From assembly GCA_951406725.2 (NCBI GenBank), contig OX597818.1:97402001-97466000 (forward strand): a stretch of DNA of 64,000 nucleotides. Direction: 5' to 3'. Origin of the DNA: Octopus vulgaris (taxonomy: Eukaryota). Shown here one piece after another: positions 1 through 64,000 of this stretch (its first letter is position 1; each line of letters begins with the position of its first letter). The notes under the pieces were generated by a model. The model was given only the letters and a program-made list of their open reading frames with translations. It ran no database searches and was not told where the DNA came from. The position numbers were made by a program, and so were the translations under genes.

Positions 1-83
1 CCCAAGGTGCCACACAGTGGGACTGAACCCGAAACCATGTAGTTCGTAAGCAAGCTACTTACCACACAACCACTCCTACGCCT
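1..83 (-). mobile_element. SINE family A (tRNA head plus CORE-like GCACCTTGGGCAAG domain), 5' part, truncated by window edge
   Basis: Reverse complement reads AGGCGTAGGAGTGGTTGTGTGGTAAGTAGCTTGC...GGTTCAGTCCC...GGCACCTTGGG, the same head as the full copies at 11310, 44101 and 52671. Confidence 0.85.
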
Positions 84-111
84 AGCTACTTACCACACAG
101 TCACTCCTTCC

Positions 112-930
112 TAAGTTTTAACATAGTTTCCTTTGAAATAGTCACCTTGTGTAGCAATACACTGGTCCCAGCATTCCTGTCACTTTTGGAATCCAGCCCA
201 GAAGTAATTTTCCATAAGCAAGTTGAGGACCTTCTACAATTTGCTCTTGATCTCAACAATGGTATTAAAACAGCAACCTTCGAGCTGCATTTTCATCTTG
301 GGGGATGAGATCGAAGTCTGCAGGTGCTAAATCTGGCAAATAGGGTGGGTGCAAAAGTGATACTATGTTGTTTTTGGCAAGAAGCTCACAAGTGAGGTGA
401 GCTTAGTGATAGGATACATTCGTGAAGAATCCAATTCTTTGTGCTCCATAGATCTGGTCGCTTTCACCAAATGTCCTCCCTGAAATGCTTCAAAGCATCA
501 TTAATTGTCCTCCAATGGTCCTCATACACAAGCTGATGAATTTTCTTCGCATATCTGGGGGTAATGCTTGTGGCAAGTCTTCCAGATCACTCATCGTTTT
601 CCAGGGACATTCTTCTCCTTTTGAAGTGCCTGTGTTGCTTGAAACATTGCATACGATCCATTGCCTCATTACCATAAGCTTGCTGAAGCATGTTCAATGT
701 CTTTGTAGCAGACTTGCCAAGTTTAATACAAAATTTTACATGGGTTCTTTGTACCTGTCCTTGACAAGAATTGCAGACTCCAGCCAACACGTGATTATAA
801 AAACACAACTTTTACAATTTGCGAAGTAAACACTGTGATGTCACTCAACACACTGCCTCATGAAGGTCACTGCTAGGTCTCACTGCACATGTAACCATAT
901 CTGTTGGCGTGCTACAGAAACTTGCCTGGG
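112..930 (-). mobile_element. Degenerate, internally deleted mariner transposon
   Basis: ORF 587-808 encodes the mariner N-terminal HTH (VKFCIKLGKSATKTLNMLQQAYGNEAM...FKRRRMSLENDE). Region about 120-355 encodes HPPYLPDLAPADF and the C-terminal WDQCIATQGDYF, with stops and frameshifts. Confidence 0.85.
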
Positions 931-1212
931 AATAGTCATTGGTATAGATTTCTGTGCAGTTCATGATACTCATAAATAAATGGCAGTTAGGCAACAATTG
1001 TCGTCATTATTGAGTTGCTAAGATCTTGATGAATTGTTTATAACCTACTTTTAATTCCTAGTTGCAATCGTTTCCTTAGTATGTTAATGACTTCCTTGAA
1101 GAAATATTATGACTGTTGTATTTTCCTATCTTCTGAAAATATTCATGGCTTCAGGCTGGTATAAGCAATCTTCAATGTTGTTGTCATCATCATCATCACC
1201 AACAATAACAAC

Positions 1213-1405
1213 GAGGTGGTGGTGAGCTGGCAGAATTGTTGGAATATTTCTTCCAGCTATTAATATTCTGAGTTCAAATCTTGGCATGGTCAGCTTTATT
1301 TTTCATCTTTTGAAGACCATAAAATAAAGTTCTAACCGAGTACTGGGGTTGATGTAGTTGACTTACTCGCTCTCCTCAAAACTGCTGACCTTGTGCCAAA
1401 ATTAT
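1213..1405 (+). mobile_element. SINE family B (Nin/Deu-like GCCTTTCATCCTTT-GGGGTCGATAA domain), diverged
   Basis: GGTGGTGAGCTGGCAGAATTGTT...TTCTGAGTTCAAAT...TTTCATC...CTGGGGTTGATGTAGTTGACT matches the consensus of the many other copies. Confidence 0.75.
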
Positions 1406-1416
1406 TATTATTGAGT

Positions 1417-1897
1417 GAGAGCACAGTGCATGCCATCAAAGTGACACTGGGGTAAAATATACAATGCCTAGTATACTCATCATAACTACCTGTCTGATAA
1501 GGGTACACTAGGCACAAACATCACAATCATATGTGCACAACATGGTGATCTCATATCAAGATAAACAGTGCATGACCTTGCAGGTGGGGCCCAGTTAGAA
1601 TTTTCTTAAGGTCAAGTAGCCCATCCTGCTCAAAAGGTCCCTGGATAAGGGTTGTTTAAGGATGTTGGATGAAACACCCATGTTTCCAATGGTGTATTAT
1701 CCAAAGAATTCCTCTCAACACATGGCTATGATGCTCCCCCACTACTGCTCATGATCAGAGATGCACATATCATCAGTCACCAAAGAACATGCTCAGTTGG
1801 TTGCGGTCAAACAACTGACAAGCAAATCTGAGGCATTGAGCAGAATATTTGCTGTAGCCCATCTTTTATACCAAGACAAAAGAATGTACATGATAAC
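1417..1897. repeat. Unclassified interspersed repeat (second partial copy inverted at about 9300-9478)
   Basis: About 1700-1860 is the approximate reverse complement of 9300-9478. Confidence 0.6.
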
Positions 1898-1924
1898 TTA
1901 TTATTATTATTAAAAATAGTAAGA

Positions 1925-2135
1925 TTGTGGATTGGTAGAATTGTTAGCATTCTGGGCTAGATGCATAGTGACATTTCATCCATCCTTATGTTCTGAGTTC
2001 AAATTTCACCAAGGTGAGCTTTGCCTTTCATCCTTTCCATGGCCAATAAAATAAGTACCAGTTGAACACTGAGGTCAATGTAATCAATGCACCCCCTCCC
2101 CCGAACTTGCTAGCCATGTGCCAAAATTTGTGACC
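1925..2135 (+). mobile_element. SINE family B, diverged, with (ATT)n tail, just upstream of the arfaptin acceptor
   Basis: TTCTGAGTTCAAAT...CTTTGCCTTTCATCCTTT...AAGTACCAGTTGAACACTG. Confidence 0.75.
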
Positions 2136-2211
2136 ATTATTATTATTATTGTTGTTGTTATTGATTTTAGTTATAATGGTTGTTTTTTCATTTCTGTTTC
2201 TTAAATTTCAG

Positions 2212-2364
2212 GTGAAAGTCATGCACAAGCAACTTCTTTTGTTCCACAATGCGGTGTCGGCATACTTCAGTGGGAATGAGACAGCTTTGGATGCAACATT
2301 GAAGCAGTTCAACATTAAATTGAAAACAGCCAATTCTTCAAAGCCATCTTGGATTGAACAGTAG
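2212..2364 (+). CDS. ARFIP2: Arfaptin (ARFIP1/2 family), terminal coding exon
   Basis: Polypyrimidine tract plus TTTCAG acceptor (AG 2210-2211), phase 0. [50 protein letters not shown] closely matches the arfaptin AH/BAR-domain C-terminus as recalled ([20 protein letters not shown]...QFNIKL...KPSWLEEQ). Paralog assignment is nominal. Confidence 0.93.
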
Positions 2365-3890
2365 TCAACTTCATTTTGTGACTTTGAGGAACCATGCACC
2401 TTGCAGGCCAAAGCACCTACATACGAATATACACAGAGATGTTCTTAGAATTACTTACACACACACACACATATGCACTCACACAAACACACAAACATAC
2501 ACACTATTATGTACATTGAAAATTGATGTTGAACAGATGTGCACTCTACCAGCTAAAGTGAAAATTTTTGGAGCCCATGTACATGCATGCCAACACAAAC
2601 CTTCAGAGATGGATGGTAAGAACAAATCAGCACTAATAAAAGGTGCCTGTTGTCTATTCCAGTACATGACACATCCGCTTGTGTACACTCTTACTTACCA
2701 ACACATATAGAAAACTGCCTTTGTGGAGAATAATTTTTACTACTTTTATATTGGTATTTACTAGATAAGTCTTTATTCCAAAATTAAGTCTATTATTCAA
2801 AACTGAGTTGCTTTCATGATGAAATTTTGTCTGTGATATCAGACATTATAAGATATTTGAAATAGAGAAGTGCGACAGATCCATTGATAGGGAAGCAAAC
2901 CACATATAGTTTTCTTGCCAGGTGACCTTATTATTTGTTCTATAACAGATCCTGCCATTCCATCTTCTCAAATTAAACAATATAATTTGTTTCTGTTATT
3001 TTGACAGTACTACTTTATTTCACCAAGATATTTCATTAACTATTTGCTGCAAACTTAGTGGCTGTTCTACTAGTATCTTCTATCATTGAGAGGTATCCAA
3101 CCCCAGTTAAATGTTTTTTTACAACGAAAAACAACACCTGAAGGTTAGAACTTGGATAGGATCTCACAATGGTGGGTATTAATAAAATTGCCTATCCTGC
3201 AAGCTTGCATACACATTTGTATATGCTTGCTTGCATGTGTGTGCACATGCAAGCACACACACACACACACTCTTCCCTGCCCTCTCTCTCTCTCCACTCA
3301 CAACAACAGTTCTTGTACTCAGACAACATTATTTCTGTATGTTATCTCTTTATAACAGTTCTCATGAATTCAATAGATGTTGCCCGATATAATTTCATTT
3401 CTCATTACTATGTTTGTAATGGGCTAGAAGGTTTTCTAAAGTATTATAGTAATGAAGGTTTTCTACAGCATTATAATAATGGCAATATATATCCTGTGAG
3501 TTGTAGTGTATTGCCATATTGTTAGGGAGTTAGATGCACAGTTGCTTGAAACACTAGGAAGATGTATCAGTGTTTTATTTTTTCTTTCTTTGTCATAAAT
3601 TTCTTGTTACATGTCATATCATCGGTTGGTTTGTAAGTAGTATGTGTACAAGTATGGCATATCTGCACAGTATGCAGAATTACAATGGGTTCAGTGTTAT
3701 CACATGGACAGTATTGTTTGTGCAGTTAGCAGTAACCAGAATAAAGGTCTTTGCTTCTCTGTTCATCACGAAAAGCCAGTCCATTGTTCAGAACCTTTGA
3801 GATTTGGCAACATGAACACAAGCTGTATGGATCCCACTTTCATTTGGCCTGCTTGCCTTGTTTAACTCTTTACTTGGGGAGAACCAAATT

Positions 3891-3921
<31 letters not shown>

Positions 3922-4668
3922 CATAAAAAATATACTTCTATGGATTGAGCTGGATTTTCCCTGCACCATTTTACCCTACCCCTATAAATCCTCTTTATAC
4001 TCCACTCTTTGGCCTTCTATTGGGAAAGGTCATCAGTAATTTAAAAGAAAATATTGGAAATCCTTCTATATTTCTCTGTAAATATTCATCCTTCCCCTGC
4101 CACCGCCACCACTATGTTGAACTTTCATTTAAGACTGTATTAAGCTGATATTCCAATTTTCTTTCTTTCTTTTCTTTGCTCACTTTGGTTTTTTTTCTTC
4201 TTTTTTGATCACTTCATCTTCCACCAAAGTGGAACTTTTGTTTTCTTCCAATTATCTAAGCATTAATTTTTACAATTACTTTATTTTCCTTTTTTTTTCA
4301 TCACACATACTTTTGTGAGGGGACAGAAATTAGTTTATTATTATAGGATTAAAATGACTTTCCATGTTGTTTATTATTACATTTTAGTAATTAATCAATT
4401 TAGATTGTTTCATTACATTACCAATCGTCATATACTTACAATTTATATTTGATTCTAGCTCTCTCTCACCTTTTTTTTAATTAATTATATGACTTTCAAT
4501 TATTAATTTTGGTTTTTAAATTATGTAAATTGCATTTTATTATTTTTTTTCTCCTGGAGTATGAAAAAAATACCAAATAAAAAAAGGAACATCTTGTACA
4601 ATCCTTGTAATTATAAGTCCTACAACAATGTCATTACTAACAACAGCAGCATCAACAACTTACAACAC

Positions 4669-4674
4669 AATAAA
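4669..4674 (+). terminator. Candidate polyadenylation signal of the arfaptin 3' UTR
   Basis: AATAAA followed by a U/GU-rich tract (TGTATCTGTTATTTGTCT). Other AATAAA copies exist (e.g. 4576), so the site is uncertain. Confidence 0.3.
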
Positions 4675-5599
4675 AACTTGATGTATCTGTTATTTGTCTC
4701 CAGAGCAAATGCTATGGTATCCTTAAAAAAAAAGTTATCTTATTCTTAAAAAAAAGTTAATAGTCTTTTTTTATAAGTGTTTTTTATTTTTGAGTGTATT
4801 TTCTTTATTCTCTTAACTATTGAAAGAGAGCAAACGAAAAAAAAAAGTTGCCCTCATGAAGTCTCATTGCCAAAATAGGTCTCTGGACATCTTTAAACTC
4901 AGAGATAAAAACAATATTTTTCTTTTATAATTTGAGATCTACTTTTGTAAGAAATTTCTATTTGCTGCATGAAATATTTAACTGTTACCTTTATAGTAAC
5001 TATAAACTGAGGATCCAATAGTAACAAGTGATTGGTAGTCAATTTAAGAATATCGAATGTACAGTTGTTAGAGGGTAAACTTAAAGATTCGGCATTCAGT
5101 ATACAAATAGGTTTGTTCGGTAAGGAGCTAGTGTAAAAAAACAATACTTATACTAGCGATACTTTTTTCTTTTATTTACAGCTAAATTTTGGTTAGTAAC
5201 ACAAATCCAACGACATTCACATATGATGTGCATAATCACTCATGTTCTCATAATTACATGTACATAGCATAATTTTACATGAATACTTATGAATACATAC
5301 ATGTTTGCCAGCAAAGTAGTGCTCATGAATATGATCCATAGACATGCCAGTATATATTTTCCTAAATGTATGTACACATACACACTCTCAATTTCTTTCA
5401 CAAAATGTCTTTGGCCAGAATAATTTATGCTCATACCTATCTCGCCAATATATATATATATATATTAGAAACTGTGATGGGTTTTGTTTATTTCAACAGG
5501 TATCTAAGATTTGTTGAAAATCTGGGTTTTAACTTGGACTTAAATACTAAGGGAAAATTTTATTATTCTTTCTAAATTATAAATACATATCTATAACTA

Positions 5600-5604
<5 letters not shown>

Positions 5605-5665
<61 letters not shown>
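5605..5665. repeat. (TA)n microsatellite
   Basis: About 30 TA units, directly visible. Confidence 0.95.
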
Positions 5666-5669
<4 letters not shown>

Positions 5670-7867
5670 GCATACACACACTAAAGAGTGTGTATATATA
5701 CACATGAATATATTTTAAATTCATCTCTTGTCAGTATTTTTAAAAATTAGTTGGTTGATTACATATAATTTTGTAAGAGGGGGAAAATGATTGGTAATTG
5801 ATGAGTATGAATATGATTTAAAGAGACATTTATAGAATGTGAGAAAAGGTCCTCAGCTATGAATCGGGGTCTTGAATTGGGTACTGAACAAAAATCACAT
5901 AGAAACGATTTTTGTCTTTTTTTTAGGGACTTTATTGTTAGAAATATTGTTTTATTGACATTCAAAATAACCCGGTTCCCATTCTCTTGAAAATAGTTTC
6001 TTTTCAATGAATATCTGTATAAAAATATTTGTATGTTAGTGTGTGTGGATGCATTTGTTACGCTTATGTACATATGTTTATGTATTTATAAGTCGCATAC
6101 ATCTTTGCATATCATATTTTTCAAACATCTTTTGTTTTTTAAAAAAATATTATAGTTTCTTGAAGGGTTTTTTTCTCTAAGACTAATATTTCAGTTTCCA
6201 TCTAGATAAGAGTATTTGCTGCAGTTATTACAAAAGAGGGAAAAACAAAGAAGCTGTTAAAAGACGTATGATGTATTCTCTAATGACCTGAACACTCTCA
6301 AGCATTATATTGTCTTTTGTTGAGGGACATAACTCTGCTTGCCTCAGTTTACCTCACTGACAACATGCTCCACCTATTCTCAAATTTCATAATGAAGATG
6401 TTAGAACTAGGAAGGACATCCATTAAAAAAAATGTTCTAACAATAAACATTCCACTCATGCTAGCATTGCAAACAATGGATGTAACAAACAATTGTTTCA
6501 TCAATGATGATAGTTAAGTCATTGGTGAATTTTCTCTTTCTTATTTTTATATCTCTTCTTCCTTTCCCTTCTGCATTTCCTAACAAAAACTTTGCCACTG
6601 ACTGCAGCATTTTCAAGAACCTATTCCTGGAAGCCCAGCTTTCAGCTTGGCAATTGAACTGCATATATGACAGATCTGTTACTAGTGGAAATTTGTTAAT
6701 GCTTTGCAAATTCTGGAAGACAAGCATTTGTGCCTCTATCTGTAGTGCTTCTGTTTAAATGCAAGTTTATGTCATCTACTGCTGTTTCATTTAACACCCT
6801 GCAGATTCATTATTGATATTAAACTGCAAGCATTTCAGATTGTTCAAACAGGAAGCAGTCTCCACCAGCTTTTTGCCATAACCATCACCTTATCTTAGTG
6901 CCTAAGTGTTTGGCTGTGGAGATGCACATGCTGTGTATTATGTTACCAGAACATTTACATTGCATTTGTCTAAAGTTTAATATAGTGAACAAGGTCTACT
7001 CTTTCTCCAGGGTATATAGTTGGTGTTGATACCAGCACTAGGTATCTGCCCATGCTTAAACATAGTGATTCAACTTGAGTGGTAGGGGATCTATATACCT
7101 AAGTGACATAGAGAGAAGCCATAAATTGGCCCAAGGAGCACACTAGAGTAGTGGAGGGAAAGGAAGGTGTTGTCTTATTCCTGTTAGATGGTTAATCCAC
7201 TTTCTATCAATACAGACATACACACACACACACATACACATAACTCTTTTAATTCATAAAATATTGTTGCGTCTATCAGCCTGAAACAATTTGTCCTTGA
7301 AGTTCAAAGTCTTAGGAGAAACCAGACTATGAAAAATATTATTCTCTCTCTCTCTCTCTCTCTCCATAAAGGAATCATTGCAGAAAATAATTGAAAGTAT
7401 TAAAATAAAAATATTCGTTTATCTTGAGAATTGCTTATTTATTTATTTGTTGTTGTGTGGTGGATGAATAATTAAAGGACTGAAACAGTGTAATGGGTTC
7501 AAGTGTAGCTCTTTGAATCCTCAGTTAAAACACTTCATCTGCCTCATTCAAGTTAATCGGGTATATAACACTGCAATAAAAAACAATATAGCTATCATGC
7601 TAAAGCTGTTGATAAATCAGATTATGAATGTTGAAAATGTTGCTAGTGAGATTACTCAAACCCATGTTTAGGCAAGATTAATAATTTCTGTGACTTTTTT
7701 TAATATATATATAATGTCATGATGTGATGTTCTCGTTTATTTTTCAAATTTCTCACCAAAAGAGGAAGAGCCAGGATCTAATTCAATGACAAGGCCTTTT
7801 CAGAATTTGGAGAATATCAACTAGGTATTTGTTCATGTATACCTATATATATATATATATATATATA

Positions 7868-8255
7868 TCATCATCATCATTTAACGTCCGCTTTCCATGC
7901 TAGCATGGGTTGGACAATTTGACTGAGGTCTGGCGAACCAGACTCCAATCTGATCTGGCAGTTTCTACAGCTGGATGCCCTTCCTAACGCCAACCACTCC
8001 AAGAGTGTAGTGGGTGTTTTTATATGCCATCGGCATGAGGGCCAGTTTGGTGGTACTGGCAACGTGCTCAAATGGTGCTTTTTACGTGCTACTTGCGCAG
8101 GAGCCAGTCCAGCAGCACTGGCGACGACCTTGCTCAAATATTTCACGTGCCACCAGCACAAATGCTAGTAAGGCGACACGATAACCATCACGCTCAAATG
8201 GTGTGCTTAAACGTGCCATCGGCACGAAGGCCAACTTGTTGCTCTGGCAACGATC
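7868..8255 (-). mobile_element. SINE family C (GGAAGGGCATCCAGC domain, (GAT)n tail) with internal tandem subunits
   Basis: (TCA)n-TTTAACGTCCGCTTTCCATGCTAGCATGGGTTGGAC...CTGGATGCCCTTCCTAACGCCAACC, followed by repeated CTCAAATGGTG...ACGTGCCA units. Confidence 0.85.
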
Positions 8256-8265
8256 TATATAATAA

Positions 8266-8305
<40 letters not shown>

Positions 8306-8526
8306 GAAAATGGATTGAATAACTTGCATAACACTATTTCAATATCAATTCACCAGTAGTAATTCAATAAATATTACAAAATTCCAAATGTCTAACCAAT
8401 GATATGATCAACCTTGCTGTATGATAATATTTGTTAGCCAATATCCGTACATGAGCTTTGTAAAGCAAACTACAAATTTTAGATTTAAATCAAACATATA
8501 TATATATGCACACATTTTATTTATTT

Positions 8527-8811
8527 ATGCGCCTTTTTCAAGCCTAGCCAGGCTCATGGGCCTGGTTTTCCGGTTTCTATGGCATATGTGTTCCCCCAAC
8601 TGGACGGGATGCCAGTCCATCGCAGCGTTACTCAAGAAACGGGAAGAATGAATGAGAGAAAGTTGGGGGTTAAAGAGTACAACAGGGGTCGCCACCACCC
8701 CTTGCCAGAGCCTCGTGGGGCTTTAGGTGTTTACGCTCGGTCTGCAGATCGAAACCGCGATCCTCTGACCGTGAGTCTGCTGCCCTAACCACTGGGCCAT
8801 TGCACCTCCAC
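8527..8811 (-). mobile_element. SINE family D (tRNA head GTGGAGGYGC..TGG..AGTGGTTAGGG)
   Basis: Ends ...CCCTAACCACTGGGCCATTGCACCTCCAC and shares GGACGGGAYGCCRGTCCRTCGCAG with 62057-62307. Confidence 0.8.
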
Positions 8812-11309
8812 ATATGCACACATATGTATATGGATGTATGTATACTTATATGCAAGTATGGATGACATTGCATCTGTAGATCTGTATGTTTTACACTTAT
8901 ACATGTGTACATATACATATATCTGCATGTCTACATGTGTCTGTATATATACTTATAATATACTAAGCTTCTGACATGTTTTACATATTTTCACACTTAT
9001 TTCAATGGCCAGTAGGTGTAATTTTCTAATTAGCAGTGTCCTATATGGTTTCTTATGTGCAGGCTAGCTTCTGAAAATTGGTACTAAAGCAGTTTGTTAC
9101 AGATCCAACTACCCTAATAATTACACTGTATCACAATTTCTTTTTTCTGACCTGGTCAGTAAGTGTTATTTCCTATTTGCTTCTATATAGAAATCAAAGG
9201 AAATGACAACTATTCCCTTCGACTTGGAGATAAATGTTTCAAAACTGACTGACTTTCCATTACATTTCCAATAGATTCAACAGTGAGTTGCTGAGACAGA
9301 AATATTGTTATAGCAAACATTCTACTCAAAACCACAGATTTGCTCGTCAGTTGCTTGACAATAACAACTTGAGCATGTCCCTTAGTGGTTGACAGTATGT
9401 GCATCTTTGATCACGAGCAGAAGTAATGGGGGAGCATCACAGCCATGTTTTGAAAGGGATTCTTTGGGGTTTGAATAAATGCAACAAAAGCAGTTTGAAG
9501 GAAATAACCATTTTTCATACTTTCTAGAGGTAAGCAAATAAGAAGTAACACTTGCTATCCAAGGACAAAAATTACATTACATAGTGTTTAGGTGTAAATC
9601 GAAAGCTATTGTCTGGGTAGAGTAACTGCATATTTCTCATCAGATGTTTTCTTTTTTTCCATCTCACCTTATGTTAATAATCACTGCTGGGCGGCTGATT
9701 TCTATTGTATTGTACAATTTTTTAACTCTGTCTCAAATCATTGTGTTTGATCTGTTATATTTGCATTTCATTGAGGTCTTGGCAGGAACATTTCACTAGT
9801 ATACTTTCATATATTATTGAATATATTACATCTCTGTAACTTGTGTTTTTATCATCAAGATTATCCTTTGCATTGTATATACTACAATGTTTTCTCCTTG
9901 ACATCATGCTTTATAGGTAGTATATGATATTTTTGGATAGCTGATTATCATGTGGGTGTCATCCTTGGTGGCAATATTACAGAGTTTGCATTGGTTGTCA
10001 CATCTAGATTGTTTATTTGCATTAGGTATTTCTTGTTGCTGTATTTCAAAATCTCAGTAAAGTGAGAGCTAAATACTGGTTGTTGGTTCAAGAAAGAACT
10101 TCTTTGGATAGCTATGTTGCTGTCATTTTGAAAGCTTTCTGGCCACTTTGTCATGCACGAAATTCTGCTAATATGTATACAGTTTTTTATCAGATGACCT
10201 ACAGTTGTATGAGTTCTCTTTGGATGTATCCCTGATCACCAGTCAGTGGATATTTTTCAAGGGTCTCCTTTCCAACTCATGTTATATTTCTCATGTATGC
10301 AGACTTGATCCATAGCTGTGCTTTAACACTTAGTGGTTAATAGATGTTAAAGGGATATGATGTGGCATTTGAAGGTTGTTTGGATCAATGTTAAGCCCTT
10401 GCCATCCTGTGTTTCATTTTAGATCTGTATCATTATTGGAAATATATGGAAATTTCTGTTGTTGGTTAACAGTTTGTGGCTTTTAACGTATACTATCTGG
10501 ATCTCATCTAACATCCAATTGAGCAGCCCAGATGTTATGAGCTCTGGTACAGCAAACACATTGTGAGTTTTTGGAGAAAGTTTTGAAGACCTTATGTTAT
10601 AATTCAAGTGTTACAATCCTTGGTTACACATTGCATGTTATACATTCCACTGTGAATTATGTTTTCACCCATCCCTAAGTACCTGGAACATTCCCCATAA
10701 GATATCACTGAAATAGTCAGGGCATTGATAATGTCATTAAATTGGCTTGTAGTTCTTCCTTGTTTTACAGCCATGTTGAAACATTTATCCTAGCCAATCT
10801 CCATCCCTGGATCCTTTGAGGATATTGTTTCACGGCTGGATAGATGCATTTCTTCTGGTTTTGTTTTTCAGATTTTTCAGCAAAGGAGGAAAAATTAGTT
10901 TTTAAGTTAGAAACAAGGTTCTTTCATTGGAATTTAGACATCAACTGGGTAGTTGTGTATATATGCATGTACATATGTATGTGCACATCTGCATATATAA
11001 ACCTCTGTTTTGATGTATCTATGTGTACACATATTCCGTGTGTAAACACTTATTACGTGCTAAACTTCTGGAATGTTTTTTATATTTTCACGTTTCTATT
11101 AATTACTTATTGCTGTAATATCCTAATTATCAATGTCCTCTCTGGTTGTGCAACCTAACTTCTCAAGATTGGAACTGAGACAGTTAATTACATAACCAAC
11201 TTCACTAATAATTATAGGTATGAATTTATAGCTATTGTCCAGCTAGAATACTAGCAGATTGTTCATTAGTTTTGTACAGATGTTTCATTTTGCACTAATC
11301 TTTCACATA

Positions 11310-11479
11310 GGTGCAGGAGTGGCTGTGTGGTAAGTAGCTTGCTTACCAACCACATGATTCCGGGTTTATTCCCACTGTGTGGCACCTTGGGCAAGTGTCT
11401 TTTACTATAGTCTCAGGCCGCCAAAGCCTTGTGAGTGGATTCGGTAGGCGGAAACTGAAAGAAGCCCATCGTATATATG

Positions 11480-11512
<33 letters not shown>

Positions 11513-11731
11513 GTGTATATGTTTGTGTATCCGTGTTTATCCCCCGACCATCGCTTGACAACCGATGTTGGTATATTTACATCCCAATAATATAGCGGTT
11601 TGGCAAAAGAGACTGATAGAATAAGTACCAGGTTTACAAAGAATAAGTCCTGAGGTCGATTTGCTTGACTAAAGGCAGTGCTCCAGCATGGCCGCAGTCA
11701 AATGACTGAAACAAGTAAAGAGTAAAAGAGT
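11310..11731 (+). mobile_element. SINE family A, full length, with internal (TA)n(TG)n
   Basis: GGTGCAGGAGTGGCTGTGTGG head through CAGCATGGCCGCAGTCAAATGACTGAAACAAGTAAAGAG tail. Confidence 0.92.
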
Positions 11732-12409
11732 ATAACATCTGCTGGGCAACTGATACTGCTGTGCACAGTGTCTTTCCTCTGCTCGCATCATTATACCTAA
11801 TATGTTATAGTTGCATTGCACTGAGAGTTTCACAGGAACTTTCCATCAGTATCCTTTCATATAATGTGTGATTATGTTCTTGTACATATCTATCACATCA
11901 TTTCATTGTCTACTTTTCCATGCTTGCATGAGTTAGACAGAATTTGCTGGAGTAGATTTTCTGCAGCTCGATGCCCTTCATGTCTTCAGTCTGATGAGTA
12001 GTGCTAGTGCTTTATAGGTGCAAAACCAATGGTCACTCAATGACTGGCCATGACTTTTAACTTTATATATATATTTCTATATCTATCTAATTATTTTAAC
12101 TAATTTATCCATTACCCATCTCGCCTCTCGTGTATTCATCAACCATCGTGTATTCGCGGTGCACCCGCCCTGCCCACCCCCACCACCAATACCGGATATC
12201 TCTATTTTTGCTCCATCCATACCGGATGTCGCTTCTCCCACCACCATAATAGGTGTCTACTCTTCGAACCCCCTCTTCAATACGCTATTTCACCATGCAT
12301 TACCCCTCTCTTGATATCCTACGTTCTACTTGCCTAGAACCTGTCATCATTTCTCTGAACCACCCCTCCCCACTGGTGCTCCCCTATATTTCTGCACCCC
12401 CCCTACATA

Positions 12410-12646
12410 AAAAAAGCACCATCCGAACGTGGCCGATGCCAGACCCCTCTGGCACCTGTGCAGGTGGCACGTAAAAAACACCCACTACACTTGCGGAGTG
12501 GTTGGCGTTAGGAAGGGCATCCAGCCGTAGAAACTCTGCCAGACTAGACTGGAGCCTGGGGCAGTCCCTAGCTCCCCAGACCCCGGTCGAAACCGTCCAA
12601 CCCGTGCTAGCGCGGAAAACGGACGTTAAACGATGATGATGATGAT
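12410..12646 (+). mobile_element. SINE family C
   Basis: GTGGTTGGCGTTAGGAAGGGCATCCAGCCGTAGAA...GGACGTTAAACGATGATGATG. Confidence 0.85.
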
Positions 12647-12661
12647 ATATATATATATATA

Positions 12662-13052
12662 CGAGCTAAACACCCCCTGTCCAATGGACAGTGTTGAGTT
12701 GTCAAACATTTAAACCAAATTTTCTCAAAACAACTTGTCTGACCATCCCATTTTGTGGCATTATTTCAAGCCAGCCGGCTTTTTTGCAAAACTGCACATG
12801 CATTTTTCTTGCATATGCATAGTATCGATTATAACAGCTGATGTACTTGCGCATACAAATGCACGTTCCCACGGCTTTATCGATTGCATTCTCAACTGGA
12901 ATCGATTTTTTTTTGTAATTTTTTCAAGACTTATACATGCCCTGATACCGTCAGTATCTACATATCAAATTTGAGCGCAATCGGATGAAGGATGTCCAAG
13001 ATCCTAGAAGACACACACACAGACAGACAGAACGGATTTTATATAATAAATA
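12662..13052 (-). mobile_element. Non-autonomous Helitron-like element
   Basis: Minus strand begins TATTATATAAAATCCGTTCTGTCTGTCTGTGTG, a typical 5' microsatellite. It ends with hairpin CTGTCCATTGGACAG (12677-12691) about 15 nt before a terminal CTCG|T. No TSD. Confidence 0.6.
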
Positions 13053-13064
13053 TATATATACAGG

Positions 13065-13480
13065 GCTCCTTGATGATGTCAGATCAGCTTGGTCTCTGCA
13101 TCTTTCAGGAGACTCAGCAAAGAGCAAGTACAAGAATCTCTGTTTATCAAGCTGTCTGTTTATCCACTCTTCTGTATGGATCTGAGTGCTGGACTGTTTA
13201 CCAGCACCAGATCACTCCAGTCTCGCATGGTTGGACATGTTACTTCATACTGAAATCTTTCTAAGGCCTGGGATCTCCACTTTTGAAACCAGCATCCTTC
13301 ATTGTCTTTTCTGCTGAGCTGGCCATGTTATTCGGATGGTGGTTAACTGGTACTCTTCAGTGAGATCAAGACTGGAGGTAGGTTTTATGGACATCCAGAA
13401 CTTTGAACTTTGTTTTCATCATCATCTCAAGCAGTCTTTTATTTTATGTAATCTCTCTTCCAATTGATTGTGCGCCTGGC
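13065..13480 (+). mobile_element. RTE-clade LINE fragment (ORF C-terminal region), degenerate
   Basis: STRISVYQAVCLSTLLYGSECWTVYQHQI resembles the RTE/BovB motif K..VY..VV...LLYG.E.W. Confidence 0.7.
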
Positions 13481-14089
13481 TGTTAATTGGAAGGTATGGG
13501 AGTCCATATGTGATGGTGGAACAGAGCTTTGAAAATGAATGCAGGAGATTGCAGGAAGAGATGTCATCAAACCCTTGCGGTTGTTGTTCGGATCCACTTT
13601 CAGTACCTTCAGTGCCATAGGATCTGCCTATCTTGTATTGGTCTTGTCGCCCATACCTGCTCCAATGAGGAACAATGTGCTGGAGGCAGAAAAGGATAAT
13701 CTCTTGGATTGATACTATCATCACCTTTGACAGGCCATCGTAAGTAATTAAAAAGACAAAATGAACATATGTACACAAACATACACACATATATATGACA
13801 GGTTTTGTCTGCCTGGGGCTATAGTAGAGGATACTTTCCCAAGGTACCATGCAGTGGAACTGAACCTGATATCACATGGTTGGGGTGTGACTTAACCATA
13901 CAGCCATACTTGTGACTATGAACTTCTTTCAATGCTGATAGCTCTTAATACTAGAGGAAATGAGTGAATTGATCATTTGTATGGCCAAGCTAAAATATAC
14001 AGCTCAGCTGTATTTAATTGCAAGCAGGTTCCATTGGTAGAAAAGTATCTTTGCAAGAAACTTTCAAAATATAAACTATAATCTATATA

Positions 14090-14443
14090 GGCGCAGGAGT
14101 GGCTGTGTGGTAAGTAACTTGCTTACCAAGCACATGGTTCCGGGTTCAGTCCCACTGCATGGCACCTTGGGCAAGTGTCTCATGGTACCTTGAGCAGCTG
14201 TCAAGTGTCTTCCATAGCCTGAAGCTAACCAAAGCCTTGTAAGTGGATTTGGTAGACTGAAACTGAAAGAAGCCCGTCGTATATGCTGGTGTGTTTACGT
14301 CCCCGTAACTTAGTGGTTTGGCAAAAGAGACTGATGGAATAAGTACTAGGCTTACAAAGAATAAGTCCTGGGGTCGATTTGCTCGATTAAAGGTAGTGCT
14401 CCAGCATGGCCTCAGTCAAATGACTGAAACAAGTAAAAGAGTA
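14090..14443 (+). mobile_element. SINE family A with internal duplication and deleted central microsatellite
   Basis: Head and tail match the family. CATGG(C/T)ACCTTG is duplicated, and CGTATAT is joined directly to GCTGGTGTG. Confidence 0.88.
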
Positions 14444-15278
14444 TAATCTCTTCACAAGCTGTCATCATAATTTGTTTTTCTGTGCTTTAAGAGGTCTGTT
14501 GCTTGAGTCTGAACCAGGATCTTTTCACCTTAAATTCTTGTTCATATTATTTGCTTCTCTGTGGCATTCTTCTAAAGGACCAAATAATTGGCAGACATCT
14601 CTGAATGAAATGTACTAGTATATCACCAGTTAACATTCACTTTTCCATGGTTGCATGAGTCAGACATAATTTGTTGAGGGAAATTTTCTATGGCTGGATA
14701 CTCTTCCTGTCTCCAATTGTCACCTGTTTTCATTGAAGGTACTATTTCCCATTGCCAGACATGTTTTCTAAAGAAACAGAAAATGAACAACTCCACTTGT
14801 ATGATATTTATGCTTGTTTCCGACCATCACATAATACCAAGACAAGGCTACACACACACACATATATAGCATCATTATCATTAACGTCTGCTTTCCATTC
14901 TGGCCTGGATTGGTTGGTTTCACAGGAGCTGACAAAGCAGAAGACTGCACCAGGCTTCAGTACTTGTTTTGGCATGGCTTTTTTTTTACAGCTGGATGCC
15001 CTTCCTAACATCAACCACATCACAACAGGCTTCTTTCAGTTTTTATCTTCCAAATCTACTCACAAATCTTTGGTTGGCTTCAGGCTATAAAAAGACACTT
15101 AGCTGCTCAAGGTACCATGCAGTGAAACAGAACCTGAGACCACATGGTTGGGAACCATACTCGTCAACCACACAGCCTTGTCTGTGCCAGTTTTTTAATT
15201 GAAAAAATTGTTTCTTTGCTTATGGGGTTTATAAGCTCAACATAGCAAAATAACAAATTTGTTATTTATACAGTTTCT

Positions 15279-15509
15279 TATTTCTTTATTGCCCACAAGG
15301 GGCTAAACAAAGAGGGGACAAACAAGGACAGACAGAGGGATTAGATTGATTACATCGACCCCAATGTGTAACTGGTACTTAATTTATCGACCCCGAAAGG
15401 ATGACAGGTAAAGTCAACCTTGGCGGAATTTGAACTCAGAACGTAATGGCAGACGAAATGCCGATAAGCATTTCGCCCGGCGTCCTAACGATTCTGCCAG
15501 CTCGCCGCC
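15279..15509 (-). mobile_element. SINE family B, full length, 17-bp TSD
   Basis: TTATTTATACAGTTTCT at 15262-15278 and 15510-15526. Confidence 0.92.
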
Positions 15510-16212
15510 TTATTTATACAGTTTCTACTATTCTGAATGATGAACAATATTTCTAAATGGTACTTGTTGTTCAACTCTGATTGATGAAGGTTATGATCAA
15601 AGAGGTTCTAGTTGCGAGCTAATTTTTAGTATATCTAGGATAACATTTTTAATTTGTTAAGGCAGATTTACATATTTAAGAATTCCGATGCTATTTGTAG
15701 CAATTTGAGAGATTGCAAATTTGGTTGGACATGGTACATAGAGCTTAGTGACTGGGATTATTGAGGGTTATGTTAGAATAGATGTAACCATTCCTTTCCA
15801 GCTCACATGAATCCATAACACCTTGTGCTCCAAATCAATTTAGTGTTTAGTGTCAATGAAATAAACTTCTCTCTGAATAGCATATTTGTCTGTTTTATGT
15901 TACATCACGGAGAAAATCTAGTAAAAGTGGAAGAACTGACTGTTATTTTAAACATTTGTTATATTTCGTGTATACCCAATTATTATCTGCAGAGGCAACA
16001 AGTGTTTTGGGAAATGTGAGAAACAGTATGAAAAATACTCAGTAAAAAGATAGGCAAGCCTAAGAGCTCATTATTCTTCTCTTTTTCTATTTTGTCATGA
16101 TGAAAGTATCAAAGCTTTTATCATATTTCTGTTGAAATATACTACTGTTGTCTCAATTAAATTTGAAAATTCTGACTGATATAGTAAAATAACATTGTTT
16201 TCCAAATGCCAA

Positions 16213-16476
16213 CTACTTTACAGTGTATGCATCCAGTCCACACTGTAAAGTGGTTGGTGTTTGGAAGAGCATCCAGCTGTAAAAACCTTGCCAAAACTGA
16301 CCTTGCTTGTGCTGGTGCCAATGTAAAAAGCACTCAATCCACTCTGCTGGCTGGTTGGTGTTAGGAAGGGCATCCAGCCATAAAAAACCCTGCCAAAACA
16401 GAAGTCTGGTGCAGGCTCCTGTCAAACCTTCCAACCCATGCCAGCATGGAAGGTGGACGTTAAACGATGATGATGA
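16213..16476 (+). mobile_element. SINE family C
   Basis: TTAGGAAGGGCATCCAGCC...GGACGTTAAACGATGATGATG. Confidence 0.8.
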
Positions 16477-16622
16477 AGCTAGCGTTTGGTACTCAAATTA
16501 GCATGAAATTTTGATGGATGATTTTAATTTAGATCAGGAAGTGTTTAGCATAGAGGTTGGTTAGTGTCAGGAGTTGAAAATTTGAGAACTATTCCTTGAA
16601 GAGTTGTGCTGATAGGAATTAA

Positions 16623-16828
16623 CCTTTTTGTTACCATATTTCTGTCAAAATACTCTTCATTTATTTCAATTAATAATGAGAATAATGAAAAATTTATCAA
16701 AATAGCAATGGTGTTTGAAACAGAAATGAACATAAAATTTTGATGGAAGGTCTTACTTGAGATAACTTTAAAACAGAACTTGTGTCAAAGGACCAATGGC
16801 AGTTTGAGACAGATTGGTATCAAAAGGG
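16623..16828. mobile_element. piggyBac-type MITE
   Basis: TTAA|CCTTTTTGTTACC ... GGTATCAAAAGGG|TTAA. Related fragments at about 16120-16200 and 48885-48980. Confidence 0.75.
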
Positions 16829-16989
16829 TTAATGTTTATTTATATAAATGTGGGAATTAGATTTTTCTTGTTCCACTAAAAAATTATAGCTTACTATTTT
16901 TCTTCTTTGGTTAATTTCTTTAGGTTAACTTGCCATTTGTATTTATATATTTTTATTCTTTGATTTCCTGCATAAAGACAGGTTTTATA

Positions 16990-17360
16990 AGGTGCAGGCA
17001 TGGCTGTGTGGTGAAGCTTCCTTTGGAACTCTGCAGTTTCAGGTTCAATCCTACTGTGTAACATCTTGGGCAAGTGTCTTCTACAATAACCCTGTGATGC
17101 CCAATGCCTTATGATTGTATCAGATTGAAAGAAACTGAAAGAAGCCTTTCATTTGTGTGCATGTGCATGTGCCCCCATTGCTGCCTTAAAATCAATGTTT
17201 GTTTACATTCCTGTTATACAGCAGTTCAGCAAAAGAGACTGATAAAATAAATTCCAAATTTTAAAAAGAAAAATATACTGGGGTGCATTTGTTTGACTAA
17301 ATCCTTCAAGGCAGTGCTCCTGCATGGCCATAGTCTAATAACTGAAACAAGTTAAAAGAA
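16990..17360 (+). mobile_element. SINE family A, old diverged copy
   Basis: GGTGCAGGCATGGCTGTGTGG...TTGGGCAAGTGTCTTCTAC...CTGAAACAAG. Confidence 0.8.
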
Positions 17361-17533
17361 AACGATAGTATAACATTTTGAACAAAGCATTTTTTTTTTT
17401 GAAAAATTAACTTATCTAACAAATTATGAAAAATATGGGATTTATTTATTTAAAAAAACCTGTATTCACATATTTTAGCTTGTAGTGTAGCTCGGAGATA
17501 TCCTCACTGTTTGAGAGATATATTAGAAATGAT

Positions 17534-17709
17534 GTCTTTGATAGCAACCATCTTTTGGCCACTATTTGGACCCTGTTGTGTCCACTGCTCTGATTGGTTG
17601 GCATTGGTGCGAACTAAGTCAAGAGACAAACTGCACCAATGCCGACCAGTCAGAGCAGTGGACACAACAGGGTCCAAATAGCGGCCAAAAGATGGTTGCT
17701 ATCAAAGAC
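17534..17709. repeat. Long inverted repeat (77-bp arms, 22-nt loop)
   Basis: 17534-17610 versus 17633-17709 with 3 mismatches. Outer ATTAGAAAT/ATTTCTAAT extends it to 17522-17724. Confidence 0.93.
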
Positions 17710-17920
17710 CACATGATTTCTAATTACCAAGCTACGCTTCAAGCTATCTGACTTGGATAACTTCACCATGATGTGTTGCTGTGACAAAATAAATATCGCA
17801 CTGTTAGATACCTTGATGATATTTGCAGACATTTAATGGGCTTCATTAAATTACAGAAGTTAATTAATGAATGCATTAAATGTTTTAGTTAGGAATGGTA
17901 GTAGGAAACTATCTATCTAT

Positions 17921-18011
17921 TGTCAGTCTCATACAGTTTAGACCTCGTATGAAATACGAGGTTTCAATGCCCCTATTCTTTGGCGTGCTTCTTCAGTAAG
18001 ACGAACTGACA
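17921..18011 (-). ncRNA. Type I hammerhead ribozyme motif
   Basis: Minus strand: UGUCAGUUCGUCUUA-CUGAAGA-AGCACGCC AAAGAAUA GGGGCAUU-GAAA-CCUCGUAU UUC AUACGAG-GUC/-UAAACUGUAUGAGACUGACA. Complete catalytic core, 9-bp perfect stem III, GUC cleavage triplet and extended stem I. Stem II is imperfect. Confidence 0.7.
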
Positions 18012-18197
18012 TCTTCACTTCTTTGGGTCTCTTTGACAAATAGTCTTCGAAACCGTTTTCGTGCATCGGTTGTCTTCCCAGCGAAGTAAACTCCACTTGA
18101 AGGCATCACATGGACCATAAGACATCTGTGTTTTAACAATATCAGAGAAGCCTTTCTCTCTGCAAGCATCTTGAAGCTTTACAGATATGATGGAATC

Positions 18198-18613
18198 GTT
18201 AGCACGCTGGGTGAAATGCTTAGCGGTATTTTATCTGTCGCTACATTCTGAGTTCAAATTCCACCGAGGTCAACTTTGCCTTTCATCCTTTTGGGGTCGA
18301 TTAAATAAGTACCAGTTACGCACTGGGGTCGATATAATCGACTTAATCCGTTTGTCTCTCCTTGTTTGTCCTCTCTGTGTTTAGCCCCTTGTGGGTAGTA
18401 AAGAAATAGGTATTAAATACCTATTAAATAGGTATTTCGTCTGCCGTTACGTTCTGAGTTCAAATTCCGCCGAGGTCGACTTTGCCTTTCATCCTTTTGG
18501 GGTCGATAAATTAAGTACCAGTTACGCATTGGGTCGATGTAATCGACTTAATCCCATTGTCTGTGTTTGTTTGTCTCCTTTGTGTTTAGCCCCTTGTGGG
18601 TAGTAAAGAAATA
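18198..18613 (+). mobile_element. Head-to-tail dimer of SINE family B flanked by one 15-bp TSD
   Basis: AGATATGATGGAATC at 18183-18197 and 18614-18628. Two bodies, each ending GTGGGTAGTAAAGAAAT. Confidence 0.9.
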
Positions 18614-19586
18614 AGATATGATGGAATCTATTGAATTAGAGTGAATCCTATTCGTTTACCTGATCAAAATGTATGCATATACCAAGCTGCTTTTTCTGGT
18701 GACATTAGTGATAGAAATATCATTTGTAACAAACAGCTCACAAAAAGGAAGACTAAATTGTGGGCGTAACCATAATTTGAACTTACTTCCATGAAATTTG
18801 ACTTACCACTTAAATTAATTAGAATGAGCTGATACGTTGATTGCAGCTGATGATGCACACACCAGCAGGAGACTCTGATCTAGTTTTCTGTTAAAACCGT
18901 TTATTTCATTTCTTTGAGGAAAAACAAGCAGAAAAGAAGCAGTAGAGTGAAAACTACTGATAGTACAAGAGTGGCAGAGGTAGAGATAGAAAGAAAGGAA
19001 AGACAATAAAAGAGAGATAATAAAGGATAGAGAAGTATGGGACAAAGCAAAGGAAAAATAAGTAAATGGGAGAAGTATTGAAGAAGGATTTGAATTAGTA
19101 AGGTGTTGAGAGGAAAGAGAAATAAAGTGACAAGGGGAGTGAATGAAAGAAAGGAAAAACTGGAAAAACGTTCGATAGAGGAGCATGAAGTAGAACAGTA
19201 AAATAAAGAATTTCAGTCTTGTGGTGGTAATGGACAAACAGACGATAACTATGTACAATGTGAAAGATCGCACATTTCGTATAATTGCGAAAAATCTCTT
19301 TGAAAATATTTGGTTCTGTCAGAAGTTTCAGCTGCATGAATACACATACATGCAGTGAATTTAATGTATGAATTTTTGACTAAATTAAATTAAGAAAGCT
19401 GGCAGAAGGGGAAGTTTTTCGGTTGCATACATACATATCAATATGTTAGTAACATTATTAAAATTGCAAAACCTTTGAAAGCATAACATTTACATTCATA
19501 CAAAGGCCACTGTGAAGAGGATGAGAGCGAACTGGTTCTGGATGACTGATGAATTATGTTATGAAGAAAATATAATTAACATTTTT

Positions 19587-19992
19587 GGATCTTTTCGGTT
19601 TGAACGGCAGTTTTTAACATAATTTCTAGGTAACTAAAAAAATTTAAACTTCGTATAGTGGTAGAATGTGTTTATAAAACATCTTTTTCTCTTGGCTTTA
19701 TTGAGAAAATTCTATAGTTTATAAGATATTTGTTGTTTTTTTTCTGCAATTTCGACCAATCACTGACGTCTATTGAGGTAAAAAAAAAACATTCTGTGCC
19801 GTATGAATATGTCCCTCGTTTAAGAAACAGATTAGGTTTATTTACATTTCTGAAGAAAAAATGATCCCCTTCCCCCCACCCCTAACCCTAAAACAGATTG
19901 AAATGCAATAGATCGATACTAGGGTCATAATTATGGGTGACAATTTCATATAACACCGCTAGAAAAAACTGCCGGTCAAATCGAAAAGATCC
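19587..19992. mobile_element. MITE with ~29-bp TIRs and 8-bp TSD (Merlin- or hAT-like)
   Basis: TIRs GGATCTTTTCGGTTTGAACGGCAGTTTTT / AAAAACTGCCGGTCAAATCGAAAAGATCC. TSD ACATTTTT at 19579-19586 and 19993-20000. Confidence 0.9.
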
Positions 19993-20110
19993 ACATTTTT
20001 GATAAGCTTTCGCATTTGTTCAGAAGGATAGTAAACGACATGGAAACCAGTTTTAAGATACGAAAAGGTTTTAAAATATTTAATACAATTAATTTAAATA
20101 TTTAGTGTAA

Positions 20111-20295
20111 ATTGTTAGAGTGACGGGGAAAAAATGCTTCGCAGTATTTAGTTCGAAGTTCCGCTAAGATCGATGTTGTCTTTCATCCTTTTGGGCTCGA
20201 TAAAATAAAAATCAGTTGAGCACTGGAGCCAATGTAATCGACTAGTCCACACCCCCAACTCCAAAATTTCAGGCTTTGTCTCTATAGTAGGAAGA
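20111..20295 (+). mobile_element. SINE family B, diverged, with TSD
   Basis: Core TTTCATCCTTTTGGGCTCGATAAAAT. AAATATTTAGTGTAA on both flanks. Confidence 0.8.
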
Positions 20296-20977
20296 AATAT
20301 TTAGTGTAATTCCTACAGTTTGATTTTTTTAAAGTATTCAGACATTTTCAAAAAGAGGAAAGCAAACCGTTTCAAAATTAATGTTTGTTCCCGTTATTCA
20401 GGTAGTTTATAGATGCGTATTTTAAAATGAAATAAGAATTTATGATGCCAACACTGATGTTGAACAAACTTCAATTCTAAATGTTTAGCGCTAAGATTCT
20501 TGTATTTTTAGAGGCGGGTAGTGAACAATGAGTAACTGGATACCTTTTTCTTCTGGTTTTAGTCTTTCATTATCCCATCCATATCAATTATGTATTAAAA
20601 AAATTCTAAATTGACACAATACTTGGCCCATACTTTATTTTATCAATCACAAAAGGGTGAAAAGTAAAAGACGAATAGGGTGGGTTTTGAACTCGGAACA
20701 TAAAGGGCTGTAACTAAATGTCATAAGGCATATTTTTTCTCGGCACTCTTACGATTCCGGCGGTCAGGTTTTAAAGCGAACACACTTGGTTGCTTTGTGT
20801 CATCCCTTTCACTTGAAAATATCGATCTAAATTCGTTTCTCAGCATTAGATTTGCTTCTCCATAGTTTCAGACGTAACTTTATATTAAGAAAAAGAAAGG
20901 AGAAAAACGTCAACGTTTATTTCTGGTCTGTTAAGATATCAAAGGAATTCAAACGGAAGACGCTGCTTACATTGGAG

Positions 20978-21022
20978 ATGGTTGCGTCAACAAACGGCAC
21001 GAAAGCGTCAGATAGAGAAAAG
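20978..21022 (+). CDS. Probable first coding exon of the C2H2 zinc-finger gene (MVASTNGTKASDREK)
   Basis: GAGATGG start in good context, 15 codons, phase-0 donor AAG|GTAAAC compatible with the phase-0 acceptor at 24864. Confidence 0.55.
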
Positions 21023-21838
21023 GTAAACGTGATAAAATTATACTTTCATTTAACTTAAAAGGTATCAAAGAACAAAAACACCACTGTGAAATAAATTTAA
21101 GGAATATAGGTTTTGTTCCTCAGGCGGAAGCTCTCAAGGAACAGATAATATTCGTGTATGCCATTTGGTTCAGCAACATCTGAACTACCACGTGAATTAT
21201 TTTGTTGCAATTTATTTTCTTGCTCGTCTCTTTAGAATGCGATAAAGCTTGCAAAGAGATGGGTAAACATAGAAAATCAAACGTTTGGTTACAATTTCTC
21301 TATTGAAAATATGTTGCTTATGATACATATATCAAAGACGTATTTTCAGTGTTTCAGTTTAAACCCAGAATTGGGTGAATTTAGTACTACAACAAGTATT
21401 TAAAAATTAATGTACACACTAGGCCTAAAATTTAATGTAAATCAAATCTAAAACTAATAGAAAATGTAAAAAAAAAAATCTTACATTATTATTTTATTAG
21501 AGTATAATCTGTAGTGCAGTTTCAATTCCCACTTGTTGCCTTTTCTAATTTTACGCATTAACAATAGTGAGAAGGTTATGAATACCCAAAATCATTTATG
21601 TACTGCGATTTTCTCTGCTCACTACCGTCCTGTATTTTTGTAGATTTGGATTTAACATTAACATATAAAGAAAGGAGGTCATTAAACAGCTTATATATTC
21701 AGGTGAATGGAAATTGTTTTGAAACATCAATCCCAATAGAAGTTTCTTTGCTTCCTGCTTAAATACAATGCATACACTTCCTCATAAGTTGTTGAAGTTT
21801 CACAAGTTAGTTGAGTAGCTCTTTCTATACAGAATTAG

Positions 21839-22130
21839 TACCGTAAATCTTCGAGTATAGTCCGCACTTGAGTATAATACGTAGGGGATTTTTAGGGAGC
21901 TGTACCTCGGAAAAGCCTAAACCTTGTGTACAATACGCACCCCTTCTCTAACTTGAGTTAAGGAGTTCTATATAACGTCCTTGGTTTGAAAAATGTATAC
22001 GATAACGTCCTTTATCATTATTGTATAAATAACATAATGCAAACGTGTAGCTTTTTTGTGCATCTTTAACCTCGTATATAGTACGCACTAGGGATTTTGA
22101 CCTTCAAATTTTGGGAAAAAAATGCGGATT
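21839..22130. mobile_element. Truncated non-autonomous Tc1/mariner-superfamily (pogo/Tc2-like) element
   Basis: TA|CCGTAAATCTTCGAGTATAGTCCGCA left end, internal repeats of ATAATACGCA-like motifs, and a partial right end TGCGGA. Confidence 0.5.
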
Positions 22131-22342
22131 TATGATACTCAACATGATCTTCAGAAGAAAGCAATGCATTTGCGTCATTGCTGAGCCCAACTTAGGAATC
22201 CTCTTTCAAAAAAAAATTCAGCTGGCATTGCTGTACCCACTTTTTCACGGCTATTTTCTCTCGTCTGCGTAATCAAATCGTTTTCCAGAAATCTGTCCTT
22301 CATTGGACCGAACCGGTGGAAGTCACATGATGCCAGATTCAG

Positions 22343-22546
22343 GCTCTTTTACTTGTTTCAGTTATTTGACTACGGCCGTGCTGAAGCAGCGCTTTTAGTC
22401 GAGCAAATCGACCCCAGGACTTATTCTTTGTAAGCCTAGTATTTATTCTATCGTTCTTTTTTGCCGAACCGCTAATTTTCGGGGACGTAAACACACCAGC
22501 ATCGGTTGTCAAACGATGTTGGGGGGACAAACACAGATATACAGGC

Positions 22547-22609
<63 letters not shown>

Positions 22610-22755
22610 ACGTCTTCTTTCAGTTTCTGTCTACCAAATCCACTCACAAGGCTTTAGTAGAAGACACTTGCCCAAGGTGCCACGCAGTGGGACTGAACCC
22701 GGAACCATGTGGTTAGTAAGTAAGCTACTTACCGTTCAGTCACTCCTACGCATAG
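22343..22755 (-). mobile_element. SINE family A
   Basis: Reverse complement of the family consensus, with a long (TA)n(CA)n core. Confidence 0.9.
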
Positions 22756-22997
22756 GCTGTACAATAAGAGACTTCTCACCAATTTTTCCGATGGATTGAC
22801 TTGTTGTCAAAGATGTGTGTGTGTGGTCACTATTATGGTGAATGTAGATCGTTTTCAGATTCTTGTTCGGTCTCTTCTTCCTAAAAGCTTCTCTAAGCTT
22901 TTTAAGTGTATCAATGTATCATTAGCTGTTCGTAGTACAGCCATGTTCTAGGAAATCAAGGAAACAAACACCCTTGTCATCTAGTTAAACTGCCATA

Positions 22998-23575
22998 AAG
23001 GTGGCATGCTGGCAGAATTGTTTGCACGCTGGGCGAAATGTTAAGCGGGATTTCGTGTCTTCACGTTCTAAGTTCAAATTCCGCCAAGGTCGACTTTGCC
23101 TTTCATCTTTTCGATAAAATAAGTACCAGTTGAATACTGGTGTCAATGTAAGGCTCCGTCGTTGGTCTGTCGCAGTAATAATTTTGTTGTTATTTAACCT
23201 CAAATCAACCCTAATACAGCAAACCCATGTTGTTATAAAAACATCTCTGGTTATTAAAGAAGAGTTTTGTTAGGGGAGTGGACCTGGAAGTTGTTGTTCG
23301 CAAACAGCAGCAGTAATTTTCTTCCGCTGAATACACATCATTGATTGGTTAAAATTACCCAAATACGACAACTTTAACACGAAATAACTTCTAAAATACA
23401 AAATTTTGTCAAAAACGTTAAGAGTAAACCCTGTTCTATGTGACACATTTTACCAGTATCCGAAGTTTCAACGTGCTTAATTAAAAAATCTGGCCGTCAA
23501 ATTGAAAAGATCCCAATGTAATCGACTTACCCGCTCCCTCAAATTTCGGCTTTGTGCCTATACTAGAAAAAATTT
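22998..23575 (+). mobile_element. SINE family B interrupted by a MITE
   Basis: Body stops at GTCAATGTAA (23151) and resumes CAATGTAATCGACTT at 23514. Confidence 0.85.
23152..23513. mobile_element. GG..CC DNA element with 8-bp TSD nested in a SINE
   Basis: TSD CAATGTAA at 23144-23151 and 23514-23521. Right end CGTCAAATTGAAAAGATCC resembles the 19587 TIR. Left end is only GGCTC. Confidence 0.75.
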
Positions 23576-23615
23576 ACTTACGTAATTTGTTTGAATTGTA
23601 CGCGCTGTAGAGAAA

Positions 23616-24234
23616 CTAAACATAGAGGGGATAAACAAGGACAAACAAAGGGATTAAGTCAATTATATCGACCCTAGAGCGTAACTGGTACTTATTTAAT
23701 CGACCCCGAAAGGATGAAAGGTAAAGTCGACCTCGGCGGAATTTGAACTCAGAACGTAACGGCAGACGAAATACCTTTACTACCCACAAGGGGCTAAACA
23801 CAGAGGGGGACAAACAAGGACAGACAAACGGATTAAGTCGATTACATCGACCCCTGTGCGTAACTAGTACTTATTTAATCGACCCCGAAAGGATGATAGG
23901 CAAAGTCGATCTCGGCGGAATTTGAACTCAGAGCGTAGCGGCAGACGAAATACTGCTAAGCATTTCGCCCGGCGTGCTAACAATTTTGCCAGCACGCCGC
24001 CCTACTTTTAATAAAATATTCTTTTCTCCTCTGGGCACAAAGCCCGAAATTTTTAGGGTGGGGGCTAGTCGATTAGATCAATCTCAGTACACAACTGGTA
24101 CTTAATTTATCGACCCTGAAAGGAGGAAAGGTAAAATCGACCTCGGCGGAATTTGAACTCAGAACGTAACGGCAGACGAAATACCACTAAACATTTCGCT
24201 TGGCATGCTAACATTTCTGCCAGTTCGCTGCCCT
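23616..24234 (-). mobile_element. Cluster of SINE family B copies (dimer 23616-24003 plus monomer about 24022-24234)
   Basis: Three repeats of GACCCYGAAAGGA...GGCGGAATTTGAACTCAGA. ACTTTTAATAAAATATT is duplicated around the monomer. Confidence 0.9.
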
Positions 24235-24863
24235 ACTTTTAATAAAATATTGAAAACAAGCCAACGGCAGCATACATAACCCGCACTTGTTTATGATCTA
24301 AATGAAAAATTATCCTAAATAAATGAAAGTTAAACTTCTATTTGCCTGTCAGCTTTTTGCAATGAGTGAATGACAACAAAATCATAGTGATAGTGCACCA
24401 CCCTAGTGGCAATCACGGTAATACAAAACATCACAATCAGAAATACGAGTTTTACAATACTTTATGGCAATTCTCTTGGATAAAATATAAATAGCAATAC
24501 AGTTGATCTGAGAGAAGATAGCCATCGGTTACGGTACTCCCATAACTGAGTTTATGATAAATTTACGATTTCATACTTTATTCCAGTATGACACAATATT
24601 GCATTTACATGTGTAAAATTTATATATCTTTCCCCACAAAAACTACGCCAGTATATCTTTTAATAAGCGTATAATGAAACCTATTAAATTTGTTTTATTT
24701 TCCAAAAAAAAAAAAAAAAAGGTCAATGTGAAATGGGAATGCGTCTTAATTGAGAGTGCATCTTGTACTCCAGCAAATACGATACCTTAATTTTTATTTT
24801 TAAGTGATTGCTGAGTAGGAATAGTTATTTTTGAATCTTCTTATAGATGTAATTGTTTTCCAG

Positions 24864-27800
24864 ATCGGAAGGACTTCGTTGAGTTTCAAATGTAATCGGT
24901 GCGATGAGAAATTCCGAACTTTCATATCTTTAATGAAACACAGAAACGTTCCGTCCAAATATAATGACCGAAAATGCGGGGATATTTTGCCGAAGATTTG
25001 CCTTTCAGCCAGTATGGTTGACTTTTTAAAACACAATCGAAATATTAAACTATTCCAGTGCAAGACATGTCAGAAAGACTTCTCTCATATTACTTACTTC
25101 TTGGTTCATTTACGAATTCATAGCAAACAAGCTCCCTACATATGTGATTACTGTTCTAAAACATTTATTATTGGCTTGAATCTTCAGAGGCACCTGGAGA
25201 GTCACAAGACAGATGTTCTGCATCTCCCTAAATGCGAAAGCTGTTCAAATGATATTGATAAACTTATGAAGTTATTTAAAGTCGATTCTTATTCAAATTG
25301 TTGTCGGTGCCCTTTCTGTTATAAAAATATTAAAGCTGATAAAAATTTCACGGTAGCACATTTAAGAAGTCACTTTCCAGAACACTCCACTTGTGCCAAA
25401 TGTAACTTCAGAATTATCCATTACAAAAAGATAATGAGAAAGTTGAAAACAAAAGTCCTTTTACAAAGTCCCCATCGCTCGCTTAAGAGAATAGGTCGAA
25501 CGGGTAGTTCCGTGATAGAATGCGAACGCTGTGGTGAATGGTTCAAGCGGAACCAGCTTGCAATACATTTAATCTCCCATTCAATGGAGCAACTTCACTG
25601 TATGTATTGTGATGTAATCTTCAGAAGTCGTTATTTACTAAAGAAACACGAAGCAACTTGTGAAAATAAAGATGTAATTGCTAAATCAGAAGGAATGTCT
25701 ATGAAATCGGACTTGCTAAAAGAGAGAAACAACCTCAAGCAATGTCCTTTTTGCTCCCAAATTTTTTTATCTTTCACAACGTTGAAAATGCACTTACCGA
25801 CTCATGCAGAAAACTATGCTTTGAAACCAGATTTTGAATCATTAGAAGAGGATCCAGACGAAACAAATTTGGAAACAAGCTCGGAACGTATCCGTGCCCT
25901 CAGTTGCATAAATGGTGAAACCAAGACTAACGGGTCTAGTGTGAGGAATTTAAAACCAAATGCGTTTAACCACTGTAGTTTTTGCTCAGCTATTTGTCAA
26001 AATGTACCAGAACGGAAACTTCATGAAATGGACCATTACGAGATTCCAGCATCTTATTCTGAATTTTACTCGAATGAATATAAAATTCAACATCACTCAA
26101 ATTTGCTTTATCAGTGTAAATATTGCAGGAAAGTTTTCATGAGCGCCTGCAACTTTAATTCCCATATAGACTGTCACTTTAGTAAGCCGCCATTTTATTG
26201 TAAAGTCGGCCGCGAAGTTTTTACGAGTCCAGACGGTTATTTTGACCACGAGAAAGACCACTCGATATTACAAACTAGAGATAATTCTCATGCTGTTTCA
26301 TCCAGTTCTATCCGTTTGTGTGAAATATGCGGAGAAATTTTCCATAATCTAAATATTTTCAAAAAACATTTAAAATCTCATGAAATGAAGTGTATTAATT
26401 GTTCGACGCCCTTTTCCACAGATAAATCGCTTCATGACCACATGAAACATTTAGTACCAATAACAGGCGATAACGATCGATCAAGACCTGCTCCTCCGAG
26501 AGAGAACATAGATGTCGAATTAACTTTAGCAAATGCCAAGAACAACAGGTTTCCGAAAGCCGAGACATACACTTTTTCAGGTCCAGATAAAAGAAATCTT
26601 TCTGTCTCATCCCAAGGTTATGAAACTGGTCTGGATTTTGTTCCTTTCTATAAAAATAGACCAAACTTAGTTCCATCTTCTCCGTATCAATTCGAACCAC
26701 CCAAAGTTTCCAGTTTTTGTGAGAGACGACTTCTACAAACCGGAAAGAATACAAATTATTATAACCCACTGCTGTTGCAAAAAAACAAGAGCGATAGTAA
26801 TTTTTCAGTGGCTGGCAGCAATGGTTTCTCTCGCTTTAATGATGGAAACGAAGCATATAGACCCAAGCCAACTCGCGTGAATATCAATTGTAATTTTTCT
26901 AGTCGAGAGGAAATAGGTCTTCCCCACAAAAGTGTTAATAGCCCAGTAAATGAAAACTTAGGTATGGATAACTTTAATGCTTTCAAATCTATGAACACTG
27001 TTGCTGCATTTGAGCCACTCAAAATAGAACCGACTAACTCCCGGTATCAGAATCATTATTCTTGCAGCAGAAATAAACTAGAATCATCAAATATTTTTGA
27101 TAATAAACAAGAATGTGGTTTAATTTTAGACATTCCATTTGATAAATATCCCAACGCTTTAGACTTCAGGGATGAAAACCAACTTAATAATCAGAAAGAA
27201 AATGAAAACAACTCAGTTTTGATTCAAGCAGGTTCAAGCTCCACTGGAATGTCTCACTTTAAGGAAAACAATTGTTTAGTTATTGATACAAATGATAGTA
27301 GCTTAGAGCAAAGTATTTGTGAAAATTGGGAATCTAAACAAAAGGGAAAAGATTCTGATAAATTTCAGCTGAAAGAGCACACTGCATTAGTATCGGCTTC
27401 TCCATTGCAAAAACATCCGAGTAAGAGATATCAACCGGCTGATATCTACTTTTCAAAATCCAGCACAATAAAGGAAGAGTTAGGATGTCTGTCGAAGTCT
27501 AAATCAAAAAATATCTACAGCGAGTATAATTTTCCAAAATATTCGATTTCACTTGAAAACAAATCACTATATGCTACTTCTCAATCCAACAATTGTCAAG
27601 ATAAAGAAAGTACCTTTCAAAACCGAAGGAATTTCTTAAAAATTCCCGAAGTACATTCAAACTGGAACAATAACGGAAACATATCAGAAAAATTGATGAT
27701 TATAAAAATGTCCAAAACTCCAATAAAAAAGGGTGACGCTGGCTGTCATGCGTCAGTGAATGAAAACCACTTCAGTGACGCGAATAACAATACATTATGC

Positions 27801-27875
27801 GACAATCTGACAGATTACACACACACTACGTTAGCGACATCTTGTGATCATGAAGAAAACTTTTCTTTTATATAA
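24864..27875 (+). CDS. C2H2 zinc-finger protein, large terminal exon (about 10-12 dispersed fingers plus long N/S-rich tail)
   Basis: 3-kb ORF with CX2CX12HX3H motifs such as FQCKTCQKDFSHITYFLVHLRIH, YICDYCSKTFIIGLNLQRHLESH and LCEICGEIFHNLNIFKKHLKSH. Acceptor TTTTCCAG at 24863, phase 0. Confidence 0.92.
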   Translation: MGRTSLSFKCNRCDEKFRTFISLMKHRNVPSKYNDRKCGDILPKICLSASMVDFLKHNRNIKLFQCKTCQKDFSHITYFLVHLRIHSKQAPYICDYCSKTFIIGLNLQRHLESHKTDVLHLPKCESCSNDIDKLMKLFKVDSYSNCCRCPFCYKNIKADKNFTVAHLRSHFPEHSTCAKCNFRIIHYKKIMRKLKTKVLLQSPHRSLKRIGRTGSSVIECERCGEWFKRNQLAIHLISHSMEQLHCMYCDVIFRSRYLLKKHEATCENKDVIAKSEGMSMKSDLLKERNNLKQCPFCSQIFLSFTTLKMHLPTHAENYALKPDFESLEEDPDETNLETSSERIRALSCINGETKTNGSSVRNLKPNAFNHCSFCSAICQNVPERKLHEMDHYEIPASYSEFYSNEYKIQHHSNLLYQCKYCRKVFMSACNFNSHIDCHFSKPPFYCKVGREVFTSPDGYFDHEKDHSILQTRDNSHAVSSSSIRLCEICGEIFHNLNIFKKHLKSHEMKCINCSTPFSTDKSLHDHMKHLVPITGDNDRSRPAPPRENIDVELTLANAKNNRFPKAETYTFSGPDKRNLSVSSQGYETGLDFVPFYKNRPNLVPSSPYQFEPPKVSSFCERRLLQTGKNTNYYNPLLLQKNKSDSNFSVAGSNGFSRFNDGNEAYRPKPTRVNINCNFSSREEIGLPHKSVNSPVNENLGMDNFNAFKSMNTVAAFEPLKIEPTNSRYQNHYSCSRNKLESSNIFDNKQECGLILDIPFDKYPNALDFRDENQLNNQKENENNSVLIQAGSSSTGMSHFKENNCLVIDTNDSSLEQSICENWESKQKGKDSDKFQLKEHTALVSASPLQKHPSKRYQPADIYFSKSSTIKEELGCLSKSKSKNIYSEYNFPKYSISLENKSLYATSQSNNCQDKESTFQNRRNFLKIPEVHSNWNNNGNISEKLMIIKMSKTPIKKGDAGCHASVNENHFSDANNNTLCDNLTDYTHTTLATSCDHEENFSFI

Positions 27876-28273
27876 CATCCCAATCCAAACTAGCTGCCTT
27901 CGTTAGGTAACAAAGAAGAGGGATAACAACTTAAGGACTTTAAAGTTTATCGGAATAGATAAACAATATATTTTTGTTTGATTCTCTATAACGGTGTCTT
28001 TTTTTCAGCCTGCAAAATATACGGTATTTTCTTTTAATATTCTTTGAGTTTGAATCAAAATAATCCGATGAAATTAGTAAGGAATAATAATCAGATGATT
28101 AATTATGATTTTAAGAGTGAATTTATGTTGTTTTGTGAAATGTTTTGGAATATTACATTTTTGTATTTGGTTTGTAAAATTCTTGATGTAAAGTCGTGTG
28201 TAGAGAGAAATTTTGCTACACCTCAGGACGGTTATTACGCCAATAATGAACACGCGTCCTGATACTATTTCAC

Positions 28274-28476
28274 TTCTTTATTATTCGTCAATTGGTTAGC
28301 TATTTAACCAACTAACTAATCGATCGTTTTATTAATCATTCAATTAAGCTGAGAAGGTATGGTCGTCGAAGAGGTCGCGAATGGCGACGAATAAACTTGG
28401 GCAAACACAACTGATTAATCAAACAATCGACTAGTTAGTTGGTTAAACAGCTAACCAATTGAATAATAATAAAGAA
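28274..28476. mobile_element. Foldback/MITE-like element with ~65-bp inverted arms
   Basis: 28274-28338 versus 28412-28476, about 90% complementary. Confidence 0.8.
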
Positions 28477-28666
28477 ATTAAATTGAGTCAGAGCATGTGA
28501 CTATTATGGACATAATGACCCTTCCCCAAAACGCCAAGATATTTTGGAATAATTGTTTATCAAACTTACGCTTATATATTTGTTTTGCAAGATTCCTGAT
28601 GTGAAATTGTGGGCTGAAACAATTTAGGATGGTCTTTTTTGGCCAAATACACACACACACACACAC

Positions 28667-29012
28667 ATCTGTAAATGTAATATGTGACAATTATTCGGTA
28701 GCCATGATAAAACTCCGAGTTTCGGATATCAGGGTGGAAATCCACACCGCCATCTCTTTGGTTATCCGGCCATCAGAAAAAATGCTATGAAAATGTATTG
28801 AAAATGCTATGAAAATGCATTTTCATAGCATTTTTTCCGATGGCCGGATAACTGAAGAGATGGCGGCGTGGATTTCCACCCTGGTATCCGAAACTCGGAG
28901 TTTTATCATGGCTACCTAATAATTGTCACATATTACATTTACAGATAAATTCCTTTATTTATATAATATCGAGGTCTCTTTCATTCTTTTGTTGTCTTAC
29001 CATTTCTATCAA
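28667..29012 (+). mobile_element. Penelope-like pseudo-LTR fragment in inverted (palindromic) configuration
   Basis: 28667-28946 is a near-perfect palindrome with arms of about 130 bp. The right arm carries a hammerhead core and continues to a (TA)n tail. PLE assignment is inferred from this architecture. Confidence 0.6.
28841..28914 (+). ncRNA. Type I hammerhead ribozyme-like motif (minimal, PLE-type)
   Basis: UGGCCGGAUAA-CUGAAGA-[GAUGGCGGCGUGGA UU UCCACCCUGGUAUC C]-GAAA-CUC G GAG-UU/-UUAUCAUGGCUA. Near-loopless stem III, GUU site, and one extra C before GAAA. Confidence 0.55.
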
Positions 29013-29105
29013 TATATATATATATATTCGTCTTTCACTTCAAGGACACTAAAATAACAATAATAAAGCTGAAGTGAAGAACGAATCATTAGCTTAACTA
29101 GAGGG

Positions 29106-29865
29106 GCTGCTACTTTGGTTTGCGATCTACGTGTCAGGAAGCTACTTTTGTATGCGATGTTACACGTTCATATCTATGTGTATACGTAGGTATACGTCGG
29201 CATGAGTTCGAATTCCACCGCTGCCACCATGTTATGTATTCCTTTGGTTCGTTTTGGGATAACTCACTGAAGGCATTATTATGATTATGCGTGTTTATTT
29301 ACTTGGTATGTTTACAAACTGTATATGTATAGCGGAGTGATACACGTTGTGCGTATCGGCCTTAGACACAGTTCATACTGTTTACTAGATGCGCTTAACG
29401 AAATAGTACTAATAGTGGGGATGTATTCGTATACCTACGTATACACATAAATATGAACGTCTAACAGCGATTTACTCTTTATATTGCGATATACCAGAGA
29501 AGTTATACTTATCAACAACAAGGATAACACCAGTATCGGTTTCGAGAGAATGTCTAGTTAGAGAGTATGAAGCATAAGTTCGTTTTAAATTTGCTTCTTT
29601 CTAATTTCTTTTTAATAGTAAAATGTATAAAATTTTTTTTTTTTTTTTAGTTTTCTAACTGATATTCGTTTGATTTCCTCATAAAATTTTAGTAAACTTG
29701 TTTCAAATCTGCTTCATTTTAATTTTTTAAAATATATGTATAAAAATGTAAGAATGTTTTACTTAAAGCCATAATAAATAAATGAAACGTGTAGATCGCT
29801 TACTAAAGTGGAATTTGACTCTTGTAGATCACGTTAGCTACGTAGATCGCATACCAAAGAGCACC
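29106..29865. mobile_element. Non-autonomous TIR element with nested inner inverted repeat
   Basis: TIRs GCTGCTACTTTGGTTTGCGATCTACG / CGTAGATCGCATACCAAAGAGCACC. Flanks CTAGAGGG/TTAGAGGG match 7/8. Inner 33-bp IR at 29164-29196 / 29428-29460. Confidence 0.7.
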
Positions 29866-30221
29866 TTAGAGGGGGAAGTCCGCTATGGGTGGCATCACTT
29901 TTGGATCTGCTGTATTTTTTTTGGGGGGGGGTGTCAAGATAAAGGGACGTCCCGGGCGGCACACACTCTAGCTACGCTAATAGAACGAATATATTGTGTG
30001 TGGGGAAAAAATCCCGAAATAAACACTTAAATTTTGTTAAGGAATGCTCTGTTCGACTCGTTTCTGCCCCGATGAGATGGCAATTATTTTTGTTCAAATA
30101 AAAAGTTTTGTACACTAATATAAATCTTTGAAATACATTGTATTACATTTTTCTTATGTTTATTTGTATGTATGTCTTCTTATATATACATATACATGAT
30201 ATAAGAATTTTATGTAAACTT

Positions 30222-30549
30222 AGGCGCAGGAATAGCTTGCTTACGAACCACATGGTTCCAGGTTCAGTCCCACTGCGTGGCACCTTGGGCAAGTGTCTTC
30301 TACTAGCTTTGAGTGGATTTGGTAGACGGAAACTGAAAGAAGCCCGTCGTATATATGTATATTTATGTGTTTTTGTCCCCCCGGCATCGCTTCTGGTGTG
30401 CTTACGTCGCCGTAACTTAGTGGTTCGGCAAAAGGGACCGGTAGAATAAGTACTAGGCTTACAAAAAATAAGTCCTGGGGTCAATTTGCTCGACTCAAAG
30501 TGGTGCTCCAGCATGGCCGCAGTCAAATGACTGAAACAAGTAAAAGAGA
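30222..30549 (+). mobile_element. SINE family A with several internal deletions
   Basis: Family head, CORE-like segment and tail are present. Confidence 0.88.
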
Positions 30550-33500
30550 ACATGAAATTTTTTTTTTTAGAACGTGGTATCTCGAAGCGCACAAAGCTGT
30601 AAATAAAAGCGTGTAAATATTGGGTTAGAAAGACTTTGGATAGATGGAGCCCAAGGCTCCGTGGAACTTGAACCCACGTATCCCTCTTAATATAGCAGAA
30701 AATGATTTCAGAATAAATGGGGATTTGACTGCTGATTTTGGAATGTGAAGCTACCGAATGGTGCTGTGCAGTGTGTTAATAGCTAATATTTTAATGTTTC
30801 CTGCATCAAAATATTAACAATAATTATTCAGTGAAGACGGGAAACAATATTTTTCTAATATCATCGTTCTTCTATTAATTTAGTTGGAAGACAACGAAAC
30901 GAATCGTATCCGGTGGTGTGAAAGCTTATATCATGCAAGCAGCACTAAAAGCTGATTAATTGGTATTAAAATGTTCCCCTTTACGTTCTGAATTCTAATT
31001 CCGCTGAGGTCTACTTTATCTTTCATCCTTCTGGGGTCGATAAAATAAATACCAGTAAAAAACACTGTGGTCGATATTATCGACTTAGCCTTGTGCCAAA
31101 ATTTGAAACTAATAATAAAATTTCCGAGCTGTTTGATAGTTATCTCCCTTGTCAAGGGAGGCAACTACTTGGTTGTACTACTATTGTCGTACGTTGAAAC
31201 CATGCTGTTGCTGAGACAGCTCAGATGAGCGAGCCACGTCTCACGTATAGACAAATACAGAAGGCCATATTCAACAATGGGGATCAGTCAGAGCAAAAAA
31301 GACAGAGGAGCCCCAACTCGAAAGTGTTTCTAAGATCAGCAGAAACACCAGCTTACCCAGGCAGGGATAGACTCCATAGAGTGTGGGTGGAGGATTCGCA
31401 ACACAGAGGGAGGGCCAGAACTACTGCAGCGAAAGAGAGACACCAAAAGAGAAAAAAATTAATGCAACTAAATGGTTGCATTAATATACGTGTCGAAGTT
31501 TTGTTCTACTCTAGTATGTGCTGCAAGTTAATCTGACATAACCCAGCTCACTTCGAGATATCTTTCATATAAAAATATGTATCCAGCATTACAAACTAAT
31601 GAACCATTCGTCATTTATAAATTGTGCACAATGAGTTTATGTATTCATTTACTGGTTTCAGTCACTGGTGCGCCGCTGTGAGAGGTTTTAGCCAATCAAA
31701 TAGATCAACTCTCAGCTAATTTCAACCCCATCGTCGAAGCTATTTCTTTCAACATACAACTATGAATTCCTTGGCCGTCACTCACTAGTGTGTATAAATA
31801 ATCTGGTAACTTGAACGACGCTCTTGCTAATTGTTTTAGGCGTGTACGGAGTAATGGGCAGACACAGAAATGCTATCAGATCCCGCACGCTTAATCTAGC
31901 AGAACATCCAGAATGTGAAAGATGAGTCAGAATTGCACCGGCATTTGTTTTCGCTGTGTAGACAGGAACAACCTCTCACAATGATATAACGCAGCATCGA
32001 GCCGAGGAATTGAACCCACAATCTAATGATCGTGAACATCCTAATCACAAGGCTATATACCTTAATTTAAAACTTAAAATTTCACAATTTTTAAAAAATA
32101 TTTTGTTACGGTACCGTTTGGCTGAGAAATTTAACGCCAGTTTTTCAGCCATGTGGTGCACGGGAGACAATCTGCAATATACAACCTAGAAATACAGGAA
32201 TGTGAGCTGAAGAGTTGTCTCTCTTGTAATCACTTTGCGTGAGTAAAGCGGATTTAACTATCGTAAAATGAGTGGATGCTTAACATACTTAAATGTAACG
32301 AGCTGGGAAATTGTACATGTCTAGATGTTTGAAAGGGGACATGAACGATAGCGAGTTGTGAGAGATGAAATCTATAGTGTGCGGCCGGCCAGGTGAGGTA
32401 CCTACAATTTGCAACTAGTCACTATATATAATGTACATCGCTAAAACACTTAATCATCAAATTACTATGCGTTGTCGATTAAGAACTCCATGATTAATCC
32501 ATTTTGAGATGTTTTCACAGTTTAGCATCTAGTCCAACTTCGGATTCATTCATTGCCTAAACCAAGTGATAGTGTCCAACTCACACCGGTAGATTATTCA
32601 CTTATGAAATTCAAAATCTCAAAGGCATCCATGCATTACTCATCTTTCATTATTAGTTTCTCTCTTTCTGAACATCCTAGGATATGCATTTGCAAGCTCA
32701 AATACATTGAGCTTCATATTCTTTTGATAATCTCTTCTCACATGATTCCATGATCTATCCCACTGTGTGGTACCTTGGACAAGTGTCTTCTACTGTAGTC
32801 TTGGTTCGACTAAAGCCTCTGCATAGATTTGGTAGTCAGAAACTGAAAAAAGTCTGTATGTATATATAACCATACATGTAATTCTTGACTATTTTTTTTC
32901 CTTCTCTCCGGACCTTTTGTCTTTTTGACAAAAAACCATGCTCCTCTTTTTTCCATCTTCAACATTCATTGCATACATCCTTTTGATTTTCGTTGTTCTT
33001 TACCTGTGTGTATTCCTTTGAGTCTGTCCCCTGCCACTACTGGACAACTGATGTTGGAATGTAGGTCTTTGTAACTTAGTTTGGCAAAAGAGACAGAATG
33101 AGTACCAGGATTTAAAAAATTTAAATACAAGGATCGATTCATCTGATTAAAATTCCTCAAGACTGTGCACCAGTATGGCCACAGCCTAATGACTGAAACA
33201 AGTCAATATAAATATATATATATAGATGTATTAAAGACTACACTGAGTACCTCTTGCTTCTGCAACTACCAAACAAAATATCACCAACATATTGAAATAA
33301 TAACACAGTACGAAAGAGGACAAAGTGTGGAATTGTTATTTACTGCAAAAAATTATTACACAGTTATACAATTTAGGTGATAATTTTTAATGTAATGATT
33401 AATTTGAGGAAAGATAAACAAACATCTGTACCCCAGTCCCCAAACTGGGATTACTTTTAATAACAGTGTCACAAATGTATTTCTATAATCATTTTTTAGT

Positions 33501-34634
33501 GACATCATGTATCCTATACAGGGTTTTTACAATTGGCATGCTATGATCTGTTAAAACATTATCAGATTTACACCACCTTTTGACAAGAGGTTTAAAATAC
33601 TGCCAAAATAAAATTCTGAAAGAAAATTAACTTGAACTGACACAAATTAAGATATATAACATTTACTATAAAGGAAATAAACATTTTAATAAATTTCTAA
33701 ATTATAAAATTATTTTGATTTCTTGGCACTTGGTTGAAATTATAAAATGAATAAATTTTATGTTAATCAGTAAAGGAAAACAAGCACATTATTATTACAG
33801 CTCATGAAAAAGGTTACAAAAAACAAACAAAAGCAGAAATATTACATTGCTGCTGCTTTGTGAATAACAATTAGATTAGAATTTTACCTGTAAAAGTAAC
33901 CAAAAAAAAAAAAAAAAAGTAATTAGAAGACACACATCATTTATGATTCTCAAAAAGTAGTTTTTACTCTTTTAATCAGGGAAGCAAATGTAAATACAAG
34001 ATTTCATTGTGTCTGATGAATGTGAACACTTTCAGTATCTGAAAAAGCGTATTTTAGATAAGGGAATCAACACTTTTCTACTTCAAAATTATTTTATAAG
34101 AAGAAAAGTAATAACGAAAAAAGATGAAACAACAGTATCACAAGTGATTTTTTTCATATACTTATAGCTTGACTTATTACAAAATTTAAGTTATGAGTTT
34201 CTTCCCTAGACACAATTTCAGCTTCAGAGACAAAAGGGAAATGACAATGTATGATAATTATACATTGAAGGGCACTGGTGATGAAAGTGAAGTGATATAA
34301 AAATAACTGGAAGTGGAAACCATTAAATGTCAGATTTTATAAGTGAAATTTTAACATAATTTACTAAACCAACAATGAAATATAATAAACAGGAATCAGA
34401 AAAAATGTTGGAAGGGAGCAAGGATTTAAAAAAAAAAATGGAAGATATCAATATATTATTAATTATACTTAGTAAATCATTTGAATCTCAATCTTTTGGT
34501 CAGCCAAGTTGTTTGTTACTATTTCCTTATCTTCTGCAGATATCTAGCAACAGACAATTCAAATTAAATCCTGAATTCCTACTTTCTAAAGGTCTTCATG
34601 TGCATACTTAGAAAACGTGTATAAGTCTTGACTT

Positions 34635-34879
34635 CTAGCTGCTTGTATTTTCGAAACTTAATAATAGTCCTGCAAGTTTCCATAAAAGGCTAAAAATCGC
34701 AAAAATATAAATGAAATTCTCCAAAATCACTGTGAGCGAGATTTCTTCATTGTCTGTTTGAGTTTGCACTGATACTGGTGCTGTGTGAGATTTCTCTTTG
34801 TCTGGTAAATTTGGTGTGGAATAATTTGACAATGTCACTGTTGTTCGATGCCGGAGAATGGGTTGATCGTCTTTTTGGG
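34635..34879 (-). CDS. KY/hillarin-like gene, terminal exon with C-terminal hydrophobic segment
   Basis: Strong acceptor TCTTTCTTTTGTGTTTCCAG, phase 1 matching the 37-nt exon. (A)QKDDQPILRH...ISLTVILENFIYIFAIFSLLWKLAGLLLSFENTSS*. Confidence 0.65.
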
Positions 34880-34969
34880 CTGGAAACACAAAAGAAAGAT
34901 AACAGTTTGAGCGACTTGAATTTCATTGTTTAACCATAACTTTATGTTTATAACTATTTACACTACTTT

Positions 34970-35177
34970 AATCCTTAAGCATTTAAACTGGCCATATCTG
35001 GCTCAAACAGTCTACACATCTTATGTTGCAACTCACCAAATTGGGCCGTTCACACCTACCTTACCTCTAAAACTAAATAGCCACATCATTAAAATTTCAA
35101 AGCAACAAGATAATGCAAAACAATGTGATAAAATAAGCATTACACTTGACAGACTCACCTGAATGATAAAAGGTTAA
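34970..35177. mobile_element. piggyBac-type MITE, diverged copy of the 61839 family
   Basis: TTAATCCTTAAGCATTTAAACTGGCC...CTGAATGATAAAAGGTTAA. Confidence 0.7.
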
Positions 35178-35244
35178 AATCTGCCTATTCTTTGATCATC
35201 TTCAGGTGAACTGTTTCTATCATTAACACTCTATTATCTCAGTT

Positions 35245-35459
35245 AAGGCGGTGAACTGGCAGAAACGTTAGCATGCCAGGCAAAATGTGTAGCCGTATTT
35301 CGTCTGTATTTACGTTCTGAGTTCAAATTCCGCTGAGGTCAACTTTGCCTTTCATCCTTTCGGGATCGATAAATTAAGTACCAGTTACATACTGGGTCAA
35401 TCTAATCGACTGGCCCCCTCCCCAAAATTTTCGGGCCTAGTGCCTAGAGTAGAAAAGAT
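35245..35459 (+). mobile_element. SINE family B, full length
   Basis: AGGCGGTGAACTGGCAGAAACGTTAGC head. TA(T/C)TATCTCAGTT on both flanks. Confidence 0.9.
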
Positions 35460-35983
35460 TACTATCTCAGTTGTTTAATGGTTTTGTAGATACACAACTG
35501 GAGGAGTTTATTTTAATTTACTGAATGAATGTTGGGCAAGGACAAATGACCAAGACCTTTGGCAATATGCCATGCTTGAGAAGAAAACCTATCAAACTAA
35601 GTGAAATCATAGTCATGGTGGACACTAGTGCCATACAGCTGGCATCCATGCCAGTGGCATGTAAAAGCACCCATTACACTCTTGAAGTGGTTGACGTTAA
35701 GGACATCCAGCCATAGAAACCATGCCAAATCAGACTGGAGTCTAGTCTAGCCTTGGTCAAACTGTCCAATCCATGGACAATGGATGTTAAATGATGATGA
35801 TGATGAACAGAAGCAATACTTTACAATAATTTCTTACATTTATATTTTAATCACTGTCATCATAAGTCAGGCATCATCTGCTCTCAACAAGTTGAACACC
35901 ATGGCCACTATCTTGGTCTTCCTTAATTATATTTTAAGTCTGTCCTATTCTATATATTATTCAGTTTCATAATTGTTAAACTG

Positions 35984-36096
35984 TCACATTGCAGGATATC
36001 TAGAGTTGCCTAAACTAACTCCATTTGCAGCTGGCAGATGTTTTGTTGGGGCAAAAGTAGAATGTTGCTTGTGTATACAGGAAGAAATTTGAGATT
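35984..36096 (-). CDS. Possible alternative terminal exon of the KY-like gene
   Basis: Acceptor TTTTGATAG in phase 1, open frame (E)SQISSCIHKQHSTFAPTKHLPAANGVSLGNSRYPAM*. Weak polypyrimidine tract. Confidence 0.3.
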
Positions 36097-36550
36097 CTAT
36101 CAAAATCATACCATTTAAAAAAATACCACTCACCAAAATAGAGGTGTGTGTGTGACCATTGAATTGTAAAGTTGGTGCATCATATACATTACTTCTTGGC
36201 ACTCATGTCACCTTTCTGAGCTCTGAGTTCAAATACTGCCAAAGTCATATTTGGCTTTCATCCTTTCAGGGTCAACAAAATACCAGTCATATACTGGGGT
36301 TGGTACTTTTCTCCTTGAATTGGTTGCATTGCACTGAGGAAACGGTCATGAGGGAACCATTCACAGCATTCCTTCTTCCAGAAATGGGAGAAGGGTTAAA
36401 TGAGGGGTTAGCCACCTCTTAGCATAGATAAACTAATATGGTACTGAAACTGTCCAAGGACAAACTGATGTGTGGCAGAGCACAGAACAGAAATAAAGAT
36501 TATTTTTAACAATTAATATCTACATTAGTTATATGCTCGGTGAAAAAAAA

Positions 36551-36990
36551 TCATCATCATCATCATTTAACGTCTGCTGTCCATGCTAGCATGGGTTGGA
36601 CGATTTGACTGAGGACTAGCAAACCAGATGGCTGCACCAGGCTTCAATCTGATCTGGTAGAGTTTCTATAGCTGGATGCCCTTTCTAATGCCAACCCCTC
36701 TGAGAATATAGTGGGTGCGTTTACGTGCCAGTCAGGCAACGGCCATGCTCAAATGATGTTTTTTACATGCCACCTGCACAGGAGCCAGTCCAGCAGCACT
36801 GGCAACGACCTCGTTTGAATGCTTTTTCATGTGCCAGTAAGGCAATGCTGGTAACGATCACACTCAACTGGTGCTTTTTACATGTTACCAGCACCGAAGC
36901 CAGTTAGCTGCTCTGGCAACTATCATGCTTGAATGGTGCTCTTAGCACTCCACTAGCATGGATGCCAGTTATCGAATTTGATTTCGAATG
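36551..36990 (-). mobile_element. SINE family C, long copy with internal tandem subunits
   Basis: Same structure as 7868-8255. Confidence 0.85.
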
Positions 36991-37499
36991 TGAATGAATG
37001 AATGAATAAATAAAAACGGGATGGTCGTGTCTGGAATGCTTTTGATCATAAATCTGCTCAATTGTGCTTGATATGGTAGTAAGTAATAAGAATGGTTTTC
37101 AGATTTATGCACAAGGTCAGTCAGTTCCATCAATTTCAGTACTTGTTTGGTACAATAGAAGTGTGAGCAAAAGTAGGTATACAGTTGCTTAATAAGAGTG
37201 GAATGTTTTCATCTTTTATCCTAAAAAAGAAATGAAAAGAACATTCCACTCATATTAAGTAACTTTTACCTACCCCTGTATTTTATCACTCCTGAAAGGG
37301 TGACAGGCAAACTTGACTTTCATGAGATTTGAACTTGGGAAATAAAGAGTTGGAACAAATACTGCAAACCGTTTTTCCTAATGATCTAATGATTCTGTTA
37401 AACAAATTATCAATAATATATACAATAAGACAGATTCAAATAAGTCAGATGTTTGTTTCTAAAATATGGCTGAGAAAAGGATTATTGGATTTATCTTAC

Positions 37500-37536
37500 C
37501 TGGTGCTCCTCCAAGGTGGAAATTTTGAATTGCAAT
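37500..37536 (-). CDS. KY/hillarin-like gene, 37-nt exon
   Basis: TCTCTACAG|ATT GCA ATT CAA AAT TTC CAC CTT GGA GGA GCA CCA G|GTAAG, phase 0 to 1. Confidence 0.7.
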
Positions 37537-38062
37537 CTGTAGAGAGAATTAAAATTCAACATTTGCAATTTAATAAATTTAATAAAATTCTATATATATA
37601 TGTATGTATTACATAATGATTTTAGGACTATTTTACAGCATTGGAGAATTTAGAGATATTTTTTTACGAAGTTGCACTAATGTAAATGCAGTTGTAAATA
37701 ATAATATATATTGGTCTTTGTGACTGAATTTAGTAGACAGAAAATGAAAAACTTGGTGGGTGGGTAAGTGAGAGAGAGAAAGTGAATGAGTCATTGTCAT
37801 TTAACGTCTGTTGTCCTTGCTGGCATGGGATGGACAGTTTGACCAAAGCTGGAGAGCTGCACCAAACTCCTGTCTTATCTGGCATGGTTTTTATGTTGTA
37901 TGCCCTTCTTAATGCCAACCACTTTACAGAGTGTGCTGGGCGATTTTTACATGGCATGGCCTAAGCGCTTTCATCTGGCATCAGCATGAGTGTGTACGCA
38001 TACACATGTATACTTGTGTGTAGGAGTATCTCTCTTAGTCTTGATACATGACAGTTGTAAAC

Positions 38063-39084
38063 AGGCACAGGAGTAGCTGTGCGGTAAGTAACTTGCTTAC
38101 CAACCACATGGTTCTGGGTTCATTCCCACTGTGTGGCACCTTGGGCATGTGTCTTCAAATATAGCCTCGGGCCAACCAAAGCCTTGTGAGTAGATTTGGT
38201 AGATGGAAACTGAAAGAAGCTCGTCGTGTGTGTGTATATATATATATATATGTGTGTGTGTGTCTGTGTTTGTCCCCGCAACATCGCTTGACAACCGATG
38301 CTGGTGTGTTTACATCCCTGTAACTTAGTGGTTCGGCAATAAGAGACCGATAGAATAAGTACTAGGCTTCCAAAGAATAAGTCCTGGGGTCGATTTTCTT
38401 GACTAAAGGCAGTGCTCCTGCATTGTCACAGTCAAATGACTGAAACAAGTAAAAGAGTAAAAGAAATGTCATCATTATACAAGTGAAGTTTCCAATCTTC
38501 CATGAAAGCATATCTAGCTGTGTGAAAATATTACCTTACTTGGAAACAAGCGGAGATTGTAGACAGGAAGGGAATCTGGTTATGGAAAATTTGCTTCAAC
38601 AAGCACGGGAAAGTGGACATTGAAGTCATGATGATTGTAGCTACATTTATGTTTGAGCAACTCCATAAAGACTTGGTTTTGGGTGCAGTTCTACTATGTA
38701 GAAACTAAGTAGCTTGCTTATGAACCACATGGTTCTGGGTTCAGTCCCACTGCATGGTACCTTGGGCAAGTGTCTTCTACTATAGCCTTGGGCTGACCAA
38801 AGCCTTGCGAGTGGATTTGGTAGACAGGAACTGAAAGAAGCCGGTCGTGTGTATGCGTATGCGTGTGTGTGTGTGTGTGTGCGTATATGTTTGTGCCTGT
38901 GTGTCCCCCCCAACATTGCTTGACAACTGATGCTGGTGTGTTTACGTCCCCGTAACTTAGTGGTTTGGCAAAAGACTCCAATAGAATAAGTACTAGGCTT
39001 ACAAAGTCCTGGGGTCGATTTTCTCAACTAAAGGTGGTGCTCCAGCATAGCCGCAGTCAAATGACTGAAACAAGTAAAAGAGTA
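38063..39084 (+). mobile_element. Two SINE family A copies (38063-38464 and 38707-39084)
   Basis: Family consensus, plus orientation. Confidence 0.9.
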
Positions 39085-39166
39085 TAATTCCAAGCTTACC
39101 AAAGCCTTGCAAGTGGATTGGATAGAGAGAAACTGAAAGAAGCCTGTCATATATGTTTGTGTGAGC

Positions 39167-39526
39167 AGGGCTAGATAGAGACCAGTAGAGGGCCTAAGTT
39201 CTTAAAAGATTTTGGTGCCCCCAAATATATGTAATTCAAAATATAAACAAAACTAACAGTAAAATAGAAAATAATATTTATTATTGTATACTTCCACATT
39301 ATTTATATTTTAAGTTTTCTACATTTTCAATTGCACAGTCTCTAATCAGAATCTCAATCTTATGTAACACATCTACTTCTATACTTAGTAGGAATAAGGT
39401 ACCTTGAATATTATTTTAGCAAGTTTAAAGTTATTTCTTTCATGCTGTTGTAAACCATTTACCATTTTATTTTGGTGGTGTCTCCTAAGCCCTAAGATTG
39501 TTTTGCTTAATGGTTAATCCAGTGCT
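39167..39526. mobile_element. Degenerate hAT-like MITE
   Basis: Ends CAGGGCTAGAT.../...TTAATCCAGTGCTG with an AT-rich interior. Confidence 0.45.
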
Positions 39527-39854
39527 GTGTTTGTGTGTGAGTTGGAGCATGTGAGTGTGTGCGTGTGTCTCCTTGTCTTAACATTACATGATCGTTGTAA
39601 ATGAACAGCATTTATTTTCAATATTCTGCAAAATCGTCTGACCATGGGTAAATATAATCTTGCTTGGAAGATGGTAAGAGATGGTGCCAGGAAGGGAATC
39701 AAGCTGTTGAAAATCTGCCTTAATAAATTCCACCTGACCCATGAAAGCACGGAAAAGTAAATGTTATGATGAACACCGAAGATAAAGAAGTGGAACAAAT
39801 AGTGTAATACATTTTGTTCATGTTGCAATGATTCTGAGAATATGATTTGTAATA

Positions 39855-40206
39855 CTTTTACTTGTTTCAGTCATTTGACTGGGGTCATGCTGGAGCACCA
39901 CCTTTAGTTGAACAAATCGAACCCAGGACTCATTCTTTGTAAGCCCAGTACTTATTCTGTTGGTCTGTTTTGCGGAACTGCTAAGTTACAGGGACGTAAA
40001 TACACCAGTATTGGTTGTTAAGCGATGGTGGGAGGACACAAACACACACATACATACATACATACACACATATATGTATATGTGATGGGCTTCCTTTAGT
40101 TTTCGTTTACCAAATCCACTCACAAAGCTTTGGTTGGCCCAAGGCTATTGTAGAAGACACTTGCCCAAGATGCTATGCAGTGGGACTGAACCTAGAATCA
40201 CGTGCC
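39855..40206 (-). mobile_element. SINE family A
   Basis: Reverse complement of the consensus. Confidence 0.88.
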
Positions 40207-41322
40207 TATAAAAACCAGAACTTTTGGGAGGAATGGTCAATTATATATAAACCCCCTTTCAGTGCTTCTTGTATACTTAATTCATCAACCACAAAAGAAT
40301 GAAAAGCAAAGTTGACTTTGGTGAGATTTGAACTCAAATGTAAACATGGAAAGACATGTTTATCATTGTAAAAATTCTGACATGACACTACTGTCACCCA
40401 CAAAACGTCACAAAGTAAATATTACAAAACGCTTATTCAGCACTTACTTTTCAATCCCACTACACTAATAATAAGTGCCATAGAAATTCCTATTGTCACA
40501 TTTACCTTCACACTGCTGAAAGCCTAGTCAATAACCCTAAACATGGAGCCCTTATTGGGTGCTGTTGGCCAGAGAAGACTGGGCTCAAAACTCATGATCA
40601 AAGTGGTGGTCTCTGGACCAGCACCAGTCTGAGCCATCAGCTGCTGGTATGCGGTGAGTTTCCAGAAAAGAAACATTATAAAATGCTTGTATAAAATAAA
40701 GTATTATTTGTTTACAAAATAAACATAAGATAAAAGAAAATTGTCAACTTTTATTATATTCATTATATATATATTGTTTCTGGTATAAATTAATATTACT
40801 AAGAAATATACCAATCCCTGGTATAGTGGCAAAGAAAAAAAAACTGCTGGTACACCACTTCAGATAGTTTGAGAAGCACTGCTGTAGACTTCTGTGAACT
40901 AATGAAAGCTTTGATATTAATCTACATTACTTTGTACCAAAATACCTGTTTTTATATTTGTTGAAGCTGGTACCTAGAGACCAAGTAATGGGTTTTGATG
41001 AATATTGAATTGTAGAGTAGAGCTAAGCTCTCAGAGTACCAACACTGTGATTCAATTTCATCCCTCACAGTAACCATTTTATGTAAGTCATGTACGTATG
41101 TGTGTGTGTGTGTCTTTCTGTTTGTGTTTGTTCCCTACCAGTTTGCCAACTGATGGTTTGTTTATGTCTCTGTAACTTAGTGATTCAGCAAAGGAGTCTA
41201 ATAAAGTATCAGATCTAAGAAATAAATGCTGGAGTCAATTTGCTCAACTAAACCCTTCAAGGTGGTGCCCCAGTCTAGTGACTAAAACAAGTAAATGGTA
41301 ATGCCTTAAATGTGTTATAAGA

Positions 41323-41368
<46 letters not shown>

Positions 41369-41370
<2 letters not shown>

Positions 41371-41746
41371 TTTTACTCTTTTACTTGTTTGTCATTTTGA
41401 TTGCGGCCATGCTGGAGCACCGCCTTTAGTTGACCATATCGACCCCGGGACTTATTCTTTGTAAGCCCAGTACTTATTCTATCGGTCTCTTTTGCCGAAC
41501 TGCTAAGTTACGGGGACGTAAACACACCAGCATCGGTTGTCAAGCAATGCTAGGGGAACAGACACACAAACACACACATATACGACAGGCTTCTTTCAGT
41601 TTCTGCCCACCAAATCCACTCACAAGGCATTGGTCGGCCCGGGGCTATAGCAGAAGACACTTGCCCAAGGTGCCATGCAGTGGGACTGAACCCGGAACCA
41701 TGTGGTTGGTTAGCAAGCTACTTACCACACAGCTACTCCTGCGCCT
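41369..41746 (-). mobile_element. SINE family A, full length
   Basis: Reverse complement of the consensus, with the head ending ...ACTCCTGCGCCT. Confidence 0.92.
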
Positions 41747-41756
41747 ATATATATAT

Positions 41757-42111
41757 ATATATTATATAAAGCTGAAGTTGTCTGTGTGTGTGTGGCAGGT
41801 TTGGTAGCCTTCAACTAACACTATCTCCTCCGAGAACCTGCAGCGCTAGTTGACCAAAATTGAGAGTATGATAGAAGAATGTTAAGACCAAAAATTATTT
41901 ACATCAAAAAGGTGCTTTTTTCTATGAAAATCCCTATTTTTTACGATTTTTTGACTGTTGTGTCACCATTTATCGGTGTATTTCAACCAGAAAAATGTTC
42001 ATTTAAAGAGAATAACAAGTTACATAATGCAAAATTTTTACTTTTCAAAAATTCCAATTCTAAAGGGTCGAAAAGAAAACAAACCCAAGCAATGCTGGGC
42101 TATACTGCTAG
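41757..42111 (+). mobile_element. Non-autonomous Helitron
   Basis: 5' ATATTATATAAAGCTGAAGTTGTCTGTGTG. 3' hairpin CCCAAGCAATGCTGGG (42084-42099) followed by CTAG|T (42108-42112). Inserted in (TA)n with no TSD. Confidence 0.8.
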
Positions 42112-42169
42112 TATATATATATATATATAGGTTAGAAAAGAACAAGGCAAAATCAAAAGGTATAAGTAC

Positions 42170-43210
42170 CTCATCTTCTTCAATTGTTTTTTCAATAGAA
42201 GCTACTTGTTGGAGCAGTTTCTCTGTAAGGTCCTCTTGTTTCTTTGGCTCTTCTCTTACAATAATCTCCTCCTCTTTTACTTTTTCTTCCAGATTTCTTT
42301 TCATTCTCAAAGGAACCTTTGGTTTTACTTCTTTCCCTCGTAGTTCTGATAGTCTTTCAACTAAACTGTCTTTGCTGTCATCCACAAAAGAAGGACAGGC
42401 ATTTACCAGTCCAACAGTCTCTGCTCCTATTATCTCTTCTGCCTGTCTCACATTGTCAACATTTTCTTCAGATTCATCAGACTCAGGACCATTCTGGTTC
42501 TGAGTCAGAGCGCTTTTAAAGAAATCATCAATTTCTTCTTCTTTTTCTGAAATAGGCGTCAGTCTGACACCATGTTTATCAAAATTAAGATGATAGTCCG
42601 AGTGATTGCCAACATTGTTGTCATAGTCTTCATCACTGTCATCATCACTCTCATTAACACCATCAAGCTCATTTAAATTTATGTCAATTTTGGGAAGTGT
42701 TCGCTTTTTGATGGTTGGTCTGATTTTTACCGGTGACATGCCTAGATTATAATTGTCATTTTCATTTCCATTGACAGGTCCATTGTCAAGTATTGCTACA
42801 TTTGACTGCCTGTCATTGACTTCACTAAAAAAATCAACAAAGGCACCATTTATATTTCTTTCATAATTATGACTCTCTAACACATCTCCATATGTTACAT
42901 CTCTCTCATCACGAACAGTGTTTTCAGTACCATTTTGCGTTAAATGTTGTGGTACTTCAGGCAAGCATTGGTCCAGTTGTTGAATAGCATCATTATCCAA
43001 CTGCTGATCCATCAGCTTCAAGTGGTCCTCATTCAAATTCTGTAATTTCATCTTTGCCATTCGTTGAATCATATGAATCATTGACCGATCTTTGCGCATG
43101 CTTTGCAGGTGTTTCTTGCGAGAGAGATGCTCTACATACTCCTGTTCAGCATTCTCACGAGATGCTCTTTGCTTGCGGAACTCCTCTCTCAAAACATGAG
43201 ATGGAACAAC
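42170..43210 (-). CDS. KY/hillarin-like gene, 1041-nt exon (coiled-coil/acidic low-complexity region)
   Basis: TTTTCTCTATAG|GTT acceptor and GAG|GTACTT donor, phase 0-0, fully open (VVPSHVLREEFRKQ...TIEEDE). Confidence 0.85.
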
Positions 43211-44100
43211 CTATAGAGAAAAAGAAGAGAAAGAAGAACATAAACACAAATAATAAAAAAATGTATTTGATTCTGTATTATCTATGTTTAATATATGAAT
43301 AATCACTATAGGCACAGACGTGGCTGTATTCAATACCCTTGCATAGCATGAGGGACAAGTGATTTGTAAGAAGTTTGGCATTGAAATTCAGTCAGAAGAT
43401 TGCAGCCAGGTTCTGGTACCACTTTCATGGGTTTTTATTTAACTGTATCAGAAACATCAATACTTGTTTTAATTTGGTTTTTGTTTTATCAATATCTATT
43501 TGTTGAACCAGTAAGTTACAGTTTTGAAATAATTGAAAATAGTTGAATGTTGGTAACTTAAACACACAAACACACACTCTCTCTCTCTCCCTCCCTTGAT
43601 TAGCTTCCCCAGTTTCCACCTACCTAGATGCACTTACAAGACATTGGAGAAAATATAGTCAAAGTGGTAAAATATATAATGAGAAAAGCCCTAAGTTGGT
43701 GCACTGAGCAAAAATATCTTACGCTATTTACTCCATCTGAGTTGTACAGATGTCACACTTGTCACTTTTGTCGTTGAAAATCTATAACCAATGACATCAG
43801 TCTTCAGAAAATATATGATAAATAAATAAACCATTGCCATTAATGTCCATTTCCCATGCTGGCTTGGGTTGGGCAGTTTGACAGGAACCCATGAGTTATA
43901 AGGCTATGTCAAGATTCAATGTTAACTTTGGCCTGGTTTCTCTGGCTGGATGTCCTTCCTAACACCATTTTACAGAGTGTACTTTTTTTGGTGGTGGTGG
44001 TGGTGGGAGGCACCAGCATTAGCTTGCAAAATAGAAAAGAACAGGGAAAGGAGGAGGGAAGTCATTATTTCCACTTAATCACACCAACCAAATAAACAGA

Positions 44101-44273
44101 GGTGCAGGAGTGGCTGTATGGTAAGTAGCTTGTTTACCAACCACATGGTTCTGGGTTCAGTCCCACTGCGTGGCACCTTGGGCAAGTGTCTTCTACTATA
44201 GCTTCAGGCTGACCAAAGCCTTGTGAGTGGATTTGGTAGACGGAAACTGAAAGAAGCCCGTCGTGTATATGTA

Positions 44274-44306
<33 letters not shown>

Positions 44307-44507
44307 GTGCGTTTGTCCCCCCCCACAACATCGCTTGACAACTGATGCTGGTGTGTTTATGTCCCCGTAACTTATTGTTTCGGTAAAAGGGACCGATAGA
44401 ATAAGTACTAGGCTTACAAAAGAATAAGTCCTAGGGTCAATTTGCTTGACTAAAGGTGGTGCTCCAGCATGGCCACAGTCAAATGACTGAAACAAGTAAA
44501 AAGAGAG
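44101..44507 (+). mobile_element. SINE family A, full length, about 28 bp from an exon donor
   Basis: Family consensus. Confidence 0.92.
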
Positions 44508-44534
44508 AATAAAGAGAGGAGGGAAAAATGTTAC

Positions 44535-44875
44535 CTCAAAGGAGACTAATGCCTCAAAGGAGCGTACAGCACTGGACTGCCGGGCAGCTATGGAAATGAT
44601 ATTCCCAGAAGCTTTTGGAACAATGGTCCCAGTCCATTTGTCTTTTTCACCTTTCTCTAAGTAAATCCAGTTTTGGTCTTCGATTGTAGCAACAGATTCA
44701 GCGTTTGGTACGACAATGGCTATCTTTATATTCTGACCTTCTGCTATTTGATTTACAGCTGGTGAAAGGATATTGTATGTATCCTTACAGGCTGAATATT
44801 TCTGTGGATATGGTAAGCATTCAGTCATTGGCCAAAAAGTTTCAAGAACTGAACAGAATACTTTTGGGTAGCCAC
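44535..44875 (-). CDS. KY/hillarin-like gene exon (C-terminal beta-sandwich repeat)
   Basis: TTTCCACAG|GT acceptor in phase 1. GYPKVFCSVLETFWPMTECLPYP...WTGTI...EALVSFE|GTAAC, phase 0. Confidence 0.88.
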
Positions 44876-45284
44876 CTGTGGAAAGCAGAAAATGTTAAGG
44901 GTGGAAAGTGTAAAAATTAGTCAGTAGCAGAAAATGCAAAAAATAGTCCAGCAGTAAAAATGTACAAAGTAAAATAATAAAAATGGTCCAGCAGAGAATT
45001 AGTTGAGATGAAAAAAGTAAAAAAAAAAAAAATAGTCATGAGTGGAAAAAGGAAAAAAATTAGTCAAGAGTGGAAAACATGAAGATTAGTTAAGAGAAAA
45101 AGGCTTTCAAAGCTTGCTGTCGAAATATTACCAAACTTTTCAGCATACATGTCAATGTATGTAATATATATATATATATATATAATGTAAACATTCAAAT
45201 ATCGTCACTTTCTTTTCTAATATTGTTGCATTTCACATGGAATTTTGGGTCCTCCAAAGTTGTCTCAGCATTTTTTTGGCAGCT

Positions 45285-46285
45285 TATAGGGGAGGGGTCT
45301 AGTTGATTACATCGACCCCAGTGTTTCACTGGTATTTAATTTATCGACCTCGAAAGGCTGAAAGGCATTGTCGATCTCAGCAGCGACCATATATAATCAT
45401 TTCTGCTAAAGGTACAAGACCTGAAATTTGAGGGTGGGAAGGGGACTAGTCGATTAAATCTACCCCAGTGTTTCACTGGTACTTATTTTTATCAACCTTG
45501 AAATGATGAAAGGCAAAGTTGATCTCAGTGGGAATTTGAACTCAGAATGGGAAGATGGATGAAATGCTGCTAAGCATTTTGCCCAGCTTGCTAATGAATC
45601 TGCCAGCTCGTCCCCTTATTAATAATAATAATGATGATAATAATAATAATGGTTTCAAATTTTGACACAGTCAACAGCTTTGGGGGATGGGGTAAGTCGA
45701 TTACATCGACCCCAATGTTTAACTGGTACCTATTTTATCAACCTCGGATGGATTAAAAGCTATGTCGACCTTGGCAGAATTTGAACTCAGATCGTTAGGA
45801 CAGATGAAATGCTGCTAAGCATTTGGCCCGGCATGCTAATGATTCTGTCAGTCCACCACCTTTATTATAATAATAATAATCCTTCCTACAAAAGGCACAA
45901 GGCTTGAAATTTTGGAGTAAGGAGGATGGGTTGATTACATCCATTCCCAGTATTTTACTGGTATCTAATTTATCAACCCCGAAAGGATGAAAGGCAAAGT
46001 CGACCTCAGTGGAATCTGAACTCAGAATGTAGCAATGGGCGAAATACCCATTTCTTTACTACCCACAAGGGGCTAAACACAGAGAGGACAAACAAGGACA
46101 GACAAATGGATTAAGTCGATTATATCGACCCCAGTGCGTAACTGGTACTTATTTAATCGACCCCGAAAGGATGAAAGGCAAAGTCGACCTCGGCGGAATT
46201 TGAACTCAGAACGTCTTTAAGGCGGACGAAATGCTGCTAAGCATTTTGCCTGGAGTGCTAACGATGCTGCCAGCTCACTGCCTTT
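45285..46285 (-). mobile_element. Tandem array of about 5 SINE family B copies separated by (AAT)n
   Basis: Repeated TACATCGACCCCAGTG...AAAGTCGACCTCGGCGGAATTTGAACTCAGA units, all in the same orientation. Confidence 0.9.
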
Positions 46286-46322
46286 ATATTAATTATAATA
46301 ATAATAATAATTTCCTACATAC

Positions 46323-46739
46323 CGTCCTCTGAGTTAAGTTTGGCGAATAGATCAAAGCGGTAAAATCCAGGTGACGGACATCTTATGGCGAAGCTTACGA
46401 TATCTCCATTTCGATAATAGTATGTATAATCAGAAACGTCAGTGAAAGTGTTCTCCGATTGGTGAATAAGCTTACAGAAGTAATCAATATTGGCTGGGAT
46501 TTTAATTTGAAAAGAACACTGGCCTGTAGTGGAGATTCTTTGATATCCAGGGCCATCTTCGATAAAGTGGAGACCTAACGAGCGGAACTTCCCCATTGAT
46601 CCAACTTTGTCGTTTGTCACCGATGGGTAGGGGTATACAACACCCAGGTCCTCGTTGCATCTCAACATGTAATTGCAAATATTGGAGAATTCGTTGTCAT
46701 TTGGGTCGTTCTTGGCATACATTTGCAGTGCATACTGAC
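46323..46739 (-). CDS. KY/hillarin-like gene exon
   Basis: CATTTCAG|GT phase 1. GQYALQMYAKND...ICNYML...FAIRCPSPGFYRFDLFAK..D G|GTATGT, phase 1. Confidence 0.9.
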
Positions 46740-46934
46740 CTGAAATGATGAATATAGAATAGGTGACAACATACAACAATATCAAAAACAGTGATTCATT
46801 AATAAACAGTAACGTCAACCAGAACAACAATGTCAGTAATGAAGCTGAGGAAGGAGCCGCTATATGGTTGCTTGACATGCTGGAAATAAGGGCCAAATCT
46901 TCCTCAGTTACTTTATTACTATCTGTGTCATTAT

Positions 46935-47153
46935 TACCCAGAAGGGGCTAAACATAGAGGGGACAAACAAGGACAGACAAACGGATTAAGTCGATTATAT
47001 CGACCTCAGTGCGTAACTGGTACTTATTTAATCGACCCCGAAAGGATGAAAGGCAAAGTCGACTTCCGCGGAATTTGAACTCAGAATGTAGCGGCAGACG
47101 AAATACCGCTAAGCATTTCGCCCGGCGTGCTAACGACTGTCAGCTCGCCGCCT
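46935..47153 (-). mobile_element. SINE family B
   Basis: Family consensus. Confidence 0.9.
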
Positions 47154-47529
47154 TTATTACTATCATTAAGGAAAATATTAGATTAGCGATCCCCAACCTT
47201 TTGTGCACCATGGATCTATTTCATGCAAGACAATTTTTGCACAGACGAAGGACAATGCATAAATCAAAACACAAAGTGTAATAATATGTAATTTAAGTAT
47301 TGGTTTAAATTTTGGTCCAAGGCCGGCAATTTTGGGGGAAGAGATACGTTGATTATATCGATTCCAGTGCTCAACTGGTACTTATTTTATTGACCCCACA
47401 AAAGATGAAAGACAAAATCGACTTCGACAGAAATTAAACTCAGAACGTAAAGATAAAAAAAGTAAGATATTACTACGCATTTTACCCAGTGTGCTAACTA
47501 TTCTGCCAGCTCACAACAACGTTCAACCG

Positions 47530-47800
47530 GTACAACTTGAACACTTTGTTCCGGTTCCTCTGAGACGAAGAAGCTGCACACTTTGAACTAATCCGACGTG
47601 AGAAACTTGAGGAAAAGAGACGTCAGCGTCGTCTCAGACTCACCAACAACATAATGGCCAAATCTCTTGTCATCTGTGTTCAAAGACAAGCCATTCCAAG
47701 ATCGGGCAGTTTTCACATCTATCAACCCACAAAATGTAAGATACGACTCCTAGAGGACAACAAGTCGTCTTCAACATTGACGGACAGCTTTAAGCTAAGC
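47530..47800 (+). mobile_element. Probable RTE-LINE 3' fragment
   Basis: Reads like a degenerate RREKLEEKRRQRR C-terminus and ends GTCGTCTTCAACATTGACGGACAG-(CTAAG)n. Confidence 0.45.
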
Positions 47801-47841
47801 TAATGATTACATATGTGATACATATATATTACATATATATA

Positions 47842-47996
47842 GGCGCAGGCGTGGGTGTGTGGTATGAAGGTTGATTCCCAACGACATGGTTTTGGGTTCA
47901 GTCCCATTGTGCGGTACCTTGGGCAAGTGTCTTCTACTATAGCCTCGGGCCGACCAAAGAGTGGATTTGGTAGACGGAAACTGAAAGAAGCCCGTC

Positions 47997-48049
<53 letters not shown>

Positions 48050-48258
48050 TGTGTGTGTGTGTGTGTGTTTGTCCCCCCCCCCAACATCGCTTGACAACCG
48101 ATGCTGGTGTGTTTATGTCCCCCGTAACTTAGCAGTTCGGCAAAAGAGACCGATAGAATAAGTACTAGGCTTACAAAGAATAAGTCCTAGGGTATGCTCG
48201 ACTAAAAGGCGGTGCTCCAGCATGGCCACAGTCACATGACTGAAACAAGTAAAAGAGT
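47842..48258 (+). mobile_element. SINE family A
   Basis: Family consensus with long (TA)n(GT)n. Confidence 0.9.
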
Positions 48259-49105
48259 ATGAAGAACCCAGTGATTTAACATTGATAAAAGTACATATAA
48301 ACTTCAATTCCAATTCGGTAGATTCCGCAAGCAATTTAGCTTCCAATTTGTAACGTGTGTGCGAAGCGAATTTCGTTGTCCAAATATGTGGGTATGTTTA
48401 AATGTCAAACAGCGTTCTTTAACACTAATACAAGTAGGGAATATAGCGGATATATAAGAATAAACATTGATTTATCTGCTGTATTATCCGCCGAAAATAG
48501 AATTAATTATTTAATCTTTTGTAATCAGAGGTATCCATCAGCAAACAGGTGACTTCCGGAATAGTGGTGATGGGGCAATAAGATGGCTGTCGTAACATTT
48601 TATATCTTTTCCAATCGAGATAACCGCAGCTGGAAATGGAAACGACTCCCAAGTTGAAATATTTGTTCGCTTTGCATGTGTATTTTTTTAATGATACCAC
48701 AAACCATAAAGAGAAGACAGTTCGGTAGTGAGTGAAAGACAGAAATGCCGCGAGGAATATTTAGTTTACTAAAAGAGGGGACAGATATTTATATATGATA
48801 ACTGTATGATATGGAGATTAGTAACTTTTTAAACAAATATACTTTAGTATAGGTAATATATATAAGGCCCCACTCCCACATCCTTCTGTCATATTTCTGT
48901 TAGCATACAACGCCTTTGTTTCAATTAAATTTGAAAAGAATGAATTTAGTAAAATTAAACTAGTGTTTGGAACAAATTAACCAGGTTTGCTTGAAAGTAA
49001 TTTAGCTCACTTAAAAAAATTGTATAGGGCTACGTGCAGTCTCAGACAGATAGGGAAAATAACTAGCAAAACGCATATAAACAGATATAAGATAAAGTGA
49101 TTTAC

Positions 49106-50085
49106 CTTTTTTAGGGAGTCTTACAAGCACCGTAGCAACTCCATTAACTATTTCACAGAGAATATGATCAGCAATCTCCTCTTCGTCTTCAGATACTAGT
49201 CTATGTAAAAGATCCACGTTTTTCTCCAAAGCAAACTTTAGCTCGACTTCTCCATCGTACACATCAATTTTACCTCTCAAATGAGTTATGGGTGTAATGC
49301 CATAATTGAACAAATGCATTCCAGGACCCCACTCAGCTTTGGGGTTCGGCGGCAGTGGAGAACAATCCGACAGAGGAGAGTTGCAATAGAGCACGTATGA
49401 ACACAGCCATTCCAATTTGCTCCTAGAATCTCGTCCAAAGATTTCAGCTTTGAACTTTCCAATAATAGGAAATCTTACTTCGATACACAATTTTTTATTT
49501 TCAATGTCTCTTTCGAGTAACATGTATTTTGCAAGTTCTTTTTTGTCGTCGGGGTTGCCAATTTTGTTTGATCTGTAGAGTTCAAAAGAGAATGACAAGT
49601 CAGTACGTGTAACACCAAGTTCAATGTTAACAAGACCATCTACTGATTGAAGACTGCACCAAACGTGGCTTTTGACAGTGAGACCGAACTCAAAGAAATG
49701 AGGCTTTAGATAAAGAGCTTTCTGAAATTCATTTTTCGTTAAAGGTCGAGCTAGTAGTTGCCAAATTTCTTCGTCGGGAAAGTGACTATATATAAATTTT
49801 TCTGGATCAGTCAAGAAATAAAACTCATCAAACTCATAAATATTCTGAACGATGGAGTCGTCTATATCGCTGCTGTTTGCTTGCTGACATTCAACCAATT
49901 GCCATTCTTCAGCTTCGACTCCAGATATCTTGCGCGATGCCCAATGAACATCTATCAGGTACCATGTGTCTTTTATAAGGACTGCATTCCAGATGTTTCT
50001 CGTGCTTGGGGTAAGAGGGTCACCAACATTAAATCCAACTCCTTTTGAATGGCCTTGTATTGAAACTGAGGATATATCAGCAAGC
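49106..50085 (-). CDS. KY/hillarin-like gene, transglutaminase-like core exon
   Basis: TTTCAG|G completes CG|G (Arg). LADISSVSIQGHSKG...WNAVLIKDTWYLIDVHWAS...EFYFLTDPEKFIYSHFPDEEIWQLLARP are hallmark KY/hillarin/LTD-1 motifs. Donor G|GTAAAT, phase 1. Confidence 0.95.
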
Positions 50086-51234
50086 CTGAAATTAAATGCT
50101 AAAAGTGAGATTGAATCAACCACACATACACATTCACACTGAAAAGTACGTATAAAAATAATATACAAAAATATAAATGTAGAAATACTTAAATTGATAA
50201 TAATTTCCTCAGATACGATCGTTGCGTATGAAATGATGTCACATACAAAAGAAAAAAAGCAAGAAAGGAAAAAAACCCAGTTCTATTCCGTATCTGCAAT
50301 ATCACTTCTTTCATCTACATTTAAATTACTATATTTTTTTTATCTGTTAGATTTGAAGGAAGGGACAGTGCCTCCGACCGTCGCAGGCGCCCTGAGATTG
50401 TTACTCGGTGAGATAGTTTTTGTTAACGTTCCGTTTAAACCGTTTCAAGTCGACACTTGTAGGTAAAGAATTTCAGTGTTGACATTCTGGGAAGAAAAGA
50501 CTGGGACGTGTAGTGAATGATATTAAGAGGAGAAATAAGTTAGTTTGGAGTGTCTGAGTAAGGGTGGCACGAAAGCAACCAGATCCGAGGAGTAAAAGCC
50601 ATTGTTGCAGCGGTAATAAAGGCAAAGAAAGATAATAACCACATCAGTGAGTGACTTTAGGATACTCTGCCGTGTTAGATGACTAGATGCCTATTCTTGA
50701 CAGTCAGGAAAACAATGTAGAACACGAACTATCATAAGAAACATATTCCTATAAGAAATGCACTAAAATACCAATAACAGATGTTAACTTAAGCTACATT
50801 TCATCTAAACCTAACCTTATTTACTCAACAATCTGGTGTGTATCTGTTGTAGAGGTACTGACCAGTTTCCAGGAAAACAAGTCTGTGGGTAGGCTTCGAC
50901 TCACAACTGGATAAATTCGATTTTACTTGTATTCATTAATGCTGTTAGGCCAGGTATGACCGTTTTGTCATTTATGTATAGTCAAAATCTTTGAGAGAAT
51001 TAAGAGTAATTAAGTAGATAGATTATACGACAGTCAGTTAGAGCTGACGGTTCTATAGTTTCATGCTATATCGCTTGGGATGTTCTATACCCACGGTCAA
51101 GGCTCTTAACACACTCCTGCTTAATGTGCTTAGATCCTGTCCTGAATTGGACAGGATCGAAGAGGCCGATAAAAAGAAAAAAAGCAGATAAATATTAAGC
51201 ACAATATAACATATCATTACCGATGTCATATAAC

Positions 51235-51619
51235 GTCGTGGCATTCCGTCGGTTACGACGACGAGGGTTCCAGTTGATCCGATCAACGGAACAGCCTGCT
51301 CGTGAAATTAACGTGCAAGTGGCTGAGCACTCCACAGACATGTGTACCCTTAACGTAATTCTCGGGGAGATTCAGCGTGACACTAAGTGTGATAAGGCTG
51401 GTCCTTTGAAATACAGGTACAACAGAAACAGGAAGAAAGAGTGAGAGAAAGTCGTGGTGAAAGGATACAGCAGGGTTTGCTCCCCCCCCCTGCCGGAGCC
51501 TCGTGGTGTTTCATGTGTTTACATTCAATAAACACTCACAATGCCCGGTCTGGGAATCGAAACTGCGATCCTACGACCGCGAGTTCGCTGTCCTAACCAT
51601 TGGGTCATTGCGCCTCCAC
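51235..51619 (-). mobile_element. SINE family D variant
   Basis: Head ...CCTAACCATTGGGTCATTGCGCCTCCAC. Shares GCCRGAGCCTCGTGG with the 8527 copy. Confidence 0.8.
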
Positions 51620-51832
51620 GTCATATAACATATATGCTTTGTTTTCGTACTTATTAGTTGCTGGATTGCATCAGGAAGAAAGCCTTTTGAAAACGCCAAA
51701 TGTTAACACTGAATACATCAAACTAGGCGAGACAACTTGCCCCGTAGGTGAACGAGAGCGATGGCTATCGATACCCTGTGTTTTTCAACATCGTATACCC
51801 GAGTCACCTCGAAACGAATTTGAACCGCTTGG

Positions 51833-51885
<53 letters not shown>

Positions 51886-52378
51886 AATTATAAGCAGCTT
51901 TAATAATGTGAACATTATTGATGTTACGTACTGTATGTCTTAAAGGCACTTTCCTCCTGATACAATCCTGCAGCTAATAAACGCATAAACAAAACGCATA
52001 CATTAAATATGTGACGTCACGATTATGCTTTTGGAGCTGCTTCAAAACATAACTTAGAAAGAAATGATTTTTTTTTCTCAGCTATGGTTTTGTTCACATT
52101 CTTTGCTTAATTCAAACGAATCTTTGGATTAAGCAACTTCGAGGTCACTGCTAACCTTTTCATTATAATAATTGATATGTATTCTGCTAAGAAGTATTGA
52201 GTGAGCTCTTAGTTTAAATGTGAAGTTTTTATATGTAAGTTGATATAAAAACACCCACCCACCCAACTACAATCACGCGCGCACACACACCGTATAAGGT
52301 GTACTGTTTTGTATACGATTTTAACTGAAAAATTGTGGTGTAACCTATACCCAACTAATTACGAAGTGTGTGTGTATA

Positions 52379-52835
52379 CGAAGGTTGCTGAAAAATTCAT
52401 AGGCTGACGATAAGAGAGTCATGCTAGAGCTGGGAAATCTTTGACGAGTCAATTTCAAATCTTGATAACAGCATTGCTTTTTTCCAGGTAAACTGAGATC
52501 TGATTGTTCAAAGAAAACTTCAAATGTAACTAGTAGCGATTTCTCTTGAAATTGGACAAAATTTGGCATTGTGGTGTTATCAAGTACCTACAGAAAAAGG
52601 CTTTGGCCCCAAGGAAATTCATGTTGATATGGTTGTTACATTATAGGATGATGCTCCAGGTTTATCAATAGGCGTAGGAGTGGCTGTGTGATAAGTATCT
52701 TGCTTATCAGCCACATGGTTCCGGGTTCAGTCCCACTGCGTGGCACCTTGGGCAAGTGTCTTCTACTATAGCCTCGGGCCGACCAAATCCTTGTGAGTGG
52801 ATTTGGTAGACGGAAACTGAAAGACGCCCGTCGTA

Positions 52836-52884
<49 letters not shown>

Positions 52885-54035
52885 GTGTGTGTATATGTTT
52901 GTGTGTCTGTGTTTGTCCCACCAATATCGCTTGACAACCGATGCTGGTGTGTTTATGCCCCTGTAACTTAGCGGTTCGGCAAAAAGACACCGATAGAATA
53001 AGTACTAGGCTTACAAAAGAATAAGTCATGGGGGCGATTTCCTCGACTAAATGCGGTACTCCAGCATGGCCACAGTCAAATGACTGAAACGAGTAAAAGG
53101 GTAATAGTGCAGAAATGGACAGCTGAATTTTGGAAGCGAAGGAAAAGGCTTGAAGATGATCCAATGTCTGGACGTCCTGCAACTGCTATCACCGAGGAAA
53201 GCATTGATCGTGTTCATCACCTCGATGATAGGCGATTGACAATAAATCAAATGGCCAATGCTATTAACATATCCTGTAAGAGAATATTCTCCACGATGAA
53301 CTTAGCACGACAAGCATTTCTACTGGTGTGTGCCAAGTCTTCTGACACCTGATCAAAAGCGCAACCATGCTGATCACATGACGGGGAAATCTGATCTTGT
53401 TCGAGGCAAATCCACGAGGTTTCCTTGAAGGTTTTCCAATCCTGGATGAGTGTTGGGTTCATCACTTTGATGAACCAAGGTTGTTTCAAACTTAAGCCAT
53501 CAGCTTCCATATGAAGATGATGACGTAAGTTTTTGGGGATGCAAAAGGTATTGTGTTTATTGACTATCTTCAAAAGGGCTACACTATCAACGGAGAGAGT
53601 ACTATGCCAACTTGATGAAGCAGTTACGAAAGGCTCTCAGTAGCAAACGCCCATGAAATCTGACGAAAGGGGTCTTGTTTTATCAGGACAAAGCTCCAGT
53701 ACACAAGTCCTTGGTTTCAATGGGTGCTGTGTGTGACTGTGGTTTTGAAATGGTTGATCGCCCTTCCTATTCTCCTGATTTGGCCGTATCTGACTATCAT
53801 CTCTTCCCAACATGAACAAATATTTGGCTGGGAACCAGTATTGCAGTGATGATGACGTCATATCTTCTTTTTGATCAAAGGATGAAATATTTAGCAATGA
53901 GAACCAAGCACTGCAACACCAATCGAAGTAGTGTATAAATCACAAGGGGAACTGTGTTGAAAAATAGACCTCATTTGACCACATTACATGAGAGTGTCTT
54001 GGTCAATCTATGAGCTTTTTAGCCGGTGCTTGCGT
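52379..54035 (+). mobile_element. Old, degenerate full-length mariner (irritans-like) with nested SINE A
   Basis: Degenerate TIRs GCTGAAAAATTCATAGGCTGAC / GTCAATCTATGAGCTTTTTAGC. Transposase remnants DKIWHCGVIKYLQKK, VQKWTAEF...LEDDPMSGRP and PSYSPDLAVSDYHLFP. Confidence 0.88.
52671..53103 (+). mobile_element. SINE family A inserted in the mariner transposase
   Basis: Interrupts DDAPGLS|IVQKW, with a short AATAG duplication. Confidence 0.92.
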
Positions 54036-54044
54036 GCGGATATA

Positions 54045-55337
54045 CGAGGGGCGTTCAATAAGTAATGCCCCTGACCCACTTCCCATAGCAGTAGAGCAAC
54101 GAAACTTGGCACAGGTATTAGTCTTTTTCAGCATAGGAACAACCCAGAGTTACGCATTTCTCCCATCGTTTGATACAGCTTTGGAGACCGTTTTCATAGA
54201 AGATCCCCAGCTTGGTCCTCCAACAACGACGTGACTTCAGAAAGCAAGGCTGCATCATCTGGGAAACGCTTTCCTTTCAAAAACAACTTCATGGCTGGGA
54301 AGAGGTGAAAATCAGAGGGTGCAAGGTCAGGAGAGTAGGGGGATGGGGGAAGTGTTCATAGCCGCACGCCTGTGCTTCTGATCTGGCGACACGCGAGTTG
54401 TGGACCGGGGCGTTGTCCTGCAGGAGGAGGATGCCTTTGCTGATCTTGCCCCGCCTCTTGGTTTTGATAGCTTCTCTTAATTTCCTCAAAAGTGAAGCAT
54501 GATAGGCTCCTGTAATTGTGGTACCCTTTGCCAGGAAATCTGTCATCACTACTCCGTCCTGGTCCCAGAAGACTGTGAGCATGACCTTGCCAGCGGAGGG
54601 CTGCACCCTTGCCTTCTTTGGAGGAGGTGAGTCATGGTGCTTCCACTGCATTGACTGGGCTTTGGTCTCTGGATCATGGTGAAGGACCCGGGTCTCATCC
54701 TGTGTAATCAGTCTTTTGAAAAATTTTGACTCATCTTCTTGGCACATCCCTAAATTCATCCTCGAGCACTCGACGCGTTCTTGCTTCAGGAAAAGTGTGA
54801 GCAACCTGGGAATCCCTCTGGCAGACACCTTTTGCATATGCAAATGGTCATGACTGATAGTTTCCACAGACCCGGTACTAATCTTGACCTCATGGGCTAT
54901 TTGGCGAATAGTTATGCGTCCATCTTCCAAAATGGCAGCCTCAACTTGACGGACAGATGCCTCATCAATGGCAGAAGGGGTGCGACTAGATCTGGGAGCT
55001 GTTTCCACAGTGTTCCGACCGTGTTTGAATTCACGATGCCAGCGTTTTACAAGGTCATATGATGGGGCATCATCACCATAAGTTATTTTCATTTCATCAA
55101 AAGTCTCCTGTGGTGTGCGTCATTTCAAATACAAAAACCGGATCACTTCTCGACACTCAACAGGCTCCATTTCCCACTTGACTCATTTCAAACACATGTA
55201 AATCAGAAACCACTATTAGTTCGGAGCTGTAATTTGCCACTTAATCTATAGAGATATAAATAATTATACTTGCAAAATCTCAGCTAGATCAAACAATTAC
55301 AAGTGGGTCAGAGGCATTACTTATTGAACGCCCCTCG
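54045..55337 (-). mobile_element. Near-intact 1.29-kb mariner (DD34D) with TA TSD
   Basis: 37-bp TIRs CGAGGGGCGTTCAATAAGTAATGCCYCTGACCCACTT with 1 mismatch, flanked by TA. Confidence 0.96.
54115..55170 (-). pseudogene. Mariner transposase pseudogene
   Basis: ATG at 55170, TGA at codon 17 (55122-55120), TQDET and QDNA motifs, and a -1 frameshift near 54340 just before YSPDLAPSDF. There are 34 residues between the second and third Asp. Confidence 0.92.
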
Positions 55338-57135
55338 TATATATATATATATAGGCTGAAGGTGGGTTCTAATCTTTATGTTTGATAATCTTAATGGTAT
55401 ATTCAATAGAATTCTTCTGTTTAAATTAAATTTAATTTATCCTAAATTAAAGAAAAAAAATCGCTAATATAAAATTAAAAAAATAGCAGCTTGCTTTTCT
55501 GGTAGTAACTGTAATTTGCTATTTATAACCTTATCTGGCAATCCCGGCTCTTTATATCAGGTTAAAAGTACGAATTTTATTTATCATTTAAGATGTGGTG
55601 GAGAGCTAAAATAGAAATTCTAATCAAGGTCATCAGAATTCAAACAAATCGAATACCTATCAAAATGATGTATTTTGTCTTTTACAAATCATTGGCAAAA
55701 TAGTGACATGAATTATATCAATTTTCCACCCCCGCTTTAAAAGAAAGATTTATGTGTATTTTTACTTAATAGTTGACAAATAGCAGTTATTTATCGAATA
55801 AAAAAAAATGCTCAAAGATGTCAATTGTAATTTCTGCTGATTCGTGAGTTTACAAACCACGGCTATAACGAATGTAGCATTCGTTGCAAGTTCTCCGTCC
55901 AGATATGAGAATATTTAGTAACTGCAGATTAAAACCTTTAACCTCTGGAGTGTCTGTTGTGCAGAGTCTCTATAGCTTTTGTTAATGTCCATGCCTGAAA
56001 CTGCTGTATAGTGTTTGTATTTTCTTTATCTTAACATATTTCCCACACATCTGTGTTTGAAGTTACTTATTGAGCGTCTATTTGCGGTAACTGTCCTATT
56101 TATATCTTGATGTTTTAGCCGCCCCATCATACCTATCAAAACCAATTTTGATTCGTCAGCTAAAGGGCTTCTCATCCAAATTCGCTATACAGTAGCGTTG
56201 AATTCATTTCCTATTGAACTGGTGCAGATCTCCTTCGATCCCTTGTATGCAATCTGTTTATTTTATTCAAGAGATATCTACCTCTTATCTAATCAGCTAA
56301 AAGTCTTTCACCGATGTGTATAATATACACAGACACGCAAGTTTCATTAATATTTTAAACTTATATACAATCAAAAGTGATGTAATTTGTCAGCCCACAT
56401 AAAATAAATTTTTTTTCTAACACTTATACTAGAAGCCAAATGAATATTTTCTACATTTTGCATTATAAAAGGAAATAAGCCGAACATTAGTCATGAAACT
56501 AAAATCATCGTCACGTGTGTGAGTGTGTCTGTGAGAGAGAATAAGAGCGCTCAATAAAGCAATATGAGAGAGAGGTGGGGAAGAAAATACTCTTTATCAG
56601 AGAAGTAGAAGCTAACTACGAGTCCGAGACAGATTTTGTTTCGTATTATACATTACTAAGGCCTCTGGCGTCCTCGGCCAAAGAAATGTCATTCTTCTTC
56701 ATTAGGTGTCGCACCTAAGAAAAGAGCCGGATCTTTTCATTTTGACCGGCAGATTTTTAAAATATCCAAAGAGCCTCGTTACGTAGAATACCTAAAGCTG
56801 GCGTAGGTGAAACAAATATTTCAATAGAAAATATAGAATTTCTATGTTCTAGTACATATTTCTTTTTGTGTACCTTAAAAACCATTTTGCTTAGCAAACA
56901 GCCAATAGCAATAAAGAATTTCAAGGATTTTCCTCTTTCCAAAAAAAAAAAAAAAAAGACAAACATACCAGGAATATTCGATTCTATGTCAAGAAAGAAC
57001 AAAAGAGAAGGTTCACTAATTAAACTTATCCATTATTTGGCTTCTTTTTCGCTTTAGATATGGAAAGTGTCAAACTTTTGCCAGCTGATTTTTCTACACA
57101 TAACGTAATTCTCTGCAATTTACGAATGCGAAAAG

Positions 57136-57426
57136 TTGAGACCCCTTCGGTCGTGGCTGACCGTGGGATTGCACCGAGAAAGTTACCTTACCAGGCACAA
57201 GTCCGGGCAAGGTTGTTTATGGAAGACCAGCAGTCGCCCATGCATACCGGCCTCCCCTCTCCACGCCACCAGTGTTATCCAAGGGTTAGGCACCTGTGAC
57301 GTCGCAACTCATTTCTACAGCTGAGTGAGCTGGAACAGAACACAACACGCAGCCCGGTCCGGGATTCGAACTCACAACCTCACGATCGTAAGCTCGACGC
57401 TCTAACCACTGAACCATGCGCCTTCA
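57136..57426 (-). mobile_element. SINE family D-related
   Basis: CAGCTGAGTGAGCTGG...GAACACAAC...CCCGGTCCGGGATTCGAAC...CTAACCACTGAACCATGCGCCTTCA. Confidence 0.75.
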
Positions 57427-58145
57427 TGTGAAAAGTAAAAACATGCTAATCAAAGATATGTATGTGTGTGTACGTGTGTGTCCTTGTGCATGCGTGTCTG
57501 TGTGCACCCGTATCCCATGCGGGCCCGTTCGCTAATCTCTAGCACATGAAAAACAAACAACGTCTAACCTAAACACGAAATGTAGTACTTCATACTTTTA
57601 ATGACTTATGAGTGAATTCGGTCGACAGAAATTGTGTGGAAGCACCGGGGGAGATATAATCGACTTCCCCTCATTTCAAATTTCTGGCCGTATACCAAAA
57701 TTAGAAATTAAAGAAAAATAATACGACGAATGTTCAAATCTGAAATGATCTCTGACATTATCAGATCTTGACAACGACTAACCTGCAACTAAACAGTAAT
57801 ACGAAAAATCTAATACCGAATCAGATAAAAAAAAAAAATTAACGGTGTATCTTGATGTGGATACAGCTATGAATTAAAACATGAGGTTAACTCTTTGGGT
57901 AGAGAAATAAACTGGCCGAATCACGTAATCCATGGTGTCAAATCGCGTATCTCTGTAAAATCGATCCTAATTCAGACAAATGTCCAACAATTTTGAGAAG
58001 AGAATGATAGGTAATTAAATCGAATTCCAGTATTTTACTATTACTTTATTTCATCGAGTCCCGATTCAAAACTTAAAGAGCTGGAACAAATGCCGCAAAA
58101 GACATCCTTCCGATAATCTATCGATTTGGCCAACCCAATACCTTA

Positions 58146-58735
58146 ATGATTGTGGAAATAGCAGCAGTGGAGGCGGTCGAGGACTGCCTCAGAGAAGTTA
58201 AGACTGTAACGACATGCTGCACCAGAGTGGGGAAGTACGGCGCGATAGAGGTGCGCTTCGTGAATGAAGAAGCGAGAAAGTGCTCCACTGTGCCGTTGAG
58301 GTCGGCTGAGTGGGCGCTGCTACCGACTTACTGTGGCGGGCGTGCTGCCGGAGTGGGAATGGGTGGGGTGCCCCCCGGAGATTGATGAGGCGTGGATGGT
58401 GGCAGCCGTCTTCTGCAGTGCGGAGGAGGATACAGAAATGTTGAAGGTATCGAGAGCTGCGGAGATGCCGCTGGTGGAGATGTGGACTGGAGGTGTCGGT
58501 CCATGTGGGCTTGCCGGAGCTCCGCAGGATTGCGGAGGAGCTGGTGCTGTCGGACAAAGTAAGGTTGGGAGTTGTGGTGGTCGGAGGACCGCCTGTGTTT
58601 TCTATGTGCTGTGGGGAGCATGAGGGCTGGGTGTCCCCAGAAGTACGAAGTGTGTTTTAATGTACCCCATTGTATTGCTTTGTCTGTTTTTGTATTGTCC
58701 CTTCTCTATTAAGGCCTTGTACTTAATTAAAGAAA
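58146..58735 (+). mobile_element. GC/G-rich retroelement ORF1/gag-like fragment, frameshifted
   Basis: Protein-like reading (EAVEDCLREV...GKYGAIEVRF..EEA...LLPTYCG...VPPEIDEAW) with frameshifts, in an island of about 44% G within an AT-rich window. ORF1 identity is an inference. Confidence 0.5.
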
Positions 58736-59047
58736 TAAGGACGTTGGTATTGCCTTGGCGGAGGTTTTCGCTCTCTGAGTGCTCTTATTATTATTATTAT
58801 TATTATTATAGGCGACTAACTGACAGAATCGTTACAGTGTCCGGAAAAAAGTGCTTTGCAGTATTTGTTCCGGCTTTTTACATTCCGAGATCAAATTCTA
58901 CCAAGGTTAACTTTGTTTTTCATCCTTGAAGGGACGATAAAACAAAATTTCAGTCTACTTAGTATGGGTGGGGCTGATAGTATCGACAAATATCCTCCCC
59001 TCAAAACTCTTAAATCAGAATCCACCTTCTGTAAAATAAAATTTACC

Positions 59048-59086
<39 letters not shown>

Positions 59087-59101
59087 GTGGGGGCTACTCA
59101 C

Positions 59102-59334
59102 CGACACATGTCGTTGAAGAATATATCGTAGCGACCTTTACTTTCTTTCAGCTCATTTAAGTAACGGGCCGGACTATTAGTCGGTGTATTGCCTTGAATC
59201 TGATACGACTCCAAATCTTGTTCGGTAATCCAACGGAAAATAACTCGAACTTTGGCAACTTCATCATTAGCAAATGGCGAAATTAAATATTGGACAAGTT
59301 CTTCAAGTTCAGTTGTCAACAAGTTCTTTGGTGC
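59102..59334 (-). CDS. KY/hillarin-like gene exon
   Basis: APKNLLTTELEELVQYL...KVRVIFRWIT...YDIFFNDMC(R). Acceptor TCTTTGCAAG phase 0, donor CG|GTGAGT phase 2. Confidence 0.92.
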
Positions 59335-60236
59335 CTTGCAAAGAAGATAAAAGAAAGGAGTCATAGAAAATGATTCATGGATTTCTGAAAGGAAGAACTT
59401 TTTACCCTCTTGTTTTAATCATAGGACTGCAGCCAAACTGGGGCACCACCTTGAAGGGTGAAATGAACCCTAATACATTTATTCTATCATTTCCTTTTAC
59501 CGAACTGCTGAGTTATAGTGACATAAACAAAGCCAATGCCGATTTTCAAGCGGTGCTAGAGAGTAAAACAAAATTTCGGTCTCGAATTCCTTTTAAGTGA
59601 CCGACAGTGCAAGATGGCCTTCCACCTTTGAATAATACCTCCAGTCCGTCACACGGTTAACCTCTCAGCTTTGTTGCTACTCATATTCAGCTTCGCAGCT
59701 GGAAATAATGCGAAACAAAGTACCTTATTCAAGTTCATAATGTGCCACCTGTACTGATAATTGAGCCCACGACATAGCGAATGTGAGTTCAGCAACTAAA
59801 CCTTTACATCACACACGCACAGAGAGAGTGGGTGAGAGAGATATTGGTCCTAGTACTTTATCGACCAAGTTCGCTTCGACTGGATTAACGTCAGAACTCA
59901 AAGAGCCTTGATATTTAAATATTCATAGTAAGGCATTTTGTCCGACGTTCGTACGATTCTGACAATCTATTTATCTTCGATTACCGGCACTCCGCTCTTC
60001 TTTTATCGGAAAATGTCATAAAAAGATGTAGTTACCAGGAATTGAACTTGCATATTATTAATAAATCAACCAATTTAGGTTTCTTCGCCTCTTTTTTACT
60101 ACTACTACTGCTACTACAAGCATCCAACCAGAAAATCCATAGCGAGAGAGGGAGAGGTATAAGTTGTGAGGAGTAGAAAAGAAAGCGATTAAGGAGAAAA
60201 TAAGAAAAGGTAAAATCAAAAACATTGAAGTTTTAC

Positions 60237-60494
60237 ATTTTTGGCGTGGGAATCCGTCTTTCCGAAATCATTTTTCTTGTAGATTTCTTCTTTTGGTCGA
60301 TATCTTGGATAAGGCAGTGCTTTGCCCTTCCGGTCACGAGGTAAAACAGAGCGAAGATCATTGGCTGTTATTTGGGCTTTTGTCAAAAGTTGTGGCGTTG
60401 GTGGTTGCCGATCGAATTTATAAGGTTTCAAGGCATTTTTAAGTGCTGCATAGTAATCTTTTACAGATATTGCTGCTTCTTTGGCATCCATCAT
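60237..60494 (-). CDS. KY/hillarin-like gene, first confident coding exon (exon starts 60511)
   Basis: TTTCAG acceptor at 60512-60513. MMDAKE...PYPRYRPKEEIY...FGKTDSHAKN|GTAAAA, phase 0. The eight exons sum to 3552 nt (1183 aa plus stop). Confidence 0.85.
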
Positions 60495-61838
60495 TATTGG
60501 AATTTGTGCTTCTGAAATTATAAAAATAGAACAAATGTTTAAATAGTCTTATTGTATTTCATCTATGTAATTTTGCAATAGGAGCGGCCAATAGGATTAA
60601 GAAAATATCTCTAAATATTTATAGATACGTATCTCAATGTGGGCTTATCACAAATATGAATTTGTTAGTCATCTCCGCCACGTTACACACTTTCAAAGTC
60701 ATTCAGCAATTGCTGCATTGGAACGGAATAAGGTTTCTCTAAAAATAAATACTGCTCTTATCTCAATAAAGGGCTTGGCAATTCAAAGCACAATCCAATA
60801 TAACAAACACATAAGATGTAGTCATCATAATTTGCTGGACGTGATATGAAAGTCGTTAACATTTGTTATTATATAATTAAGAGACCAAGTTGCTATCTGA
60901 GGGCGGCGACCATCAAAATGGTATCTTTGAAAAAGGAAGTCTGTACTCTTCATTTGCTATACTAAAAATTCACAGTGATTGTTTTAAGATGTTAACTGCC
61001 ATCGAGTGAACGTTTTAGAATATTTGGACGTTGTATCTCAATGCAAGCGCTACGATAGCCAGTTACTAGAGGTAGGGCTGATGAGAATGGATGGAGGGAG
61101 GATTCAGTCAGTACATCGGTCTTGGAGGTATCTTAATCTAAGCGTTCCCAATATTTTAATTGCGTGTTACTACGAGTAGGGCTTATGAGAAGGGGCAGAG
61201 AACTCTGTACATCGGTCTGGGGCTGTATTTTAATCTAAGCATTACAAATACTTTAACTGCGACTCTTTTATTACAGATAAAAACTTGTAGGAAGGGGTGG
61301 CAGATTCAGTCGGTAAATTGAGATTGGATCTCAGTCAAGGGTAGGTTCATGAATATCCGATAAGTTCGACTCTAAAAGGAAAACCTAAAAAGTCCTTTGT
61401 ATTTTAAGAGGACCCATCTCCGATTTTGTGGATTTTGTTCCGCCTGGCAACATTTCCCTCAAAGGCTCTAACTCTAAGCTATAATGCATTGTATATTTGA
61501 GCTGTTTATGGAAATGAACGCCTTACTGATAGCAAATGGGGGAAATCTGGATATAGATTCCGGTTCAGCTCTCTAAATAGTTGCAGCTTCCATAGACCTT
61601 ATCTATCGTAAATACTATAAAAAATAATCAAAACTCATCTGATTTTTAAGTATGAGCGATATAGCCTAGATAAAAACACCAATTTACTTCAGGCAAATTT
61701 TCTAAAAGATCTTACACCTATTCCAGATTTTTAGTTGAACTAAGCTAATAAATTTTAAACGTTCTATCTAGAGACAAGTAGAAATACAGTACTAAGAGAT
61801 GAACTCAAAACATTTTAGCAGGACAGTTTATTTATTAA

Positions 61839-62047
61839 CCCTTTAGCATTTAAACTGGTCATGTCTGGCTCAGATATTCTACCTGTTTCATGTTCAAACT
61901 GGCCAGATCCGGCCTCTCACATCTACCCCAAAAATGACATTCTAAAAATAAACAATTACATCATTGAAAGCTCAAACCTATTAATTAATTCAAACAATGT
62001 TAATGCATAAGCTTTTCATTTGAAAGAGTAATCTGAATGTTAAAGGG
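61839..62047. mobile_element. piggyBac-type MITE
   Basis: TTAA|CCCTTTAGCATT ... AATGTTAAAGGG|TTAA. Confidence 0.88.
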
Positions 62048-62056
62048 TTAATATAA

Positions 62057-62307
62057 ATGTTCCTTCTCGAGCCATGCCAGGCTCATAAGGGCCGGTTCCT
62101 CGGTTTCAGTGGCGTAGAAATTCCCCACCTGGACGGGACGCCGGTCCGTCGCAGGATTACTCATTTTTGCCAGCTGAGTGGACTGGAGCAGCGTGAAAAT
62201 GAAGTGTTTTGCTCAAGAACACAACGCATCGCCCGGTCCAGGAATCGAAACCACAACCTTACGATCACGAGTTCAACACCCTAACCACTAAGCCACGCGC
62301 CTCCACA
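62057..62307 (-). mobile_element. SINE family D, full length
   Basis: Head GTGGAGGCGCGTGGCTTAGTGGTTAGGG...GGTTTCGATTCC with a TGTGTTCTTGAGCAAAACACTT central domain. Confidence 0.88.
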
Positions 62308-63044
62308 AAGAGTTAATGTAGAGTAATGAAATTATTTCAGTAATTTAAGAGAAAAATCATTAATTTTCTGGTCTAACAAAAATAGCAGAGCTAGAATAGT
62401 AACTAAGGCGCTCAGAACATTTATATTATACTCTGAGTTACCTGAAAGGTTGAACACAATACTATAAATTGTACAGAGAAGTTATTCACAGATAACTTAA
62501 TTGGGTGCATGACTTGAGTATTTTATTTCAAGAGAGGAAGGCCACATTTACAAATTTAGAGGAAACGTATGATATTACGTACAATAAAGTCACAAGAAGT
62601 GTAGGTAAAATTTAAATAATTAAACTACAATTCAAGGTCATGTTACGGATTCATTTCACTGGGAGTCTTTTCTTTCACTAAAAGTATTAACTTCGCATTC
62701 TCCTTCTGTAGTCCTCAAGAAACGAACAACAAATCGATACTGGGCTATAGATTCGGCGCACTAGGAGAAATCAACAGTTGAAGTATCAACTTCTCCAGAT
62801 TATCCTTCAGTCTAGAAGTGTTGGTAGAGCTTTAGACACGACCCGCTCTCAATATAAGAAAGAAAATCAACGAAGAGAGCTCTTCATATACACATTATCG
62901 AGAAATACGATCGCCCTCTCTCTCTCTCTTTTCAGATGTCTAAACAGGAATCTAATATAGATCGGTCAAAATATTTAAGGCATCCCGAGAATTTTCTTGT
63001 TAAATAGTAGCTACCTGTTTTCATTATATCGAGAAAATGCTCAC

Positions 63045-63109
63045 CTGCTTTTATAGTTACGTATCTACTTTCTTCCTGGTTATACTTGTAAAGGCAGATA
63101 CAATGAAAT
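63045..63109 (-). other. Candidate upstream (5'UTR or coding) exon of the KY-like gene
   Basis: CTTCCAG|...AAAGCAG|GTGAG, 65 nt, open in the frame joining exon 60511 (phase 1). Confidence 0.4.
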
Positions 63110-63279
63110 CTGGAAGTGGTTTGTTTAAGCCCTTACAACAGATATTATCGAGTAGCGAGTTCAAATGGAAACTTAACAGAGTTACGAAATAAGGCAACAT
63201 GTCTATACAAACAATAAATGTAGGCTAAATACTAAAAGACTTCATTTTATTCTTTTATAGATTTCAGCTTAAAGCTGCG

Positions 63280-63475
63280 GCCATGCGGGGGCGCCACCGT
63301 GTTACTACACTGTTATTATTGAGAGCCTCCTCTGATACGTGGCATTTGGTGACTAAGAGTTTGATGTCGCTGCTCCCATTTGCGCCTCCTGCCACGAGGT
63401 AGATTAATCTGGGTATCTCGACAAGAAGAGATCCAGTTTTGCTTTGAAAACACCTACATCCACTTTGTGTGTAGG
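63280..63475 (-). mobile_element. CR1/L2-type LINE 3' end fragment
   Basis: VDVGVFKAKLDLFLSRYPD is a CR1-like ORF2 C-terminus, followed by a short 3' UTR. Confidence 0.6.
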
Positions 63476-63619
63476 TCCCTCATGAAATTGAAGACAGAGT
63501 AACGGAGAGCAGAACTTACTGCATGGCGTGACGGGAAACTCATTTCGGTCGAGGCTGTTGAAGATTATATACATAGACACACGATATTTGTATATATAAA
63601 CACAAGCACGCGTGATTGG

Positions 63620-63665
<46 letters not shown>

Positions 63666-64000
63666 CTATCTTTTTTCATTTTCTATCCAATTAAAAAAAA
63701 ATCTCAACCCTTTCTGTCGAAGAGCGTAGGCTCGAACCCTCAAAGATGTTTCCATCAAACTAACACACCTCTTTATCGTTTCCTCAGTCTTCAGCTTTTG
63801 TTTTCTGTAAATTTCAACTCACACACACACACACACACACACACACTCGCATATTTCTGTAAATACGTAAATACAAATGTATTGTTTTTTTATTCAGGAC
63901 AAAGGCAGTACCCACGATCGTTTACGAGACCTCTGAGTCTAATCTGAAGTAGGAAGGTATCCTGAAAGTGGAGACCTGACGAAGATCTCTGCAACAGGAC

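What the first reader, a model, noticed from the sequence alone, without database searches (positions are those of the whole stretch)
58146..58640. Possible ADAR hyper-edited retroelement RNA fixed in genomic DNA
Seen: a strand-asymmetric island. A manual count over 58331-58638 gives about 44% G and 16% A, and about 30 of 48 surviving As follow a G. The protein-like frame degrades into Gly/Cys/Val/Ala-rich text (TCCTR, ARKCST, CGGRAAGVGMGGVPP), as expected if Lys/Arg/Tyr/Ile/Thr codons took A-to-G changes. Established: ADAR disfavours a 5' G neighbour, reverse transcriptase copies inosine as G, and cephalopods edit heavily. Inference: an edited LINE ORF1-like transcript was retrotransposed, so RNA editing became heritable DNA change and may act as an anti-retroelement mutator. 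The GA enrichment is modest, so this needs the family comparison.
Basis: partly seen in the sequence, partly recalled or inferred. Interest (0 to 1): 0.8.

Follow-up and report, generated by a model that had tools for sequence, protein, structure and literature searches.

The report
RNA edits fossilised in octopus retroposons
This stretch is a broken copy of an octopus jumping gene in which over a third of the A letters have become G on one strand only, in the sequence context favoured by the RNA-editing enzyme ADAR, and about a dozen sister copies show the same scar, so edits made on RNA were likely copied back into inherited DNA many separate times.

Summary
Observation confirmed, and the family comparison supports the interpretation. 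Window 58152-58785 is a 5'-truncated, internally deleted copy of a ~1.7-kb ORF1-only non-LTR retroposon (predicted tandem RRM, zinc knuckle) that sits at a fixed site of a Helentron-type DNA repeat with a 15-bp duplication. Against unedited sisters it has 54 of 147 A changed to G (sisters 3%), and 1 of 89 T to C. A after G is spared (3/47), against T 16/23, A 21/37, C 12/25. 13 of 166 scored family segments show the same signature. Ten edited copies placed on a tree do not form one clade, and the edits stop at the target duplication. Contigs from two studies match the window, and two other organisms carry the same edited copy, so it is old, inherited and no assembly error. Best reading: ADAR hyper-edited the RNA before target-primed reverse transcription (about 0.85). 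Not shown: the enzyme, the double-strand partner, the mobilising element, any defensive effect. The 3'-neighbour preference differs from the one published for octopus. This scan noted similar cases on other DNA; my paper searches found no report for non-LTR elements.

The parts
58152..58650 (+). Middle of the ORF1 of an ORF1-only non-LTR retroposon; hyper-mutated A>G (about 54 sites between 58219 and 58650); 5' part of the element and the upstream half of the host repeat are missing
58607..58634 (+). Damaged remains of the CCHC zinc knuckle coding stretch
   Evidence: sisters read CFLCGVRGHMKAKC; PF00098 in 20 of 22 aligned relatives; place
58650..58651 (+). Junction of a ~765-base internal deletion (reference columns 1197 to 1963)
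58651..58737 (+). End of the 3' UTR of the retroposon, ending in the family's AATAAAGA-type terminus (58725-58733); essentially unedited
58738..58752 (+). 3' copy of the 15-bp target-site duplication; single in the free host repeat, doubled around the ORF1 unit in full copies
58753..58785 (+). 3' end of the host Helentron-type non-autonomous repeat (HINE-like): subterminal repeat 58757-58764, small hairpin 58769-58781, then T-rich (TTA)n flank 58785-58809; unedited
49011..50282 (-). Context: coding stretch of a KY-like gene (Ig-like_KY domains); the element probably lies antisense in one of its introns, with likely upstream exons near 59098-59418 and 60216-60548 (exon status inferred, not tested)
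   Evidence: PF23265 E=2e-39; open frames

Best explanation
The stretch is a decayed genomic copy of an ORF1-only, site-specific retroposon whose A-to-G burst was most likely written by ADAR on its RNA and then fixed in the germline by reverse transcription. Shown: the unit encodes only an ORF1-type protein, sits at a fixed site of another repeat between 15-bp duplications, occurs 5'-truncated and in tandem, and carries sense-strand A>G at 10-37% of As in about a dozen copies, with strong 5'-G avoidance, confined to the inserted unit. Inferred: (1) the element RNA paired over most of its length with antisense RNA of the same family, for example from copies lying antisense in introns; (2) ADAR deaminated up to a third of the As; (3) the last ~200 bases stayed largely unedited, because they were unpaired or protein-bound, or because only RNAs with an intact 3' end could be mobilised; (4) the reverse transcriptase of an unidentified autonomous partner, probably Tx1-like, copied inosine as G during target-primed insertion in the germline; (5) the copy then aged neutrally, lost its 5' part and an internal piece, and was inherited by at least three labelled organisms.
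For: Spectrum in six edited copies: A>G 689/2755 (25%) against 294/9622 (3.1%) in 21 sisters; the other 11 change types at or near background. 5' neighbour, pooled: T .51, A .36, C .18, G .10 (p 3e-46), flat in sisters; top triplets TAG, TAC; 5'-G depletion is the shared ADAR motif in PMC5625713 (passages). Confinement: host repeat 5' part 4/250 against 68 expected at ORF rates, host 3' end 0/37 against 11, 3' UTR 13/203 against 74. Independence: on non-A columns the 10 edited rows need 10 changes and one clade is rejected, p-AU 2e-47; the window shares only 0-5 other substitutions with each of five edited copies. Unedited units lie beside edited ones: 4/272 next to L006; 12/254 next to 59/246. 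RNA intermediate: 15-bp duplication against the single site in free repeats, mixed tandem arrays, 5'-truncated inserts with duplications, L185 and L200. Real and inherited: contigs of two studies match with 0 and 1 difference; organisms B and C carry it joined to unique flank, and of 55 edited places only 58408 is listed as differing, in C. Deaminase genes of the ADAR/ADAT family are present at four loci.
Against: 3' neighbour: A is the least edited (T .30, A .20, C .33, G .28), whereas PMC5625713 reports A enriched downstream in the invertebrate group that includes octopus (passages). No long fold-back partner was found: the first ~1 kb of one unedited copy folds only moderately (z -3.2), and inverted matches near edited copies do not cover the edited parts, except one 72%-identical neighbour. 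No autonomous partner was found. Eight of the ten edited rows lie in an unresolved star, so the tree alone cannot exclude shared ancestry among them; shared A>G sites exceed the context expectation modestly (30 against 25 for window and L042). Second codon positions are edited less than context predicts (52 against 65). Only the window copy was checked against sequencing runs, and these were contigs, not raw reads.
Confidence: 0.85

Rival explanations
1. Edited RNA reached the DNA by conversion of an already inserted copy: cDNA of an edited transcript overwrote a resident unit by homologous repair. ADAR is still the mutator, but the insertion and the edits are separate events.
For: Edited tracts differ in extent between copies, and L139 switches from edited (59/246) to unedited (1/51) across a deletion.
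Against: Edits begin within 1-30 bases of the duplication in L048, L139, L132 and L201 and spare the host repeat, which read-through transcripts would contain; edited and unedited copies are about equally old on non-A columns (5.5-15% against 4.4-11%).
Confidence: 0.06
2. In-place DNA deamination: ADAR or another deaminase acted on the genomic strand in an RNA:DNA hybrid or on single-stranded DNA of rolling-circle transposition.
For: ADAR can deaminate DNA in hybrids (cited in PMC12925331, passages); the window copy probably lies antisense in an intron, which would put the sense strand in a hybrid; the host repeat is of a rolling-circle type.
Against: The host repeat ends are unedited; neighbouring units in the same loci are unedited; no copy shows a real T>C excess (1 of 166 flagged, at 6/124), though copies lie in both orientations on chromosomes.
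Confidence: 0.04
3. Error-prone copying: reverse transcriptase under nucleotide-pool imbalance, or polymerase eta at WA motifs, made the A>G changes.
For: T and A are the favoured 5' neighbours, as in the WA motif (motif recalled, not from a call).
Against: A>C and A>T are barely raised (1.2% and 2.4% against 0.8% and 1.7%); C is a well-used 5' neighbour in the window (12/25); a slippage model would favour, not spare, A next to 5' G (inference).
Confidence: 0.03
4. Ordinary explanation: a G-rich subfamily, GC-biased conversion, or an assembly error.
For: The first search used the G-rich copy and so enriched for G-rich relatives.
Against: G is at 3.7% on average among sisters at the window's edited columns; edited copies fall in at least three subfamilies; T>C is not raised; independent contigs and two other organisms carry the Gs.
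Confidence: 0.02

Closest known systems
ADAR-type A-to-G hypermutated retroviruses (Rous-associated virus, avian leukosis virus, HTLV-2), as reviewed in PMC12925331 (passages read)
   Same: A>G clusters of ADAR type recorded in DNA through reverse transcription; up to about half of the As changed.
   Different: Those are infectious retroviruses, with edits in U3 or an inverted repeat. Here a non-LTR, non-autonomous element, edited over ~1.4 kb, fixed in the germline and shared between organisms.
APOBEC 'DNA-edited' retroelements fixed in vertebrate genomes (PMC4866542 and PMC2873906, passages read)
   Same: Deaminase bursts in single retroelement copies, strand-biased, context-specific, inherited.
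   Different: G>A made on cDNA of LTR elements; that screen reports none in 19 invertebrates and left out non-LTR elements. Here A>G, likely made on RNA, in an invertebrate non-LTR element.
A-to-I hyper-editing of repeat RNA in cephalopods (PMC5625713, PMC9068888, passages read)
   Same: Octopus has very high hyper-editing; ubiquitous edits are directed at repeats; 5'-G depletion.
   Different: Those are RNA-level edits; a role against transposons is called unexplored there. Downstream preference differs (A enriched there, least edited here).
HAL1 (ORF1-only L1 derivative; PMC5753468) and Tx1-dependent SINEU-3 inserting in Mariner-N4 (PMC4494074); passages read
   Same: ORF1-only coding as in HAL1; fixed target inside a non-autonomous DNA transposon, ~15-bp duplication and tandem insertions as in SINEU-3.
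   Different: No poly(A) tail here; subfamilies use different targets; no autonomous partner identified.
HINE / DINE-1 (non-autonomous Helentrons; PMC4067079, passages read)
   Same: The ~365-bp host repeat has subterminal inverted repeats, a 5' inverted repeat, a microsatellite, a 3' hairpin and T-rich flanks.
   Different: Perfect subterminal match is about 9 bp, shorter than the 12-15 bp described; no Helentron partner was sought.

Membership tests
ADAR hyper-editing signature | Dense A>G on one strand, other changes at background | tested here: met
   54/147 against T>C 1/89; pooled 25% against 3%
ADAR hyper-editing signature | Depletion of G at the 5' neighbour (U > A > C > G) | tested here: met
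   window .70/.57/.48/.06, p 2e-9; same order in all six copies
ADAR hyper-editing signature | 3' neighbour as published for octopus hyper-editing (A enriched) | tested here: not met
   A is least edited at .20; G, C, T .28-.33, against PMC5625713; the two measures use different baselines
ADAR hyper-editing signature | Long double-stranded RNA substrate | tested here: inconclusive
   no long intramolecular duplex; no matching inverted partner at edited loci; antisense RNA not examined
ADAR hyper-editing signature | Inosine in the RNA, dependence on ADAR | not testable with these tools
   no RNA holder listed
Non-LTR retroposon (TPRT product) | Target-site duplication, 5' truncation, fixed 3' end, no LTR | tested here: met
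   the window copy itself has lost its 5' duplication
HAL1-like ORF1-only element | ORF1-type protein without ORF2 | tested here: met
   tandem RRM fold and knuckle; 19 of 20 long loci have no same-strand RT frame; the one exception, L100, is a 3'-broken unit abutting an unrelated RT piece that its sisters lack
Tx1 clade | Sequence-specific insertion into repeats | tested here: met
Tx1 clade | RT/endonuclease of the partner groups with Tx1 | tested here: inconclusive
   no partner among 30 3'-end loci or 30 endonuclease loci
HINE (host repeat) | subTIRs, 5' inverted repeat, microsatellite, 3' hairpin, T-rich target | tested here: met
   subTIR shorter than described
HINE (host repeat) | Autonomous Helentron with the same ends | not tested
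   not searched
LTR element or provirus | LTRs, capsid-type gag, pol | tested here: not met
   RRM fold, no pol, no long terminal repeats

The most novel reading that the evidence does not exclude
In the octopus germline ADAR acts as a routine mutator of non-LTR retroelements, an invertebrate counterpart of APOBEC DNA editing: roughly one in eight insertions of this clade (4 of 30 loci found with an unedited query) arrived with a fifth to a third of its As turned to G and its ORF1 wrecked, while the spared 3' end marks the part of the RNA that must stay intact for mobilisation. The genome thus holds a datable fossil record of germline RNA editing.
Probability: 0.55. Interest if true: 0.85.

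Novelty: new variant of a known kind. Interest (0 to 1): 0.72.

Why it matters
RNA editing is normally not inherited. These copies show, in several independent events, a route from edited RNA into germline DNA in an animal known for heavy editing. That makes an open proposal testable, namely that ADAR defends cephalopod genomes against retroelements (called unexplored in PMC9068888). Edited and unedited copies can be counted per family and per age, and they map which parts of the RNA were double-stranded and which part had to be spared. Such copies would also confuse RNA-editing calls and repeat dating.

Tried and rejected
Pfam gave nothing for the window's own frames. Composition as evidence was rejected after the control island 12161-12468 proved to be an ordinary repeat. 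A single G-rich subfamily was rejected. The composite moving as one DNA transposon was rejected as the source of the edits, because host ends are unedited and different subfamilies share the junction; later passenger movement of some composites is not excluded. Autonomous partner: not found. Hammerhead ribozymes in the targets of distant subfamilies: suspected from a recalled motif, but Rfam gave no hammerhead match in 3 of 3 loci. No RNA holder listed, so expression is open. A second check against sequencing runs, on the full-length edited copy L042, was not obtained, so only the window copy is confirmed outside the assembly. The wide profile search for ORF1 relatives could not be run, so the family's range outside Octopus is open (one search gave three Octopus bimaculoides proteins; one search gave ZCCHC3-like and unnamed CCHC clusters at 0.88-0.93, leads only). 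In one search, 24 of 207 segments had too few neighbours or columns; one search also dropped low-complexity ones, leaving 166, some of which are pieces of one insertion. L260 (31/168) missed the joint threshold and is not counted.

Full report
Observation. The counts are exact: 43.8% G, 15.6% A, 30 of 48 A after G in 58331-58638, p about 0.004 against shuffles; it is the most skewed 308-base stretch of the window. Skew alone is not diagnostic, since the runner-up island is an ordinary repeat with near-identical copies. The genome is probably an octopus: the only protein relatives found are named Octopus bimaculoides.

What the element is. The own-genome search gave 43 matches. Full copies are ~2.1 kb composites. 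The outer part is a ~365-bp repeat with subterminal inverted repeats, a 5' hairpin, a GTTT microsatellite, a 3' hairpin and T-rich flanks; of 29 other loci found with its 5' part, 27 continue directly into the 3' end. These are the HINE features of PMC4067079 (passages). The inner ~1.7-kb unit sits between two copies of a 15-bp sequence that is single in the free repeat. It codes one protein with a zinc knuckle in 20 of 22 aligned relatives and a predicted tandem RRM fold (pLDDT 71, best matches RRM pairs). 19 of 20 long loci have no same-strand RT frame; L100 is a broken unit abutting an unrelated RT piece. Distant subfamilies share the 3' terminus (111 pattern matches, 0 controls), use other fixed targets, form mixed tandem arrays, and include 5'-truncated inserts with duplications (L185, L200). 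This is the anatomy of a HAL1-like, site-specific non-LTR retroposon, resembling Tx1-dependent SINEU-3 in Mariner-N4 (PMC5753468, PMC4494074; passages). Tx1 membership is not established, since no partner was found. The window copy covers reference columns 699-1197 and 1963-2102 only; the rest is not in the window.

The mutation pattern. In pairwise alignments the window has G where relatives have A 1654 times, the reverse 357 times, and C/T or T/C 247 and 223 times. Polarised by column majority, six of 47 units stood out: window 53/148, L042 180/564, L006 137/562, L043 112/574, L045 105/547, L048 95/528. Against 21 unedited sisters these six have A>G 25% against 3.1%, with all other changes near background. 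The 5' neighbour order is T > A > C > G in each of the six, and flat in the sisters. 5'-G depletion is the shared metazoan ADAR motif (PMC5625713, passages). The 3' neighbour disagrees with that paper's invertebrate group: A is least edited here. Edits fall on all codon positions (80, 52, 120 against 72, 65, 116 expected from context), so more than half are at first or second positions.

Where the edits lie. They cover the 5' UTR and ORF, fade near the end of the ORF, and are near background in the 3' UTR (13/203), the host repeat's 5' part (4/250) and its 3' end (0/37). Units beside edited ones are unedited. The mutator therefore acted on the inserted unit and not on the locus.

How often, and independent or not. 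Among 166 scored segments 13 pass both tests at p<0.01, strand excess and 5'-G avoidance; one passes the reverse test only through a lack of A>G. Two searches used edited queries and enrich the count; with an unedited query 4 of 30 loci were edited. None of 25 segments of the L091-like clade and none of 22 found by the 3' pattern were edited, so the rate differs between subfamilies, for reasons unknown. On non-A columns the ten edited rows placed need ten changes and are rejected as one clade, p-AU 2e-47. That result leans on L006 and L132, which sit in other subfamilies; the other eight lie in a star. Among these, other shared substitutions are few, and shared A>G sites exceed the context expectation only modestly, as site preferences on the same RNA would give.

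Real and inherited. Contigs from two studies of organism A cover 58154-58640 with no difference and 58154-58767 with one. Organisms B and C have the copy joined to unique flank, with 11 and 18 other letters. Of 55 edited places only 58408 is listed as differing, in C (one row of that table was not shown, and B's contig ends at 58593). The best run may be the assembly's own sample; the others are not. The burst therefore predates these splits, and non-A divergence (7.0%) matches the unedited sisters (4.4-11.2%).

Mechanism. Shown: retroposon anatomy, strand, context, confinement, recurrence, inheritance. Inferred: a long duplex, probably with antisense RNA, since the sense RNA forms no long hairpin and no fitting inverted copy lies near edited loci; deamination by ADAR (family genes at four loci, not typed further); copying of inosine as G at insertion; a spared or selected 3' end. 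Conversion by edited cDNA, in-place DNA deamination and polymerase error fit less well, for the reasons listed under rivals. Whether editing restrained the family is not shown.

Novelty. Known: ADAR-type hypermutation in avian and other retroviruses (PMC12925331, passages), APOBEC G>A copies fixed in vertebrate genomes with none in 19 invertebrates (PMC4866542, passages; PMC2873906, passages), an A>G-rich mouse provirus that lacked the ADAR context (PMC12548423, passages), and heavy RNA editing of cephalopod repeats (PMC9068888, passages). Seven searches aimed at prior reports (listings and abstract starts only) showed no paper on ADAR-edited non-LTR copies fixed in a genome. The library lacks most subscription papers, and I read no supplements; those of PMC4866542 may hold A>G counts. 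This scan noted like cases in other octopus elements (unchecked notes, read after my analysis), none on this family. Verdict: real, a new variant of a known kind, interest 0.72.

Noticed in passing
window 12161-12468: C-rich island (G-rich on the minus strand); head of a young repeat with copies at 94-99% identity, followed in many loci by ~250-bp tandem units. Not edited; served as a control.
   Followed up: partly
window 54289-55119 (-): Mariner-type transposase remnant, PF01359 E=2e-24; a second mariner-like piece near 53002-53352 (not scanned).
   Followed up: partly
window 49011-50282 (-), 59098-59418 (-), 60216-60548 (-): KY-like gene with Ig-like_KY domains; the element probably lies antisense in an intron.
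   Followed up: partly
L094:900-3600, L091, L175, L188, L200: Distant subfamilies insert just upstream of a CTGATGA...GAAAC motif in a ~330-bp repeat, recalled as a hammerhead core (retrozyme or Penelope end); Rfam found no hammerhead. None of this clade is edited.
   Followed up: partly
L108:2700-8500: Three different subfamilies of the ORF1-only element stacked head to tail at one target site.
   Followed up: no
L100:5183-6643 (-): RT fragment (PF00078) abutting a 3'-broken ORF1 unit; motif recalled as Penelope-type; sisters lack it.
   Followed up: partly
L132:306-1119 and L043:1254-1501: Long palindromic insertions in or beside edited copies; they do not match the edited tracts.
   Followed up: no
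L094 model, residues 364-444: The ORF1 protein has a further confident alpha/beta domain at its C-terminus after a charged linker; not identified.
   Followed up: no
L148:1828 onward: The same site of the host repeat holds a unit with a different 5' sequence, so several families share this target.
   Followed up: no
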